This document shows, piece after piece, positions 1-64,000 of a DNA stretch of 64,000 nucleotides (position 1 is the first letter of the stretch; every line of letters starts with the position of its first letter). Source of the DNA: Pseudomonadota bacterium (GTDB taxonomy: Archaea; Thermoplasmatota; SW-10-69-26; JACQPN01; JAJPHT01); the NCBI GenBank assembly GCA_021325135.1, contig JAJPHT010000013.1, forward strand, positions 1-64,000, written 5' to 3'. Both the position numbers and the translations under genes were made by a program. The notes beneath the pieces were generated by a model, which saw only the letters and a program-made list of their open reading frames with translations, made no database searches and had not been told where the DNA came from.

Positions 1-14
1 CGGCCGCGCCGACT

Positions 15-1895
15 CTACGGGAACGAGCCCTCCAGGGTCACGTTCGAGGCCAGGAAGTAGCCGCGGGCGTGGTGGAGGGGCGCGTTGTTCACGTAGTCGT
101 CGAAGCTGGCGTGGTACTCGGGGAAGAGGCGCACGAACGTCGCCTGCGTGCCCGGGAGGTCCACGTGGAACGTCTGCGGCACGCCATACGTCGCGTTGAC
201 GGACGCCACGGTCTGGAAGCTGACGCCGTCGGTGCTGACCTCGACGTAGGCGAGCGTCGTCTGGGGCTCCGTCTCGTGGCCCTCGAACCAGTCGTCCTGG
301 CGGAAGGGCGCCAGCGTGAAGGAGCCGCCGACGCCGGTCAACGTCGCGCCCTGCCCCGCCACGTAGGTGTGGAAGAAGCTGGCCGCGTCGTAGCGGTCGA
401 CGCCGCCGAACGTGCACGGGTGGGTCGCGAAGAACGCCTCCATGACCTGGCCTTGCGCGCAGTCCAGGGGCTTCACGCCGGCGGTGGTCGTGACGTTCAC
501 GGGCGCGGCGGAGACGTCGTCCGCCTGCACGAGGAACTGCGTGTGGTCCAGGTAGCCCGAGAGGCCCTGCGAGGCGGAGAGCGGCTCGTGGACGCGCAGG
601 AAGCGGAACTCCTGGCCCGAGCCCGTGAGGTGGATGTCCACGGTCTGGCGCTCGGTGAGGAGCACGTAGTCCGCGGTGCCAAGCTCGGTCCAGGTCGTTC
701 CGTCCAGGCTCGACTCGACGTGGAGCTTCGTGGTGGGGTCCGCGCTGGGGGCGACCTCGGTGGGGGGCGCGAACATCTGCTCGACGCTGTACGCGATGCC
801 GTCCATGCTGCGGAAGGCGTAGGTCGCGCCGCCGAAGTAGTACGTGTGGTGGCCGTCGTGGATCCAGCACGTGCCGTGCGTGGCGCTGTACTCCATGGCC
901 CAGTGGTCGTAGAAGGGGTCGCCGCCGCAGATCTCGCTGAGCACGCGGTCCACGGGGTGGACGACGGCGGGGAACGTCGCGTCGACGCGCAGGCCGTTGC
1001 CGTCCACCACGCGCGAGCCCACGACGTGGTCGCCCACGGAGAGGCTGAGGTTGGTCTGGTCGCCGGGCGTCTCGAAGATGCCGTCGTTGTCGGCGTCCCA
1101 CGAGAAGGTGAAGGGCCCGGTGCCGGTGCGGTCGAAGGCGAAGACGTGCTGGACGTCGTGCGTGCCCCAGTCCATGCGGGCGGGGGGCGCGGTGATGGCG
1201 ATGGGGGAGGCGGGCGACGCGGTGACGACGACGTGCGCCGTGACGGGGCCGTTGAGGTAGCCCTTGACGAGGGCGGTCCAGTGGCCCGCGACGGGGTTGT
1301 CGATGGTCACGGCCTCGGGGTCGCTGCTGCTCTCGCCCTGCGTGCCGCCGACGTTGTTGCCGGAGGGGTCCACGAGGTCGAAGTCCAGGTCGTAGTTGCC
1401 GTTGCTCCAGGACGCGGTGCCCTGGATGCGGCCCGTGCCCGCGGCCACGTCGAAGCCCAGGGAGCCCTGCGTGAGGGGCACGCCGCCCACGACGCCCAGC
1501 GCGGGCGCGGTGAGGCTGACGTTGCCTTCGAGGACCTTGGAGGTGTGGTCCACCGCGACGATCACGCTGTCCGTGGAGACGGCGCCCAGGGAGTCGGTGA
1601 CCGAGAGGTTGAGCGTGTGGAATCCCGAGGCGAGGCCCGTCGCGTCGAAGCTGGTGGCGAGGCTGCCGGGCGCGCCGAAGCGGGCCGAGGAGCCGCCGTA
1701 GGTCCAGCTGACGGTGTACGGGGGCGTCCCGCCGATGGCGGCGCCCTTCATGGCGAGGGCTGCGCCGTCCAGGGACCAGGAGCTGGCCCCCGCGTCCGCC
1801 GTCAGGGGCGCGGAGGCGCCCCCGGCAGGGACCATCAGGGCAAGAAGCGGGGTCAAGGGGACCAATAGGGCAAGCGCAAGGGATCGCACGCGCAC
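15..1895 (-). CDS. Secreted multidomain surface protein (PKD/Ig-like and PPC-like domains, two C-terminal discoidin-like repeats)
   Basis: N-terminal signal peptide; GGTPPYTVSW and FSWDADNDG PKD-like motifs; DLDFDLVDPSG PPC-like motif; repeated VESSLDG/VEVSTDG...RFLRV/TFVRL modules. Confidence 0.7.
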   Translation of the reverse strand: MRVRSLALALLVPLTPLLALMVPAGGASAPLTADAGASSWSLDGAALAMKGAAIGGTPPYTVSWTYGGSSARFGAPGSLATSFDATGLASGFHTLNLSVTDSLGAVSTDSVIVAVDHTSKVLEGNVSLTAPALGVVGGVPLTQGSLGFDVAAGTGRIQGTASWSNGNYDLDFDLVDPSGNNVGGTQGESSSDPEAVTIDNPVAGHWTALVKGYLNGPVTAHVVVTASPASPIAITAPPARMDWGTHDVQHVFAFDRTGTGPFTFSWDADNDGIFETPGDQTNLSLSVGDHVVGSRVVDGNGLRVDATFPAVVHPVDRVLSEICGGDPFYDHWAMEYSATHGTCWIHDGHHTYYFGGATYAFRSMDGIAYSVEQMFAPPTEVAPSADPTTKLHVESSLDGTTWTELGTADYVLLTERQTVDIHLTGSGQEFRFLRVHEPLSASQGLSGYLDHTQFLVQADDVSAAPVNVTTTAGVKPLDCAQGQVMEAFFATHPCTFGGVDRYDAASFFHTYVAGQGATLTGVGGSFTLAPFRQDDWFEGHETEPQTTLAYVEVSTDGVSFQTVASVNATYGVPQTFHVDLPGTQATFVRLFPEYHASFDDYVNNAPLHHARGYFLASNVTLEGSFP

Positions 1896-2034
1896 GGAAG
1901 CCTTCCTCGAGGCGCGAGGCCGGCTGCCCCCTCATGAGCTTTCGCGTGAAACCCTTGCAAGGGACGGACGCAGGCAATGTTCCTGTTGCGCGGGTTCTTC
2001 CTGCCGAGAGCGGTCCCACGCCCGGAGGCTTCTC

Positions 2035-2394
2035 GTGCGATCTCTCCTCGTCGGCTTCGCGCTCTTCCTGACCCTTCTTCATGCGGCCCCCCTCGCGATG
2101 GCGACCTGCTCCGACTCAGGCTCGCTGCTCTGCTCGTGGAACCCGGAGCCTCCTGGCGGATGCGGCATCGGCATCGGCGGCCCTCCCGGCGGCCCGTGCG
2201 CCCAAGGCGACTGGACCTGCGTGTACTGGGAGCCCCAGAGCCTCGGGTGGGCTTGCCTCTACAGCCAGCCCGTCTCGGGGGACGGCGTGAGCGTGCCCAA
2301 CGTCGGCGTGGGCGGCACGCAGCTTTGCACCCGCATCCACTGCTCCTTCCCGCTGCCCAAGACGGAGTGCCCCTACATCGCGACGGACTGCTGA
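2035..2394 (+). CDS. Small secreted Cys-rich protein (119 aa, 10 Cys)
   Basis: GTG at 2035 after GGAGG; hydrophobic signal peptide followed by a Cys/Gly/Pro-rich mature part. Confidence 0.65.
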   Translation: MRSLLVGFALFLTLLHAAPLAMATCSDSGSLLCSWNPEPPGGCGIGIGGPPGGPCAQGDWTCVYWEPQSLGWACLYSQPVSGDGVSVPNVGVGGTQLCTRIHCSFPLPKTECPYIATDC

Positions 2395-2398
2395 GCGC

Positions 2399-3718
2399 TT
2401 AGTGGAACTGCTCCGACTCCGTGGAGCCCTTGAGGGCCAGCGTGCTGGCGGTGCCCCCGGAGATGACCTGGCTCACGTCGTCGAAGTAGCCCGTGCCCAC
2501 CTCGCGCTGGTGCTTCGTCGCCGTGTAGCCCTCCTTCTCCAGCGCGAACTCGCGCTCCTGGAGCTCCACGTAGGCGCTCATGCCGCGCTCCGAGTAGCCG
2601 CGCGCCAGCTCGAACATGGAGAGGTTGAGGGCGTGGAAGCCGGCCAGCGTGATGAACTGGAACCTGTAGCCCATCTCGCCCAGCGCGTCCTGGAAGCGCG
2701 CGATGGTCGCGTCGTCCAGGTGCTTCCGCCAGTTGAACGAGGGCGAGCAGTTGTAGGCCAGGAGCTTGTGGGGGAACTTCGCGCGGATGGCCTCCGCGAA
2801 CTGCCGCGCCTCGTCGAGGTTGGGCTTCGACGTCTCGACCCACAGCACGTCGGCGTAGGGCGCGTAGGCGAGGCCCCGCGCGATGCTGCTCTCCATGCCT
2901 GATTTTACGCGGTAGTACCCTTCGGGCGTGCGCTCGCCCGTGCAGAAGGGCTGGTCGCGCGGGTCCACGTCGGAGGTCAGCAGGTTGGCGCCCAGGGAGT
3001 CGGTGCGCGCGACGATGAGGGTGGGCACGCCGCACACGTCGGCCGCGAGGCGCGCCGCGGTGAGCGTGCGGACGTGCTGCTGCGTGGGGATGAGCACCTT
3101 GCCCCCCATGTGGCCGCACTTCTTCTCGCTGGCCAGCTGGTCCTCCCAGTGGACGCCCGCGGCGCCGGCCTCGATCATGCTCTTCATCAGTTCGTAGGCG
3201 TTGAGCGGCCCGCCGAAGCCGGCCTCCGCGTCGGCGAGGATGGGCGCCATCCAGTGCCGTCCGGGCTTCTGCTCGTGCCATTCGATCTGGTCCGCCTGGC
3301 GCAGCGCGTTGTTGATGCGCCGCACGAGCTCGGGCACGGAGTTCACCGCGTAGAGGCTCTGGTCGGGGTACATCTTGCCCGACGCGTTGTTGTCCGCCGC
3401 CGTCTGCCAGCCGGAGAGGTAGATGGCCTGGAGGCCGGCCTTGACCATCTGGATGGCCTGGTTGCCGGTGAGCGCGCCCAGGGCCTTGACGTGGCGCTCG
3501 GTCTGCATGAGGTGCCAGAGGCGCTCCGCGCCCATGCGGGCCAGGGTGTGCTCCACCTGGAAGGAGCCGCGCAGGCGCACGACGTCCGCGGCGGAGTAGT
3601 CGCGGCGCACGCCCTTCCAGCGCGCGTCGGAGGCCCACGCGTGCTCCAGCCTCCTCGCCTCGGCGTGGATCGTCTCGGTCACGTTGAGCGTGGCGGGCGG
3701 CGTGAGGTTCTGCTTCAT
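2399..3718 (-). CDS. aceA: Isocitrate lyase
   Basis: KKCGHMGGK catalytic motif, [24 protein letters not shown]-terminal STESEQFH. Confidence 0.97.
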
Positions 3719-3722
3719 GATA

Positions 3723-5282
3723 TCACTCCAGGTGCTCGTAGGCCGGAAGGGTCAGGAACTCGGGGAAGTCGGGGGCGAGCGCCACGCGCTCGAAGAGGGT
3801 GCGGGCCTGGGCGAGGCGGGGAAGGCCCTCCTTCTGGAGCTTCACCGTCTCCTCGTCGACGACGCGGCGCGCCGCCTCGGCGGAGAAGACGCCGTGGTGG
3901 ACCCACTGCCAGACCTGGCTGCGGCTGATCTCCGCCGTCGCGGCGTCCTCCATGAGGTTGTGGATGGCGACCGCGCCGTTGCCGCGCAGCCATGCCTCCA
4001 GGTAGCGGATGCCCACCTCCACGTCGATGCGCAGGCCGGCCTCGGTGGCCTTGCCGCCCGGGACGTGGAAGTCGAGAAGCTGCTTCGCCTGCACGTTCAC
4101 GTCGGGGCGCTGGCGGCCCGCCTGGTTGGGCTTGCCCTGGAGCGCGGACTCGAAGACCTCCATGGCGACGGGCACGAGGTCCGGGTGCGCGACCCACGTG
4201 CCGTCGAAGCCGTCGCGGCTCTCGCGCAGCTTGTCCTCGCGGACCTTCGCCAGCGCCGTCTCGGTCACGGCGGGGTCCTTGCGGTTGGGGATGAACGCGG
4301 CCATGCCGCCCATGGCGAACGCGCCGCGCTTGTGGCACGTCTTCACGAGAAGCTCGGTGTACGCGCGCATGAAGGGCGTCGTCATGGTGAGCTGCGCGCG
4401 GTCGGGCAGCGTCACGTCGCGCCGGTTGCGGAACTTCTTGATCACGCTGAAGAGGTAGTCCCAGCGGCCCGCGTTGAGCCCCACCGCGTGGTCGCGAAGC
4501 TCATGGAGGATCTCCTCCATCTCGAAGGCCGCGAGGATCGTCTCCACGAGGACGGTCGCCTTGAACGAGCCGTGGGGCGCGCCGAGGCGCTCCTCGCTGA
4601 AGGAGAAGACCTCGTCCCAGAGGCGCGCCTCCAGGTGGCTCTCCATCTTGGGGAGGTAGAAGGCCGGCGTCTGCCCCTTGGCGAGCAGCCGGCGCGCGTT
4701 GTGGAAGGCGAAGAGGCCGAAGTCGACGAGGCTGCCGCTCGCGGGCTGGCCGTCGACGAGGAGGTGCTTCTCCACGAGGTGCCAGCCGCGCGGGCGCACC
4801 ATGAGGACGGCGACCTTCTCGCGCAGGTGATAGCTTTTCTCGGGCGTGTCGAGGCGGATGGTCCGCTCGATGGCGTCGACGAGGTTCGCCTGGCCCGTGA
4901 CGAGGTTCTCCCACGTGGGCGCGTTGGCGTCCTCGAAGTCGGCCATGAAGCAGCACGCGCCGCTGTTGAGCGCGTTGATGACCATCTTGCGGTCCGTGGG
5001 CCCGGTGATCTCCACGCGGCGGTCCTGGAGGTCCTTGGGGATGGGCGCCACGCGCCACTCGCCTTCGCGGACGCGGCGCGTCTCGGGCAGGAAGTCGGGC
5101 CACTCGCCGGCGTCCAGGCGTTTCTGCCGCTCGGCGCGCGCCGCCAGGAGGCGCTCCCGGGTGGGGCCGAAGCGCCTCTGGAGGTCCGCCACGAAGGCCA
5201 GCGCCTCCGGGGTCAGGATGCGGCCGTCGGCAGGGGTGGGCGGGCCCCGGACCTGGACGCCGGGGACGGGGGGAGCGGCCAT
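3723..5282 (-). CDS. aceB: Malate synthase A
   Basis: [46 protein letters not shown]; directly upstream of aceA. Confidence 0.96.
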
Positions 5283-5339
5283 GCGTCACCGGGTGCCCCA
5301 AGGGCTGGCATATACCCTGCTCCTGGCAGGAGCCGGGAT

Positions 5340-5356
5340 GTGACGTAGAACATCAC
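5340..5356. promoter_or_regulatory. Palindromic operator GTGAC-N7-ATCAC upstream of the aceB promoter
   Basis: gtgacgtagaacatcac, 58-74 nt upstream of the aceB ATG; near-identical site at 5622-5638. Confidence 0.55.
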
Positions 5357-5448
5357 GCGGAATTGGAGCTTGGCGCCGCACGGTCTTGCGAAAGGAAGCA
5401 AGCAGGGGCGCCCAGGGGTGCCCTCCAGCGGAAAAGAGGGGGTTGGCG

Positions 5449-5565
5449 TTAGAGGACCGCGACCTGCTGCTGGCAGTCGCGGCAGTTCTTGACGTGGAGC
5501 CTCAGGAGGTCGAAGTCGCCCGGGGTCGGCTGGTACTGGAGGCCGAAGACGCAGGTTCGTTCCAT
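5449..5565 (-). CDS. 38-aa Zn-binding microprotein with HxxxCxxC motif
   Basis: Hand translation MERTCVFGLQYQPTPGDFDLLRLHVKNCRDCQQQVAVL*; GC3-rich codons; too short for the ORF track. Confidence 0.6.
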   Translation of the reverse strand: MERTCVFGLQYQPTPGDFDLLRLHVKNCRDCQQQVAVL

Positions 5566-5621
5566 GACAAGGCCTCTCAGCCCCACCGTGGATGAAGCTT
5601 CGGGCGCCGACCCGCAACAAT

Positions 5622-5638
5622 GTGACTTTCCAAGTCAC
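5622..5638. promoter_or_regulatory. Palindromic operator GTGACTT-N3-AAGTCAC
   Basis: Perfect 7-bp inverted repeat 57-73 nt upstream of the micro-ORF ATG. Confidence 0.55.
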
Positions 5639-5716
5639 GTCCTTTGTCCAGGTCGGTCTGGAGCCGACCCGGAGGGTGGATCAGCCTCAAGCCAATGGGC
5701 CCCGTAGGGCCGCTCC

Positions 5717-6730
5717 TTGGCCGACATCGCCATCCGGACGCGGGCGCTCACGAAGACGTTCCCGCCCAAGAAGCGCCGCCTCCTGGAGGTCGTCCGGCGC
5801 GAGCCGAAGAAGCCCGCCTTCACCGCCCTGGCCGGCGTCGACCTGGACGTGGAGCGCGGGGAATTGTTCGGCCTGCTGGGGCCCAACGGCGCGGGGAAGA
5901 CGACGCTGGTGAAGATCCTCAGCACGCTGCTGCTGCCCACGGAGGGCGAGGCCACGGTCTCCGGCCTCGATGTGCGGCGCGACGCGGAGGAGGTCCGCAA
6001 GCGCGTGGGCGTCGTCCTGGGGGGCGACCGCGCCCTCTATTGGCGCCTCACCGCGCGGGAGAACCTCTGGTACTTCAGCCAGCTCTACGACATGCCCGGC
6101 GCCAAGGCCAAGAAGGAGATCGAGCGCGTCCTCGCGCAGGTGGGCCTCACCGACCGCGCGGACGACCGCGTGGAGAACTACAGCAAGGGGATGAAGCAGC
6201 GGCTCCACATCGCGCGCGGCCTCCTCACCGACCCCGAGATCCTGCTCCTCGACGAGCCCACCATCGGCCTCGATCCGCACGCGGGCCGGAGCCTGCGCGC
6301 GCTGGTGCGCAAGCTCGTGGACGAGGACCACCGCACCGTGATCCTCACGACGCACTACATGTACGAGGCCGACGAGCTCTCCGACCGCATCGGCGTGCTC
6401 CACAAGGGGAAGATCATCGCCCTGGACACCAGCGCGGGCCTCAAGGCGCGCTACGCCAAGGAGAAGGCCCTCGTCGTGCGCGTGAAGGGCGACCCCGCGG
6501 CGGCGGAGGCGATCCTGCGCGGCGAGGGCGACGTGCGCCGCGTCGAGGGCGGGCTGCGCCTCGCGGGCGACCTGCCCCAAGAGCGGATCAGCGACATCGC
6601 GGCGCGCCTCGCCAAGGCGGGCGTCCCCCTGCTGGGCCTCCAGATGGAGGAGCCCTCCCTGGAGGACGTGTTCGTGGCGCTCACGGGCGAAGGGCTCGTG
6701 GATGCGCCGCCCGAGGGGGACGACGAGTGA
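5717..6730 (+). CDS. ABC exporter ATP-binding subunit (DrrA/NodI-like)
   Basis: GPNGAGKT Walker A, YSKGM signature, LLLDEP Walker B, TTH switch. Confidence 0.93.
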   Translation: MADIAIRTRALTKTFPPKKRRLLEVVRREPKKPAFTALAGVDLDVERGELFGLLGPNGAGKTTLVKILSTLLLPTEGEATVSGLDVRRDAEEVRKRVGVVLGGDRALYWRLTARENLWYFSQLYDMPGAKAKKEIERVLAQVGLTDRADDRVENYSKGMKQRLHIARGLLTDPEILLLDEPTIGLDPHAGRSLRALVRKLVDEDHRTVILTTHYMYEADELSDRIGVLHKGKIIALDTSAGLKARYAKEKALVVRVKGDPAAAEAILRGEGDVRRVEGGLRLAGDLPQERISDIAARLAKAGVPLLGLQMEEPSLEDVFVALTGEGLVDAPPEGDDE

Positions 6731-6770
6731 GCTTCCCCGCTCGGTCCCAGCGCGCTCCGCGCGGGGAAAC

Positions 6771-6840
6771 CCCGAATCTCCGAATCTCAGAATCTCCGAC
6801 CAGGGATTTCTCGATTGATTCTGAGATTCGGAGATCCGGG
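6771..6840. repeat. Intergenic hairpin built from 8-nt tandem units
   Basis: 24-nt arms 6771-6794 and 6817-6840 pair at 23/24; units ccgaatct/ccgaatct/cagaatct. Confidence 0.85.
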
Positions 6841-6887
6841 GCTGTTTCCGCCGGAGGCGGTCGAGCCCGCCAGGGAGGCGCGACAAG

Positions 6888-7721
6888 ATGAGCCTCATGA
6901 GCTATGCCCGCGTCATCCGCGCCGGGATCAAGAAGAACTGGATCCTCAGCGTCACGTATCCGACGTGGCTCCTCAACCGCATCTTCGGCCCTATCGTGTG
7001 GATCAGCATCTCGCTCTTCGGCTACCTTGCCCTCGTGCCCGAGGCCACCATCCGCGCCGCGTTCGTGCGCAGCGGCAACGGGCCCGACTTCGCGGCGTTC
7101 CTCATCCTGGGGCAGACCATCTTCTCCCTCTTCAGCACGCTCAACTTCCGCGGCGGCATGAGCATCCAGCGCGAGCGCTGGCAGGGCACGCTGGAGGTCG
7201 TGCTCCTGGCGCCCACCTCCCGCGTCGCGTTCATCCTGGGCGAGACGGTCTACGGCCTCCTGGACGGCGGCTGGACGATCCTGCTGGCGCTCCTCGTCAC
7301 GGGCTTCGCCTACGGCGCGGGCTTCCGCATCGCGGACCCGCTGCTTGCGCTGGTCATCCTGCTGCTCACGCTCTCGGCGATGGTCGCGCTCTCGCTCTTC
7401 TTCGCCGCGTTCTACGTGCTCACCCGCAGCGCGGGGCCCCTCTCCAACGCCATCCAGACGCCCGTGCGCTTCTTCACGGGCACGAACTTCCCCGTGAGCG
7501 CGCTGCCCTCGTTCCTCCAGGCGATCTCCTTCGCGCTCCCCATGACCTACGGCATGATCGCCACGCGCGAGGTCTTCACCGGCTCCGGCTCGTGGGGGAG
7601 CCTCGCGCCCACGATCCTGGCCCTGGCGGGCTTCACGGCGTTCTTCTGGACGCTGGGCGTCGTGCTGGTGAAGCGGATGGAGAACCTCGCCAAGACCAGG
7701 GGGACGCTCCATACCTACTGA
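6888..7721 (+). CDS. ABC-2 type permease
   Basis: ERWQGTLE motif, FPVSALP, about six TM helices. Confidence 0.9.
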   Translation: MSLMSYARVIRAGIKKNWILSVTYPTWLLNRIFGPIVWISISLFGYLALVPEATIRAAFVRSGNGPDFAAFLILGQTIFSLFSTLNFRGGMSIQRERWQGTLEVVLLAPTSRVAFILGETVYGLLDGGWTILLALLVTGFAYGAGFRIADPLLALVILLLTLSAMVALSLFFAAFYVLTRSAGPLSNAIQTPVRFFTGTNFPVSALPSFLQAISFALPMTYGMIATREVFTGSGSWGSLAPTILALAGFTAFFWTLGVVLVKRMENLAKTRGTLHTY

Positions 7722-8559
7722 CCGCCTCGCGCGCTGGGGGAGGACCTTCGCCTCCACGTTCCACGCCAACCTCCTCGCCCAGTTTCGCGGCTACACGCTC
7801 TCGGGCTGGACTATCAGCGCAATCCTCAGCCCCGTGTTCCTCTTCGCGGGCGCCTACGTCGTCCTCGTGTTCCTGGGCGAAGGCGCGAGCCCGTCGAAGT
7901 TCTTCGCGCTCACCGGATACCCGAGCTACATCGCGTTCGTGATCCTGGGCGTCGCGTTCAACGGCCTCGCCACGAGCGCGCTGGAGGACGGCGGGAACGC
8001 CATCTACGAGGAGGAGAGCAACGGCACCTGGGACGTGCTCAGCCTCGCGCCGTTCAACCGCTTCGTGTGGATGTTCGCCAAGACGCTGGCGGGGCTCGTC
8101 ACGGGCTTCGTCGACTTCTTCGCCGTCCTGCTCCTGGGCGCCGTCGTCTTCCACGTCGCGCCCACGCTCCACGGCCTCCTCGTCGCGATGGTGGGCATCG
8201 CGCTGACCCTCGTCGCGCTCCAAGGGCTGGGCTTCGCCATGGCCGCGCTGGGCCTGCGCTGGAAGCAGCCCTACGCGCTGGCGTTCATCCTGAGCCCCGT
8301 CGTCGTCCTGCTCTCCGGCATGATGTTCCCCATCCAGGCGCTGCCCGCATGGCTGCGGCCCCTCTCCAACGCGCTGCCCCTCACGCACGGGCTCACCATC
8401 GTGCGCGACGGGCTGCTCTTGGATCGCGGCTTCTCGGACCTGCTGCCGGTCTTCGCGCGCCTGCTGGCGACTGGCGCAGTGCTCATGGTCATCGGCTTCG
8501 CGTCGTTCCGCCACATGGAGAAGCGGGCGCGCGAGCGCGGCACGCTGGGCCGCTACTGA
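7711..8559 (+). CDS. Second ABC-2 type permease (probable non-canonical ATA start)
   Basis: EESNGTWD and FPIQALP motifs; the frame is open from 7672 with no ATG/GTG/TTG before 7834, and the extension resembles the N-terminus of the first permease. Confidence 0.85.
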   Translation: MPTDRLARWGRTFASTFHANLLAQFRGYTLSGWTISAILSPVFLFAGAYVVLVFLGEGASPSKFFALTGYPSYIAFVILGVAFNGLATSALEDGGNAIYEEESNGTWDVLSLAPFNRFVWMFAKTLAGLVTGFVDFFAVLLLGAVVFHVAPTLHGLLVAMVGIALTLVALQGLGFAMAALGLRWKQPYALAFILSPVVVLLSGMMFPIQALPAWLRPLSNALPLTHGLTIVRDGLLLDRGFSDLLPVFARLLATGAVLMVIGFASFRHMEKRARERGTLGRY

Positions 8560-8613
8560 TCGGTCGACCGGTGATCCACGAGCGCCTTGGCACCCCGTGG
8601 GGACCGGGGGCGC

Positions 8614-9075
8614 ATGCGCCGCGGTGCGCTCGCGATGCTCCTCGCGCTCCCCCTCCTGACCGGGTGCATCGCGAACGGCCGCCAGGCGCAGGAGAGCGTC
8701 ATCAAGGACGTGGCGCCCCTCCCTTCGGGCGCGCCGGGCGTGTCCCTCACCTGGGGCCCCCCGGTCGCGGACCCGGTGCGCCTGGCGCCCGGCGACTGCG
8801 CCACGCTTCCGTGGGCGCTCCAGGCGCACGCCCTCGCGCGGCCCGCCAACGTGTCGCTCTCCCTGGCGGCGAGCGGGGGCATCGACGGCCTCCTCGTGGG
8901 CCAGCTCACGCCGGAGAACTCCACGCTGGCGGGCGAGGCCGCCTCCAACGGCACCTCCATGCTCTGCGCGCCCCCCGACGCGCAGGACGCGGAAGGGCGC
9001 ATCTCCCTGGTGGCGGAGGCCGCGGGCCAGACCGTCGCCGTGAGCAGCGTCCGCATCGAGGTCCGCTCGGGGTGA
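8614..9075 (+). CDS. Lipoprotein of unknown function
   Basis: MRRGALAMLLALPLLTGC lipobox. Confidence 0.7.
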   Translation: MRRGALAMLLALPLLTGCIANGRQAQESVIKDVAPLPSGAPGVSLTWGPPVADPVRLAPGDCATLPWALQAHALARPANVSLSLAASGGIDGLLVGQLTPENSTLAGEAASNGTSMLCAPPDAQDAEGRISLVAEAAGQTVAVSSVRIEVRSG

Positions 9076-9126
9076 GCCCGGGAAAAAGCCACAATCGCTA
9101 AGACCCGCCAGGGACGACCGGGAAGC

Positions 9127-9738
9127 GTGCCCCGGATCCCCATCTTCCCCCTGGACGTGGTGCTCTTCCCGGGGGAGCCGTTCGGGCTGCACGTCTTCGA
9201 GGAGCGCTACCTCCTCATGACCGAGGAGTGCCTCGCGGAGAACCTGCCCATCGGCGTCGTCCTCATCCGCCGCGAAGGCTCCGAGGGCCCGCGCTTCGGC
9301 GGCATCCCCGCGCCGGAAGCGCCCGAGGACGACCGCGTCGAGTTCGAGCCCGAGCAGGTGGGCACCGCGGCGCGCATCGTGAAGGCCGAGAAGGTGGGCG
9401 ACCGCTACCTCTTGGACACCGTGGGCACGCACCGCTTCCGCATCAAGCGCGTCTACTCCGAGAAGCCCTACCAGGAGGCGGACGTGGAGTGGCTCGCCGA
9501 GCCCGCGGGCGACATCGCCGCCGCGGCGCGCCTGGCCGGCGAGGTGCTGGAGAAGGTGGAGTCCGTGGGGGGCCAGGTGGACTGGGACAGCCCCTCGACC
9601 CACGACCCCATCGCCGTCTCCCACGTCGTCGCCTCGCGCCTCCCCTTCGACCTCCTCACCAAGCAACGCCTCTTGGAGGCCGAGGACGCGGAGCGCCGCC
9701 TGGAGGCGGAGTCGGAGATGCTGGACGTCGTGTTCTAA
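9127..9738 (+). CDS. Stand-alone Lon substrate-binding (N-terminal) domain protein
   Basis: IPIFPLDVVLFPG...LHVFEERY...VGT...G..RFRI; KQRLLE; no ATPase or protease domain. Confidence 0.85.
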   Translation: MPRIPIFPLDVVLFPGEPFGLHVFEERYLLMTEECLAENLPIGVVLIRREGSEGPRFGGIPAPEAPEDDRVEFEPEQVGTAARIVKAEKVGDRYLLDTVGTHRFRIKRVYSEKPYQEADVEWLAEPAGDIAAAARLAGEVLEKVESVGGQVDWDSPSTHDPIAVSHVVASRLPFDLLTKQRLLEAEDAERRLEAESEMLDVVF

Positions 9739-9739
9739 A

Positions 9740-9832
9740 GCGGGGGGTTCGGGGGGCGCAGCCCCCTGACGTTTTGATCGTCTGCTGGACTTGGACTTCA
9801 CGTCAGGGGGCTGCGCCCCCCGAACCCCCCGC
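9740..9832. repeat. Palindromic miniature element, copy 1
   Basis: Perfect 33-bp inverted repeat gcggggggttcggggggcgcagccccctgacgt with a 27-nt loop. Confidence 0.9.
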
Positions 9833-9885
9833 CCTGAGGCCAATCTGGGACAATCCTCATAGCCCGCCCGACGCGGTCAGGCACC

Positions 9886-11064
9886 GTGGCCAAGACCGCG
9901 AACGTGGGCCGCGTCGTGGAGACGGGCGCCATCCTGGGCGTCCTCACGGTGGTCCTCGTCGCGACGGGCATCGCCATGTCGCCCACGGTGCTCGCCCAGC
10001 TGGGCCTCTTCGCGCAGCCGTGGGCCGCCAACGCGTTCTACGTCGTCCACATGACGTGCGCGGTGCTGCTGGTCGCCTTCCTCGCGTGGCACCTCTGGCC
10101 CCTCGCCTACGCGATCCTCAAGAAGGCGGGCCAGACCCTTGCCCAGCGCGTCTCCTCCTTCACGCTCCTGGCGCTCGTCCTCGTGGAAATCGTCACCGGC
10201 TACCAGCTCTGGAGCCACAGCTACGTGCTCCTTCCCAAGGAGTGGAACGTGGCGGTCCACCTGGCGACGACGGGCCTCCTTCTCGTCCCGCTTGGCATCC
10301 ACGCGGCGCGCGGCCTGGGCGTGTGGCGCACGCGCCGCGACGCGCGCAAGGCCGCGCTGGCCGCCGCGACGGCCGCGGGACAGGGCGAGAAGGCCATCGC
10401 GCAGCAGCGCGGGGTCTCGCGCCGCCTCTTCCTGCGCCTCTCGGCCTACGCCGCCGCGGGCCTCGCCCTCGCCGCCACCTTCGGCTCGGCCGCCAAGGGG
10501 CAGATCGGCGCGTGGCGGCTCAACTCCGTGGGCCCCATCCCCGGCCTCACCAAGGAAAGCTATCATCTTCGCGTCACGGGGCTCGTGAACAAGCCCATCA
10601 GCATCTCGTTCCCCGAGCTGCTGGCGATGAGCAGCGTGACCACCGACCTCGTGCACCACTGCGTCGAGGGGTGGACCTATGAGAACCAGTTCACGGGCGT
10701 GCCCCTCTCCGCGATCCTGGAGCGCGCGGGCGGCGTGAAGCCCGGCGCCTCCATGCTGATCTTCAAGAGCCCCGAGGTGTCGCGCCAGTGGTTCGCGTGG
10801 GGCCAGCAGTACACCAGCAGCTTCCCGCTGAAGCCCGGCGTCGCGGAGAGCGCGCTCGTCGTCTACGCTGTCGCGGGCAAGGACCTGCCCCCCGAGCACG
10901 GCTTCCCCGTGCGCCTCATGACGCCGCGCAAGTGGGGCTACAAGGCGTGCAAGTGGCTCACCGAGATCGAGGTGAGCGCCGACGGGAGCTACCGCGGCTA
11001 CTGGGAGCGCGAAGGCTACAACGGCGACGGCGACTTCCCGGGGCCCATCTGGGAAGGGCAGTAA
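9886..11064 (+). CDS. Membrane-bound molybdopterin oxidoreductase (sulfite oxidase/MsrP/YuiH family) with N-terminal cytochrome b-like TM domain
   Basis: HHCVEGW Mo-ligand Cys, HGFPVRL, WGYKACKW, GYWE; four TM His; internal SRRLFL Tat-like motif. Confidence 0.85.
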   Translation: MAKTANVGRVVETGAILGVLTVVLVATGIAMSPTVLAQLGLFAQPWAANAFYVVHMTCAVLLVAFLAWHLWPLAYAILKKAGQTLAQRVSSFTLLALVLVEIVTGYQLWSHSYVLLPKEWNVAVHLATTGLLLVPLGIHAARGLGVWRTRRDARKAALAAATAAGQGEKAIAQQRGVSRRLFLRLSAYAAAGLALAATFGSAAKGQIGAWRLNSVGPIPGLTKESYHLRVTGLVNKPISISFPELLAMSSVTTDLVHHCVEGWTYENQFTGVPLSAILERAGGVKPGASMLIFKSPEVSRQWFAWGQQYTSSFPLKPGVAESALVVYAVAGKDLPPEHGFPVRLMTPRKWGYKACKWLTEIEVSADGSYRGYWEREGYNGDGDFPGPIWEGQ

Positions 11065-11065
11065 A

Positions 11066-11208
11066 GCGGGGGGTTCGGGGGAGTCGTTGGGCGGCGCCGC
11101 AGCGCCGCCAAAATGGGGGGTTTCAGGGGGGCTCGCCCCCCTGACGTCTCGGTCGTCTGCTGGAACGGGACTTCACTTCAGGGGGCTGCGCCCCCCGGAA
11201 CCCCCCGC
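11066..11208. repeat. Palindromic miniature element, copy 2 (with internal insertion)
   Basis: Same termini and similar loop (tcgtctgctgga...ggacttc) as 9740-9832. Confidence 0.85.
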
Positions 11209-11430
11209 TTTTCGCGCGCGCTCCACGGCGTCCCCCACGTCCTTCTCGCTCGTGCCCATGCGCTCCGCCGCCTCGCGCGGGCCCTCGTCGACGTACTCCG
11301 CGTCGGCGTGCTCGCCCTTCCCCGAGGGGTTCTCGCGCGCCCGGTCGGCCGTGGCCTGGGCGTTCCTCGTCGTCTCCACATCGAAGCCGGTGTAGGCCGG
11401 CCGGTAGGGCTTCTCCTTCTTGGCGGGCAT
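11173..11430 (-). CDS. Small hydrophilic protein (85 aa); C-terminus and stop lie within the repeat
   Basis: MPAKKEKPYRPAYTGFDVE...; typical codon usage. Confidence 0.6.
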   Translation of the reverse strand: MPAKKEKPYRPAYTGFDVETTRNAQATADRARENPSGKGEHADAEYVDEGPREAAERMGTSEKDVGDAVERARKAGGSGGRSPLK

Positions 11431-11560
11431 GGTGGGGGACGGCGCGGCCGGGTGCTTCAGGGTTCCCGAAGGGCGGTCGATCGCGCGTGCTCGACCCGCT
11501 TTGGATAAGGGGCCTCTCCTCGCCCTTTCTTGCTGGGGGCTCCGCCCCCTTTCCCCCCGC

Positions 11561-11592
11561 CGAACCACCGGACCAGCGGACCCCCGAACCAA
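11561..11592. repeat. Four tandem 8-nt units
   Basis: cgaaccac cggaccag cggacccc cgaaccaa. Confidence 0.6.
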
Positions 11593-11702
11593 CGCCCCGG
11601 GGATTCGGGCACGCAAAAGGAGGAATCCTCGGGGGCGGCGCGGGCGGCCCGGGGACGAAGGGGCAGTCCCTCTGGTGGAGCAAGCCGGCCAAAACCCAAA
11701 CT

Positions 11703-11749
11703 CATGTCGACCGAAATCTACATGATTCATGTTGACGTACATCGACATG
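11703..11749. promoter_or_regulatory. Two tandem palindromic ArsR-type operators
   Basis: catgtcga-N6-tctacatg (11703-11724) and catgttga-N6-tcgacatg (11728-11749); the second overlaps the arsR start codon. Confidence 0.7.
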
Positions 11750-12112
11750 ATGCCTCGGAAGGTCGCGCCCGCCCTCGCGCTGCGGCTGGAGACGCTTACT
11801 GGCGAGGACGGCGCGTGCTGCGCGGTGGACCTCCAGGCCGAGGCGCGCTCCGTGCGCGCGGGCCCCCGCATGGCGCAGGCGCTCGCCCGCGCGAAGGCCA
11901 TGGCGGACGAGAGCCGCCTCCTCGTCCTTGCGCTCCTGAAGCGCCGCGGCGAGATGTGCGCGTGCGAGGCGCAGGCCGCGCTGGGCGTCAGCCACGCCAC
12001 CGTGAGCCACCACATGGGCGTGCTCGTGGAGGCTGGCCTCGTCGAGGCCCAGCGGCGCGGCAAGTGGATGCGCTATCGACTCTCCGAAGGAACGAGGGAG
12101 ATTGTCCCGTGA
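11747..12112 (+). CDS. ArsR/SmtB family metalloregulator
   Basis: KAMADESRL, EMCACE (ELCVCD-like metal box), SHATVSHHM, GKW..Y wing; extra N-terminal CC. Confidence 0.9.
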   Translation: MMPRKVAPALALRLETLTGEDGACCAVDLQAEARSVRAGPRMAQALARAKAMADESRLLVLALLKRRGEMCACEAQAALGVSHATVSHHMGVLVEAGLVEAQRRGKWMRYRLSEGTREIVP

Positions 12113-12125
12113 CCGCGGGGAGGGG

Positions 12126-12194
12126 GTGAGGCCCATTCTGAACGATCCCGGATGCTGCGACCCCGGCTGCTGCGGCGGCGGAGGCTGCTGCTAG
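12126..12194 (+). CDS. Cys-rich metal(loid)-binding micropeptide (about 22 aa)
   Basis: MRPILNDPGCCDPGCCGGGGCC*; purine-rich RBS ggggagggggtga; the start may instead be ATT 12135 or CTG 12138. Confidence 0.65.
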   Translation: MRPILNDPGCCDPGCCGGGGCC

Positions 12195-12514
12195 CTTCTC
12201 AGGAGCCCCGCGAGCGCGGCGATGGCGAAGCAGAGCCCGGCCACCACCAGGGGCCGCAGGACGACGCGCATCTCGCGCTCGGGGGGCAGCCCGAAGAAGG
12301 GCCCCTCCGCCCGGAGCGGCAGCCCGAAGAGGGACCGCTCCAGGGCGCGGGCCGGACGCAGGAGGAGCGCCGCGGCCACGAGCAGGAGGGCCAGGGACGC
12401 GGCGACGAGGAGGAAGCCCTGCGTCGCGGCGAAGACGTCGCGCGGAAGGCGCGTGAGGAGCCACGCGATGGCGGCCGCGCCCGCCGCGACGGCGACGACG
12501 CGCGCGGGCCTCAT
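12191..12514 (-). CDS. Small membrane protein
   Basis: Three hydrophobic segments; ATGA overlap with the upstream gene. Confidence 0.6.
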   Translation of the reverse strand: MRPARVVAVAAGAAAIAWLLTRLPRDVFAATQGFLLVAASLALLLVAAALLLRPARALERSLFGLPLRAEGPFFGLPPEREMRVVLRPLVVAGLCFAIAALAGLLRS

Positions 12515-12840
12515 GCGGCCGCGCTCCGGCGGCGCTCCAGCAGCACGCCCAAGGCGAGCAGGGCGCCCACGACGAAGCCCGCGCTGAGGGCGAGGTTGAG
12601 CGCGACGCCGCCGTGCATGGAGAGCAGCGCGCCCGCCAGGAGGACGCCGTAGAGCGCCGTGCCCACCGCGCCGAAGAGGGGGAACCACCAGAGCATCGCG
12701 GCGCCGAAGACCCAGACGGAGCTGAAGAGGACGAGAAGGGCGGCGGGGATGCCCCAGCCGGCGAGCTTCACCGCCACGAGCGCCGCGGCCATGAGGAGAC
12801 ACCAGAGGGCCGCGAAGGCGCGCAGCGGGGTGCGAGGCAT
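12511..12840 (-). CDS. Small 4-TM membrane protein
   Basis: 109 aa, highly hydrophobic. Confidence 0.65.
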   Translation of the reverse strand: MPRTPLRAFAALWCLLMAAALVAVKLAGWGIPAALLVLFSSVWVFGAAMLWWFPLFGAVGTALYGVLLAGALLSMHGGVALNLALSAGFVVGALLALGVLLERRRSAAA

Positions 12841-12927
12841 GCGCGGGCGAGGCCGCGGCCTGCGAAAAGGATTGCGAGAAAAGGGGTGGGGGCTCGCGCC
12901 CCCGAGGTGGTGAACCCGTTGATCGGC

Positions 12928-13605
12928 CTAGTGGTGGATGGCGCCGCCCAGCGTGCCGGCGACCTGGCCGCCGACGCCGTGGACGCTGCCCACCGCGTTG
13001 CCCGCGACGTTGGCCGCGCCGTCCGCGCTGGGCTTGAGGCCCTGGAGCGCGCCGTCGGCCGTCGCGCCGAGCTTGCCGCCGACGTTGCCCACGTCGGTCG
13101 TGCCCGTGGCGCCGAGGTTCGCGTCGCCGCTGGCGTGGCCGCCCAGCGACTTCACGGCGCCCACGAGGGAGTGGAAGCGGGACGTGAGCCAGCCCCAGAA
13201 GCCGCAAGGCGCGGAGCCCTCGTCGCCCTTCTTCAGGGGTGCGTCGGCGCCGACGTCCGTGCTGGTCTGGAGCGAGCCGGTCGCGGCGGCGTGGCCGGGC
13301 GCGTCCGCGCCGAGGCTGGCGACGGAGTGGCCCGCGCCGTCGGTGCCGGCCTGGGCCTGGGCGTTGGCCTTCTCGGTCTCAAGGCCCGCCGTCGCGGTGG
13401 TCGCGGGCTTGGCGTCGAGGTGCGTGCCGTCGAGCTTCGCGGTGGGCGAGGAGGAGGCGTCGGCATGGAGCGTGCCGTGGTCCGTCTGGACCGAGTGGCT
13501 GGCGCCGATGTCAGCGCCGACTCCAGGGCCCAGCGCGGCCGCGGGGGCCGCGAGGGCGACGAGTCCGATCAGGGCGAGCAGGGGGATCCGCGTTCGGTTG
13601 GTCAT
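12928..13605 (-). CDS. Secreted Gly/Ala/Thr-rich low-complexity protein
   Basis: Signal peptide MTNRTRIPLLALIGLVALAAPAAA; low-complexity mature region. Confidence 0.7.
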   Translation of the reverse strand: MTNRTRIPLLALIGLVALAAPAAALGPGVGADIGASHSVQTDHGTLHADASSSPTAKLDGTHLDAKPATTATAGLETEKANAQAQAGTDGAGHSVASLGADAPGHAAATGSLQTSTDVGADAPLKKGDEGSAPCGFWGWLTSRFHSLVGAVKSLGGHASGDANLGATGTTDVGNVGGKLGATADGALQGLKPSADGAANVAGNAVGSVHGVGGQVAGTLGGAIHH

Positions 13606-13762
13606 CGGCACAGGGTTGCCCTGCGCGGGCGATAGCAAGATTGGATGTGGGCGGAAACTGAGGCCCCGCCACCACGAGGAATCCTTGAATCCTCACGGAT
13701 CGTGTTTCGGTTCGCTTGCAAACCGCGCAGTTCAACTACCCCTCCGGGGCCGTCCAGGGAGC

Positions 13763-14440
13763 ATGGACGCCGCGGGCGCGTGGGCCGCCCTCCAGCCTTG
13801 GATCACGAGGCTGGAGATCTGGAGAGGCTACGAGAGCGACCTGGAGACGCTGCTGATCTACGCGTTCGGCATCGCGCTCTACACGGTGCTCGTCTTCGCG
13901 TTCTGCCAGAACCTCTCGCGCGTCGAGGCCTTCCACGCGCGCCCCCGCGCGGGCTGGGCGGGCCGGACCGCCAAGGTCGTCGAGATCGCCCTCGTCTTCC
14001 CCGTGATGAGCATGCTCTTCTTCGGCGTGCTGGGCGCCTCGCTCTTCCTTCTCGCCAAGTCGCAGTCCACCTACCAGATCCTCCTCCTTGCCATGGCGGT
14101 CGTCCTCAGCGTCCGCGTCACGTCCTTCATCAGCTCCGACATGAGCGTCGACCTCGCGAAGCTCCTGCCCCTGGGCCTCCTGGGCGTGTTCCTGGTGGAC
14201 CCCGGCTCCGTGACGCTGGCCATGGCGTGGGCCCGCGTGAAGGAGACGCCCACGCTCATGCCCGAGATCGCGCGCTTCTTCGCCCTCTTCATCGTCGCCG
14301 AGTCCGCGCTGCGCGGCGGGCGCTGGGCCGCCCACAAGGGGCTCGCCGCGTACCGCGGCCGCCGCGCGCGCCGCGTCGAGGTGAAGACGCCCGCCGCGAC
14401 GGCGGACCTCGAGATCGTCGCGGTCGAGCCTCGCGCGTGA
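13763..14440 (+). CDS. Polytopic membrane protein of unknown function
   Basis: About five TM helices; DLAKLLP motif. Confidence 0.75.
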   Translation: MDAAGAWAALQPWITRLEIWRGYESDLETLLIYAFGIALYTVLVFAFCQNLSRVEAFHARPRAGWAGRTAKVVEIALVFPVMSMLFFGVLGASLFLLAKSQSTYQILLLAMAVVLSVRVTSFISSDMSVDLAKLLPLGLLGVFLVDPGSVTLAMAWARVKETPTLMPEIARFFALFIVAESALRGGRWAAHKGLAAYRGRRARRVEVKTPAATADLEIVAVEPRA

Positions 14441-14983
14441 TCACGCGGCCGGCGCGCGCACCGCGTCCAGGAACGCGCGCTCGTCGCTCGGCTCCACGCG
14501 GAAGCGCGCGAGCCGGCGCCCCGCGGGCGACTCCACCTGCACGCGCACGCGCGCCCGGCGCCTCCTCTTGCCCGCTTCGCGCTCCACGACGCGCACCTGC
14601 GCGAGCGGCCACGCGTCGGGCTTGGGCGCGGGGAGCACGCGCGAGAGCGGATGGTCCAGGTGCACGCGCAGGAGGCGCCGGTCCGTGACAGCGTAAGCCG
14701 TGTAGCGGTGCTGGAGGACGGTCCGCGCCGAGTCGGCCAGGAAGGCGAGCCCCGCGACGAGGGCCGCGATCACGGGCGACACCGCGTGCTCGGGCCAGAT
14801 GGGGAGGTATTGCCACCAAGAGGGGCGGCTGAAGCCCACGTAGAACGTGAGGTACGCCCAGAGGGCCACGCTCAGCGCGACGCGCCGCCACGCCTCGTGG
14901 CCCGGAGCCTCGGCCCAGCGCACGGGCTCGCCGGGTTGCAGGTGCGGGGAGAGCCAGGCGGGGGACGCGGAGGGCCCGGTCAT
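14441..14983 (-). CDS. Membrane protein with bacterial PH-like C-terminus
   Basis: LQPGEPVRW, two TM helices, YAVTDRRLL. Confidence 0.6.
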   Translation of the reverse strand: MTGPSASPAWLSPHLQPGEPVRWAEAPGHEAWRRVALSVALWAYLTFYVGFSRPSWWQYLPIWPEHAVSPVIAALVAGLAFLADSARTVLQHRYTAYAVTDRRLLRVHLDHPLSRVLPAPKPDAWPLAQVRVVEREAGKRRRRARVRVQVESPAGRRLARFRVEPSDERAFLDAVRAPAA

Positions 14984-15090
14984 CGCGCCGCGCCATCCCT
15001 CGGGGGCTCGAAAAGGCTTGGTCGGAGAGCGATCCACCTGGCCGCGCCACCTTGCGGCAGGATGAAGCGGCGCCGGCGTCTGCCGCCTTC

Positions 15091-16017
15091 GTGCGCGCCC
15101 TTCCGCCCCTGCTGGCGATCCTGCTCGTCGTCCTCCTCAGCGCCCCCTCCGCGTCCGCGCAGGGCGTCAACGTCAGCGCCAACGACTGCCCGCCCAAGAC
15201 GACGGACAAGGAGAAGACGAAGGTGGACAACGAGACGGGCTGGAACCTCTACAACACCACGTACCCCAACGGATACGATATCGAGATCTGGTGCCTCGAC
15301 CACCCGGGCGGGGACATCCGCGTGCGGGTCAGCGTGCCGCAGGCGGACGGGAACAAGACCTACGTCTGGGTCGCGGGCTGCTTCCTGCCCGACGGGCTCA
15401 ACGTCGGACAGGCCTGGTGGAGCACGGGCCGCTTCCACCTGGCGTGGGGCAACTGGCACAACGCCAGCACCCGCGACTACCACTTCGACCTGCTCTACCC
15501 GCCTGGCAACCTCACCATCACGCTCACCGCCAACAAGACGCCCGTGCGCAACGTCACGATCCCCGCGCCCGCGAACCTCAGCAACCTCAGCGGCGCGGTG
15601 CGAAGCCTGGCGGCCGCCGACCTTCCGCAGGCGCCGCGCTGCGCCGCGGGCTTCGACCACGGCGCCGCCGTCGCGTGGGACCCGGGCGCGGGCCTCGCGC
15701 TGGCCTCCGCCACGCAGACCTCCCTCTCCGTGCAGTGGCCGGCGGCGGAGGGCATCGAGGGCGTGACGACCTACCGCGTCGCGATCGACGGCGGCTCGCC
15801 CGTGGACGTCGGCGCCATCCGCGACCACACGTTCGAAGGGCTGGCCGCGGGCTCGCAGCACGCGGTCCGCGTGGAGGCGTGCGACGTGGAGGGCAACTGC
15901 ACCGCGGATGGGCCCCAGGGGACGTTCGCCACGCAGAAGCCCGCAGCCCTTCCGGGGGCCGCTTGGGCCCTCGCCGCCGTCGCGCTGGCCGCGCTCGTGG
16001 CCCGGCGAAGAGGGTAG
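15091..16017 (+). CDS. Secreted fibronectin type III domain protein with C-terminal sorting anchor
   Basis: Signal peptide; FN3 motifs SLSVQW, YRV, FEGL, VRVEA; LPG-TM-RRRG tail; many N-X-S/T sequons. Confidence 0.75.
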   Translation: MRALPPLLAILLVVLLSAPSASAQGVNVSANDCPPKTTDKEKTKVDNETGWNLYNTTYPNGYDIEIWCLDHPGGDIRVRVSVPQADGNKTYVWVAGCFLPDGLNVGQAWWSTGRFHLAWGNWHNASTRDYHFDLLYPPGNLTITLTANKTPVRNVTIPAPANLSNLSGAVRSLAAADLPQAPRCAAGFDHGAAVAWDPGAGLALASATQTSLSVQWPAAEGIEGVTTYRVAIDGGSPVDVGAIRDHTFEGLAAGSQHAVRVEACDVEGNCTADGPQGTFATQKPAALPGAAWALAAVALAALVARRRG

Positions 16018-16023
16018 ACGAGG

Positions 16024-16188
16024 AGCGTGTCGCTCCCCGTCTGTCGAGCCGCCCCTCCACGTCGGCTGGCGTACCAGCCGGCAATACTCCCTGCGCGCCC
16101 CGCTCCGCCGCGCTTTCGCGCGGCTTCGGGGGCGACAAGCGTGTCCTGCTGAATGAAGCGTGTCGCTCCCCGTCTGTCGAGCCGCCCC
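16024..16188. repeat. Perfect 32-bp intergenic direct repeat
   Basis: agcgtgtcgctccccgtctgtcgagccgcccc at 16024-16055 and 16157-16188. Confidence 0.9.
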
Positions 16189-16297
16189 ATCTGCGTATGT
16201 CGGCGGCGCTTACCATGGGGGAGCGTGCGCCGGCATGCCCGCCCCGGTCCAAAGCGTTTCGCCGAACGCTTATCCTCGGGGTCGCGGCTCCCGGCGC

Positions 16298-17020
16298 GTG
16301 CGTGGAGGCCGCCGCCTGCTCCTGCTGGTCGCGCTCGCGCCGCTCGCGGCGGGCTGCGTGGGCCTGGCGCCGCGGGAGACGCTGCTGGACGCCGCGCCCG
16401 TCTCCCTGGCCCCGGGCGAGACGTGGTCGCACCCGTTCCAGCTCGGTCCGGAGCAGCGCGGAGAGATCGCGTGGAGCGTGAGGAACGACGCGCCGGAGAG
16501 CGCCCTCGCCGCCTGCCTGCGCTCCGGCGACTCGACGTTCTGGACGGACCCGTGGAACGACACCCTCGTCATGGACATCCTGGGCTGCCGCCAGATGGGT
16601 GCCGGGGCGGACGTGCAGAACGGCTCCTTCGAGGACGCGCCCGCCGGGGGCGGCCTCCACGAGCTGCTGGTCCACTGCCAGGGCCCGGGCCCGTGCCGCG
16701 GGCGGGCGACCCTCTCGGCGCAGACGGTGAGCGAGGCGTCGACGGTGGCGCTCATCGTCGTGGGCGTGCTCGCCTTCGCGCTCGTCCTGCGCGTCGCGGC
16801 GGACCAGATGGACCGCGGCCGCATCCGGGACTTCGTGGCGCAGCGCGGCGGCCGCGTGGAGTCCATCTCGTGGCGGCCCTTCGGCCACGGCTGGCTGGGC
16901 GAGCGCGGCGAGCGCATCTACGACGTGCGCTACGTGGACCGCTTGGGCCAAGCCCGCGAGGCGTCGTTCAAGACGAGCCTCTTCAGCGGCGTCTGGACCG
17001 ATGCGATGCCTGGGGACTAG
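16298..17020 (+). CDS. Lipoprotein with additional TM helix and cytoplasmic tail
   Basis: LAAGC lipobox; TM VALIVVGVLAFALVL. Confidence 0.65.
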   Translation: MRGGRRLLLLVALAPLAAGCVGLAPRETLLDAAPVSLAPGETWSHPFQLGPEQRGEIAWSVRNDAPESALAACLRSGDSTFWTDPWNDTLVMDILGCRQMGAGADVQNGSFEDAPAGGGLHELLVHCQGPGPCRGRATLSAQTVSEASTVALIVVGVLAFALVLRVAADQMDRGRIRDFVAQRGGRVESISWRPFGHGWLGERGERIYDVRYVDRLGQAREASFKTSLFSGVWTDAMPGD

Positions 17021-17571
17021 GCGCCCTTCAGCCACGCCAGCACGGTGGCCGCGTTGCGGTCGGGCGGGAAGACGGGGTAGAACGCCTTGCGCACGCGCCC
17101 TTGCTCCACCACGAGGGCGAGGCGCTTGAGCAGGCGCGCGCCGCGGTACTCGAAGGTGGGCAGCCGCATCGCGTCGGTGAGCGCGAAGCCCTCGTCGCTG
17201 AGCATCTCGTAGGGGATCGCCATGCGCGAGACGAACTCGGCCTGGTGCGCGGGGCTGTTGGTGGAGAGGCCGAAGACCTCGTGGCCCAGCGCGCGGAACT
17301 CGGCGTGCAGGTCGCGGTAGGCGCAGGACTGCGGCGTGCAGCCGCGGGCGCCGGGGATCTCGTCCCACCCCGGGGGCGCGGGCTCGCCAGGGACGCCGGT
17401 GCGCGGGTAGGCGAAAAGGACGAAGCGCGGCGCGGCGGAGGCCACGTCGACGAGGCGCCCCCGCGTGCTGCGGAGCCTGACGTGCGGGAGCGCCATGCCT
17501 TCGAGGTGCGCCGCCGCGCCGTCGTCCTGGGGCGCGGGCAGGTCCGGGGGCAGCGTCGTGAAGTCGCGCAC
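17017..17571 (-). CDS. Peroxiredoxin (Bcp/PrxQ-like)
   Basis: LPPDLPAPQDDG N-terminus, PGARGCTPQSC active site. Confidence 0.88.
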   Translation of the reverse strand: MRDFTTLPPDLPAPQDDGAAAHLEGMALPHVRLRSTRGRLVDVASAAPRFVLFAYPRTGVPGEPAPPGWDEIPGARGCTPQSCAYRDLHAEFRALGHEVFGLSTNSPAHQAEFVSRMAIPYEMLSDEGFALTDAMRLPTFEYRGARLLKRLALVVEQGRVRKAFYPVFPPDRNAATVLAWLKGA

Positions 17572-17628
17572 GGCTCCGGAGCGCGCCGCCGGAGAAAGAC
17601 TGTTTCGTGCGCGCCGCGCTGCGGGGGC

Positions 17629-17976
17629 GTGGACCCGGACTCCTTCGCCCGCAGCTGGCTCGCCGCGTTCAACGCCCGCGACGTGGACGCCATCCTGGCG
17701 CACTACGCGGAGGACGTCGAGCACTCCTCCCCCACCGTCGCGCGCCTGCTGGGCGAGCCCTCGGGCATCGTGCGCGGCAAGCCGGCGCTGCGCGCGTACT
17801 TCGTGCAGGCGCTCGCGGCGGCGGGGCCGGGCCTGCGCTACGACCTCACGAAGGTGTACGCCGGCGTCGAGGGCGTGACGCTGCTCTACAACCGCTCGGG
17901 CGGCAAGCTCGTGGCGGAGACGTTCCACTTCGACGAGCGCGGGCTCGTGAGGCGCGCGTTCGTGGCGCACGCCTGA
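17629..17976 (+). CDS. SnoaL/NTF2-like protein
   Basis: WLAAFNARDVDAILAHYAED, RGKPALRAYF. Confidence 0.85.
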   Translation: MDPDSFARSWLAAFNARDVDAILAHYAEDVEHSSPTVARLLGEPSGIVRGKPALRAYFVQALAAAGPGLRYDLTKVYAGVEGVTLLYNRSGGKLVAETFHFDERGLVRRAFVAHA

Positions 17977-17981
17977 GGCGC

Positions 17982-18413
17982 TCACGCCTTCGCGAGCCGG
18001 CGGCGAAGCTCCTGCGTGCTGGCGGCCCGCGCGGGGAAGCGCTTGAGGATCTCCTTGTCCTCGGTCCAGAGGAGGGCGTCGCGCTGCTCGGCGAGGGCGA
18101 GGTACGCGGCATCGTAGAACGTGAGCTTCCCCTCCGTGGCGACGGCGAGGGCTCGGTGGAACGCGTCGGGCGCCAGGTGCTCCACGTCCACGATGGCGTG
18201 CGCGGCGTCGAGCATTGCGCCGCGGCGCTCGGCCTTGCCCTGCGTGCGCGCGAGGACGTTGCCCACCTCGTACTGGTAGAGCGCGGGGGCGAGGACCTTC
18301 TGCCCGCGCTCCAGCGCAGCGCCGTAGGCGTCGCGCGCCTCGACGTGCCCGGGCTGGTCCTCCAGGAGGATGCGGATGGCCACGCTGGCGTCGAGGACGA
18401 TCTCGTCAGCCAT
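17982..18413 (-). CDS. vapC: PIN-domain toxin (VapC)
   Basis: VLDAS, YEVGN, FYDAAYLALA, WTED acidic tetrad. Confidence 0.88.
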   Translation of the reverse strand: MADEIVLDASVAIRILLEDQPGHVEARDAYGAALERGQKVLAPALYQYEVGNVLARTQGKAERRGAMLDAAHAIVDVEHLAPDAFHRALAVATEGKLTFYDAAYLALAEQRDALLWTEDKEILKRFPARAASTQELRRRLAKA

Positions 18414-18642
18414 GGCGGCTGTCCCGGTCCTTGCGGAGAAGCTCCACGGCGTCCACGCCGAGCTTGAGGCCGCTGGGCGTGTCGCGCAGGCGCTTCAGGG
18501 TGGCGAGCTTGCGCGCCCGGTTGGCCTCCCGCTCCAGGGCGTCGCGCGCCACGTCCGCGGGGGCGATGCCCGCCTCCTCCAGGGCCGCCAGGACGTCCGA
18601 CCGGACGCGGAACGTCACCGGCCGTGTCTTCGCCTCTGTCAT
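18406..18642 (-). CDS. vapB: Antitoxin (VapB/CcdA-like ribbon-helix-helix)
   Basis: VTFRV ribbon motif; overlaps the vapC start. Confidence 0.75.
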   Translation of the reverse strand: MTEAKTRPVTFRVRSDVLAALEEAGIAPADVARDALEREANRARKLATLKRLRDTPSGLKLGVDAVELLRKDRDSRHG

Positions 18643-18732
18643 CACTCCTGACATTGGCCCTGACGTTATTGAGGATTTCGGAAGGTGGAGCTGCCGCTCA
18701 GGCAAGTGCTCTGCGCGGCGCCTGCGCGGGCC

Positions 18733-19467
18733 TCACGCCTGCTGGCTGGCCTGGAGGTGGCGCTTGACCTCGTCGGGCGTCAGCTGGCGGTAGCCGTCCT
18801 TGACGCTGACGACGCTGATGTCCACGGTGGGCTCGCCGCCGACGACGGGCTGCGAGGCCGAGTCCTGCTGGCGGTAGAGCGCCTTGAGGCCCAGCTTGAT
18901 GGCGTGGTCCTGGTCCATGGGCAGGCGGTACTCGTTCTCCAGGAACTCCAGCGCCGCCGCGCGGCCCACGCCGATGGCGCTGGCCTTGTACTGGACGACC
19001 GCGCCCGAGGGGTCGGTTTCGAAGAGGCGCACCGTGCCGTCGGGGTCGACGCCCGCGATGAGGAAGGCCGCGCCGAAGGGGCGCACGCCGCCGTTCTGGG
19101 TGTACGCCTGCATGATGTCGCTGAGGTCCTTCACGAGGACGTTGACCTCGATGCTCTCCGCGTAGGTCACGCGGTTGTTGGCGGAGACGGCGCGGGCGCG
19201 GGCCACGAGCATGCGGGCGTCGCCCACGAGGCCCGAGGACGCGCAGCCGATGTGGCGGTCGATCTTGAAGATCTTCTCGACGGCGGCCGCCTCGATGAGC
19301 TTGGAGGAGATGCGCTTGTCCACCAGCAGCACGGCGCCGGCGTTGTAGACGATGCCCACGGCGGTCGTGCCGCGCTTCACGGCCTCGCGCGCGTACTCGA
19401 CCTGGTAGATGCGCCCGTCGGGCGAGAACATGGTGGCGGCGGAGTCGTACATCTGCGCTGGCTGCAT
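18733..19467 (-). CDS. psmA: Proteasome subunit alpha
   Basis: YD...MFSPDGRIYQVEYA, GTTAVG, RPFG, ETDPSG. Confidence 0.95.
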   Translation of the reverse strand: MQPAQMYDSAATMFSPDGRIYQVEYAREAVKRGTTAVGIVYNAGAVLLVDKRISSKLIEAAAVEKIFKIDRHIGCASSGLVGDARMLVARARAVSANNRVTYAESIEVNVLVKDLSDIMQAYTQNGGVRPFGAAFLIAGVDPDGTVRLFETDPSGAVVQYKASAIGVGRAAALEFLENEYRLPMDQDHAIKLGLKALYRQQDSASQPVVGGEPTVDISVVSVKDGYRQLTPDEVKRHLQASQQA

Positions 19468-19563
19468 GGAAGAAGGACTCCTACGGGAACGCGGGGCCCA
19501 TCCTGGGCTCGCTACTTGAAGGTTCGGCCCCACCAAGGTGACTCGGCTTCGCCGGGCCCGGTC

Positions 19564-19665
19564 CTACGGGAACTTCGGGTCGTCGTCGGGCGGGGGCGGC
19601 ACGGGGTCCACCGGCGGCGGCGTGAAGGGCGCCGGGTCGGGGGGCCGCAGCACGGGGTGTGACAT
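19564..19665 (-). CDS. Putative 33-aa polyproline micropeptide
   Basis: MSHPVLRPPDPAPFTPPPVDPVPPPPDDDPKFP*; gagaggg RBS-like sequence and gatatg box about 30 nt upstream. Confidence 0.4.
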   Translation of the reverse strand: MSHPVLRPPDPAPFTPPPVDPVPPPPDDDPKFP

Positions 19666-19736
19666 GCCCTCTCAGGGGTCCGCCATGGTGCATATCTCCT
19701 GCGCTGCGGCGGGCAGCCCGTCCCCAGGGAGCCCGC

Positions 19737-21173
19737 TTATGCGACGACCCGGTCGACGACCATCGCGCCGAACAGGAGCGCCAGGTAGACGATCGAGTAG
19801 CCGAACAGCTTGTACGCCGTGCGGTTGTCCTTGGTCACCAGGAGCTTGGCGGCGAGGTAGACAAACCACGCGCCCAGGACGAGGGCGATGGCGCCGTAGG
19901 CGAGGCCGAGTACCTTGAGGGGCACGAAGGCCAGCGTCGCCAGCACGGTGAGCACGGAGTAGACGAGGATCTGGCGGCGCGTGGAGTCCTCGCCGTGGAC
20001 GACGGGGTACGTGGGCACCGCCGCCGTCTCGTAGTCCTTCTTGTAGACGAGGGCGAGGGCCCAGAAGTGGGGCGGCGTCCACGCGAAGATGATGAAGCCC
20101 AGCAGGAGGGCAGGCACGCCGAGGTTGCCCGTGACGGCGGCCCAGCCCACCAGGGCGGGCGCGGCGCCGGCGGCGCCCCCGATGACGATGTTCTGCGCGG
20201 TGGTCGGCTTCAGCCAGATGGTGTACCAGACGTAGAACGCGACGCCCCCGAGGGCCAGCGCGGCGGTGAGGAGGTTGACCTGCCACCAGAGGACGGCGAA
20301 GGAGGCGATCTCCAGCGCGAAGGCGAAGACGAGGGCCCACCACGGCTGGATGCGGCCGCTGGGGACGGAGCGCTTGGCGGTGCGCTTCATCTGCGCGTCG
20401 CGCTCGCGGTCGAAGTAGTTGTTGAACGCCGCCGCGCTGGAGGCCGCCAGCGCGCCGCCCAGGAGCGTGACGGCGACGAGGTGCGCGCTGGGCGTGCCGG
20501 CGAGGAACATCGCCGCGGCGCCGCAGAGGACCAGGAGGAAGAGGATGCCGGGCTTGACGAGCTCGACCCAGGGGCCGAGGCGCTTCTGGAGCTTCGCGGT
20601 CCAGGGGCGGCTGGTCATGTTGCCAGGCTCCTTCCCGGAGGGCTCGGCGGAGGGGTCCTCCGGCGTGAGCCTCACGCGGTGCGGGCTCGCGAAGACGAGG
20701 ACGTTGAACGCGACGACGCACGAGAGGACGAGCATGGCGTTGGCCTGGTGCGCGACGACGGTCAGGGCCGAGTTGCCGCCCAGGACGGTGACGCCGCCCA
20801 GGCCGATCTGCGTCGCGAGGAAGACCAGCGAGAGAACGCCGAAGACGCGCAGCCCCTTCTCCACGGGGCGCTGGCGCCAGGCCATCCACGCGATGCCCGC
20901 GACGAGGAGCGTCACGACGCCCGCGAGGAAGCGGTGGATCCACTCCGAGGCGACCATGGCGGCGGTGTAGCCGTGGAGGTTCGCGTGGGGGTCGAGGAAG
21001 GGGAACCAGTTGCCCACGAGCCCCTTGTCGGCGTCGGAGAAGCAGCCGGGCCACGTGGGGCAGGAGAGGCCCGCGCCGGTCGTGACGACGTAGGCGCCCA
21101 CGACGATGAGCACGAAGGTGCAGACGAGCGTCGCCACCGCCAGGCGCTCGAGGATCGCGCGCGACCGGACCAT
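19737..21173 (-). CDS. ctaB: Heme A synthase (CtaA-type) fused to heme O synthase (protoheme IX farnesyltransferase)
   Basis: GLSCPTWPGC and EWIHR in the N-part; NNYFDRERD, MKRTAKR, WTPPHFWAL in the C-part. Confidence 0.92.
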   Translation of the reverse strand: MVRSRAILERLAVATLVCTFVLIVVGAYVVTTGAGLSCPTWPGCFSDADKGLVGNWFPFLDPHANLHGYTAAMVASEWIHRFLAGVVTLLVAGIAWMAWRQRPVEKGLRVFGVLSLVFLATQIGLGGVTVLGGNSALTVVAHQANAMLVLSCVVAFNVLVFASPHRVRLTPEDPSAEPSGKEPGNMTSRPWTAKLQKRLGPWVELVKPGILFLLVLCGAAAMFLAGTPSAHLVAVTLLGGALAASSAAAFNNYFDRERDAQMKRTAKRSVPSGRIQPWWALVFAFALEIASFAVLWWQVNLLTAALALGGVAFYVWYTIWLKPTTAQNIVIGGAAGAAPALVGWAAVTGNLGVPALLLGFIIFAWTPPHFWALALVYKKDYETAAVPTYPVVHGEDSTRRQILVYSVLTVLATLAFVPLKVLGLAYGAIALVLGAWFVYLAAKLLVTKDNRTAYKLFGYSIVYLALLFGAMVVDRVVA

Positions 21174-21206
21174 GCTCTCTCCGGGCGCCCAGCCCAGGTG
21201 GGCTTG

Positions 21207-22325
21207 TTAAACCTTTGTACCTACCCGCCGCGACGAGGCCGCGAGGACGACCGCCGCCACGAGCGCGCCCGAGAGGAGGAACGTCGCGGCGAGCCCCAGG
21301 GTGAGGCCCCCTGCGTAGAGGAGGCCCACGAGCGCGGCCCCCGCCGCGGAGCCGAGGTATTGCAGCGTGCTCTGGACGCCCTGCGAGAACCCGCGCCGGC
21401 CCTCGGGCGCCAAGCGCGCGGCGAGGCTCGGAAGGAGCGACGTGAGCGAGGAGTGCCCCAGGAAGAACGCGACGCCCGCGAGCACGACCGCGACGGCCCC
21501 CGTGGGCCAGAGCCACAGGAGCGGCGTGGCGCCCAGGAATAGGGCCGCCACGAGACCGACGGGCATCGCCTGGCCGCGGTCCGCGAGGCGCGCGGCGGCG
21601 AACATGCCCAGGCCCGCGGGGAGGAGCATGAGCAGCAGCGCGACCTCGTAGGAGACGCCGGGCGCGGCGGCCGCGAGGAGCGGCTTCGCGAAGAGGAGGA
21701 GGCCCGAGAGGCTGAAGTTCACCGCGAAGGCCGCGACGCCCAGCAGCAGCGCGACGCGCGTCGCGCGGGGATCGCGCAGCGCGGGCCCGGCGGGCTCGTC
21801 CTGCGGCAGGCCGCGCCACGCGAGGAGGGCCAGGAGCGCGTTGGCCACGGAGAGCCCCCAGAGGATGGCCGGGATGCCCACGCCCGCGCGGTCCAGCAGC
21901 GCGCCGCCCACGAGGCCCAGCACGACCGCGCCTCCCGCCGCGGCGCCCAGCGCCGCCATGCGCCGCGTGCGCCGCTCGGGGTCGCCCGTCTCGCCCGCCA
22001 CCGCGAGGGCGACGCCGTTGACCGCGCCCGCCCCCTGCACGAAGCGGCCCGCCGCCAGGAGGAGGGGCGTCGGCGCCAGGGCCGCCAGCGCGCCGCCCAG
22101 CGCGGAGACGAGCAGGCCGCCCACGATCACGCGGCGGCGCCCCACGCGGTCCGAGAGCGCGCCCAGCGGCAGCAGGAAGAGGGCCATGGCGAGGGCGTAG
22201 GCTCCGAAGCCCACGCCGCTGGTCGCGGCGCTGCCTCCCAGGGACTTCCAGTACGCGACGAACCCCACGAGCACGAGGAACGCGCCCAGGACGCGGACGA
22301 ACACGATGGCGGAGAGGGCGCCCAT
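21207..22325 (-). CDS. MFS transporter
   Basis: GALSDRVGRR motif A, GRFVQG, about 12 TM. Confidence 0.88.
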   Translation of the reverse strand: MGALSAIVFVRVLGAFLVLVGFVAYWKSLGGSAATSGVGFGAYALAMALFLLPLGALSDRVGRRRVIVGGLLVSALGGALAALAPTPLLLAAGRFVQGAGAVNGVALAVAGETGDPERRTRRMAALGAAAGGAVVLGLVGGALLDRAGVGIPAILWGLSVANALLALLAWRGLPQDEPAGPALRDPRATRVALLLGVAAFAVNFSLSGLLLFAKPLLAAAAPGVSYEVALLLMLLPAGLGMFAAARLADRGQAMPVGLVAALFLGATPLLWLWPTGAVAVVLAGVAFFLGHSSLTSLLPSLAARLAPEGRRGFSQGVQSTLQYLGSAAGAALVGLLYAGGLTLGLAATFLLSGALVAAVVLAASSRRVGTKV

Positions 22326-22432
22326 CACGGAGCCGGCGCTGCGGGCCACGCGCGGGCGAGGCGCGGAGGCGTGTTGAAGGTTGCGGGCGGCGGCGGACGC
22401 GCGCTCATGCGCCTTCACGGCGACGGCGGGGC

Positions 22433-23044
22433 GTGAGCTGGGACCGAGCGCCCATGGACGCCTTCCTGCGCGCCCTGCCGGACGTCGCCTACGTGGTCGA
22501 GCCGGCGGGCCGCATCCTCGCGGTGAACGAGGGCCCCTGGCGGAGGTTCGGCGAGGTCAACGGCAACGGGCCGTGGACGGATCCGGCCACCGCCACGGGT
22601 CGGAGCGTCTTCGAGGGCATCGCCGACGAGGCGACGAGGGCGTGGTACCGAGCGTTGCACGATCGCCTGGCGACGACGGAGCGCGGCGTCGCCTTCCACT
22701 ACCGCTGCGACGGCCCGGGCGTGGAGCGCGACATGCTCATGACGGTGACGCCGCTGCGGCGGGAGGCCCGCGTGGTGGCGCTCCTCTACCAGTCCATCCT
22801 CCTCGCGGAGCGGCAGCGGCTTCCCGCGAGCTTCCTGCGGCGCTCCGCCGCGCCCCCCGCCGCGGGCGAGCCGCTGGTCGCGGTCTGCTCGTTCTGCAAC
22901 CGCGTGCGCGTCCCGGCGGACGACGAGGACGCGCCCTGGCGCCGCGTGGAGGACTACTACCGCGCCGGAGGGACCGACGACGTGGGCGTCACGCATGGCA
23001 TCTGCGCCGAGTGCCTGGCGCGCGAGCTGCCGCCCCTGGGGTGA
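22433..23044 (+). CDS. PAS-like domain protein with C-terminal CxxC...HGxCxxC Zn module
   Basis: GRILAVN..W..F PAS start; CSFC...W..VE.Y...THGICAEC. Confidence 0.75.
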   Translation: MSWDRAPMDAFLRALPDVAYVVEPAGRILAVNEGPWRRFGEVNGNGPWTDPATATGRSVFEGIADEATRAWYRALHDRLATTERGVAFHYRCDGPGVERDMLMTVTPLRREARVVALLYQSILLAERQRLPASFLRRSAAPPAAGEPLVAVCSFCNRVRVPADDEDAPWRRVEDYYRAGGTDDVGVTHGICAECLARELPPLG

Positions 23045-23048
23045 GCGC

Positions 23049-24185
23049 TCAGGGCATCTTGGCCGCGAACGCCTCCATGCCCGCGCCGCGCTTGACGTTG
23101 GCGCCCTGCTCGGCGAGGACCTTCTCGATGGCGAGGATGCCGCCGGCCAGCTCCTCGAAGGAGACGGTGCCCATGTGGCCCAGGCGGAAAATCTTGCCCT
23201 TCACGTCGTCCTGGCCGCCGGCGATGACCACGTTGTGCTTCTCCTTGAGCGCCTTGCGCATCTTGGAGTCGTCGACGCCCGCGGGGACCTTGACGGCGGT
23301 GACGGTGTCGCTGCGGTAGCCCGGCGGCACGAAGAGCTCCAGCCCCATGGCCTCGAACGCGGCGCGGGTGGCCTCCGCCTGCGCGCGCACCTTGGCGATG
23401 CGGCTCTGGAGGCCCTCCGTCTTGATGATATCAAGCGCCTCGGCCGCGGCGAGGTGGAGCGGGATGGCGGGCGTGAAGGGCGTGTCGTTCTCGGCGGCCT
23501 TCTTCACGTAGCGCAGCAGGTTGAGGTAGTAGCCGTTCTCCTTGTGCATCGCGGCCTGCGCGCGCTCGTTCACGGCCACGAAGACGAGGCCGCTGGGCAT
23601 GCCGAGGCACTTCTGCGAGCCCACGATGGCGACGTCCACGCCCCACCGGTCCACGGGCACGTCCATGCCCCCGACGCTCGTGATGCAGTCCGCGACGACG
23701 AGCGCGCCGTGGTCGTGCGCGATCTTCGCGATCTTCTCCAGCGGGTTCGTGAAGCCGACGCTGCTCTCGTTGTGCGTGAGGAAGACGGCCTTGGGCTTCG
23801 CCGAGGCCACCGCGCGCTCGACCTCCGCGAGGTCCACGGGCTGGCCCCAAGGCGCCTTGATGACCGTCGCGTCGCCGTAGGTGGACGCCAGCGTGCAGAA
23901 GCGGTTGCCGAACTTGCCGTTGTCCAGCGCGACGGCCTTCTCGCCCTTCCTGAGGAGCGAGAGCGCGGCCGCGTCCATGCCCGCGGTGCCCGAGCCCGCG
24001 AGCGTGACGACAGGGGCCTGCGTCTGGAAGACGGCCTGCATGCCCTCCTTGATGCGGCGGTTGACCTCGACGAAGGCCGGGTCGCGGTGCGCGACCGCGG
24101 GCACGCTCATCGCCCGCAGGACTCGGGGGTGCATCTTCACGGGGCCGGCCAGGAGGAAGACGTTGTCCTGCGCGTCGAAGGGCAT
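23049..24185 (-). CDS. Class V PLP aminotransferase (serine-pyruvate/alanine-glyoxylate type)
   Basis: GSGT, HNESS, DCITS, GSQKC PLP lysine, FRLGHMG. Confidence 0.93.
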   Translation of the reverse strand: MPFDAQDNVFLLAGPVKMHPRVLRAMSVPAVAHRDPAFVEVNRRIKEGMQAVFQTQAPVVTLAGSGTAGMDAAALSLLRKGEKAVALDNGKFGNRFCTLASTYGDATVIKAPWGQPVDLAEVERAVASAKPKAVFLTHNESSVGFTNPLEKIAKIAHDHGALVVADCITSVGGMDVPVDRWGVDVAIVGSQKCLGMPSGLVFVAVNERAQAAMHKENGYYLNLLRYVKKAAENDTPFTPAIPLHLAAAEALDIIKTEGLQSRIAKVRAQAEATRAAFEAMGLELFVPPGYRSDTVTAVKVPAGVDDSKMRKALKEKHNVVIAGGQDDVKGKIFRLGHMGTVSFEELAGGILAIEKVLAEQGANVKRGAGMEAFAAKMP

Positions 24186-24343
24186 GCGCGGCCAACCGGA
24201 CGTGGACCCTTTGAGGCTTTTCCCGTCTTCGAGGCGTGTACCAAGGGCCTTTTGATTCGTCCCGGACCCCTCAAGGAACGGACCTGGAACCCGGCCCGCC
24301 GGCTGGACCCCAGGATGGCAACCCCCGCAGGGAGGAAAACCAC

Positions 24344-24697
24344 GTGCTTTCTCTGACCCGCAACTGGATCCTGACCTTCGCCGCCGCCCTCACCGCCGTC
24401 GTCCTGGGAGCCTGTGGCCTCCTGCTGACGACCTTCGACCCCGGCGCCGCGCCCGCGGTCGCAAGCGCGCTCCTGGCGGGCTCCCTCGCCTGCACGGGCG
24501 CCGCGTTCGTCCGGGTCGCGCTGCGCGTCCGCCGCCTGGAGCTGGAGAACGAGGGGCTCATCGAGGAGATCAGCCAGGAGTTCGACCGCGTGCGGGACAA
24601 GCTCGACATCTTCGCCGAGGCGCAGGCCTCCGCGGCGTCGTCCGAGCAAGCGGAGGCCGCCGAGCGTTCGGGGATCCGCCGCGTCATGGTGAAGTAG
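24344..24697 (+). CDS. Two-TM membrane protein with cytoplasmic coiled coil
   Basis: Two hydrophobic helices then LELENEGLIEEISQEF; ggagg RBS. Confidence 0.7.
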   Translation: MLSLTRNWILTFAAALTAVVLGACGLLLTTFDPGAAPAVASALLAGSLACTGAAFVRVALRVRRLELENEGLIEEISQEFDRVRDKLDIFAEAQASAASSEQAEAAERSGIRRVMVK

Positions 24698-24760
24698 CAG
24701 CCGAGCCGCCATGCCTGCTGGAGGCTGCTTTGCCGCTGAGGTTAAGCCACCTCCCGACCG

Positions 24761-27496
24761 GTGACTCTCCGGGACCGCTTGTCGCTGGCCAGCCAGCCGC
24801 CTCCCTCGCGCGGAGCCGGCTCCATCCGGGATCTGCCCGCCTTCCTCGACCACGCGCCCGTCTGCGTCGCCCGCTTCGACCGCGCGCTGCGCCACGTCTA
24901 CGCCAACCGGGCGGCGGCCGCCGCGGCGGGCGCGGGCGTGGACGCGCTCCTGGGGCGCACGCCCCGCGAGGTCGGCTTCCCCGAGCCCGCCTGCTCGCGC
25001 CTGGAGGCCGCGCTGCGGCACGCGCTGGCGACCCACGGCGTCCACGACGTGGAGATCGAGGTCCCCGTCCCCGGCCGCGGGACGCGCCTCTTCAGCGTCC
25101 GCGTCGTGGGCGAGGGGGACTCCGTCGTCGCCCTCAGCCGTGATATCACAGACGAGCGGCAGGTCGCCGAGCGCGAGCGCCGCGCCCGCGTGCTCGACCA
25201 GACCAGCAAGCTCCTGGAGACGGCGCTGGACCCCGAGCGGACGCTCACCGCCATCGCGCGCCTCCTGGTCCCCGAGCTTGGCGACTACTGCGCCGTGGCA
25301 CTCCAGCTCCCCGACGGCCGCCGCGCGCGCTCCACCGAGGTGGCCGTCCTCCCCGAGCACGAGGAGATCCTGCGCCGCCTGGCCGCGATCACGCTGGAGG
25401 GCGACCGCAGCGCGTTCTCCCACCGCGCGATGGACGCGGGCCGCACGCTCGTCGTCGAGGACGTGCAGGAGGAGATCGCCCGCTGGCCTGGCAACCCGCA
25501 GGCGGTTCCGTTCCTGCGCGCGCTGGGCGTGCGCTCGCTCGCCGCCGTGCCCATCCTCGCCCGCGAGCGCGTGCTGGGCTCCATCGTGCTGGGCATGTCC
25601 GTCTCCGGCCGGCGCCACCAGCCGGCGGACGTGGCCATGGTCGAGGAGATCGCGCGCCGCGCGGGCCTCGCGCTGGACTTGGCCCGCATGCACGAGGCGC
25701 GCGCCCAGGAGGAGGCCCGCTTCAAGGCCGTGATGCGCCAGATGCCCGGCGGCGTCGTCATCCGCGGCGCGGACGGCCGGCTCATCCTCGCCAACGACTG
25801 GGCGCGCGAGAGCGGCGCGGTGGAGGCGCTCGACGCGGTCCGGCCCACGTCCCCCATCGCAGAGGACGTCATCGTGCGGCAGCCCGGCGGCGCGGAGGCC
25901 ATCCTGCGCCTGCGCGGCGCGCCCATCCACGACGAGTCGGGCGCGCTCACCGCGCACGCGCTGGTCTTCGAGGACGTCACCGAGCGGCGCCGCGCGACCG
26001 AGGCGATGCGCGAGAGCCGCGAGCGCCTCCGGGCCATCGTGGAGAACGCGCCCGCCCTCGTGCTCGTGAAGGACCGCGAGGGGCGCTACCTCGTCGCCAA
26101 CGCGCCCACCGTCGAGGCCCTGGGGCTGCCGCCCGGCGCCGACGTCGTCGGGCGCTCCGACGCGGAGTTCTTCGACGCCGCCACCGCCGAGCGCCTGCGC
26201 GCCGTCACCGAGGAGGTGATCCTGGGCGGGCGCGCGCAGCAGGGCACGATGACGCTGCCCAGCCCGCGCGGCCCGCGCACGTACCTCGCCTCGCGCTTTC
26301 CCCTCGCGGGCCCCGAGGGCACGACGCACGCCATGGGCGTCGTGGCCGTCGACGTCACGGAGCGCGAGGACCTTCTGCGCATGCTGGAGGCCGAGCGCGC
26401 GCGCCTCCAGGTCATCGTGCGCCAGGTCCCCGTGGGGCTCCTCATCGTGGGCGCCCAGAAGGAGGTGATCCTCGTGAACGACCGCTTCCACGAGATCCTG
26501 GGCGCGCCGCCCGGCGCCATCCGCGCGCTCCAGGACCTCTCGCGCCACCCGCGGCGCAACCCGCGCACGCTGGAGGTGTACCCCACGCCCGCGACCTCGC
26601 CCCTCGTGCGCGCGCTCGCGGGCGAGCACCTGCGCGCCGAGGAGATGGACGTGTGCCGCGAGGACGGTGTGTGGGTGTCCACGAGCGTCAGCGCCTCGCC
26701 CGTGCAGGACCCCTCGGGCGCCGTCATCGCGGCAGTCGTCGTGGTGGAGGACCTCACCGAGCTGAAGCGCGCGCAGCGCGACCTCGACGCCGCGCGCCGC
26801 GAGGTCGCCCACAGCGAGAAGCTCAGCGCGCTGGGCAGCCTCGTCGCGGGCGTCGCGCACGAGGTCCGCACGCCGCTGGCGTACATCACGAACAACCTCT
26901 TCCTCGTGCAGCAGCGCCTCGCCCGCGCGGTCCTTCGGGGCGAGCTGCCCGCCAGCGTGCTCGACGAGGTGAAGCCCTCCGTCGCCGCGGCCGTCGAAGG
27001 CGTCGACCGCATCGGCTACCTGGTGAAGGAGCTGCGCCGCTTCACGCGCCTGGAGGGCGCCTCGCGCTCCATCGTCCCCCTGCGCGAGGCCGTCGCCGAG
27101 GCCGCGGCGCTCTTCCGCTCCACGCACCCGGGCCAGCCCATCGCGCTGCGCCTCGCCGAGGCGGGCGCCGTCGTCGCGGACCGCGCCCAGGTGCAGCAGG
27201 TCGTCCTCAACCTCCTGGAGAACGCCGCCGAGGCCATGGGCCCGCAGGAGGGGCTGGAGCTGGAGACGCTCGCGGGCCCCTCGGGCCCCACGCTGCGCGT
27301 GCGCGACCGCGGCCCGGGCATCCCTGACGACGTGGCCGCGCGCATGTTCGACCCCTTCTTCACGACGAAGGCGGAGGGTACGGGGCTCGGCCTCGCCATC
27401 GTGCGGCGCATCGTGGAGCAGCACGGCGGCTCCATCCGGTGGGAGGGCGCGCCCGGGGGCGGCACCACGTTCGAGGTCACGCTGCCGGCGGCGTGA
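24761..27496 (+). CDS. Cytoplasmic PAS/GAF sensor histidine kinase
   Basis: Several PAS domains, one GAF; H-box AHEVRTPL, N-box NLLENA, DRGPG, FFTTK, GTGLGL. Confidence 0.93.
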   Translation: MTLRDRLSLASQPPPSRGAGSIRDLPAFLDHAPVCVARFDRALRHVYANRAAAAAAGAGVDALLGRTPREVGFPEPACSRLEAALRHALATHGVHDVEIEVPVPGRGTRLFSVRVVGEGDSVVALSRDITDERQVAERERRARVLDQTSKLLETALDPERTLTAIARLLVPELGDYCAVALQLPDGRRARSTEVAVLPEHEEILRRLAAITLEGDRSAFSHRAMDAGRTLVVEDVQEEIARWPGNPQAVPFLRALGVRSLAAVPILARERVLGSIVLGMSVSGRRHQPADVAMVEEIARRAGLALDLARMHEARAQEEARFKAVMRQMPGGVVIRGADGRLILANDWARESGAVEALDAVRPTSPIAEDVIVRQPGGAEAILRLRGAPIHDESGALTAHALVFEDVTERRRATEAMRESRERLRAIVENAPALVLVKDREGRYLVANAPTVEALGLPPGADVVGRSDAEFFDAATAERLRAVTEEVILGGRAQQGTMTLPSPRGPRTYLASRFPLAGPEGTTHAMGVVAVDVTEREDLLRMLEAERARLQVIVRQVPVGLLIVGAQKEVILVNDRFHEILGAPPGAIRALQDLSRHPRRNPRTLEVYPTPATSPLVRALAGEHLRAEEMDVCREDGVWVSTSVSASPVQDPSGAVIAAVVVVEDLTELKRAQRDLDAARREVAHSEKLSALGSLVAGVAHEVRTPLAYITNNLFLVQQRLARAVLRGELPASVLDEVKPSVAAAVEGVDRIGYLVKELRRFTRLEGASRSIVPLREAVAEAAALFRSTHPGQPIALRLAEAGAVVADRAQVQQVVLNLLENAAEAMGPQEGLELETLAGPSGPTLRVRDRGPGIPDDVAARMFDPFFTTKAEGTGLGLAIVRRIVEQHGGSIRWEGAPGGGTTFEVTLPAA

Positions 27497-29288
27497 GGGC
27501 CCGCAGCGCGGCCGCCATCTCCCGCGCGTCCGCGAACCGGTGCGCGGGGTCGCGCGCCAGCGCCTTCTCCAGCGCAGGGCGCAGCGGGTCGGCCGAGGCG
27601 GGAAGCGCCAGCGCGAGGTCCCCCGTGAGCGTCCGCACCGTGAGGAACGCGGGCTCGACGGGCGCCTCGCCCAGGTGCCACGCGCCGGAGAGCATCTCGT
27701 GGAGCACGACGCCCGTGGCGTAGAGGTCCGTGCGCGCGTCCGGCGGCTGGCCGCGCAGCTGCTCGGGGCTCATGTAGCGCAGCGTGCCTCCTCCGGGCAT
27801 GAGCGTGACGTCGGAGACGTGGCGCGCGTTGCCGAAGTCCGCCAGCCGCACGGCGCCCTCGCGCGTGAGGAGGACGTTCTCCGGCTTCACGTCGCCGTGG
27901 ACGACGCCCGCGTCGTGGCACGCCGCCAGGGCCGCGAGCATCTCGTCCGCGATCCGCAGCGCCTCGCGCGGGGGGAGCCGGCCGCCGCTGCGCGCGAGGA
28001 GGCCCGCGAGGCTGCCGCCGGCCACGTGCTCCATGACGATGACGCCCTCGCCGGCGTGGACGTCCGCGTCGTACACGCGCACGACGTTCTCGTGGCGCAC
28101 GCGGGCCAGCGCGCGGGCCTCGCGCATCGCGGGCCCCTCCTCGCCCCCGGGGACGCGCTTGAGCACGACCTCGCGCTGGAGCCGCTCGTCCACGTGCACC
28201 TGCGCCCGGCCCTGCCCCCCCTCGCCCAGGGCGCGCACGAAACGATATCGCCCCAGCAGGAGGCCCTCGTCGCGGGCGGGCCGCAGGCGCGCGCCGGGCG
28301 GAAGCGCCGCGTAGGCGGCCAGGCCCCCCACCACGAGCCCCAGGAAGACGCCGATGGCGACCGCGAGGGGGTGCCCCTGGAAGACCACGATGGCGATGAC
28401 GTTCACCATGGCGAAGCAGCAGGCCAGGGCCGTGAACGCGGTCGCGCGCGCGAGCCAGCGCGGCGGGCGCTCCAGCGCGAAGAGGCCGGTCCGCTGCGCG
28501 ACGTGGACGGGGGCGAGCGCGCGCAGCGCGAGCACGAGGGCGAAGGTGGAGAAGTCGAGCTGGGCCGCGACCCGCGCCGCGGCGATGAAGGCGCCGAACG
28601 CCATGACGGCCAGGGGGAGCCAGAGGCGCCAGCGCAGCGCGAAGAAGAGGGAGGCCGCGAGGGCCAGCGCCACGGTGGCGAGGTCCGTGGCGCCCAGGGA
28701 GCCGCCCCGCGCGAGCCCCACCAGCTGGCCGCCCGAGGCGTTGAACACCGAGACCGCGGCGGAGACGACGACGAGGACCGCGCCGTTGCGCTCCCTCGGG
28801 GCGAGCTTGCGGGCGCGCCATGCGACGACCACGATGCTGGCCGTCACGAGGGTGGTCACAAGCTGGCTCATGACCTGGTAGGCCAGCGTGGGCTGCCCCT
28901 CGACGAGGTACCACGAGCGGTGGAGGAGCCAGCCCGCGTCCAGGAGGACCTGCGCGGCGACGAGGGCGATCCAGAGGGCGCCGCCCAGGCTGCGGGCGCG
29001 CATGGGCGCGGGGAAGAGGGCGACGAAGGCCAGGAAGAGCGTGAACGCTGCGAGGTTGAGGTCGAAGAACGTCAGCGACCACGCGGCGCCCTCGGGGGTG
29101 CCCGCGCCGACGACGTCCACGAGCCCGCCCGCGGCGGTGCGCACGCCCAGGAGCCCCAGGAAGACGGCCATGAGCCACGCGGCCGCGTTGCGCGGGCGGC
29201 CCGCGGCGAAGGACCACGCCGCCATGAGGAAGATCGGCACGACGGCGAGGTTCAGGAACGCGCGCAGCGCGGCGGGCTCGGTCGCCAT
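27477..29288 (-). CDS. Polytopic membrane Hanks-type Ser/Thr protein kinase
   Basis: Multi-TM N-terminus; GEGGQG, VVLK, HGDVKPEN, DFG, YMSPE. Confidence 0.92.
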   Translation of the reverse strand: MATEPAALRAFLNLAVVPIFLMAAWSFAAGRPRNAAAWLMAVFLGLLGVRTAAGGLVDVVGAGTPEGAAWSLTFFDLNLAAFTLFLAFVALFPAPMRARSLGGALWIALVAAQVLLDAGWLLHRSWYLVEGQPTLAYQVMSQLVTTLVTASIVVVAWRARKLAPRERNGAVLVVVSAAVSVFNASGGQLVGLARGGSLGATDLATVALALAASLFFALRWRLWLPLAVMAFGAFIAAARVAAQLDFSTFALVLALRALAPVHVAQRTGLFALERPPRWLARATAFTALACCFAMVNVIAIVVFQGHPLAVAIGVFLGLVVGGLAAYAALPPGARLRPARDEGLLLGRYRFVRALGEGGQGRAQVHVDERLQREVVLKRVPGGEEGPAMREARALARVRHENVVRVYDADVHAGEGVIVMEHVAGGSLAGLLARSGGRLPPREALRIADEMLAALAACHDAGVVHGDVKPENVLLTREGAVRLADFGNARHVSDVTLMPGGGTLRYMSPEQLRGQPPDARTDLYATGVVLHEMLSGAWHLGEAPVEPAFLTVRTLTGDLALALPASADPLRPALEKALARDPAHRFADAREMAAALRALTPPAA

Positions 29289-29294
29289 GGGGCC

Positions 29295-29993
29295 TCACGC
29301 GGGCTTCCGGAAGAGCACGAGCGTCCGGCCGATGCCCACCAGCGCGCCGTTGTCCACGCGCGCGACGCCGCCGCGCTCCATGCGCTTCCAGTCCAGGAAC
29401 GTGCCGTTGCTGCTGTAGAGGTCCGCCAGCTCGAAGCCACCCCCTGGCGCGCGGCGCACCTCGGCGTGGCGCGCGCTGGCGTAGGGGTCGTAGTCGAGGC
29501 ACACCGCCGCCGCGGGGTCGCGCCCCAGCGCCCACGGGCCGCTCCCCGAGAGCAGGCTCGTGCTGCCCACGCGCATGCCATGGACGATGGTGAGCCGCGG
29601 CTGGTCGCGCTCCCGGGGCCCCGGCGCCGCGCCGCGGGCGTCCGCCGTCGTGGGGGCGCGCGCGTTCACCGTCTCCTCCAGGTCGCGGGAGAGGTCGCCC
29701 AGCCGGCCGAACATCTCGTAGACGGTGAAGAGGCGCTGAGGTGCCACGACGTAGCTCGTCACGGCGGCATGCTCGCTGCGCCCGCGCACGGCCTCCACGA
29801 GGCCAAGCTCCACCAGCTGGGCCACGTGCTCCTGGGCCGTCTGGCGCGCGACGCCAAGCTCGCTGGCGATCTCCTCCAGGTGGTGCGGCTGCGTGAGGTA
29901 TTGGAAGAGGCGCAGGCGCTTGGGGTTCGCCATGGCCTTGAGGTAGGCGGCGAGCGACTCGAACGGCGTGTCCTGGGGCGCCGCGGCGGCCAC
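29295..29993 (-). CDS. ArsR-like winged HTH plus FHA domain regulator
   Basis: KAMANPKRL...ARQTAQEHV HTH; LGRD, SARHA, DLYSSNGT FHA motifs; start uncertain. Confidence 0.88.
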   Translation of the reverse strand: MAAAAPQDTPFESLAAYLKAMANPKRLRLFQYLTQPHHLEEIASELGVARQTAQEHVAQLVELGLVEAVRGRSEHAAVTSYVVAPQRLFTVYEMFGRLGDLSRDLEETVNARAPTTADARGAAPGPRERDQPRLTIVHGMRVGSTSLLSGSGPWALGRDPAAAVCLDYDPYASARHAEVRRAPGGGFELADLYSSNGTFLDWKRMERGGVARVDNGALVGIGRTLVLFRKPA

Positions 29994-30108
29994 GGGGCGG
30001 GAAGCGCGGGACTCATCAAGAACGTCACGACCCCCGCGCAGGGACTTCCCTGCGTCCGCAGGCTCGGCCCGTGATCGCCTCAAAGGGGCGAGCGTCCACC
30101 AGACCCCC

Positions 30109-30201
30109 ATGGACTCCACGTTCTGGTGCTTCCTCGCCGTCGCCGCCCTCCTGGCCCTCGCGCTCGTGGAGCGCCTCACGTCGGAGTGGGCGGCGGAGTA
30201 G
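30109..30201 (+). CDS. Putative 30-aa single-TM peptide
   Basis: MDSTFWCFLAVAALLALALVERLTSEWAAE*. Confidence 0.4.
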   Translation: MDSTFWCFLAVAALLALALVERLTSEWAAE

Positions 30202-30206
30202 GCGCC

Positions 30207-31538
30207 TCAGCGCCCCACGATCTTCAGCGCCCGGTCCACGGTCGCCGCGCTCATGCCCGTGTAGTTCGCGGGGTTCAGCGCGTCGCGCACCTCGGCCGCG
30301 CTCATGCGGCTCGCGATGTCGGCGTGCGCGAGGAGCGACTCCTCGAACTCCTTGCCCGTCATGCTGGCCTGGCGCACGGCCTCGTGGGCCTCCTGCCGGC
30401 CGACGCCCTTCTCGACGAGCTTGAGCATCACGGACTCGGCCATGATGTGCGGGTTGCGCGAGAGGTTCTTGCGCATCTGCTCGGGGTAGACCTCGAGCTT
30501 GGCGAAGACGTCCACCGTGTCCACGAGGATCTCGTGCAGGAGGACGAAGGAGTGGGGAAGGAGGAAGCGCTCCGCGCTGCTGTTGGCCAGGTCGCGCTCG
30601 TGCCACTGGATGCTGTTCTCGTAGGCGGGGTAGAGGTTGCTGCGCACGACGCGGGCGAGGCCGGAGACCTTCTCGGACTTCACCGGGTTGCGCTTCTGCG
30701 CCATGGTGCTGCTGCCCACCTGCTTCTTGCGGTCGAAGCCCTCGGCGACCTCGCTGATCTCGGTGCGCTGGAGGTTGCGGACCTCGGTGGCGAACTTCTC
30801 CAGGGACGTCGCGACGTTGGCCATCCAGGCGAACAGCTCGTTGTAGCGGTCGCGCTGGACGATCTGCGTGGGGCCCTCCTCCATGCCGATGCCCAGGTCG
30901 CGGGCGACGAACTCGGCGATCTCGAACGCCTTGGGGCCCAGCCCCGCGCTGCTGCCCACGGCGCCGGCCATCTTGCCCACGACGACGCGGGCGCGCATCT
31001 CGTGGAGGCGCTCCAGGTGGCGGTGCGTCTCCAGCAGGAAGACGCTCATCTTGAGCCCGAAGGTCATGGGCACGGCGGCCTGGCCGTGGGTGCGGCCCAT
31101 CATGACGGTGGCGCGGTGGTCGCGCGCCAGCTTGGCCAGCGCGTCCTCCAGGTCCTCCAGCTCCTCCTCGATGAGCTTCAGGCCGTCGCGGAACATGAGC
31201 GCGTTCGCGCTGTCGATGATGTCGTAGGACGTGGCGCCCAGGTGGACGTAGTTGCCCGCCCCCTTCTCGCAGACCTCGGTCAAGGCCTTCACGACGGCCA
31301 TGAGGTCGTGGCGGATCTCGGCCTCGATCTGGTGGACGCGCTCGGGGGTGACCTTGCCGGAGGTGGCCTTCCGGCTGATCTCCGTCGCGGCGTCGGCGGG
31401 GATGTTCCCCACGTAGGCGTGGGCCCGGGCGAGGGAGGCCTCCACGGCCAGGAGCCGCGCGAGCTTGCCCTCCTCGCTGAAGATGGCCTTCATCTCGGGA
31501 CGGCCGTAGCGGAAGTCGAGGGGGCAGGAGAGGACCAT
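30207..31538 (-). CDS. purB: Adenylosuccinate lyase
   Basis: RHD, HLGATS, GRTHGQ, GSSTMAQKRNP signature. Confidence 0.96.
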   Translation of the reverse strand: MVLSCPLDFRYGRPEMKAIFSEEGKLARLLAVEASLARAHAYVGNIPADAATEISRKATSGKVTPERVHQIEAEIRHDLMAVVKALTEVCEKGAGNYVHLGATSYDIIDSANALMFRDGLKLIEEELEDLEDALAKLARDHRATVMMGRTHGQAAVPMTFGLKMSVFLLETHRHLERLHEMRARVVVGKMAGAVGSSAGLGPKAFEIAEFVARDLGIGMEEGPTQIVQRDRYNELFAWMANVATSLEKFATEVRNLQRTEISEVAEGFDRKKQVGSSTMAQKRNPVKSEKVSGLARVVRSNLYPAYENSIQWHERDLANSSAERFLLPHSFVLLHEILVDTVDVFAKLEVYPEQMRKNLSRNPHIMAESVMLKLVEKGVGRQEAHEAVRQASMTGKEFEESLLAHADIASRMSAAEVRDALNPANYTGMSAATVDRALKIVGR

Positions 31539-31670
31539 TGGGGTACCCCGGGGGGATGATTCGGGCAGGGGGAGGGGGGTCTTGAAGGTAGTCCCGGGCT
31601 TCCCGGAGGCCTGGAACGGCCCGTGGTTTTAAGCACCCCTGACGCCAAGGCACAATCTCCGGTGGCGACG

Positions 31671-31904
31671 ATGGTGAAGGAAGCGAAGCCTGCGCTGGAC
31701 CCCGCGGTCCAGGCGGCGGTCAAGGACCTGTTCCTGGCGAGCGACGTCTTCCGCCAGGCCTATTCCGACTATCTCCGCGGCCGGGGCCCCGACGCCCCGT
31801 TCCGCCTCCACGCCCTCGAGGAGGCCCAGCAGCGCCTCGACGAGGCCCGGGTCAAGGCCGCCGAGGCCGAGCTGACCTCCCGCGCCGTGCGGCGCGAGCC
31901 CTGA
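31671..31904 (+). CDS. Small helical hypothetical protein
   Basis: 77 aa; ttttaag TATA upstream. Confidence 0.6.
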   Translation: MVKEAKPALDPAVQAAVKDLFLASDVFRQAYSDYLRGRGPDAPFRLHALEEAQQRLDEARVKAAEAELTSRAVRREP

Positions 31905-31976
31905 GGCTCCGGCCCAGGGCCGAAGGCCCACAAGCGCAGCGCACTTGCCACGGACCCGGCTCCCCAGCGGCGTCCC

Positions 31977-32159
31977 ATGCCTGCGACCCTTCTCGCGACA
32001 GCCTGCCGCCGCTGCCAAGCCCCCCTTGACCTGGCCCGCCGGGCGGCCCTCGTGCCGAGCCCGCGCGCGGGCCTCCTCCTGGACGTGGCCTGCGAGACGT
32101 GCGGGCACCGCGCGCTTTATCCGGCCCCTGGGCCGCTGGGCCATCACGCGCGGGGTTAA
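31977..32159 (+). CDS. Small Zn-ribbon protein
   Basis: CRRC...CETC, 60 aa. Confidence 0.55.
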   Translation: MPATLLATACRRCQAPLDLARRAALVPSPRAGLLLDVACETCGHRALYPAPGPLGHHARG

Positions 32160-32192
32160 ATAGCGCCTGCAAGAGGGGACAACTCGATAGCC

Positions 32193-32771
32193 ATGAGCGC
32201 CCGCTTGCACGCTGTCCGCCTCCGTCGCTCCGACGCGGCCGAGGTTGGTGTGGGGACGCTGATCATCTTCATCGCCATGGTGCTCGTCGCCGCCGTCGCG
32301 GCCGCCGTCATCATCGGCACGTCCGGGAGCCTGGAGCAGCGCGCCCAGCAGACGGGCAAGGAGGCCACCGCGGAGGTGTCCTCCAACGTGAAGGTCGTCG
32401 GCATCTACGGCCTGCGCAACGACACCTCCACGGACATCTACACGGTCCGCATGGAGCTGAGCCTCTCGGCGGGCAGCAAGGACGTCGACCTCAACACCAT
32501 GATCATCCGCTACTCGGACGGCAACAACGTCCGCGTGTACGGCTTCAACGCCACGCCCGGCTTCACCCTCAGCTGGGTCCGCGGCGTCGGCACGAACAAC
32601 GTCATGAAGCAGGGCGACCTGGTCGACCTCGACTTCACCACCGTGAGCACCACGCTGGCGCCGCGCACGACCGTGCAGGTCACCCTCCTGCCCGAGATCG
32701 GGGCGCCCATCGACATCGTGCTCAAGACGCCGCCCACCTACGGCACGGACACCAACGTGCTGATCCAATAG
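32193..32771 (+). CDS. flaB: Archaellin
   Basis: Class III signal peptide and EVGVGTLIIFIAMVLVAAVAAAVII; PEIGAP C-terminal motif. Confidence 0.92.
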   Translation: MSARLHAVRLRRSDAAEVGVGTLIIFIAMVLVAAVAAAVIIGTSGSLEQRAQQTGKEATAEVSSNVKVVGIYGLRNDTSTDIYTVRMELSLSAGSKDVDLNTMIIRYSDGNNVRVYGFNATPGFTLSWVRGVGTNNVMKQGDLVDLDFTTVSTTLAPRTTVQVTLLPEIGAPIDIVLKTPPTYGTDTNVLIQ

Positions 32772-32840
32772 GCGTGGGCGCCCCCGGCCCGGAGGGCCGT
32801 CCTCGCCTGAGTGGTGTTGCTCCTTCTCCTCACGTCTTAG

Positions 32841-32928
32841 CGCGACAACGCCACGGCGCCACGACGCGACGGACGAGGGAACCCTTGTTTCCCCAATCGT
32901 CGCGTCGTGGCGCCGTGGCGGCGTCGCG
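32841..32928. repeat. Intergenic hairpin built from 8-nt tandem units
   Basis: 31-nt arms 32841-32871 and 32898-32928 pair at 29/31; units cgcgacaa/cgccacgg/cgccacga/cgcgacgg. Confidence 0.85.
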
Positions 32929-33072
32929 TCAAGACATGACAGAAAAGGAAAGCACCGTGGCGTGGAGAAGGGAAAGGGCCCATCCCACTGGAGCCCGGAC
33001 AGAACGGCCAGACGCCCTGTCCAATGGGTCGGTGGGTTTTAAGGGGGGGACCCGCCATCGCCCCTCGATTCC

Positions 33073-34380
33073 ATGGCCGACTTTGACGTCATCGTCGTGG
33101 GCGCCGGCGTCTGCGGCTCCACGGCTGCGGCGCGCATGGCCCAGAAGGGCCTGAACGTCCTCCTCGTGGACCGCGCGAAGCCCATCGGGTCGAAGAACCT
33201 CTCGGGCGGCGTCCTGTGGGGCCACGACCTGGACGAGGTCTTCCCCAACTGGTGGAAGGACGGCCCGGTCGAGCGCCCGATCACCCAGAAGGGCGTCGGC
33301 ATGCTCACCAAGGAGTCGAACTTCACCATCGGCTTCGGCACCGAGGAGTGGAAGCGCGCGCCCCACAACGCGTTCAGCGTGCTGCGCGCCCGCTTCGACC
33401 TGTGGCTCTCCGAGCAGGCCGCCAAGGCCGGCGTCACCGTCATCGACGGCGTGAACGTGGATCACCTCGCCGTGGACGACGTGAACGGCATCCGCACGGT
33501 CAAGGGCGTCGTCCAGGGCGGCGACACCATCACGGGCGACTGCGTGCTCCTGGCGGATGGCTGCAACTCGCGCCTCAGCATGGACCTGGGCATCCGCGGC
33601 AAGCTCGACCGTGTGAACTACGTTACCGGCGTCAAGCAGGTCATCAAGTTCCCCAGCGAGAAGGCCATCGAGGACCGCTTCGGCATCGGCCCCGGCGAGG
33701 GCGTCGCCTACGAGTACGTGCTGGGCTACCTGGAGAACGGCGCCAAGGCGGGCGGCTTCCTCTACACCAACAAGGACACCATCTCCCTGGGCGTCGTCGT
33801 CAACCTCGACAGCATCTGGGAGAAGGGCGTCTACAACCACAAGATCATGGAGTCCTTCCGCACGCACCCCGCCATCGCGGGCCTGCTCCGCGGCGGCGAC
33901 ATGGTGGAGTACGGCGCGCACCTCATCCCCGTGGGCATGGAGCACTGCGTCCCGCAGCTTTCCGGCCAGGGCTGGATGATCGCGGGCGACGCGGCCGGCT
34001 TCGTCTACAGCAACGGCCTCGTGATCCACGGCATGAACTACGCCATCAAGAGCGGCATCCTCGCGGCCGACGCCGCCGTCGCCGCCAAGGCCGCGGGCGG
34101 CTTCACCCAGCGCAACCTCTCCGTCTACGACCGCTCCATCAAGGAGTCCTACATCTGGAAGGACTTCGAGAACCTCGGCACCGCGCACGAGTTCGAGTGG
34201 GACGACATGAACCACTTCGTCATCCCCAAGCTCGCCGAGGGCGTGATGAAGGGCATGTTCACCTACACCGGCGAGCCCAAGGAGACCACCGAGACCCGCG
34301 TGCGCCGGCAGCTCAAGGAGCAGAAGGTGAGCCTCGTGAAGCTGGGCAAGTTCGCGCTCAAGGCGAGGAAGTCCCTCTGA
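33073..34380 (+). CDS. fixC: FixC-like FAD-dependent ETF:quinone oxidoreductase
   Basis: GAGVCG FAD motif, KNLSGG, GGFLYTN, EYGAHLIP, GDAAG. Confidence 0.88.
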   Translation: MADFDVIVVGAGVCGSTAAARMAQKGLNVLLVDRAKPIGSKNLSGGVLWGHDLDEVFPNWWKDGPVERPITQKGVGMLTKESNFTIGFGTEEWKRAPHNAFSVLRARFDLWLSEQAAKAGVTVIDGVNVDHLAVDDVNGIRTVKGVVQGGDTITGDCVLLADGCNSRLSMDLGIRGKLDRVNYVTGVKQVIKFPSEKAIEDRFGIGPGEGVAYEYVLGYLENGAKAGGFLYTNKDTISLGVVVNLDSIWEKGVYNHKIMESFRTHPAIAGLLRGGDMVEYGAHLIPVGMEHCVPQLSGQGWMIAGDAAGFVYSNGLVIHGMNYAIKSGILAADAAVAAKAAGGFTQRNLSVYDRSIKESYIWKDFENLGTAHEFEWDDMNHFVIPKLAEGVMKGMFTYTGEPKETTETRVRRQLKEQKVSLVKLGKFALKARKSL

Positions 34381-34391
34381 GGTGATGACGC

Positions 34392-34691
34392 ATGGCGGAG
34401 CTGACCAAGGAGCCCATGGAAATCAAGGCGATGCTCGGCACGACGAGCTACAACTTCGACGCGCACGAGTACGCCCACATCACCATCGACCAGAGCATCT
34501 GCAAGACGTGCCCGCACTTCATGTGCATGTACGGCTGCCCCGCCGGATGCTTCTCGCTCAACGAGGGCGTCATGCAGTTCCAGTACGAGGACTGCGTCGA
34601 GTGCGGCACCTGTGATATCATGTGCACGCCCGGGTCCGTCAAGTGGAACAACCCGCGCGGCACGTACGGTGTGAAGTACAAGTATGGCTGA
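34392..34691 (+). CDS. fixX: FixX-like ferredoxin
   Basis: CKTC..CMYGCPAGC, CVECGTC, NPRGTYGVKYKYG; ggtga RBS. Confidence 0.9.
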   Translation: MAELTKEPMEIKAMLGTTSYNFDAHEYAHITIDQSICKTCPHFMCMYGCPAGCFSLNEGVMQFQYEDCVECGTCDIMCTPGSVKWNNPRGTYGVKYKYG

Positions 34692-34777
34692 GGAGCGGAG
34701 CGACGAAGCCATGCTTGGACTGAGGCCGATCCCGAGCGAAGCGAGAGGCTTCGGCCGGAAGTACAAGTACGGGTGAG
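34673..34777. repeat. 20-bp duplication of the fixX 3' end flanking a 65-bp insert
   Basis: gaagtacaagtatggctgag (34673-34692) vs gaagtacaagtacgggtgag (34758-34777). Confidence 0.8.
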
Positions 34778-34784
34778 CCGACCC

Positions 34785-35027
34785 ATGGCCCCGCCCGCCG
34801 CGACTCCCGCGCTTGCGCCCGGCTGGTGGGTGCCCAGCATCAGCGACGTCGCGATGGGGCTCATGGCGCAGCTCACCGCCATGTTCCTGTTCCAGGTCAA
34901 CACGGTGGACGGCGACCGCAGCCTCTGGACGCTCGTGCCGCTGGCGGTCGTCTTCTTCGTGGGCGCCTTCTACGTCGGGCGAGGCGTGAGGAAGCTCCGC
35001 CGGGCGTCGAAGCCGGATTCCCCGTAG
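34785..35027 (+). CDS. Small two-TM membrane protein
   Basis: Hydrophobic helices, basic tail. Confidence 0.6.
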   Translation: MAPPAATPALAPGWWVPSISDVAMGLMAQLTAMFLFQVNTVDGDRSLWTLVPLAVVFFVGAFYVGRGVRKLRRASKPDSP

Positions 35028-35088
35028 GCGCCATCGCTTCCCCTTCCGGAAGCGCCGCTTCAAGACCCCGGCGCGCTTCCCCTCCTTC

Positions 35089-35694
35089 GTGCAATCCTCC
35101 ACCGTCGCGGCGCCGGACCTCGCCAATCGCCTCCTCCCCCAGCTTGCGAAGCGCGGCTTCACGGCCGAGCGCGTGGCCACCGGCGCGGAGGCGCGCGAGG
35201 CCGTGCTGCGCCGCATCCCGGCGGGCGCGCGCGTGATGACCGGCGGCAGCACGACGCTGGAGCAGATCGGCGTGACCGACGCGCTCTCCGCGGGCGATCA
35301 CCACTACCTGCGCGTGGCGATCCGCGCGGAGCAGGACCCGGCGCTGCGCCACAAGCTGCGCGTGGAGGCCAACACGGCGCCCTGGTTCGTCTCCAGCGTG
35401 AACGCGATCACGGAGGACGGCGTCCTCGTCGCGGCCGACGGCGCGGGCAACCGCGTCGCGGCCCTGGCCTTCGGGCCCAGCCACGTCGTCGTGGTGGCGA
35501 GCCTCCACAAGGTCGTGCCCACGCTGGAGGACGCGATGCGCCGCGTGCGCGAGGTCGCGCTGCCCCTGGAGTCGGAGCGCATCCGCAAGGCGGGATACCC
35601 GGGCGGCTCGTACATCGCCAAGTGGACGATCCTGGAGCGCGACCAGCCCGGCCGCGTCCACGTGGTCCTCGTGGACGAGCCGCTGGGCTTCTAG
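35089..35694 (+). CDS. LUD-domain (LutC/YkgG-like) protein
   Basis: GGSTTL, SSVNAITEDG, DGAGNRVAA, LGF end. Confidence 0.85.
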   Translation: MQSSTVAAPDLANRLLPQLAKRGFTAERVATGAEAREAVLRRIPAGARVMTGGSTTLEQIGVTDALSAGDHHYLRVAIRAEQDPALRHKLRVEANTAPWFVSSVNAITEDGVLVAADGAGNRVAALAFGPSHVVVVASLHKVVPTLEDAMRRVREVALPLESERIRKAGYPGGSYIAKWTILERDQPGRVHVVLVDEPLGF

Positions 35695-36599
35695 GGGCGC
35701 GCGTCGCGCACCTTGGCCCTCACGAGATCGAGGTTCATCCGCTGCGCCAGCACCGGGAGAAGCTCCGCTTCGCTGACGCCCGGAAGCCCCTCGACGGCGG
35801 CGTGGAGCCGCGCCATCTCGCCGGCGTTGGCCACGCGGACGAACGCGTCCACGTACCCCTCGAACGCCTGGAGGTAGAACCACGGCGGGAGGGCCTTCCC
35901 CAGCCGCGCCACGAGCTTCGCGGGCGCCGCGCCCTCCTCCAGCGAGAGCACGACGTGGTGGACGAGGGCGCCCTCCACGGCGGAGAAGTCCAGGATGGGC
36001 GCGAACCAGAGCGCGTGCCCGCGCAGGAGCCGCTGGTGGCGGCGCGTGACCGTCTTCCGGCTGACGCCCAGCCGCCGCGCGGCCGCGTCCAGCGTGCCCG
36101 TGGGGTCCGCCATGAGCGCGTCGATGAGGCGCCAGTCCAGCGCGCTGGGCGGGGCCTCGACCTCGGGCAGCGGGGGCTCGAAGGTGGGCGGGACCTCCGC
36201 GACGCCGGGGATGGCCGCGAGGCGCCTGCGGATGGACGCCTCGTCCTCTTGCGCGTCGGCCAGCAGCGCGATCCCCACCCAGGGGCCGACGTGGTCGAGC
36301 ACGTTGACGACGCGCGCCTCCCGCGCCAGCGCCTCCATGGCGCGGGGCTTCTGCGCAAGCGACGCGAAGCGCAACGCGCCCCCGTGCAGCGAGGCGCCCA
36401 CCAGGGCGGGCGTGGGCATCGTCGCGTACCCCTGGAGGAAGCCCTTGCGCTGCCAGCGGCGCAGCCGGTCGCGCACGGTGGTCCGTTCCACGCGCAGGCC
36501 GCGCGCGAGGGCGTTGGCGCACAGGCGCGGGTCGCGGCTGCCCCAGGGCATCCCGTCCTCCAGGATGGCGCGCAGCAGGCGGACGTCCAGGTCGTCCAC
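35691..36599 (-). CDS. Lrp/AsnC-like regulator with two HTH modules
   Basis: DDLDVRLL...ARGLRVERTTVRDRL and SALDWRLI...ARRLGVSRKTVTRR. Confidence 0.8.
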   Translation of the reverse strand: MDDLDVRLLRAILEDGMPWGSRDPRLCANALARGLRVERTTVRDRLRRWQRKGFLQGYATMPTPALVGASLHGGALRFASLAQKPRAMEALAREARVVNVLDHVGPWVGIALLADAQEDEASIRRRLAAIPGVAEVPPTFEPPLPEVEAPPSALDWRLIDALMADPTGTLDAAARRLGVSRKTVTRRHQRLLRGHALWFAPILDFSAVEGALVHHVVLSLEEGAAPAKLVARLGKALPPWFYLQAFEGYVDAFVRVANAGEMARLHAAVEGLPGVSEAELLPVLAQRMNLDLVRAKVRDARP

Positions 36600-36692
36600 G
36601 CGGGCCCAGCGCGGGACCCGGGCAAGAAGGTGTCCCAAAGCGGCGGCGCCGCCCACGCAGGACCTATCGTTCCCCGCGCGCTCCTCGTCTCC

Positions 36693-37166
36693 ATGGCCTC
36701 CAAGCCCATCGTCATCGAGACCCGGTACGCGGCGCCCCCCGAGTGGGTCGCCGCCTGGCTGCAGGACTTCCGCGAGGACGACCTCACGCGCTTCTTCGGC
36801 GACGAGCGGGGCGCTCGCGTCCAGCGCGTGGGCGACCGCGCCGTGATCCAGGGCGTCGTGCCCGGCCTGGGCGACTTCCGGACGGAGGTGCGTCTGGGGG
36901 GACGCCGCTGGACCGCGCAGGGGCTCATCAGCCGCAAGGGCAAGCCCGTCATGGCGACCTCCATCGTGGGGACCGCCGACGCGCTCCCCGACGGGGGGAC
37001 GGTGCATCGCGTCGAGCTTCGCGGCGAGCCCCAGGCGTTCCCCATGACGGTGGTGATGCCGCTCTTCGGGCGCGCCATGATGCTGCGGCGCCTGAAGCCC
37101 GCCTTCGCGCGGATGGCGGAGGCGGCGGACGCGCAGTGGCGCGCCGGCCAGCCCCCCGCCGCGTGA
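36693..37166 (+). CDS. SRPBCC/START-like protein
   Basis: ETRYAAPPEWV..W..DF; divergent from the regulator. Confidence 0.55.
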   Translation: MASKPIVIETRYAAPPEWVAAWLQDFREDDLTRFFGDERGARVQRVGDRAVIQGVVPGLGDFRTEVRLGGRRWTAQGLISRKGKPVMATSIVGTADALPDGGTVHRVELRGEPQAFPMTVVMPLFGRAMMLRRLKPAFARMAEAADAQWRAGQPPAA

Positions 37167-37173
37167 GGCGCGC

Positions 37174-37491
37174 CTACGGCAGCGCGTAGCCGTAGGAGAC
37201 GTGCTCGTAGGGGCCGACGCTCACCCAGTAGGACCCGGCCACGGTGGGCACGGGCAGGTTGACGCTGGCGGGCTTGTCGCCGGTGAGCCACGAGCCGCAG
37301 TCCACCGCGGTGGTGGCGCCGTCGGTGGACACGAGGCAGTGCGCGCTGTTGGCCTCCTGCGTCACGATGATGCAGACGATGCACAGCGGCGGGCAGAAGG
37401 TGCTCAGGCAGTAGGCCGAGGCCGTAGGGGCGGCCATGGGAACGGCGACGGTCAGGAGGGCGAACGCGAGGAGGATGCCGGGGGTGCGCAT
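37174..37491 (-). CDS. Small secreted Cys-rich protein
   Basis: Signal peptide ending ASA; YCLSTFCPPLCIVC; six Cys. Confidence 0.65.
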   Translation of the reverse strand: MRTPGILLAFALLTVAVPMAAPTASAYCLSTFCPPLCIVCIIVTQEANSAHCLVSTDGATTAVDCGSWLTGDKPASVNLPVPTVAGSYWVSVGPYEHVSYGYALP

Positions 37492-37657
37492 CGGGGCGCG
37501 ACGCCCCCGGCGGGACGATGAGCCTGTTGGCGCGAGAGCCGTTCGGCTGCATCCGCGACTCGTCCGGGCGGGCTGGAGCGCTCCACGTCGCTGGGGGCCG
37601 GCCTGCGGCGGAGCCCCCGCGCAGCCTTTATCGGGAGGAGCCCCCTCGTGCGGCCCG

Positions 37658-37870
37658 ATGCCTGCCATGGTCTTCCCGGCGCCGTGCCCCGTGTGCGGCG
37701 GCACGAGGAAGTTCATCGAGTTCAAGGCCGAGCCGTGCACGCCCGGCTCTGAGGGGGAGCGGCGCTACGGCTTCCGTTGCCTCGCGTGCAAGACCATCTT
37801 CGACGACGAGCTGGTGGACCAGGAGGGGGTCAGGCATCGCTGGACCGAAGGCAGGCACGTCACCGCGTAG
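37658..37870 (+). CDS. Small Zn-finger protein
   Basis: CPVCG...CLAC. Confidence 0.65.
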   Translation: MPAMVFPAPCPVCGGTRKFIEFKAEPCTPGSEGERRYGFRCLACKTIFDDELVDQEGVRHRWTEGRHVTA

Positions 37871-37916
37871 GGACGGCTCCGGCGCGCGCTCGCTGCGCTT
37901 CTACCAGTTCCTCGCC

Positions 37917-38189
37917 ATGCAGGGCGCCCTCGCCTTGGCGCTCGTGGGCGTCGCGTGGCTCTCCCGCGGCGACCGGCGCACTGTCGCGCTCTGCCTCGTC
38001 ACGCTGGTCGTCCCCCTGGGATGGGCCCTCGTCTACGAGCTCGCGCACCGCCGCGTCGAGTCCGCGCGCAAGGCCGGCACCTGGAGCGCCGCCTGGGAGC
38101 GAGCGCAGGGCATGAGGGCCATGGGCGTCCTGGGCGGCATCGTGCTCGTCTGGGTGCTCGTGGCCGTGCTCATCGTGCTCTACGCGTGA
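37917..38189 (+). CDS. Small membrane protein (start uncertain)
   Basis: Three hydrophobic segments. Confidence 0.55.
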   Translation: MQGALALALVGVAWLSRGDRRTVALCLVTLVVPLGWALVYELAHRRVESARKAGTWSAAWERAQGMRAMGVLGGIVLVWVLVAVLIVLYA

Positions 38190-38194
38190 GCGTC

Positions 38195-38548
38195 TCAGGA
38201 CACGGTGAGCGTGTAGGTCGCCACGTTGCCCACGAGGACGCCCGCGACGCTGACGCTGTAGCCCGAGCACGAGCCCGCGATGAAGACGAGGTGGGCCTGG
38301 CCGCCGACGCCGTAGACCTTGAGGGCGCCCACGGAGAGGGAGAGCACGTCGGTCGCGGGGCCGTACTTCAGGGTCGCCGTGTGGACGTCCACGGTCTGGT
38401 CGCACACGTCGCCGCCGGGACCGCCGTAGCTGTACGAGTCGGTCTCGCCCTGGCGCACGGCGCCGGACTCGGTGGCGGCGGAGGCGAGGCCCGAGAGGGA
38501 GACGACGGCGAGAAGGCCCACGAGGGCGGCGAGGGTGCGGGGGATCAT
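38195..38548 (-). CDS. Small secreted beta-rich protein
   Basis: Signal peptide ending ASA; two Cys. Confidence 0.7.
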   Translation of the reverse strand: MIPRTLAALVGLLAVVSLSGLASAATESGAVRQGETDSYSYGGPGGDVCDQTVDVHTATLKYGPATDVLSLSVGALKVYGVGGQAHLVFIAGSCSGYSVSVAGVLVGNVATYTLTVS

Positions 38549-38602
38549 GCAGAGGCGAGCAGGGGAAGCCCCGAGAAAACGCCGGTGGCGCCGCAGCCGG
38601 GC

Positions 38603-39019
38603 CTATGCGGCGGGCCGGTCTCCAGGCCTCCGGACGACGACGTCAGGCAGGCGCTCCAGCGAGGCGTTCAGGTAGAGGGAATCCCCGAAGTCCAGGCGCG
38701 AAAGGAAGGATGCGACGGAGGGGTCGTCCAGGTCGAAGGTGGAGAAGACGACGCCGCCCGCCTCGGCCAGCTCGCGCGCGTTGCGCATCAGGCGATCGAG
38801 CACGACCACGGTGAACGCGGGGCGCTTGTGGAGCGGCACCGGGTGGTGGTCCTCCGACTGCACGAGCACGTGGCGCCCCGGCAGGTCGGGCGCCAGGGCG
38901 AGGGCAGCCGGGTGGACGCCGATGGCGCGCGGGGCCAGGTCGTAGCTGACGCCTCCATAGGCCGCCACGTACCGGTCGCGGAAGGCCCGCAGCGGGCCCC
39001 CGGCGAAGGGCTTGTCCAT
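38603..39019 (-). CDS. Hypothetical protein
   Basis: 138 aa, typical codon usage, aaggcttcatga promoter-like box upstream. Confidence 0.65.
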   Translation of the reverse strand: MDKPFAGGPLRAFRDRYVAAYGGVSYDLAPRAIGVHPAALALAPDLPGRHVLVQSEDHHPVPLHKRPAFTVVVLDRLMRNARELAEAGGVVFSTFDLDDPSVASFLSRLDFGDSLYLNASLERLPDVVVRRPGDRPAA

Positions 39020-39138
39020 GACCGTCTGTTTCTGTCTCGTCCACTCATGAAGCCTTTCCTTTCCCCCTCGGGGTGGTCGCCAGCGGCCGATCCGGCGTGG
39101 CGCAACCCTTTTGCGGCCCCGGCGAGGGTGGAAGCCCG

Positions 39139-39360
39139 ATGCCTCCCGTCTCGGAGCGCGACGCCCAGGAAGCCCTCGCCGCCCTGGAGCGGCTGCTGCG
39201 GCACGACGTCGTCACCCTGGAGGAGGCGCGCCTCGCCGCCCGCCTCGTGACGGGCCGCGACGACCTGGAGTTCCCGCCCCCCGCCCCGCCCGCCTCCGAG
39301 CCGGCCGCTGCCGCCGCGCCCCCCGAGGCAGGCACGCCCCCCGAGCAGCCCCCTCCGTAA
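39139..39360 (+). CDS. Small protein with Pro-rich tail
   Basis: Helical N-part LERLLRHDVVTLEEA. Confidence 0.5.
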   Translation: MPPVSERDAQEALAALERLLRHDVVTLEEARLAARLVTGRDDLEFPPPAPPASEPAAAAAPPEAGTPPEQPPP

Positions 39361-39401
39361 GGGAAGGGTTTTGGGGAAGCGACCCCTGGGCGAGACCGAC
39401 C

Positions 39402-39581
39402 ATGGCGGCGAGGAAGGACCTCTTCTGCAAGGACTGCCGCTACTGGTACGGCGCGGAGGACGACGAGTACGGCCCGTGCCAGATCAAGCAGTCGCGGGGC
39501 GACCGGCGCTTCGTGACGTTCGGCGGCCACCCTTGCGACGAGCCGCTGGCCCTCAAGGAGTACGGGGTGCAGCGCGAGTGA
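39402..39581 (+). CDS. 59-aa Cys4 metal-binding protein
   Basis: CKDC..W...GPC...HPC; GTGA overlap with the GNAT gene. Confidence 0.75.
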   Translation: MAARKDLFCKDCRYWYGAEDDEYGPCQIKQSRGDRRFVTFGGHPCDEPLALKEYGVQRE

Positions 39582-40402
39582 GCGTCGCCCTCCGCCGCAT
39601 GCGCGCCGACGAGCTGGCCGCCGCGCCCGACCTCCTGCGCCCCGAAGGGTGGGGCTTCGAGGTGGAGGAGCTTCAACGCCTGACGCGCCTGGGCGGCTCG
39701 GTGGGCGGCTTCGACGAGCAGGGGCGCCTGCTGGCGTACCTCACCTTCGTGGACCTGCCGCCCGTCCGCTGGATCGGCAACGTCGTCGTGCACGCCTCGC
39801 TGCGCGGCAAGGGCGTCGGCGCGAAGCTCGTGGAGGAGGCGCTCCGCGACGCGCCGCGCGCCGGGCTCTACGCGGTGGAGAAGGCCGTGACGCTCTACGA
39901 CCGCCTGGGCTTCGTCCCCTGGGGCGGCGAGGCGTGGGCGCACCGCGCGACGCAGGCCAGGCCTCTGAGACCCAGCGTCACGCAGCCCATGGGCCGGGAC
40001 GACCTGCTGGAGGTCGCGCGGCTCGACCGGCGCGTCTCGGGCATGGACCGGGGCTACCTCCTGCGCGAGCTTCTCAAGGCGTACCCCGAAGGCGCGCGCG
40101 TCGCCCGCAGCGGGAACCACCTCGTGGGCTTCGGCTTCGCGAAGACGAGCCCCGACGTGACCGAGATCGGGCCCGTGGTCGCGACGACGCCCCGCGCCGC
40201 GGAGGACCTTCTCGACGCGCTCATCGCCGGCTCGCCGGGGCCCCACGAGGCGACCGCGCTCTCCGCCAACCCCAAGGCGATGGAGGCGCTGCGCGAGCGC
40301 GGCTTCTTGCCCAGCTTCCGCACGATCATCATGGTCCGCGGCGCGCCCCCCGAGTGGCGCCCGCAGCAGATCGTGGCCGCCGCAGGCCTGGAGAAAGGGT
40401 GA
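39578..40402 (+). CDS. Two-domain GNAT acetyltransferase (YitH-like)
   Basis: VVVHASLRGKGVG motif A, LYDRLGF, C-terminal DR....DR...IGPVVA domain. Confidence 0.85.
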   Translation: MSVALRRMRADELAAAPDLLRPEGWGFEVEELQRLTRLGGSVGGFDEQGRLLAYLTFVDLPPVRWIGNVVVHASLRGKGVGAKLVEEALRDAPRAGLYAVEKAVTLYDRLGFVPWGGEAWAHRATQARPLRPSVTQPMGRDDLLEVARLDRRVSGMDRGYLLRELLKAYPEGARVARSGNHLVGFGFAKTSPDVTEIGPVVATTPRAAEDLLDALIAGSPGPHEATALSANPKAMEALRERGFLPSFRTIIMVRGAPPEWRPQQIVAAAGLEKG

Positions 40403-40406
40403 CCGC

Positions 40407-41648
<1,242 letters not shown>

Positions 41649-41710
41649 GGCCGGCCACGAAGCGCGACCCGCCGGAACGCTGAAGCCCCCCGCCCGCTCC
41701 TCATCGCCCC

Positions 41711-42169
41711 GTGGCCGACGACGCGCCCACGGTCATCGCCATCATCCAGGCGACGCTGGCCCCCATCTTCCTCGTGAGCGGCGGCGCCATCTTCCTCAAC
41801 TTCACCCAGGCGCGCCTCTTCCGCGTCATCGACCGCCTCCGCCAGATCGGCAAGGAGCTGGACCACGCGAGCCCCAACGTCGAGCCCGACCTGCGCTGGC
41901 AGCGCGACCGGCACCTCGTGCGCGCCGTCATCCTGCGCAACGCCATCCTCTTCGGCGTGCTGGTCATCGCGTTCACCGTCATCACCGCGCTGCTGCTCCT
42001 CTTCAGCGGCGTCGAGTCGGGCGTCGGCACGGGCCGCTGGCCCCTCCTCACCTTCGGCCTCGCCATGGTGGCCTTCGCCGTCGCGCTGGGGCTCGTCGTC
42101 GTGGACGCCTTCCTCTCGGTGGCGGCGGCGCGGCACGCGGCGCGGGAGTTCCACGAGGGGCGGCGGTGA
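41711..42169 (+). CDS. DUF2721-like membrane protein
   Basis: IQATLAPIFL..G, RLFRVIDRLR, three TM helices. Confidence 0.75.
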   Translation: MADDAPTVIAIIQATLAPIFLVSGGAIFLNFTQARLFRVIDRLRQIGKELDHASPNVEPDLRWQRDRHLVRAVILRNAILFGVLVIAFTVITALLLLFSGVESGVGTGRWPLLTFGLAMVAFAVALGLVVVDAFLSVAAARHAAREFHEGRR

Positions 42170-42253
42170 CCGACGCTGGGGGGCCTGCCCCCCAGACCCC
42201 CCTTCGCCGGAAACCCTTAAAACGGGGTCCCCTCTCCAGCGTCCGGTCCCTCC

Positions 42254-42925
42254 ATGGCCCTGAAGGACGTGAAGCCCACCCGCTCGCAGCTCATCGAGCT
42301 GAAGAAGCGCATCGTGCTCTCCAAGAAGGGCTACAAGCTCCTCAAGATGAAGCGCGACGGCCTCATCATGGAGTTCTTCAAGATGCTGGAGGACGCGAAG
42401 AAGATCCGCGCCTCGGTGGGCGAGAACTACGCCAAGGGCCAGCAGGCCGTCCACATCGCGGAGGCCGTCGAGGGCGCGCTCCCCATCAAGTCGGCCGCGC
42501 AGGCGGTCGTCAAGAGCCCGACCATCACCTCGTCCAAGAAGAACGTCATGGGCGTCGTCGTGCCCTCCATCCAGGGCCAGCAGATCCGCACGCCGCTCCT
42601 GGAGCGCGGCTACGGCCTCATCGGCACGAGCCCCCGCATCGACGAGGCCGCGAACCGCTACGAGGCGCTCGTGGAGACCATCGTCAAGGCCGCCGAGATC
42701 GAGACCTCCATGAAGAAGATGCTCGACGAGATCGAGAAGACCAAGCGCCGCGTCAACGCGCTGGAGTTCAAGGTCATCCCCGAGCTGGAGCAGGCGCGCG
42801 ACTTCATCCGCCTGCGCCTGGAGGAGATGGAGCGCGAGAACGTGTTCCGCCTCAAGAAGATCAAGGGCAAGGCCGAGGCGGCCGAGGCGGAAGCCCAGGC
42901 CGCGAAGGGCGCCGCGGCCGTCTGA
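42254..42925 (+). CDS. atpD: A/V-type ATP synthase subunit D
   Basis: PTRSQL, LLKMKRD, KTKRRVNALE, LEEMERE..RLKKIK. Confidence 0.95.
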   Translation: MALKDVKPTRSQLIELKKRIVLSKKGYKLLKMKRDGLIMEFFKMLEDAKKIRASVGENYAKGQQAVHIAEAVEGALPIKSAAQAVVKSPTITSSKKNVMGVVVPSIQGQQIRTPLLERGYGLIGTSPRIDEAANRYEALVETIVKAAEIETSMKKMLDEIEKTKRRVNALEFKVIPELEQARDFIRLRLEEMERENVFRLKKIKGKAEAAEAEAQAAKGAAAV

Positions 42926-42989
42926 GCCCCCTGGGCTGCTAGTAAAATTCAAGCCGCCGATCCCCGTCGACCCGTGGGGAGTCCGGTTC

Positions 42990-44237
42990 TTGAGGGCGCT
43001 TGCGGGTTTCGCGCTGGCCGTCCTGCCCCTTGTCCTCGCCGCCACGGCGCAAGCCGCCGCGCCTTCGTGCCAGGCCGAGGCGCCCGACTCGACGCTCCTC
43101 CTCTTCCGCGGCGACGCGCGCCTCTTCCTGGCCGAGTGCTCCGACGCGGAGGGCGACCTGGCCTCGGTGACGTGGTCCACGACGCTCGCTTCGGACCCGG
43201 GCGCCACGCAGCCCGCCGCCAACGCCTCGGACGCCGGGGTCTCGCGCCTCGTCGCGTTCGACGAGACGGGGAACCACACCGTCCGCGTGGAGGCGACCGA
43301 CAGGACCGGCGCCGCGAGCGCGCCCGCCGAGTGGGCCGTCGCCGTGAAGGAGCCCGCGGCCCCGGGCGTGGGCGGCGCCGCGCCCGCGTGCAGCGCGGCC
43401 GACGCGACCGACCCGACCGCCGCGCCTCTGGCCCCCGACGCCGAGGCCACGCTGCGCGTCTTGTGCCAGGACGCGGACAACGACCTCTTCCGCCTGGAGT
43501 GGCGCGTCGACCGCGGCCGGGCCCCCGAGTCCGTCTCGGACGTGGACCCGCGCGGCGTCCTGGAGACGGAGCGCCGCGTCTCGTTCCACGACAACGGCTC
43601 GTACCTCGTGGAGGCCATCGCCGTGGACCTCCAGGGGCACCGCAGCGAGCCCGTGGGCTGGACGCTGCGCGTCGGCGCCGCGGACGCGGCCGCCTCGCCC
43701 TCCCCGGCGCAGGGGGGCGTCGACTGGACCTCCGTGTTCACCGTGGTCGCGGCCGGCATCACCATCGTCGGGGGCGCCATAGTGGGCATCGTCAAGCTCT
43801 GGAGGAAGAAGGACGACGAAGGCGCCGACGAGCCGCGCGAGGTCCCCGTGCAGGGCGCGCAGATGACGATGCAGCAGCGCGTCGGGACCAACACGGGCAC
43901 CATCGTCACGGGGCACACGGTCTACGTCGGCGCGCCCGCGCCGCGCCCCGAAGGCGGCGTTCCACCCGAGGTCCACCCGCGCCTGAAGGCCCTCTACCAG
44001 GCGCTGGACGACGCGCAGGAGCCCCTGGACGCGCACGACGCGGGGCGCGAGACGCGCGAGGCGCGGGAGATCCTGCGCAACGTGCTCCAGGACCTCGCGC
44101 GCGGCGAGCGGCCCCGCGCGGAGCTTCGCGACGTGGCCGCCAACGCCATCGAGGCCGCGCTGGCCCACGAGACGTCGCCCAAGGTCCGCGCGGGGGAGGC
44201 GGCGCTCCGCCTCGCCGTGGCGCGGCTGCGCGAGTGA
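42990..44237 (+). CDS. Type I membrane protein: two Ig-like extracellular repeats, TM, cytoplasmic helical domain
   Basis: Signal peptide; repeats C.D.(E/D).DL...W and F...G......A.D..G..S....W; TM then KLWRKK. Confidence 0.7.
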   Translation: MRALAGFALAVLPLVLAATAQAAAPSCQAEAPDSTLLLFRGDARLFLAECSDAEGDLASVTWSTTLASDPGATQPAANASDAGVSRLVAFDETGNHTVRVEATDRTGAASAPAEWAVAVKEPAAPGVGGAAPACSAADATDPTAAPLAPDAEATLRVLCQDADNDLFRLEWRVDRGRAPESVSDVDPRGVLETERRVSFHDNGSYLVEAIAVDLQGHRSEPVGWTLRVGAADAAASPSPAQGGVDWTSVFTVVAAGITIVGGAIVGIVKLWRKKDDEGADEPREVPVQGAQMTMQQRVGTNTGTIVTGHTVYVGAPAPRPEGGVPPEVHPRLKALYQALDDAQEPLDAHDAGRETREAREILRNVLQDLARGERPRAELRDVAANAIEAALAHETSPKVRAGEAALRLAVARLRE

Positions 44238-44240
44238 GCC

Positions 44241-44642
44241 TCAGGGTCCGCTGAACCACGCGCGGACCTCGGGGCGCAGGAGATACCACACGAGGATCGC
44301 GACGACGAGCACGCCCGCGACGCCGCCCGCGTCGCGCCGCGCCACCCGCGCGATGTCGCCCGCCGCGCTCACGGCCACGAGGAAGAGGGCCGCGACCCAC
44401 GCCCACGGCCGCTTGCGCAGCAGGCCCCAGCCCGTCGCGGCCAGCAGCGCGGCGAACGCCAGGAGGGCCGCGCCCAGGAGCGGGCCCGCCGGAAGGAAGG
44501 GCACCGGCAGCGCGGGGGCGATGGCCTGCGAGGCGCCCGAGACGGCCAGGGCGACCACCCCCAAGAGACCGAACGCCAGCGCCACCACGAAGCCCAGGTA
44601 GGCCAGGATGGTCACCCCCATGGGGGCCTTGGGGCCGCGCAT
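44241..44642 (-). CDS. Small membrane protein
   Basis: PMGVTILA, GLLRKRPWAW, YLLRPEVRAWF. Confidence 0.7.
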   Translation of the reverse strand: MRGPKAPMGVTILAYLGFVVALAFGLLGVVALAVSGASQAIAPALPVPFLPAGPLLGAALLAFAALLAATGWGLLRKRPWAWVAALFLVAVSAAGDIARVARRDAGGVAGVLVVAILVWYLLRPEVRAWFSGP

Positions 44643-44733
44643 CGACGGACGACCCCCCGCCCGGCCGTCAACCTGTCGAAGAGGTTGCAGGAAAGGTTGA
44701 TTTCCCCTCCCTCATCCTGCGGTCGCGTTGCCG

Positions 44734-45309
44734 ATGGACGCCCCCCGCTCTCCCCCCCGGTGGCCCATGGCGATGCTGGGCCTCTTCGCCCTGGTCGCCG
44801 TCGTGAGCCTCGTCCAGGGGATGGTCGACGTCGTCATCCCCACCATCCACCAGGAGCCCCCCTTCCAGCTCCTCTTCCGCGAGAGCGAGCGGTATGGGCC
44901 CCTCTTCTTCGGCGCCTACATCTTCGTCCACAACATGGGCCTCGCCACGCTGGTGCCGGGCTTCGGCTTCGTCGCCGCGCGCCTGGAGAAGAAGCCGAAG
45001 AACCGCACGTGGATCGCCATCCTCCTCGTGGGCGCGGTGATCGCGGCCCTCGCAGTGGCGGCGCTCTACATCGCGCGCACGCCGGACCGCTTCAGGCTCG
45101 CCGTCTCCATCCCCCTCTTCCTGGGCGAGTCGGTGAGCGTCTTGGCCCTGGGCGTCACCGCCGCGCTGGAGCTTCGCGGCTTCGTCCCCACGCGCAAGCT
45201 GGGCTGGAGCCTCGTCAAGCCCTTCCGCACCCTGGCCCTCCCGGCCCTCGTGAGCGCCGCCCTCCTCGTGGTCCTGGCCGTCGTGGAGACGCGGGCCGTC
45301 ATGGGATAG
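44734..45309 (+). CDS. Polytopic membrane protein (SpoIIM-like)
   Basis: IFVHN motif, C-terminal LAVVET. Confidence 0.55.
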   Translation: MDAPRSPPRWPMAMLGLFALVAVVSLVQGMVDVVIPTIHQEPPFQLLFRESERYGPLFFGAYIFVHNMGLATLVPGFGFVAARLEKKPKNRTWIAILLVGAVIAALAVAALYIARTPDRFRLAVSIPLFLGESVSVLALGVTAALELRGFVPTRKLGWSLVKPFRTLALPALVSAALLVVLAVVETRAVMG

Positions 45310-45395
45310 GCTCCGACGGGTCCGAAGGGGCCGTTCACCTTCGCCGGTTGGAACGGAGATGCTTTTGTCCCATGACGATCCATGGTGATTGAACC

Positions 45396-46343
45396 ATGAC
45401 GGAATGGACCGCCTGGCAAGACACCAAGGCGCTGACCTTCCTGCACGCCCGCGTGCGCCACCTGCTGGCCAGGCAGGGGGTCGAGGACGGCCACGTGGAG
45501 CATCGCGGCTCCCCCGTCCACTACTACGCCGCCGGTCCCCGGGAGGCTGCCCGCACCGTCGTCCTCCTCCACGGCCTGGGGGACTCCGCCAACTCCTGGT
45601 TCCGCACCCTCCCCCTTCTCGCCTGGCGCGGCGACCGCGTCGTGGCCATCGACCTCGCAGGGCACGGCTACACGCCCGCCCCCGACGAGCGCGGCTACCT
45701 CTCCATCCGCGAGAACGCGGACCTCGTGCGCCACGTCGTCAAGGAGACGCGCGCCGGGGACGACCTCGCCCTGGTGGGCCACAGCCTGGGCGGCTGGGTC
45801 GCGACGCGCGCGCACCTCTCGGGCCTCGACGCCTCGCGCCTCGTCCTCGTGGAGGCCGCGGGCCTCTTGCACGAAGGCATGTGGGACATGATCGAGATGC
45901 TGCGCATCGAGAAGGAGGAGGACGTGCGCCGCTTCTTCAAGACGGTCACGCACCGCACGCCCTTCGCCCTGGGCATCCTCTCGCGCGAGGTCGCGGGCAT
46001 GTTCCGCAGCCCCGCCGTCGTGAACTTCATCGGCGCCGACAACCGCGACGACGTGATCTTCGACGAGGAGCTCGCCAACGTCCGCGCGAAGACCACCATC
46101 CTCTGGGGCGAGAACGACGGCCTCATCCCGCCCATCATGGCGCACCGCTGGCGCGCCGGCATCCCCGACTCCACGCTGCGCTGGATCCCCCGCTGCGGCC
46201 ACGCGCCCGCCTTCGAGCGCCCCGTCCTCTTCGAGAGGCTCCTGGAGGAGGCCTTGGGCCACCCGCCCCTGAGCGACGCCGTGCGCGCCCGCGTCGCGGC
46301 GCACTTCCCCGACTGGATCGGGCGGCGCATCGCCAAGGCGTGA
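45396..46343 (+). CDS. Alpha/beta hydrolase
   Basis: LLHG, DLAGHG, GHSLGG nucleophile, WGEND, CGH. Confidence 0.9.
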   Translation: MTEWTAWQDTKALTFLHARVRHLLARQGVEDGHVEHRGSPVHYYAAGPREAARTVVLLHGLGDSANSWFRTLPLLAWRGDRVVAIDLAGHGYTPAPDERGYLSIRENADLVRHVVKETRAGDDLALVGHSLGGWVATRAHLSGLDASRLVLVEAAGLLHEGMWDMIEMLRIEKEEDVRRFFKTVTHRTPFALGILSREVAGMFRSPAVVNFIGADNRDDVIFDEELANVRAKTTILWGENDGLIPPIMAHRWRAGIPDSTLRWIPRCGHAPAFERPVLFERLLEEALGHPPLSDAVRARVAAHFPDWIGRRIAKA

Positions 46344-46394
46344 CCCCCTGAAGGGTTCAAGACCCCCAGCACCCGTCGCCGCTGCGATCCCCCG

Positions 46395-47777
46395 ATGTCC
46401 CTGACGCTGTCGCGCCGCGTCCTCGCGCACCTCGCCGCCCACCCCGTGGAGGAGGGCGCCGCCAGCGTGCCCCGCGAGATCACCCAGGAGGGCATCGCCG
46501 AGGCGCTGGACGCGCAGGTCGCGCACGTCTCCCGCGCGCTGAAGTCCCTCGTGGGGGAAGGGCTCGTCCACGCCTACCTCGCGCACCCCAAGGGGGGCAA
46601 GCGCCGCAGCCGCGCGCACGTGCTCACCGACTCGGGCCGCAAGGTCGCCGCCACGCTGCCCCGCGAGCCGCGCGCCACCGTGACGCGCGCCGCGCCCGCG
46701 GCGCCCCCCGCGCCCGCCCGCGTGCCCGCGGGCCGCGAGCGCGCCTTCGCCGATCTCGTCGCGCTCTACGACTCGTCCCTCAAGGAGGGCCCGCGCATCG
46801 CGCTCCTGGAAGGGGGCGCCGGCACGGGGAAGACGCGCCTCCTGGCCGCCTTCGGCGCGGAGGTCGCCAAGCGCGGCGCGCGCGTCCTCTCGGGCGCGTC
46901 GGTCCCCGTGGGCGGCGAGCAGTGGCTGGGCCCCCTCGCGCAGGCCCTCGCCCCCCTGGGCCTCGAAGCGCGGCAGCGCGCCCGCGCCGCCGGCACGCCG
47001 CGCGAGCGCGCGCTGGAGGCCGCGCGCGACACGATCCTCGCCGGCTCCGCCGCCGCGCCCCTGGTCGTCGTGCTGGACGACGTGCACCACGCGGGCCCCA
47101 GCGCGGTCGAGTTCCTCCACGGCCTCTTCCTCGCGCTCCCGCAGGGCACGCGCGTCCTCGTCGTCGCCGCGTTCCGCCGCGAGGAGGCGTGGGAGCTCCC
47201 CAACGGCCCGCTCTACACCGCGCTCATGCCGCTGCGCGACCTGCCCCGCGCGAAGCTCGTGACGCTCCCGCCCCTGGACCGCGCCGGCGTCGCGGCGCTC
47301 CTCGCCGACGCGGGCGTCCACGTCCTGGGCGACACGAAGCTGCCCGACGACCTCGTCGAGCGCGTCTGGCGCGAGAGCGGCGGCAACACGCACTACGCGC
47401 TGGCCATGGGCGCGGAGCTGGCCGACGGCGTCGACGAGGAGGACTTCTTCCCCGCCAGCGTGCGCAACGCCGCGCGCGAGCGCTTCGCCTCGCTCTCCCC
47501 CGACCAGCTCGCAGTGCTCCAGCTCGCGGCCGTCGCGGGCGCCGAATTCTCCTACGCCGTGCTGGCCCGCGCCTACGACGGCCCCGAGGAGCGCCTCGTT
47601 GAGGTGCTCGACCACCTGCTGGACAAGCTCCTCCTGGAGGAGGCCGCGGGCGAGCCCGGACGCGACCTCGTCCTGCGCTTCGAGCACCCCAAGGTGCGCG
47701 AGACGGTCCTGGCCGACCTGACCGCGACGCGGCGCCGATGGCTCGAAGGGCGCGTCGCGGCGGGGCACGCGGGCTGA
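46395..47777 (+). CDS. Winged-HTH plus AAA_16/STAND-like ATPase regulator
   Basis: TQEGIAEAL..HVSRAL HTH; GGAGTGKT, LDDVHHA, SGGN, FEHPKVRE. Confidence 0.8.
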   Translation: MSLTLSRRVLAHLAAHPVEEGAASVPREITQEGIAEALDAQVAHVSRALKSLVGEGLVHAYLAHPKGGKRRSRAHVLTDSGRKVAATLPREPRATVTRAAPAAPPAPARVPAGRERAFADLVALYDSSLKEGPRIALLEGGAGTGKTRLLAAFGAEVAKRGARVLSGASVPVGGEQWLGPLAQALAPLGLEARQRARAAGTPRERALEAARDTILAGSAAAPLVVVLDDVHHAGPSAVEFLHGLFLALPQGTRVLVVAAFRREEAWELPNGPLYTALMPLRDLPRAKLVTLPPLDRAGVAALLADAGVHVLGDTKLPDDLVERVWRESGGNTHYALAMGAELADGVDEEDFFPASVRNAARERFASLSPDQLAVLQLAAVAGAEFSYAVLARAYDGPEERLVEVLDHLLDKLLLEEAAGEPGRDLVLRFEHPKVRETVLADLTATRRRWLEGRVAAGHAG

Positions 47778-47893
47778 TGGGGTTTCGGGAGGGCTCTGCG
47801 AGCCCGCCGCCGCAACAACCACCCTGGATTTGTCCTCCCGAACTGTTATAGCGAAGCTCTTCTTTGTAACTTCGAGGATGTTATCCTCGGGTC

Positions 47894-48736
47894 ATGACCA
47901 TGAGGTGGACACGACCAGCGGCATGCCTTGTCACGCTTCTGCTTGTCTCGCTCCCGCTGACGACGGCGGCATTCCCGCACAACCTCCCGCCGGGCTGTGA
48001 AGAGGCCATTCGCTCGGCGCATGAGAGAATCGCCTCCGAGAAGAACACAATCTCACTTGCGGACGCCGTCACGCTTGTCCAAGCCTCTGGCTCGATTTGC
48101 GGGTTCGATCTCACCGGAGCCCAGCCCACGACGACGGATGCCTTTGCGCTCTGGGCTCTGCTGGACAGCCTCAACGGCGGATATCAGGACGGCGCGATCC
48201 CCTCGCCGAATCTCCCACACGCAGGCGGAATGGGACGCCTGCCCGGCGGTTTGGGCGTTCCGTCTCTGGAGTCTGCGGAAACAACCCCTTGCGGCCTGCC
48301 AGGAAGCGGCCCGGGGACGCTTGACGCCAAGGTCCTGGGGATCGACCTCGGCTCACAGGGCGCTGCCGGGACGTGGAAGACGACGACCGACAAGACCAAG
48401 GAGGTCAGCGGATCGGGAGGGGATTTCAGCGGCGTCGAGGCCGACGGCACCGGCACGGCCACGCTGGCGATCGTTCCCCTCCCCACCACAGGGAACACGA
48501 ACATCTGGTGCACGAACGTGACCGTGACGGAAACCGTGGGGGAGAAGTGCAGGTTCGTTTTCAACCCCGTCCCTCCTGATTTCAGCATGGGGGAGGAATG
48601 CGACGTGATTACAAGGACGGACGCCCACCTGGAACCGCTGGGAGCGGACGCGCACCAAGAGAGCATCCTGAAGCTCGTGACGCTGGACCACGAGTACACC
48701 TACCAGGCGCCCCCGTCCAGCGTCAACGACGCCTGA
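47894..48736 (+). CDS. Secreted protein in lower-GC islet
   Basis: Signal peptide; several Cys; atypical codon usage. Confidence 0.65.
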   Translation: MTMRWTRPAACLVTLLLVSLPLTTAAFPHNLPPGCEEAIRSAHERIASEKNTISLADAVTLVQASGSICGFDLTGAQPTTTDAFALWALLDSLNGGYQDGAIPSPNLPHAGGMGRLPGGLGVPSLESAETTPCGLPGSGPGTLDAKVLGIDLGSQGAAGTWKTTTDKTKEVSGSGGDFSGVEADGTGTATLAIVPLPTTGNTNIWCTNVTVTETVGEKCRFVFNPVPPDFSMGEECDVITRTDAHLEPLGADAHQESILKLVTLDHEYTYQAPPSSVNDA

Positions 48737-48786
48737 AGAAGACAGGTGCCGGAAACTTCAATAATCCCCCGAAGAGGTGACGCGCG

Positions 48787-49707
48787 ATGAAGAGGGAAGC
48801 GGCGGCCCTCCTCCTTGTGGCCGCCCTGCTTACGGGCTGCGTCGAGCAGAACCCCCCCTCAAGCCAGAGGACAGTCTCTTCGGGGAACGTCGTCTTCTCA
48901 GTCCCTTTTGACTTTCAGCCCACGACCTCCAGCGGGTATGCGGTCTTCTCCATCGAGTCGACCCAAAACGCGAGCTTCTTCCTCGAGCATCGGTACGAGT
49001 GGGACACGAACAGGGATGATCCGCTCGAGATCATCTCCGTTGATGCGGACGGCAAGGTCACGAGCCCTGGCACCCTGAGAACCGAATACGCGGATGCTGG
49101 CATGGATTGGGACAACGCCAGTTCAACCCCCATCGAGATCAATGCTGGGCCCGTGGACCAGCACCGCGGTGGCGCCTCAGGCGGCATCGTGCAAGCAAAC
49201 GGCGCGGATTTTACGTATTCTTCCACAAAAAGCAGGCTGTTGCTTGTCATGTGGGCAAACGTCGCCAAGCCCCCCATGATCAGCACAATGTGGCTGGAGG
49301 GGACACGCGTTACAACCGTGGCTGTGGGCGATAGCGTTGTTTCCACGTCTCTGGAAAACATGTCAAGAGGCACGGTTGGCGTCACAAGCCCGCTCGTCAA
49401 TGAGGCGTCTGAGCGGGGGATTTCATTTGGCGCCCCCAACGCTCCGCAATTTGTCGTCGTCAAGGTTCACCGAACCTACGGAGTTGGGACCGCGCTCCTC
49501 TCGGACGGAAAGGTTGCACGTCAATTTGACGTTGGCCGGACCACGGGCGCCGGGGCAACGCGATATTCCATGACCACAGAAGGGACGACAAGCGTGACTC
49601 TCAATGCGACCGGGTTGGACGCCCTCCGGGTGCATGTCATGGCAATGCCCACGGCCGGCGTCAGCCTCCCGCCACACCTGTTTGCGGCCGTCGATGAAGA
49701 CGCATAG
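48787..49707 (+). CDS. Lipoprotein in lower-GC islet
   Basis: LLTGC lipobox, gaggtga RBS; AT-richer codons. Confidence 0.7.
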   Translation: MKREAAALLLVAALLTGCVEQNPPSSQRTVSSGNVVFSVPFDFQPTTSSGYAVFSIESTQNASFFLEHRYEWDTNRDDPLEIISVDADGKVTSPGTLRTEYADAGMDWDNASSTPIEINAGPVDQHRGGASGGIVQANGADFTYSSTKSRLLLVMWANVAKPPMISTMWLEGTRVTTVAVGDSVVSTSLENMSRGTVGVTSPLVNEASERGISFGAPNAPQFVVVKVHRTYGVGTALLSDGKVARQFDVGRTTGAGATRYSMTTEGTTSVTLNATGLDALRVHVMAMPTAGVSLPPHLFAAVDEDA

Positions 49708-49793
49708 ACGACGCAGACTGGAGAAGCGATCGCACCCTTTCATCCCCAGCTTCCCTCCTCTCACGTCCGGGGCGGACGGCAGACGGCTTATGG

Positions 49794-50603
49794 GTGAATG
49801 CGGGAAAGGGCCAAGAGGGGCCCCCTTCTTCCGCCCTTGTGGCCCCGCGCCGCTGGCTCCTCCTGAGCCTCGCCATCCTCTCCCTCGTCCTCCTCGTCAT
49901 CGGGGGCGTCGTCCTCGCCTACTCCGTGCCCGTCACGGACGCCATGGCGCAGGGCGCGCGCCTGCCCGGCGACGCGGAGCCCACCCCGGGCGAGCGGGCC
50001 GTGGCGCTGCCCATCCAGGACCCCGCGCACGTCGCCAACCTCACGAGCGGCGGCGGGGATCCCATCACGGGCCGCGCGGGCGCGCTCCTCGTGGTGGCCG
50101 ACCCGGGCTTCAGCTTCCCCGCGGGCGCGGGCAACGTGACCGTCGTGCGCGCGCTGGCCTACGTCCAGCCGGGGGCCAACGGCAGCTACGCGCAGGACAG
50201 CCTGGCGCTGGGCAACCTCACGCGCGTCGAGAACGGCACGCTCGTCACGTACAACGCCACGGTGGAGGTCAACGCCCTCGCGCTGGGGAAGACGGGCTTC
50301 CTCGTGAAGGCCGACGCCGACTCCACGATCCGCTTCGTGGACGACTCGCGCGTCGTGGGCCAGCTCCAGGGGTACGTCGACTCGACGTCCGCGTACTGGT
50401 TCCTCATCGCGGGCGCCCTGGGCTTCGTGCTGCCCCTGACCTACCTCATCCTCACGCACCGCGGCGCGGGCAAGCGCGGCCTCCCCGGCGGCCTGCCCGG
50501 CGTCACCGGCGTCTGCCCCGAGTGCCGCTCGCCGGTGCCCGCGGGGGCGGAGTTCTGCACGCGCTGCGGCGCCTGGATCACCCACAAGGAGGGAAACCCG
50601 TGA
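49794..50603 (+). CDS. Two-TM protein with C-terminal double Zn ribbon
   Basis: CPEC...FCTRCG. Confidence 0.7.
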   Translation: MNAGKGQEGPPSSALVAPRRWLLLSLAILSLVLLVIGGVVLAYSVPVTDAMAQGARLPGDAEPTPGERAVALPIQDPAHVANLTSGGGDPITGRAGALLVVADPGFSFPAGAGNVTVVRALAYVQPGANGSYAQDSLALGNLTRVENGTLVTYNATVEVNALALGKTGFLVKADADSTIRFVDDSRVVGQLQGYVDSTSAYWFLIAGALGFVLPLTYLILTHRGAGKRGLPGGLPGVTGVCPECRSPVPAGAEFCTRCGAWITHKEGNP

Positions 50604-50764
50604 GCCACGAGGTCACCTGCGCGGTGTGCGGCACCGCGTTCGAGGAGGAGGGCGCGGTCGAGCTTGGCGCGCTGCGCGTCGCGAGGAAGGGGCGCATCTT
50701 CTGGTTCTGCTCGCCCCCGTGCGAGAAGGAGTTCCAGCGCGACCCCGAGGCCTACGGCGGCTGA
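50600..50764 (+). CDS. YHS/TRASH-domain small protein
   Basis: CAVCG...FWFCSPPC..EF..DP..Y; GTGA overlap. Confidence 0.8.
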   Translation: MSHEVTCAVCGTAFEEEGAVELGALRVARKGRIFWFCSPPCEKEFQRDPEAYGG

Positions 50765-50815
50765 GTTCAACGATCGGACCGCGCTGAAGATGACCCCCGC
50801 GGCCGAGCCCGCCGC

Positions 50816-52180
50816 ATGAAGGGCCTCCTCGTCGTCCTTGCGCTCCTCGTCGCCGGCTGCGCCGCGCCCGCCGCGGTGAAACCCGCGAGCTTGCAGGGCG
50901 CATCCGCGCCGGACTTCGCGATCCTCCCCGTGGGGCGCGACGGCGGCGAGCCCTCCCTGGGTGTCGCGGCGGACGGGACCCTCTTCCTCACCGGCCCGCT
51001 CGTGCTCGCGCCGCAGCAGGCCGTCGCGGAGAAGGGGATGGTGATCCCGACGCTGCGCTCCACGGACGGCGGCCGCTCGTGGCAGCCGGTGGGCGACGCG
51101 GCGCGCGACCCCAAGCTGGACGAGGACCCCTGGCTCTGGCTCGACCCGAGGACGGACCGCGTCTACCACGCGCCCCTGGATCTCGCCTGCTCGTGGGCGG
51201 AGTGGAGCGACGACCACGGCGCGACGTGGGACTTCAACCCCGCCGTCGCGTGCCTCCCGCCGGGGCACGACCACCCGAAGCTCACCACCGGGCCGCCCGC
51301 GCCCGGCGTCGCGACGCAGGGCTATCCCGACGTCGTCTACTACGCGTACAACTCGCTCCTCGTGCCCGACGGGGGCCTGCCCCTGCCGGTGGCGACGCGG
51401 CTGGGCACGCTCGTCTCCGTCTCGCTGGACGGCGGAAAGAGCTTCCAGCCACCCGTCGTCGCACACGCCTCCGACTGCCACCGCGGCATCGTCGGGCCCA
51501 TCGCGGTGGCGCCCGACGGCACGGCGTACCTGCCCAAGGGGACGTGCGACGGGCTTGATATCATCGTCTCGCGCGACTCGGGGAAGACCTGGGCCGTCGC
51601 AGCCTCGCTGGACTCGGAGGGCGCGCTGGACGACTTCGCGTTCGATCCTGGCGTCGCGGTGGACGACGCCGGGAACGCCTACGCGGTCTGGCCCGGCAGG
51701 GACGCGCTGCTCCACCTCTCGCGCAGCGCGGACGACGGCCGCTCGTGGAGCGCGCCCGTGACGATCACGCCGCCAGGCGTCACCGCCACCGTCTACAGCA
51801 GCGTCGTCGCGGGCGCCGCGGGCAAGCTCGCCGTCGCCTACGCCTCCACGACGAGCGACCCTTCGGGCTGGGCGCATCGCGCGTCCTCCTTCGCGGACGA
51901 GGGCACGGTCTGGGACCTCCACGTCGCGCTCCTTGACGGCGCGCGGCTCGTCCGGACGCTGGACGTGACGCCGCCGGGCGACCCGCTCCAGCGCGGATGC
52001 ATCTGGATGCGCGGCGGCCAGAGCGAGTGCCGGAACCTCCTGGACTTCGTGACGCTGACGCAGCGCGACGGCAAGCTCTACCTCGCGTACACGGACGGGT
52101 GCGACCGGTGCGCGGACGCGGCCTCCAGCCGGGACGCGCACCTGATAGTGGCGATCACGCGGGACGCGCCATTGCGGTAG
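50816..52180 (+). CDS. Lipoprotein with BNR/Asp-box repeats (sialidase-like beta propeller)
   Basis: VAGC lipobox; STDGGRSW, SDDHGATW, SLDGGKSF, SRDSGKTW, SADDGRSW. Confidence 0.85.
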   Translation: MKGLLVVLALLVAGCAAPAAVKPASLQGASAPDFAILPVGRDGGEPSLGVAADGTLFLTGPLVLAPQQAVAEKGMVIPTLRSTDGGRSWQPVGDAARDPKLDEDPWLWLDPRTDRVYHAPLDLACSWAEWSDDHGATWDFNPAVACLPPGHDHPKLTTGPPAPGVATQGYPDVVYYAYNSLLVPDGGLPLPVATRLGTLVSVSLDGGKSFQPPVVAHASDCHRGIVGPIAVAPDGTAYLPKGTCDGLDIIVSRDSGKTWAVAASLDSEGALDDFAFDPGVAVDDAGNAYAVWPGRDALLHLSRSADDGRSWSAPVTITPPGVTATVYSSVVAGAAGKLAVAYASTTSDPSGWAHRASSFADEGTVWDLHVALLDGARLVRTLDVTPPGDPLQRGCIWMRGGQSECRNLLDFVTLTQRDGKLYLAYTDGCDRCADAASSRDAHLIVAITRDAPLR

Positions 52181-53978
52181 GCTCGACCTGCTTGAGGAGG
52201 GTCCGCGCCAGCTCGTGCGGGTCCACCGCGATGACGCGCCCGCGCGCCTCCTTCATGAGCGCCTCGGCGCTCTTGACGTACATCTCGTCCCTGGGCTCCA
52301 GGAGGAGCATCACGACGCCCGCGACGCTGCGCTCGCGCGCAAGCTGCCGCGCCTGCTCCTTGGCGTAGGCCATCGCCTTGTCGGGGTGGCCCGCCACGTC
52401 CTCCTTCCCCTTGGTGTACGCCTCGGGAAGGCCGTCGGTGACGAGGTAGACCAGCGTGCGCCCGCTCCTGCCGCGCTGCGCGGCCTCGCGGGCGAGACGC
52501 AGCGCCGCGCCGTGGTTGGTGAATCCGCGCGGCTCCGCCTCCCACATCTCCTTGAGGGAGACGCGCTTGACGCTGGTGTCCATGAGCAGCAGGTCCACCT
52601 GGCTGCGCGGGTTGCGGCGGCGCACCGCGTGGTGCAGCGCGAGCGCGGCGCGCTTGGCGGCGTCCATGCGGCCGTTCTCCTCCATGCTGCCGCTGCGGTC
52701 GACCACGAGCACGACGTGGATGGAGTTCTCGCGCTCCTCGCGGTAGACCACCACGTCGTCCTCCACCATGTGGCGCACGTGGGGGTGGCGCGAGCGGGCG
52801 CGCAGCAGGCTCGCGGGGATGTCCATGCGGCTGATCTCGACGGCGGAGCGCAGCGGCTCGCGCAGGTAGTGGCCCTCCCCCTCGGCGTATTCGCCCGCGC
52901 TGCCGCGGGAGGCGCCCGCGCCGCGCGACTCGTCCTGGTAGACGAGCGCGGCGAAGCGGTCCATGAACTGGAGCGTGGGCAGGAGCTTGCCCCCCGACTC
53001 GCGCAGGAGGCCCGCGGCCTTCAGCTCGTCGACGATGGCCTCCTTGACCTCCTCCTCGGGCGCGGCGCGGAGGGCCTCCTCGATGCGCTGCGCCTCGGCC
53101 TCGCGCTCCTCCTCCAAGCGCCGCGCGTCGGTGTCGTGCTCGCGCGCGGCCTCGCTCTCCTGCGCCGCCAGCGCGGCGAGGCGGTCCTGGAGCGACTCGG
53201 CGGCGCGGCGCTGGCCCTGCTTCGCGCGCTCGGCCTCCTCGGCCATCATCTGCGCCATGGCCTTCTGCGCCAGCGACTCGTAGTCCTCGCGCCCCAGCAG
53301 GCGCTCCCACGCGCGGCGCACGCGCTCGCGGGTGGGCGCCTCGCGCAGCTTCGCCTTGACCGCGCTGCGGAAGCCCGCGTCCGCGAGGTACAGGCTCCCC
53401 GCGCGCCCCACCGCGGCGCCGCCGGGGACCTCCAAGGCGACGCGGTCGGGCTCCCTCCGCGCGGGCAGGAGCTTGCGCAGGAGCCACAGGAGCGGGAAGA
53501 GGATCACGCGCAGCACGCGCGCGAGGGCGGCCAGCGCGCGGCGCCACCAGGGGGGCCGCGCGGCGACGTCCGCGTCCAGCGCGAGGCCGATCACGGGGTT
53601 GGCCCGCAGCGCGTCGAGGAGCGCGGAGTCTGACGCGCCGCGCAGGCGCGCGAGGTCCGCGCTGGCGAGGTCGCGCTCGCGCTGCAATTCCGCCAGGCGG
53701 GCGCGGTACGCGGCCTCCTCGGCGGCGGCCCGCTCGCCGAACTCCTCCGCGAGCTTGCGCTTCAGCTCCGCCGCGCGCTTGAGCAGCTCCTCCTTGAGCT
53801 TCTGCACCTTCCGCGCGATGGCGGAGTCCTCCCTCTCGCGCTCCTTGATGAACGCGTCGATGGCGCCAGGGCCCTCGGCCGCGATGCGCCGGACCAGCTC
53901 CCTGCGCTCCGCCGGCGTGAGCCCGAAGCTGTCATAGTCGCCCTGGCAGTCCGGGAGGTGGAGCTTCGTCTGGGCCAC
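52155..53978 (-). CDS. Coiled-coil plus vWA (MIDAS) protein
   Basis: DRSGSM, FTN, VTDG MIDAS residues; long coiled coil. Confidence 0.85.
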   Translation of the reverse strand: MAQTKLHLPDCQGDYDSFGLTPAERRELVRRIAAEGPGAIDAFIKEREREDSAIARKVQKLKEELLKRAAELKRKLAEEFGERAAAEEAAYRARLAELQRERDLASADLARLRGASDSALLDALRANPVIGLALDADVAARPPWWRRALAALARVLRVILFPLLWLLRKLLPARREPDRVALEVPGGAAVGRAGSLYLADAGFRSAVKAKLREAPTRERVRRAWERLLGREDYESLAQKAMAQMMAEEAERAKQGQRRAAESLQDRLAALAAQESEAAREHDTDARRLEEEREAEAQRIEEALRAAPEEEVKEAIVDELKAAGLLRESGGKLLPTLQFMDRFAALVYQDESRGAGASRGSAGEYAEGEGHYLREPLRSAVEISRMDIPASLLRARSRHPHVRHMVEDDVVVYREERENSIHVVLVVDRSGSMEENGRMDAAKRAALALHHAVRRRNPRSQVDLLLMDTSVKRVSLKEMWEAEPRGFTNHGAALRLAREAAQRGRSGRTLVYLVTDGLPEAYTKGKEDVAGHPDKAMAYAKEQARQLARERSVAGVVMLLLEPRDEMYVKSAEALMKEARGRVIAVDPHELARTLLKQVEPTAMARPA

Positions 53979-53984
53979 GAGGGA

Positions 53985-55487
53985 TCACTTCTTCGCGGGC
54001 GCGGCGGGCGTCTTGGGCGCGTCGAACGTGCCCGTCGCCTCGAAGGTCTTGAGCACCATCGAGAACCGGTCGCGCTTGACCTCGGGGGAAGCCCCGGCCG
54101 CTTCGCGGGCGTCCACGTACTCGGCGAAGCGGCGCAGCTTGGCCAGTCCGCTGGTCCCGGCCAGCGCCTCGGCCACGAGCTTGGGCTGCGCGGCGGCGTC
54201 CTTCAGCTCGCGCGCGGTGCGGTCGCCCTCGCTCCTGTCCTCCTTGAGGACCTCGACGAAGAAGCCGCACCAGTAGTCGGTCGCGGCGTCGGCGAGCGCC
54301 TTGGGCGACTGCTTCGCGAGGAAGGCCTCGACGGCCTCGCGGTTCTCCAGGTAGCCCTCGCCGCTGCGGCCGCGCACGCGGCCCACCATGGCCTCCTGCG
54401 CGCCGCGGAGGAAGTCCTCGCCCGCGACCAGCGCCGCGCCGCGCAGGAGCGCGTGCGCCTCGGCGCGGCGCAGCACGTCGATCATGGTGCGGTTGCTGCC
54501 CACCTCGCCAAGCTCGGGGCTCTCGCCGCTGACCTTGCGCCAGCGCTCGATGAGGAGCACCGCCGCCTCGCGCACGAGGGTCGGGGTGGTCAGGCGCGCG
54601 CCGCGCAGCGCGAGGTCGACGATGAGGCGGTTCTTGGCGTGGTCCGCGTTGAAGGGGACGTAGACGCTGGTGAAGCGGCCCAGGAGCGGCTCCTCGATGG
54701 CCTCCAGGTCCGCGAGGTTGCTGGTGGCGACGGCGACGAAGCTGGCGGGGAACGTCTCGCGGCTCTTGCTGGGCGTCACGATGTTCTCCTGGAGCGCCTG
54801 GAGGAGGACGTTCTGCGTGCCGCGGGGGAGCTTGCCCACCTCGTCCACGAGGAAGACGCCGCGGTTGGCCTGCATGACCTTGCCCGGCTCCAGCACCAGG
54901 GGGCTCTCGGGGTCGCCGATCTCCTCCAGCTTGACCAGGTTGATGGCCCCCGTCAGGTAGTCGGGGAACACCTCGGGGCTGCCTTGCAGGCGCGCGAAGC
55001 CGTACCCCTCGCGCAGGCGCGCGACCTTCACGGGCACCTTCTTCGCGTCCACGCGGGCGGCGTCGAAGTCGCCAATCTCCTTGTACGAGACGGCGCCGTG
55101 GCGCGTGCGGCAGGCGGGGCACGCCGGGTGGCGCGCGGCGAACTCGGTCGATATCAAGGAGAACGGATCGTCCTGCACGGGGCAGTCCTCGACGACGAGC
55201 GCGTCCTTGGGGTAGAGGTTCCAGATGTCCTTGGCGAGGGAGGTCTTCCCCGAGCCGGGCGGGCCGATGAGGAGGAGGTTCGTACCCGAGAGGAGAGCGG
55301 CGGTCACGCTCTCCAGCACCTCGTCGTCCAGCTGCGTGTTGGGGAAGAGGTCCTGGATCGCCTCGCGGCGCGACGCGCCCTGGGCTTCGAGCGCGCGCAG
55401 CCGCTCCAGGAGCGCGTCGCGGAGGCGGTCCGCCGGGAGCCGCGGCGCCATGCCGCGCGCAAGGAGGGAATCTGCCGTCTGGGCCAC
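53985..55487 (-). CDS. AAA+ ATPase (Mg-chelatase I/MoxR-like)
   Basis: GPPGSGKT, ANRG..LVDE, ATSN, LLGRF; CPVQD...CPAC insert. Confidence 0.87.
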   Translation of the reverse strand: MAQTADSLLARGMAPRLPADRLRDALLERLRALEAQGASRREAIQDLFPNTQLDDEVLESVTAALLSGTNLLLIGPPGSGKTSLAKDIWNLYPKDALVVEDCPVQDDPFSLISTEFAARHPACPACRTRHGAVSYKEIGDFDAARVDAKKVPVKVARLREGYGFARLQGSPEVFPDYLTGAINLVKLEEIGDPESPLVLEPGKVMQANRGVFLVDEVGKLPRGTQNVLLQALQENIVTPSKSRETFPASFVAVATSNLADLEAIEEPLLGRFTSVYVPFNADHAKNRLIVDLALRGARLTTPTLVREAAVLLIERWRKVSGESPELGEVGSNRTMIDVLRRAEAHALLRGAALVAGEDFLRGAQEAMVGRVRGRSGEGYLENREAVEAFLAKQSPKALADAATDYWCGFFVEVLKEDRSEGDRTARELKDAAAQPKLVAEALAGTSGLAKLRRFAEYVDAREAAGASPEVKRDRFSMVLKTFEATGTFDAPKTPAAPAKK

Positions 55488-55509
55488 GCCGCGGCATCGC
55501 CCGGCCGGC

Positions 55510-56112
55510 TTAAAGCGGTCGGCGCGCGGCGGGGACGCCTAGCAGCAGGGCGGCGCCCGACGCGAGGCCCGTCCAGGGGAGGAGCGCGGCCACCACGGGG
55601 TGAAGCCACGCGGCGCCCGCGTCCACCGGCACCATCTGGCCCCCGGGGCCGGTGGCCCACGTGTGCGGCTCGAGGTGGATCGCCAGCGCGAGCGTCGCGA
55701 GGAGCGCGGCGCCCGCGAGGCCCGCGACGCGGGCGCGCCGGTCGGGCCAGAGCGCGGCGGCCAAGGCGGCCGCGACCATGAGCCGGCTCGCGAGGACGTC
55801 CGGGTCGAGGCGCATCCAGCCGGGGATCGCCTCGACGGCGAGGCCCAGCGCGAGCAGCGCGGCGGCGACCCAGAGGGACCTGCGGAACGGCGCCGCGAGG
55901 TTGCCCGTGACGCACAGCAGGAGGAGGAGCACGAACCCGAAGATCGCGAGGAAGGAGCCCAGCGTGCCGGGAAGCGAGGGCCACTCCAGCAGGCGCGCGG
56001 GCACGCCGAACGCGGCGCCCTGGTTCGCGAAGGCGACGAGCATCGTGCCCGCTCCCAGGCACGCAAGGCCGACGCGCGTGGGAAGCGGCCCGCGGAGGTC
56101 GACGTCTCGCAC
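55510..56112 (-). CDS. Membrane protein
   Basis: About six TM helices. Confidence 0.6.
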   Translation of the reverse strand: MRDVDLRGPLPTRVGLACLGAGTMLVAFANQGAAFGVPARLLEWPSLPGTLGSFLAIFGFVLLLLLCVTGNLAAPFRRSLWVAAALLALGLAVEAIPGWMRLDPDVLASRLMVAAALAAALWPDRRARVAGLAGAALLATLALAIHLEPHTWATGPGGQMVPVDAGAAWLHPVVAALLPWTGLASGAALLLGVPAARRPL

Positions 56113-56157
56113 GCGAAGGGCTCGGCGCCGGTCGCTCTTGTCCCTTTCGACGCGTCC

Positions 56158-56337
56158 TCAGCGCGGCCCGCGCACGCTCGCGAGGGCGTCCACGGGGCAG
56201 AGGCGGACGCAGAGGTCGCACTCCGTGCAGGAGGCGCGCACGGTGATGAAGCCCTGGAAGAGGTCCAGCGAGTCGTGGGGGCAGACGCCCACGCAGCCGC
56301 CGCAGTCCATGCAGCGCTCGGCCAGGAACTCGGGCAC
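56158..56337 (-). CDS. 2[4Fe-4S] ferredoxin
   Basis: CMDCGGCVGVCP and CTECDLCVRLCP; start uncertain. Confidence 0.88.
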   Translation of the reverse strand: MPEFLAERCMDCGGCVGVCPHDSLDLFQGFITVRASCTECDLCVRLCPVDALASVRGPR

Positions 56338-56742
56338 GCGCCCAGCGAAGGCCAGCCGGGACAAGAATGTGGCTTCCTCGCGGGGAAGGCCTGCCGTGAC
56401 CGGAAAAGAAGCCGGTTTACCGAACTTCGTCCGACAAAGATGAGCCATTGCCGTCACTGGACCGATAAACGGTCCAACCCCATGTCACAATCTTTAATAA
56501 TGGTCCAGGGGCTGATCATGCGACAAGCCGGGGAGAGGCTTGCCTGCTCCGGGCCGCAGGAGGCCCGGGTCATGAGAATCGGTGTGACGAATGGAAGGAA
56601 CCTACGAACGCGACGAGACGACCCCCCGAACGTTGCAGCCCCACGCGGCCCTGATCCCCGCCGCGACCCGCCTCAACCGCGGGCCGAACACCGGCTGGCA
56701 CTTCGCGGTCCTCGTCCGCGCCGCCTACTCGCGCCTGGAGGG

Positions 56743-57108
56743 ATCGGCCTGATCGCCCAGGATGAGAAGGGCGCCTTCCAGGAGGCCCTGGAGCGGGCCT
56801 TCGAGATGGAGCCCGAGGACGCCCGCGAGCTGGCCGACGTGGTCCTGGATCGCTTCGCCGAGGTGGACGAGGTGGACGACTCCACCCTCGACGCCGAGGT
56901 CCGCAGCGTGTTCTACACGCTGGAGGCCAAGAAGATGCTCAGCTTCCGCCGCGTCGAATACACGCGGGAGGATGGCGACAAGCGCCGCGCCTTCTACTGG
57001 AAGCTGCGCCCCGAGGCGTTCCACGGCGAGGTCACGGTCCCCGTGCAGGACATGGACGCCGACGTCTACAGCTCGCTCCCCCCGACCGCCTGGCGCCACG
57101 CCGGGTAG
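56743..57108 (+). CDS. TFE-like winged-helix protein (DUF6015-like), paralog 1; start uncertain
   Basis: VRSVFYTLEAKKMLSFRR...RAFYW; ggaggg then ATC/CTG. Confidence 0.7.
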   Translation: MGLIAQDEKGAFQEALERAFEMEPEDARELADVVLDRFAEVDEVDDSTLDAEVRSVFYTLEAKKMLSFRRVEYTREDGDKRRAFYWKLRPEAFHGEVTVPVQDMDADVYSSLPPTAWRHAG

Positions 57109-57290
57109 GGCCCCTTTTTCGATCTCCGCCGCGGCTGCCTCTGTCCGCGGCGCACCCTTCTCCAACAGATCGCAGTCTGTCCGAGAACCTACTAAGCCCC
57201 CGGAGGCGGTTGTTGCCAGACCTCCCGGTCGAGGGGCGTTCAACAAGTCGCTTCTAGGGTCCGGGGAGGGGAAAGGCATCAGGTGAACCG

Positions 57291-57701
57291 ATGGAGGATG
57301 ACACCCGCGTCGAGGCCCCCGCGCCCGCCCCCCAGGTCGTCGACGAGGAGCGCGTCTCGACCCTTTCCGACACGCTGCGCGAGAAGTTCGACATGGCGCC
57401 CGACGACGCGTCCGAGATCGCCCGCGTGGTGGTCGAGCAGTTCGGCCCCGCCAACGAGGTCAACGACGAGACGCTTGACCCCTCGGTGCGCAGCATCTTC
57501 TACACGCTGGAGGCGAAGAAGATCCTCAGCTTCCGCCGCGAGGAGTACGTCTGGGAGAACGGCGAGAAGCGCCGCGGCTTCTGGTGGCGCATCCGCGACG
57601 ACGCGCTCGCCTCCGTGCACACGATCCCCGTCCTCGACGCCGAGGAGGACGTGTACGCGAGCCTCCCCAAGGACGCCTGGACGGCGCGGCAGCACGCCTA
57701 G
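57291..57701 (+). CDS. TFE-like winged-helix protein (DUF6015-like), paralog 2
   Basis: VRSIFYTLEAKKILSFRR...RGFWW; aggtga RBS. Confidence 0.75.
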   Translation: MEDDTRVEAPAPAPQVVDEERVSTLSDTLREKFDMAPDDASEIARVVVEQFGPANEVNDETLDPSVRSIFYTLEAKKILSFRREEYVWENGEKRRGFWWRIRDDALASVHTIPVLDAEEDVYASLPKDAWTARQHA

Positions 57702-57762
57702 TCGTTCTACGCCTCATCCCAGAAAGGGTTAATACCGCACCCCCGATGGAACGCCGATCCAC

Positions 57763-58758
57763 TTGCAGGCCGTGATCCTGGCCGGCGGGTTCGGCACGCG
57801 CCTGAGGCCCCTGACCCTCACCTGCCCCAAGCCGTTGGTGCCCGTCGCCAACGTGCCCATCATCCGGCGCATCGTCGAGAAGCTCCCCGACGACGTGGAC
57901 AAGGTGGTCCTCGCGGTCAACTACAAGCTGGAGCAGCTTCGCGACTACTTCGCGCACAACGACGTGGGGCGCGAGGTCGTCCTCGTCGAGGAGCGGCAGC
58001 CCCTGGGCACCGCGGGCGCCATCAAGAACGTGGAGGCCGAGGTGGACGGCCCCTTCTTCGTGTTCAACGGCGACGTCCTGGACTCGCTGGACCTCGCTTC
58101 CTTCCGCCGCTTCCACGAGAAGCGGGGGGGTCTCGGAACGATCTCGCTCTGGGAGGTCCCCGACCCGCGCCACTTCGGCGTCATGGAGATGGACGGCGAG
58201 CGCATCGTCCGCTTCGTCGAGAAGCCCCAGACCAAGGAGGAGGCCCCCAGCCACCTGGCGAACGCGGGCACCTACCTGCTGGAGCCCGAGGTGTTCGACT
58301 TCATCCCCGCGGGCAAGGCGGTCAGCGTCGAGCGGGAGACGTTCCCCGCCCTCCTCCAGGCCGGCCGCCGCCTCCACGGGTTCCCCTTCGGCGGCTACTG
58401 GGTGGACGCCGGCCGCCCCGACACCTACCTCCACGCCAACGAGACCGTGCTCCACGCCGCCGGCCGCAAGGTGCTCCTGGGGCCCGGCACGACGCACGAG
58501 GCCGCCACCTTCGACGACTGGGCTGTCGTCGGCGCGCGCTGCCGCGTCGGCGCCGGCGCCACCATCGCGCGCTCCGTGCTCCTGGACGGCGTGACCGTGG
58601 GCGCCAGGGCCACCGTCCGCGACTCCATCGTGGGCCCCGGCGCGCGCGTCGGCGACGACGCCGTGCTCGTGGAGTGCGTCGTGGGCGAGGGCGCGGCCAT
58701 CGAGAAGGGGCTCCTCCTCAAGAACGTGAAGGTCGATCCGGCCGCAGATGCGAGTTGA
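57763..58758 (+). CDS. Sugar-1-phosphate nucleotidyltransferase (GDP-mannose pyrophosphorylase-like)
   Basis: LAGGFGTRLRPLT..PKP, GTAG, NGD, EKP; C-terminal hexapeptide repeats. Confidence 0.9.
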   Translation: MQAVILAGGFGTRLRPLTLTCPKPLVPVANVPIIRRIVEKLPDDVDKVVLAVNYKLEQLRDYFAHNDVGREVVLVEERQPLGTAGAIKNVEAEVDGPFFVFNGDVLDSLDLASFRRFHEKRGGLGTISLWEVPDPRHFGVMEMDGERIVRFVEKPQTKEEAPSHLANAGTYLLEPEVFDFIPAGKAVSVERETFPALLQAGRRLHGFPFGGYWVDAGRPDTYLHANETVLHAAGRKVLLGPGTTHEAATFDDWAVVGARCRVGAGATIARSVLLDGVTVGARATVRDSIVGPGARVGDDAVLVECVVGEGAAIEKGLLLKNVKVDPAADAS

Positions 58759-58762
58759 TATC

Positions 58763-60130
58763 ATGGGCAAGCTCTTCGGGACCAACGGCGTGCGCGGCTT
58801 CGCCAACCAGGACATGAACGCGGAGCTGGCGCTCCGATTGGGGCGCAGCCTCGGCTCGTACCTCAAGAAGGGCGACACGGTGCTCGTGGGCCGCGACACG
58901 CGCACCTCGGGCCCCATGCTCGTGGCCGCGCTCTCGGCGGGCCTCCAGGGCGCGGGCGTCCACGTCCACGACGCGGGCGAGGTCACGACGCCGGCCCTCC
59001 AGTACGCGGTCAAGACCAGCAAGGGGCGCTACGCGGCGGGCGCGGTCGTCACGGCCAGCCACAACCCGCCCGAGTTCAACGGCATCAAGTTCATCGACCC
59101 CGACGGCACGGAGATGCGCTCCGACAAGGAGGACGCCATCGAGGCCGTCTTCTTCGGCGACCGGTTCCGCAGCGTCGAGTGGAGCGAGATCGGCCAGGGC
59201 CACTACCAGCCCGGCGTCAACGCCGCCTACGTCGAGGCCATCCTGGGCAAGGTCGACGCGGAGGCCATCCGCCGCGCGAAGCTCACCGTCGTCCTCGACA
59301 CCAGCAACGGCGCGGGGGGCCACACGGCGCCCTACCTGCTGCGCAAGCTGGGCGTCCACGTCATCACGCTCAACGCGCAGCCCGACGGCACGTTCCCCGG
59401 GCACCCCAGCGAGCCCACCCCGGAGAACGTCAAGGACCTCGTGGTCGCGACGCGCGCATTCGGCGCCCACCTGGGCGTCGTGCAGGACGGCGACGCAGAC
59501 CGCTGCGTCTTCGTCGACGAGAAGGGGGGCTACGTGGACGGCAACCGCACGCTGGCCCTCATGGCGGGCTTCGTCGTGGGCCAGAAGCACGGCGGCCTCG
59601 TGGTGACGCCCGTCTCCAGCAGCGGCATCGTCGAGGAGCACGTAAAGGCCCGGGGCGGCAGCGTCGCGTACACGCGCGTGGGCGCTCCCGTCGTCGCGCG
59701 CTACATGCTCGACCACGGCGCGGTCGTGGGCGGCGAGGAGAACGGCGGCATCATCTGGCCCGAGTTCCAGCACTGCCGCGACGCCTCCATGACGCTGGCC
59801 AAGGTGCTGGAGCTTCTCGCGACGTCGGGCAAGCCCTTCAGCGCGCTCCTCGCGGAGCTTCCCAGCGCGGCCGCGGTGAAGAAGAAGGTCGAGTGCCCCA
59901 ACGACCGCAAGCAGAAGGCCCTCGACGCCTTCGCCAAGGCGCACGCCAAGGACCGCGTCGACACCACGGACGGCGTCAAGGTCTACGTCGCCGAAGGGTG
60001 GGTCCTCGTGCGGCCCAGCGGCACCGAGCCCATCTTCCGCGTCTACGCCGAGAGCAAGACCCACGAGCAGGCCGAGGCGCTGGCGACGAAGTCCCTCGCG
60101 GAGATCCGCGAGATCATCCGCACCGCGTGA
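58763..60130 (+). CDS. glmM: Phosphohexomutase (phosphoglucosamine mutase/PMM-PGM)
   Basis: LFGTNGVRG, TASHNP, DGDADR, GEENGG, RPSGTEP. Confidence 0.88.
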   Translation: MGKLFGTNGVRGFANQDMNAELALRLGRSLGSYLKKGDTVLVGRDTRTSGPMLVAALSAGLQGAGVHVHDAGEVTTPALQYAVKTSKGRYAAGAVVTASHNPPEFNGIKFIDPDGTEMRSDKEDAIEAVFFGDRFRSVEWSEIGQGHYQPGVNAAYVEAILGKVDAEAIRRAKLTVVLDTSNGAGGHTAPYLLRKLGVHVITLNAQPDGTFPGHPSEPTPENVKDLVVATRAFGAHLGVVQDGDADRCVFVDEKGGYVDGNRTLALMAGFVVGQKHGGLVVTPVSSSGIVEEHVKARGGSVAYTRVGAPVVARYMLDHGAVVGGEENGGIIWPEFQHCRDASMTLAKVLELLATSGKPFSALLAELPSAAAVKKKVECPNDRKQKALDAFAKAHAKDRVDTTDGVKVYVAEGWVLVRPSGTEPIFRVYAESKTHEQAEALATKSLAEIREIIRTA

Positions 60131-60138
60131 GGGCGCCG

Positions 60139-61095
60139 CTAGCGCCGCCGCGCCAGCGCCGCGAGAAGAAGGACCCCCGCCGCCAGCGGCAGCGCCACGT
60201 CCGGCGTCCGCGCCGCGGGGAGCGGGTACTCGATGGCGCTCACCATGACGAGGCGCAGGCCGTTGTCCACGAGGGGCAGGCTCCAGCGCGCGGCGTAGAC
60301 GTCGCTGCCGCCCGCCTGCGTGGGCGGGTCGAGGGCGAACGTGACGTTGCCTTCCCGGTTGTCCACCTGCGCCTGGCCGCCCCAGTCGAGGTACGCGCGC
60401 TTGCCGTCCTTCTCGGCGTGCGTGGCCATGGTGAGGTTGTCGAGGATCTCCTGCGAGACGGAGGCGCCCGGCGGCGCGACCAGCGAGCCTTCGAGGGCGT
60501 AGAGCGAGCCCACCTGCCGCGGCGGGAGGCTGGGGACCGTGAGGTAGAGAAGGAGGTCCTGCGGCCGGGCCCGCGCGCCCTCGTCGCTCACGTCGCGCCC
60601 CGCGGCCACCATCTCCAGCGTGACGTTGGGGGCCCCGCCCAGCGCGCCGGTCCAGAGCACGTCGTCGACGCCCGTGAGCCCGCCGACGCCCACCTGCCGG
60701 ACGCCCGAGGAGGACCAGCGGTAGTTGACGAAGCGCCACGACTTGAGCACGGTGTCCGTGCCCGGCTCCCACGCGCCGTCCGAGTTCGCGTCGCGGTAGA
60801 GCAGTAGGCGGTCGAGCTGCACGCGCGCGTGGAGGACGCCGCGGTCCGCGACGCTGGCGTCGTCGCGCTCCTCCACGTCGAAGGCCATGCGGCCCGGGTT
60901 GACGCCGTGCGTCACGACGTGGCGAAGGCGGTCCGCGCTGTCAAGGAGCGTGACCTGCGCCGCGGTGCCGTTGAGGGCGACCTCCACGACGCGGTCCCCT
61001 TCGGTGGCCTGCACGAACGCGCGGTCGTGGGGCACGTGCGCGAGGGCCAGGGGCGCGAGGAGGACGAGCGCCAGCGCGAGGGGCGCGGGGCGCAT
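60139..61095 (-). CDS. Secreted protein with C-terminal sorting anchor
   Basis: Signal peptide; DANSDG loop; TP-TM-RRR tail. Confidence 0.7.
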   Translation of the reverse strand: MRPAPLALALVLLAPLALAHVPHDRAFVQATEGDRVVEVALNGTAAQVTLLDSADRLRHVVTHGVNPGRMAFDVEERDDASVADRGVLHARVQLDRLLLYRDANSDGAWEPGTDTVLKSWRFVNYRWSSSGVRQVGVGGLTGVDDVLWTGALGGAPNVTLEMVAAGRDVSDEGARARPQDLLLYLTVPSLPPRQVGSLYALEGSLVAPPGASVSQEILDNLTMATHAEKDGKRAYLDWGGQAQVDNREGNVTFALDPPTQAGGSDVYAARWSLPLVDNGLRLVMVSAIEYPLPAARTPDVALPLAAGVLLLAALARRR

Positions 61096-61096
61096 C

Positions 61097-62515
61097 CTAC
61101 TTCTTTCTCCAGCGCGGCCCGCCGGCGGCGTCCTCGATGACGTAGCCCAATTCCGCAAGGCGGTCGCGGATGCGGTCGCTCTGGGCGAAGTCCTTGCGCT
61201 TGCGCGCCTCCTGGCGAAGCTCCAGCAGGAGGTCGAGCAGGGGCGCCGCGTCGCCGGCCGCCGCGGGCGCCTCGTCGGGGAGCACGTCGAAGACCGCGGC
61301 CACCTGGTGGAACATCGCGAGGCCCTTCTCCAGCGTGGGGCCGTGGGCGTCGCCCGCGTACTTGTTGAGGTCGCTGGTCATGTCGAAGAGGGCCGCCAGC
61401 GCGACGGGCGTGTTGAGGTCGTCGTCCATGGCGGCCTCGAACGCCTTGACGCGCGACTCCAGCGCGCGCAGGAAGGCCGCGTCCTCGGGGCGCTCGTCCT
61501 TGCGCGTCTGCGCCTGGGCGTGCCGCGCGTTGGCGAGCATGTTGGTGAAGCGCTCGATGGTCTTGTCCGCCTGGCCCAGCGCGGCGAGGCTGTAGTCGAT
61601 GGGGCTGCGGTAGTGCGTGCCCGCGAACCAGAGCCTCAACGCCTCGGGCTTCCACTCGGCGAGGGCCGCGTTGAGCGTCGTGAAGTTGCCCAGGCTCTTG
61701 CTCATCTTGACGCCCTCCACGGTGAGGAAGCCCACGTGGAGCCAGTACTTCACGAACGGCTTGCCGTTGGCGCTCTCGCTCTGCGCCAGCTCGTTCTCGT
61801 GGTGCGGGAAGATGAGGTCCCAGCCGCCGCCGTGGACGTCGATGGTCTCGCCCAGGAGCGCCTTCGCCATGACGCTGCACTCGATGTGCCAGCCGGGCCG
61901 GCCGCGCCCCCAGGGGGAATCCCACGAGACGCCCTCGCCGGGCTTCGTGGCCTTCCAGAGGGCGAAGTCCGCGGGGTGGCGCTTCCCCTCGGCCACGTCC
62001 TTGCGGACGCCCTGGAGAAGCTCGTCGCGGTTGAGGTGCGAGAGCTTGCCGTAGTCGGGATCGCTCTCGACGCTGAAGTAGACGCTCTGGCCGTGCTCGT
62101 CCTGGCCGACGTAGGCGTGCCCCTTCCTGATGAGCGTCTGCGTCATCTCGACGATGCCTGCGATGTGCTCGCTCACCTTGGGGTAGGCCTGCGGGGGCTT
62201 GATGCGCAGCTTGGCGAAGGCCTGCGTGGAGAGGTCGTGGATGCGCTGCGCGTACTTCAGCGGCTCCTCGCCCCGCTCGTGGGCGCGGGCCAGGATGCGG
62301 TCGTCCACGTCGGTGATGTTCTGGACGTGCTTCACGCGCAGGCCGCGGTGCTCCAGGTAGCGCTTCATCACGTCGTAGGCGACGTAGGCGCGGGCGTGGC
62401 CGATGTGCGCCTCCTCGTAGGGCGTGAGGCCGCACACGTACATCCGCACCTCGGGGGCGTGGAGCGGGACGAACGGCTCCTTCTTCCCGGTGAGGGTGTT
62501 CGTGACCTGGAGCAT
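61097..62515 (-). CDS. cysS: Cysteine--tRNA ligase (full length)
   Basis: HIGH, KMSKS, GRPGWHIEC, AMDDDLNT and anticodon domain RQEARKRKDFAQSDRIRD..G..IED. Confidence 0.96.
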   Translation of the reverse strand: MLQVTNTLTGKKEPFVPLHAPEVRMYVCGLTPYEEAHIGHARAYVAYDVMKRYLEHRGLRVKHVQNITDVDDRILARAHERGEEPLKYAQRIHDLSTQAFAKLRIKPPQAYPKVSEHIAGIVEMTQTLIRKGHAYVGQDEHGQSVYFSVESDPDYGKLSHLNRDELLQGVRKDVAEGKRHPADFALWKATKPGEGVSWDSPWGRGRPGWHIECSVMAKALLGETIDVHGGGWDLIFPHHENELAQSESANGKPFVKYWLHVGFLTVEGVKMSKSLGNFTTLNAALAEWKPEALRLWFAGTHYRSPIDYSLAALGQADKTIERFTNMLANARHAQAQTRKDERPEDAAFLRALESRVKAFEAAMDDDLNTPVALAALFDMTSDLNKYAGDAHGPTLEKGLAMFHQVAAVFDVLPDEAPAAAGDAAPLLDLLLELRQEARKRKDFAQSDRIRDRLAELGYVIEDAAGGPRWRKK

Positions 62516-62590
62516 GTCCGCCGGGAGCCCGTGGCGCGGGCATCAAGATTTGGAGGGACCGGAACGCTCCACGGATTGCCCCACTCGAAA

Positions 62591-62612
62591 AATGTTGCAT
62601 TAGGGAAACATT
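62591..62612. promoter_or_regulatory. MntR/DtxR-type operator
   Basis: AT-rich palindrome aatgttgcattagggaaacatt about 30 nt upstream of mntH. Confidence 0.7.
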
Positions 62613-62641
62613 CATGGGCCAAGGCGCCTGACACCCCCTGC

Positions 62642-63913
62642 ATGGCGACCCCCGAGGTGACGCTCCCGGCCAGCGGCCGCGAGGGCGCCAAGGCGTCGCT
62701 CTGGCTGCGCCTGCGCCGCGTGCTGCCCTTCCTGGGGCCCGCGTTCCTGGTGAGCGTCGGCTACATGGACCCGGGCAACTGGGCGACCAACATCGCCGCG
62801 GGCAGCTCGTTCGGCTACACCCTGCTCTGGGTGCTGCTGATGTCGAACCTCATGGCGCTCCTGCTCCAGGCGCTCTCCGCCAAGCTGGGCGTCGCCACGG
62901 GCATGACGCTGGCGCGCGCGATCCGCACCCACACCTCGCGCCCCATGAGCGTCTTCCTCTGGCTCACCGCCGAGGCCGCCGCCATGGCGACCGACCTCGC
63001 CGAGTTCCTGGGCGCCGCGCTGGGCATCTACATCCTGCTCAAGGTGCCCCTCTTCATCTCCGCGCTGATCACGGGCGTCCTCGTCTTCCTCATCCTGGGC
63101 CTGCACCGCTTCGGCCACCGCGCGGTGGAGCTCGTCATCATCGCACTGGTCGCGATCGTGGGGCTCGCCTACGTCTACGAGGTCTTCGTCTCCGCGCCCT
63201 CGTGGCCCGACGTGGGGCGCGGCGTCCTCGTGCCCGGCTTCGAGGGCGCGGGCGCCGTGCTGGTCGCCGTGGGCATGCTGGGCGCCACGGTCATGCCGCA
63301 CAACGTCTTCCTGGGCTCGCACGTCGTCCAGGCGCGCCGCGCCGCCCACGACACGCCCGAGGGCAGGCGGCGCCTCTACAAGTTCGCCCTCTTCGACCTC
63401 GCCGTGGCGCTCAACATCGCGTGGCTCATCAACAGCGCCATGGTCATCATGAGCGCGGCCGCGTTCGGGGGGCACGGCGTCAGCGAGCTGCAGGACGCGC
63501 ACGTGACGCTGGGCCTCCTCTTCGGCGGCGCCTCCGCCGTGGCCTTCGCCCTCGCGCTCATCTCCGCGGGCCTCTCCTCCAGCGTCACCGGCACCCTGGC
63601 TGGGCAGAGCATCATGGAGGGCTTCATCGGCTACCGCATGTGGCTCTGGGCCCGCCGCGCCATCACCATGGTGCCCGCGCTCGTCGCCATCTGGTTCGCG
63701 GGCGGCCAGGCGCTCATCATCCTCATCTGGAGCCAGGTCGTCCTCTCGCTCCAGCTCCCCTTCACCATCATCCCGCTCATCTGGCTCACGAGCCGCAGGA
63801 AGGTCATGGGCGAGTTCGCGAACAAGCCGTGGGTCACCGCGGTGGCGTGCCTCGTGGCCGCGGTCATCCTGGTGTTCAACGTCTACCTGCTCTACTCCCT
63901 CTGGGCCGGCTGA
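62642..63913 (+). CDS. mntH: Nramp Mn2+/Fe2+ transporter
   Basis: YMDPGNW, GATVMPHN, GTLAGQ..MEGF. Confidence 0.95.
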   Translation: MATPEVTLPASGREGAKASLWLRLRRVLPFLGPAFLVSVGYMDPGNWATNIAAGSSFGYTLLWVLLMSNLMALLLQALSAKLGVATGMTLARAIRTHTSRPMSVFLWLTAEAAAMATDLAEFLGAALGIYILLKVPLFISALITGVLVFLILGLHRFGHRAVELVIIALVAIVGLAYVYEVFVSAPSWPDVGRGVLVPGFEGAGAVLVAVGMLGATVMPHNVFLGSHVVQARRAAHDTPEGRRRLYKFALFDLAVALNIAWLINSAMVIMSAAAFGGHGVSELQDAHVTLGLLFGGASAVAFALALISAGLSSSVTGTLAGQSIMEGFIGYRMWLWARRAITMVPALVAIWFAGGQALIILIWSQVVLSLQLPFTIIPLIWLTSRRKVMGEFANKPWVTAVACLVAAVILVFNVYLLYSLWAG

Positions 63914-64000
63914 CGCCGGCGATGGCTCCAAGCTCCCCTCCCGCCCTTCGCCCCGCATGCGCTCCCCTGGACGCGTTGCCCTGGGCCTCGCCGGGCTCCT

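Follow-up and report, generated by a model that had tools for sequence, protein, structure and literature searches.

In a soil archaeon of the Thermoplasmata, an arsR gene preceded by two tandem palindromes is followed 13 nt past its stop codon (counting from GTG 12126) by an unannotated micro-ORF whose short product carries three pairs of adjacent cysteines. We propose, with a probability of roughly 0.55, that this micro-ORF is translated into a putative free-standing arsenite-binding peptide whose synthesis is controlled by ArsR. The co-transcription of the peptide with arsR, its translation, its binding of As(III) and its physiological role are features that we infer from sequence comparison. 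The comparison covers the operator, the sensor, the fate of the micro-ORF in related Thermoplasmata and the enzymes that occupy the same position in other genomes.

The unit lies within the window, the 64,000-nucleotide stretch of DNA analysed here, in a region of about 72% GC content (Table 1). An earlier sequence-only reading had described it as a minimal metalloid resistance unit, and the palindromes, ArsR and the micro-ORF were all confirmed, position for position. That reading was also right that no pump or reductase gene is present 3' of arsR and that the next gene is convergent; this gene, encoding a 107-aa membrane protein, marks the end of the arsR unit, and a single CTAG serves both its stop codon and the TAG of the micro-ORF. 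Its 109-aa upstream partner is outside the ars unit. The only identical ArsR protein found elsewhere is encoded on one 1.1-kb Logan contig, where an independent gene call recovers arsR and the 107-aa gene and leaves the 78-nt gap between them empty, in keeping with the claim that the micro-ORF is missing from the gene track.

Farther upstream in the window, a gene at 9886-11064 (+) encodes a 392-aa protein that combines an N-terminal cytochrome-b-like membrane part (weak DUF4405 and Ni_hydr_CYTB matches) with a molybdopterin domain of the sulfite-oxidase/MsrP type (Oxidored_molyb, 117 bits). This molybdopterin oxidoreductase gene has on both of its sides a GC-rich palindromic repeat of about 94 nt (9737-9832 and 11112-11205, 81% identity between copies). 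The arms of the repeat are 33 nt long and, in the first copy, show 100% complementarity. Its left end recurs at 11062-11081 as an exact 20-nt copy. The repeat looks like a MITE or a member of an intergenic hairpin repeat family.

Table 1. Features of the arsR unit, numbered along the window, and micro-ORFs that follow arsR in relatives
Feature	Position	Strand	Length	Remarks
Putative operator palindrome 1	11703-11724		22 bp	CATGTNGA-N6-TCNACATG type, imperfect
Putative operator palindrome 2	11728-11749		22 bp	CATGTNGA-N6-TCNACATG type, imperfect; ends in ATG 11747
arsR, ArsR/SmtB metalloregulator	11747-12112	+	121 aa	Pfam and NCBIfam profiles; conserved Cys
Purine-rich Shine-Dalgarno-like run	12117-12129	+		GGGGAGGGGGTGA, contains GGTGA; sequence reading
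Cys-pair micro-ORF	12126-12194	+	22 codons from GTG 12126	stop TAG 12192-12194
Micro-ORF core supported by homology	12138-12191 (with stop, 12138-12194)	+		maximal extent from TTG 12102
Convergent membrane protein gene	12191-12514	-	107 aa	no Pfam match
Membrane protein gene	12511-12840	-	109 aa	upstream partner of the 107-aa gene, 4-nt overlap
Micro-ORF in G001 (= L050), same genus			20 codons	ATG overlaps arsR TGA
Micro-ORF in L100, metagenome locus			24 codons	same Leu-Asn-Asp beginning, same ending; perfect GGAGGTGATC in front
Micro-ORF in G004 (= L018 = L098), same genus			38 codons	three CC pairs, CC-stop ending
Micro-ORF in G009 (= L004), another family			16 codons	canonical Shine-Dalgarno sequence and ATG; 9 bases 5' of GNAT gene
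Micro-ORF in L118			longer ORF	ends CC-x3-CC-stop; TGATG overlap with GNAT start

ArsR scores above the cut-offs of both Pfam HTH_5 (PF01022; 45.4 bits, cut-off 22) and NCBIfam HTH_metalloreg (NF033788; 78.3 bits, cut-off 55), which places it among the winged helix-turn-helix metalloregulators of the ArsR/SmtB family. The EMCACE-type box and the additional CC that had been noted in it correspond to a CxC box and an N-terminal CC; in an alignment of ten orthologues (A1), the CxC of helix 3 is invariant (10/10) and every sequence possesses an N-terminal Cys or CC. Gene callers choose the upstream ATG 11729 as the arsR start. Because in four orthologues a stop codon interrupts the frame between the positions that correspond to ATG 11729 and ATG 11747, the start is most likely ATG 11747, and the apparent codons that begin at 11729 are operator DNA. 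The best matches to ArsR come from Thermoplasmata and Thermoplasmatota MAGs from soil and peat. We gathered about 170 arsR loci (10 from relatives by whole-genome search, 80 from species-representative genomes and 80 from metagenome contigs), which contain 148 unique ArsR sequences. Since orthologues precede arsM, arsC, arsD and genes for ArsN2-like GNAT proteins, the window's ArsR is a predicted arsenic regulator.

The second palindrome lies over the arsR start, as had been claimed, and ends in its ATG. Given that ATG 11747 is the likely true start, the arsR message would be leaderless, and the overlap implies that the putative repressor binds over the start site of this transcript. At the junction of both palindromes is an AT-rich stretch, about 25-30 nt 5' of the arsR ATG, where an archaeal TATA box would be expected. 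When the palindrome consensus is allowed up to two mismatches, the whole 3.77-Mb assembly contains it only at 11703-11724 and 11728-11749, and the description of the unit as minimal holds in this respect as well. A looser scan of the same genome, with three mismatches, yields 74 scattered single matches, none of them tandem and none near the weak ArsB-like, LMW-PTP or ArsA-like loci. Of 139 unique regions upstream of orthologous Thermoplasmata arsR genes, 138 carry the tandem operator, and in 106 the two palindromes are 25-26 bp apart; the background rate is 3 matches in 488,639 positions. Both the uniqueness of the palindromes in the genome and their conservation upstream of arsR point to a role as operators. 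Because the genome holds no other tandem operators, ArsR would, on this evidence, control its own transcript and nothing further in the genome, and the unit is probably autoregulated.

The frame of the micro-ORF is open from 12006, for 62 codons that lie mostly across arsR. The peptide would contain 6 Cys in 18-22 residues and no aromatics, with all three CC pairs inside its last 13 residues. Such a composition is rare in this genome: three CC pairs within 16 residues occur 6 times in its six frames, that is, in about 7.5 million codon positions. Another of these stretches is found on contig C33, at about 119,600 (-), in a membrane protein; about 60 residues of this protein form an internal loop composed nearly entirely of Cys, Gly, Pro, Asp and Ser, with several CC and CxC runs.

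The start codon of the micro-ORF is ambiguous among TTG 12102 (30 aa), GTG 12126 (22 aa), ATT 12135 and CTG 12138; the frame offers no ATG. The strong ribosome binding site attributed to it is half right, as the purine-rich run GGGGAGGGGGTGA is indeed present and yet abuts GTG 12126 too closely. Across the window's genome, GGTGA is most frequent at 11 nt 5' of long-ORF starts; by this spacing ATT 12135 or CTG 12138, neither of them a canonical start, would be better placed than GTG. A structured RNA element was rejected as the explanation of this region, since 12105-12215 gives no structure signal and folds no better than its shuffled controls (z = +0.58). An exhaustive phmmer search with the 30-aa frame against 1.84 billion predicted proteins returned no match, a result that is expected for an uncalled, low-complexity micro-ORF and is no measure of rarity. 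As a DNA pattern, the CC-GGGG-CC ending was found in the window only, among 21 genomes of the class; the pattern is too strict, because relatives vary there.

The proposal depends on a CC-rich ORF being kept after orthologous arsR genes, and such ORFs were found in G001, G004, G009, L100 and L118, so that, with the window (G000), CC micro-ORFs directly follow arsR in six lineages. Those of the relatives have 16-38 codons, one possibly 55. Five of the six stand-alone micro-ORFs, the window's included, end in CC-stop and the sixth ends one residue past a CC. GGAGGTGA-like motifs are present 5' of the micro-ORF in G009, G004 and L100, and a weaker one in G001. The micro-ORF of G001 is identical to the window's core at 14 of 18 alignable residues, among them both inner CC pairs and the Gly4 spacer. 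Over these 18 codons the two share 78% of their amino acids and 83% of their nucleotides, and the two nucleotide differences at conserved residues are both synonymous; the corresponding values for arsR are 53% and 65%. This measure of conservation is a comparison of identities, 18 alignable codons being too few for dN/dS.

The genes that flank the unit are unrelated among G000, G001, G004 and L100, and a comparison of flanks across G000, G001, G004 and the other loci showed no synteny. Since the flanks differ from locus to locus, the conserved unit is arsR with the micro-ORF. A convergent gene comes next, within 0-130 nt, in G000, G001 and L100, and in L100 a CTAG is again shared by the overlapping stops. 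LMW-PTP arsC is located 400 nt beyond the micro-ORF of G004. In G001, a class-I methyltransferase (L050:3614-4225; 31 bits on the ArsM model) is encoded 700 nt from the arsR/micro-ORF unit, and its C-terminal end is a short Cys cluster containing a CC. No CC micro-ORF follows arsR in the arsR-permease units of L010 and L011. We provisionally group as one class those ORFs of fewer than 60 codons that lie directly after an arsR with the tandem palindrome operator, contain at least two CC pairs, have a Shine-Dalgarno-like motif upstream and end at a CC or one residue past it. The window, L050 (G001), L100, L018 (G004), L004 (G009) and L118 belong to this class, which was defined post hoc and is descriptive; with six lineages and a sequence of low complexity, no meaningful E-value can be given for homology.

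The sole start options in L100 are a CTG after a perfect Shine-Dalgarno sequence and a GTG 45 nt upstream, inside arsR. At L100:1160-1250, the perfect GGAGGTGATC is separated by 3 nt from this CTG, which overlaps the arsR TGA (CTGA); at the matching distance are an ACG in G004 and ATT/CTG in the window (12117-12140). The starts of L100, G004 and the window suggest that near-cognate initiation may occur in these archaea.

A different kind of CC-rich protein was noted in three other Thermoplasmata genomes, where a protein of 91-93 aa is encoded right after arsR (L054:2892-3170, L073:2902-3174 and L075:2888-3160) and is followed in each by an M28 peptidase gene. These proteins share a basic N-terminus, a GGF-x-(D/E) motif and five Gly-flanked CC repeats. 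They match no Pfam or NCBIfam family, and a word-indexed protein search with the 91-aa protein of L073 returned no match, not even the protein itself.

In most relatives the position after arsR is occupied by an enzyme. Immediately 3' of arsR, about 120 loci have arsM (one such ArsM reaches 292 bits on NF008823, against a cut-off of 263), about 12 have LMW-PTP-type arsC, several an ArsN2-like GNAT gene (its best NCBIfam matches include ArsN2, at 38 bits, below the cut-off), 2 a permease gene with a CSC motif and 1 arsD. In relatives, these neighbouring enzymes begin with a stretch rich in Gly, Ser and Asp that carries the same CC-x-CC motif as the micro-ORF, and at least two CC pairs are present in 91 of the 104 unique ArsM N-termini of these loci. 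At L067:512-1294 a true ArsD (120.7 bits) bears a 60-residue N-terminal extension with two CC pairs; this protein also has a C-terminal AhpD-like part and a terminal CC. At L020:2531-3697 (= G008) a single 389-aa protein consists of the CC extension, GNAT and ArsM. A polypeptide at G006:C73 likewise joins a CC-pair extension, an ArsN2-like GNAT and ArsM, and such polypeptides have 389-398 aa. The micro-ORF thus represents the free-standing state of a module that elsewhere is the N-terminus of a protein. In a maximum-likelihood tree of 148 ArsR sequences (128 columns), the window's ArsR belongs to a 13-row clade (SH-aLRT 96) that contains all the micro-ORF loci. It also takes in the CC-GNAT-ArsM fusion, the loci with split CC+GNAT and several that have GNAT only; plain arsR-arsM loci are absent from it. 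The tree, in which this clade has no internal resolution, allows a single origin of the free-standing form.

Metallothioneins are small proteins with at least about 25-30% Cys and no aromatics that hold several metal ions in thiolate clusters, and As(III) is bound by vicinal and triple thiols, as in ArsD, ArsR and ArsM. The nearest precedents for the predicted peptide are thiol-rich polypeptides that bind metals under ArsR/SmtB control, and the arsenite sites that ArsD and ArsM build from vicinal Cys. Its closest known regulatory logic would be that of SmtB-SmtA, an ArsR-family repressor paired with a metallothionein. In SmtB-SmtA and BxmR-BmtA of cyanobacteria, as proposed here, an autoregulated ArsR/SmtB-family sensor with palindromic operators derepresses the neighbouring gene of a small Cys-rich polypeptide that sequesters metal. 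SmtA, however, is a 56-residue protein whose fold resembles a zinc finger (Pfam Metallothio_Pro); it binds Zn and Cd and is divergently transcribed, whereas the micro-ORF is a co-directional second cistron in an archaeal, arsenic-related context and would encode 18-22 residues with vicinal CC pairs and no Pfam match. As for the suggested likeness to metallothioneins and phytochelatins, the predicted peptide agrees with metallothioneins in composition, being small, Cys-rich and free of aromatics, and it belongs to no metallothionein family by sequence. Searched against Pfam and NCBIfam at E up to 0.1, the 30-aa frame gave no match, to metallothionein models or to others, and neither did the micro-ORFs of the relatives. 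As phytochelatins are enzymatically made, non-ribosomal (gamma-Glu-Cys)n-Gly peptides, the likeness to them is functional only; the micro-ORF peptide would be ribosomally encoded.

ArsD resembles the predicted peptide in its use of vicinal Cys pairs for As(III) (Cys12-Cys13-Cys18 and C-terminal CC pairs) and in its occurrence in ars operons under ArsR, and in L067 the CC module is fused to a true ArsD. ArsD, however, has a thioredoxin fold, a length of about 120 aa and a docking partner in the ArsA ATPase. The micro-ORF contains no domain of fold size and is far too short for a thioredoxin-like domain of about 100-120 aa; it does not match the NCBIfam ArsD model (NF033727), and neither ArsA nor a pump is linked to it. 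The likeness to the N-terminus of ArsM from these related archaea extends to the CC-x(4-10)-CC motif, its Gly/Ser/Asp-rich context, the slot after arsR and the placement of the Shine-Dalgarno sequence. The micro-ORF differs in ending at the third CC, with no SAM-dependent methyltransferase domain (NF008823) in it or after it, and the window's ArsR clade carries GNAT(-ArsM) in this slot rather than plain ArsM. Our full-text literature searches returned no description of such peptides in ars operons.

These comparisons suggest the following mechanism. ArsR dimers would bind the two tandem palindromes over the promoter and the start of their own leaderless transcript. Arsenite would then bind the CxC box together with the N-terminal Cys, a site assigned because of the established chemistry of ArsR/CadC proteins and the conservation of these cysteines, and would release ArsR from the operator. 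The derepressed transcript would yield ArsR and, from the second cistron, a peptide of 18-22 residues with three Cys-Cys pairs, whose translation would start from the Shine-Dalgarno-like run. This peptide would be the free-standing form of the CC-x-CC arsenite-binding module found at the N-termini of ArsM, ArsD and GNAT-ArsM in relatives. By thiol chemistry, its six thiols could hold up to two As(III) per peptide. It may act as an inducible thiol buffer or carrier and would be the sole output of the sensor in a genus where no methyltransferase was found.

Several points count against this reading. The best-spaced starts are the near-cognate codons ATT and CTG; the micro-ORF has been found in only six lineages and is of low complexity; to sequester a metalloid stoichiometrically with a ribosomally made peptide is expensive, and the unit has no dedicated exporter linked to it. 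The unit is dispensable, because two congeners of the window's genome lack this arsR: of the five genomes of the genus, three keep arsR and the micro-ORF, and the other two (99% and 88% complete) contain no orthologue of the window's arsR.

A further objection is that the micro-ORF may plausibly have begun as a stump, the 5' end left behind by a deleted CC-GNAT-arsM gene. This origin has to be weighed because neither ArsM nor GNAT was found in the genus: its five genomes (86-99% complete) contain no credible ArsM (best score 88 bits against a cut-off of 263; 76 bits on NF008823 in the window's own genome) and no ArsN2-like GNAT. In sister genera of the same family, ArsM is fused to GNAT or follows it, and the GNAT-ArsM is fused to the CC module or lies just downstream of it, in exactly the same slot. 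The micro-ORF may well have arisen as a remnant when the enzyme part was lost. It is a further step, the chief rival to our reading and in our judgement an unlikely one, to regard it as functionless today, a slowly decaying leftover of the 5' CC extension of a gene deleted in the genus ancestor, with ArsR and its operator an orphan regulator that is being lost. The absence of the window's arsR from two of the five congeners and the poor start codon of the micro-ORF would agree with such decay. However, the frame, the three CC pairs, the Shine-Dalgarno-like motif and the CC-stop ending have persisted while ArsR diverged to 53-64% identity, and conservation of the micro-ORF exceeds that of ArsR itself. 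All ligand cysteines are kept in ArsR, the tandem operator is perfect and the unit is found in differing genomic contexts, all of which speaks against a stump.

The Cys codons could also act in cis, by ribosome stalling, triggered by scarce Cys-tRNA or by As(III) on the nascent chain, that adjusts either how a downstream gene is expressed or how stable the arsR message is; the free peptide would then have no action. Mycobacterial polycysteine short ORFs are such elements: they are unannotated, contain consecutive Cys codons, are kept across species and act as cysteine-responsive attenuators (bioRxiv 10.1101/834739). They are, however, leaderless first ORFs upstream of cysteine-metabolism operons (10.1101/834739), whereas the window's micro-ORF comes last on the transcript of an arsenic sensor and has no further gene after it. 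The upstream placement typical of attenuators is met with only in G009 and L118, where the micro-ORF is immediately 5' of the GNAT start or overlaps it; it is absent in the window, G001 and L100, which have no same-strand gene downstream. A cis-acting role is further disfavoured by the position of the micro-ORF as a second cistron and by the occurrence of the same module as a protein domain fused to enzymes, and we give it little weight.

Similarly improbable is a role as an accessory of the sensor, in which the peptide would hand As(III) to ArsR, or compete with it for As(III), and so set the threshold of induction rather than confer resistance. In favour of such a role, arsR and the micro-ORF are the sole genes behind the operator and are tightly coupled, by the 13-nt gap in the window and a stop/start overlap in G001. 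A sensor with no other output, however, has nothing to tune, and relatives attach the module to enzymes, not to ArsR. Finally, spurious ORFs are plentiful at 72% GC and this frame is open mostly across arsR, but a chance ORF or DNA-level element in the intergenic spacer is scarcely credible in view of the rarity of triple-CC stretches, the recurrence of the ORF after arsR in five other lineages with different DNA, the lack of an RNA fold signal, and the differing flanks and 53-64% ArsR identity that exclude assembly duplicates.

An ArsR-controlled, translated arsenite-binding peptide is thus the reading that we favour. If the peptide is made and binds arsenite, it would represent a genetically encoded thiol-buffer arm of arsenic defence beside efflux, reduction and methylation, and would do so in abundant soil and peat archaea that are active in arsenic cycling. 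Annotation pipelines would, in that case, miss the only effector gene of this regulon, which has fewer than 30 codons, and the CC-x-CC region at the N-termini of ArsM, ArsD and GNAT proteins would be a separable functional module. Together with its cognate sensor and operator, a six-thiol peptide of 18 residues would also offer a compact component for sensing or capturing arsenic. A broader generalization is more doubtful, and we offer it tentatively: ribosomal Cys-pair peptides of phytochelatin size may constitute a self-sufficient, ArsR-controlled archaeal arsenic defence that operates without pump, reductase or methyltransferase, some of them read from near-cognate starts (CTG, ATT, ACG) after a perfect Shine-Dalgarno sequence, and their module may be a portable arsenite-capture tag that has been fused to, or split from, ArsM, ArsD and ArsN2-like enzymes.
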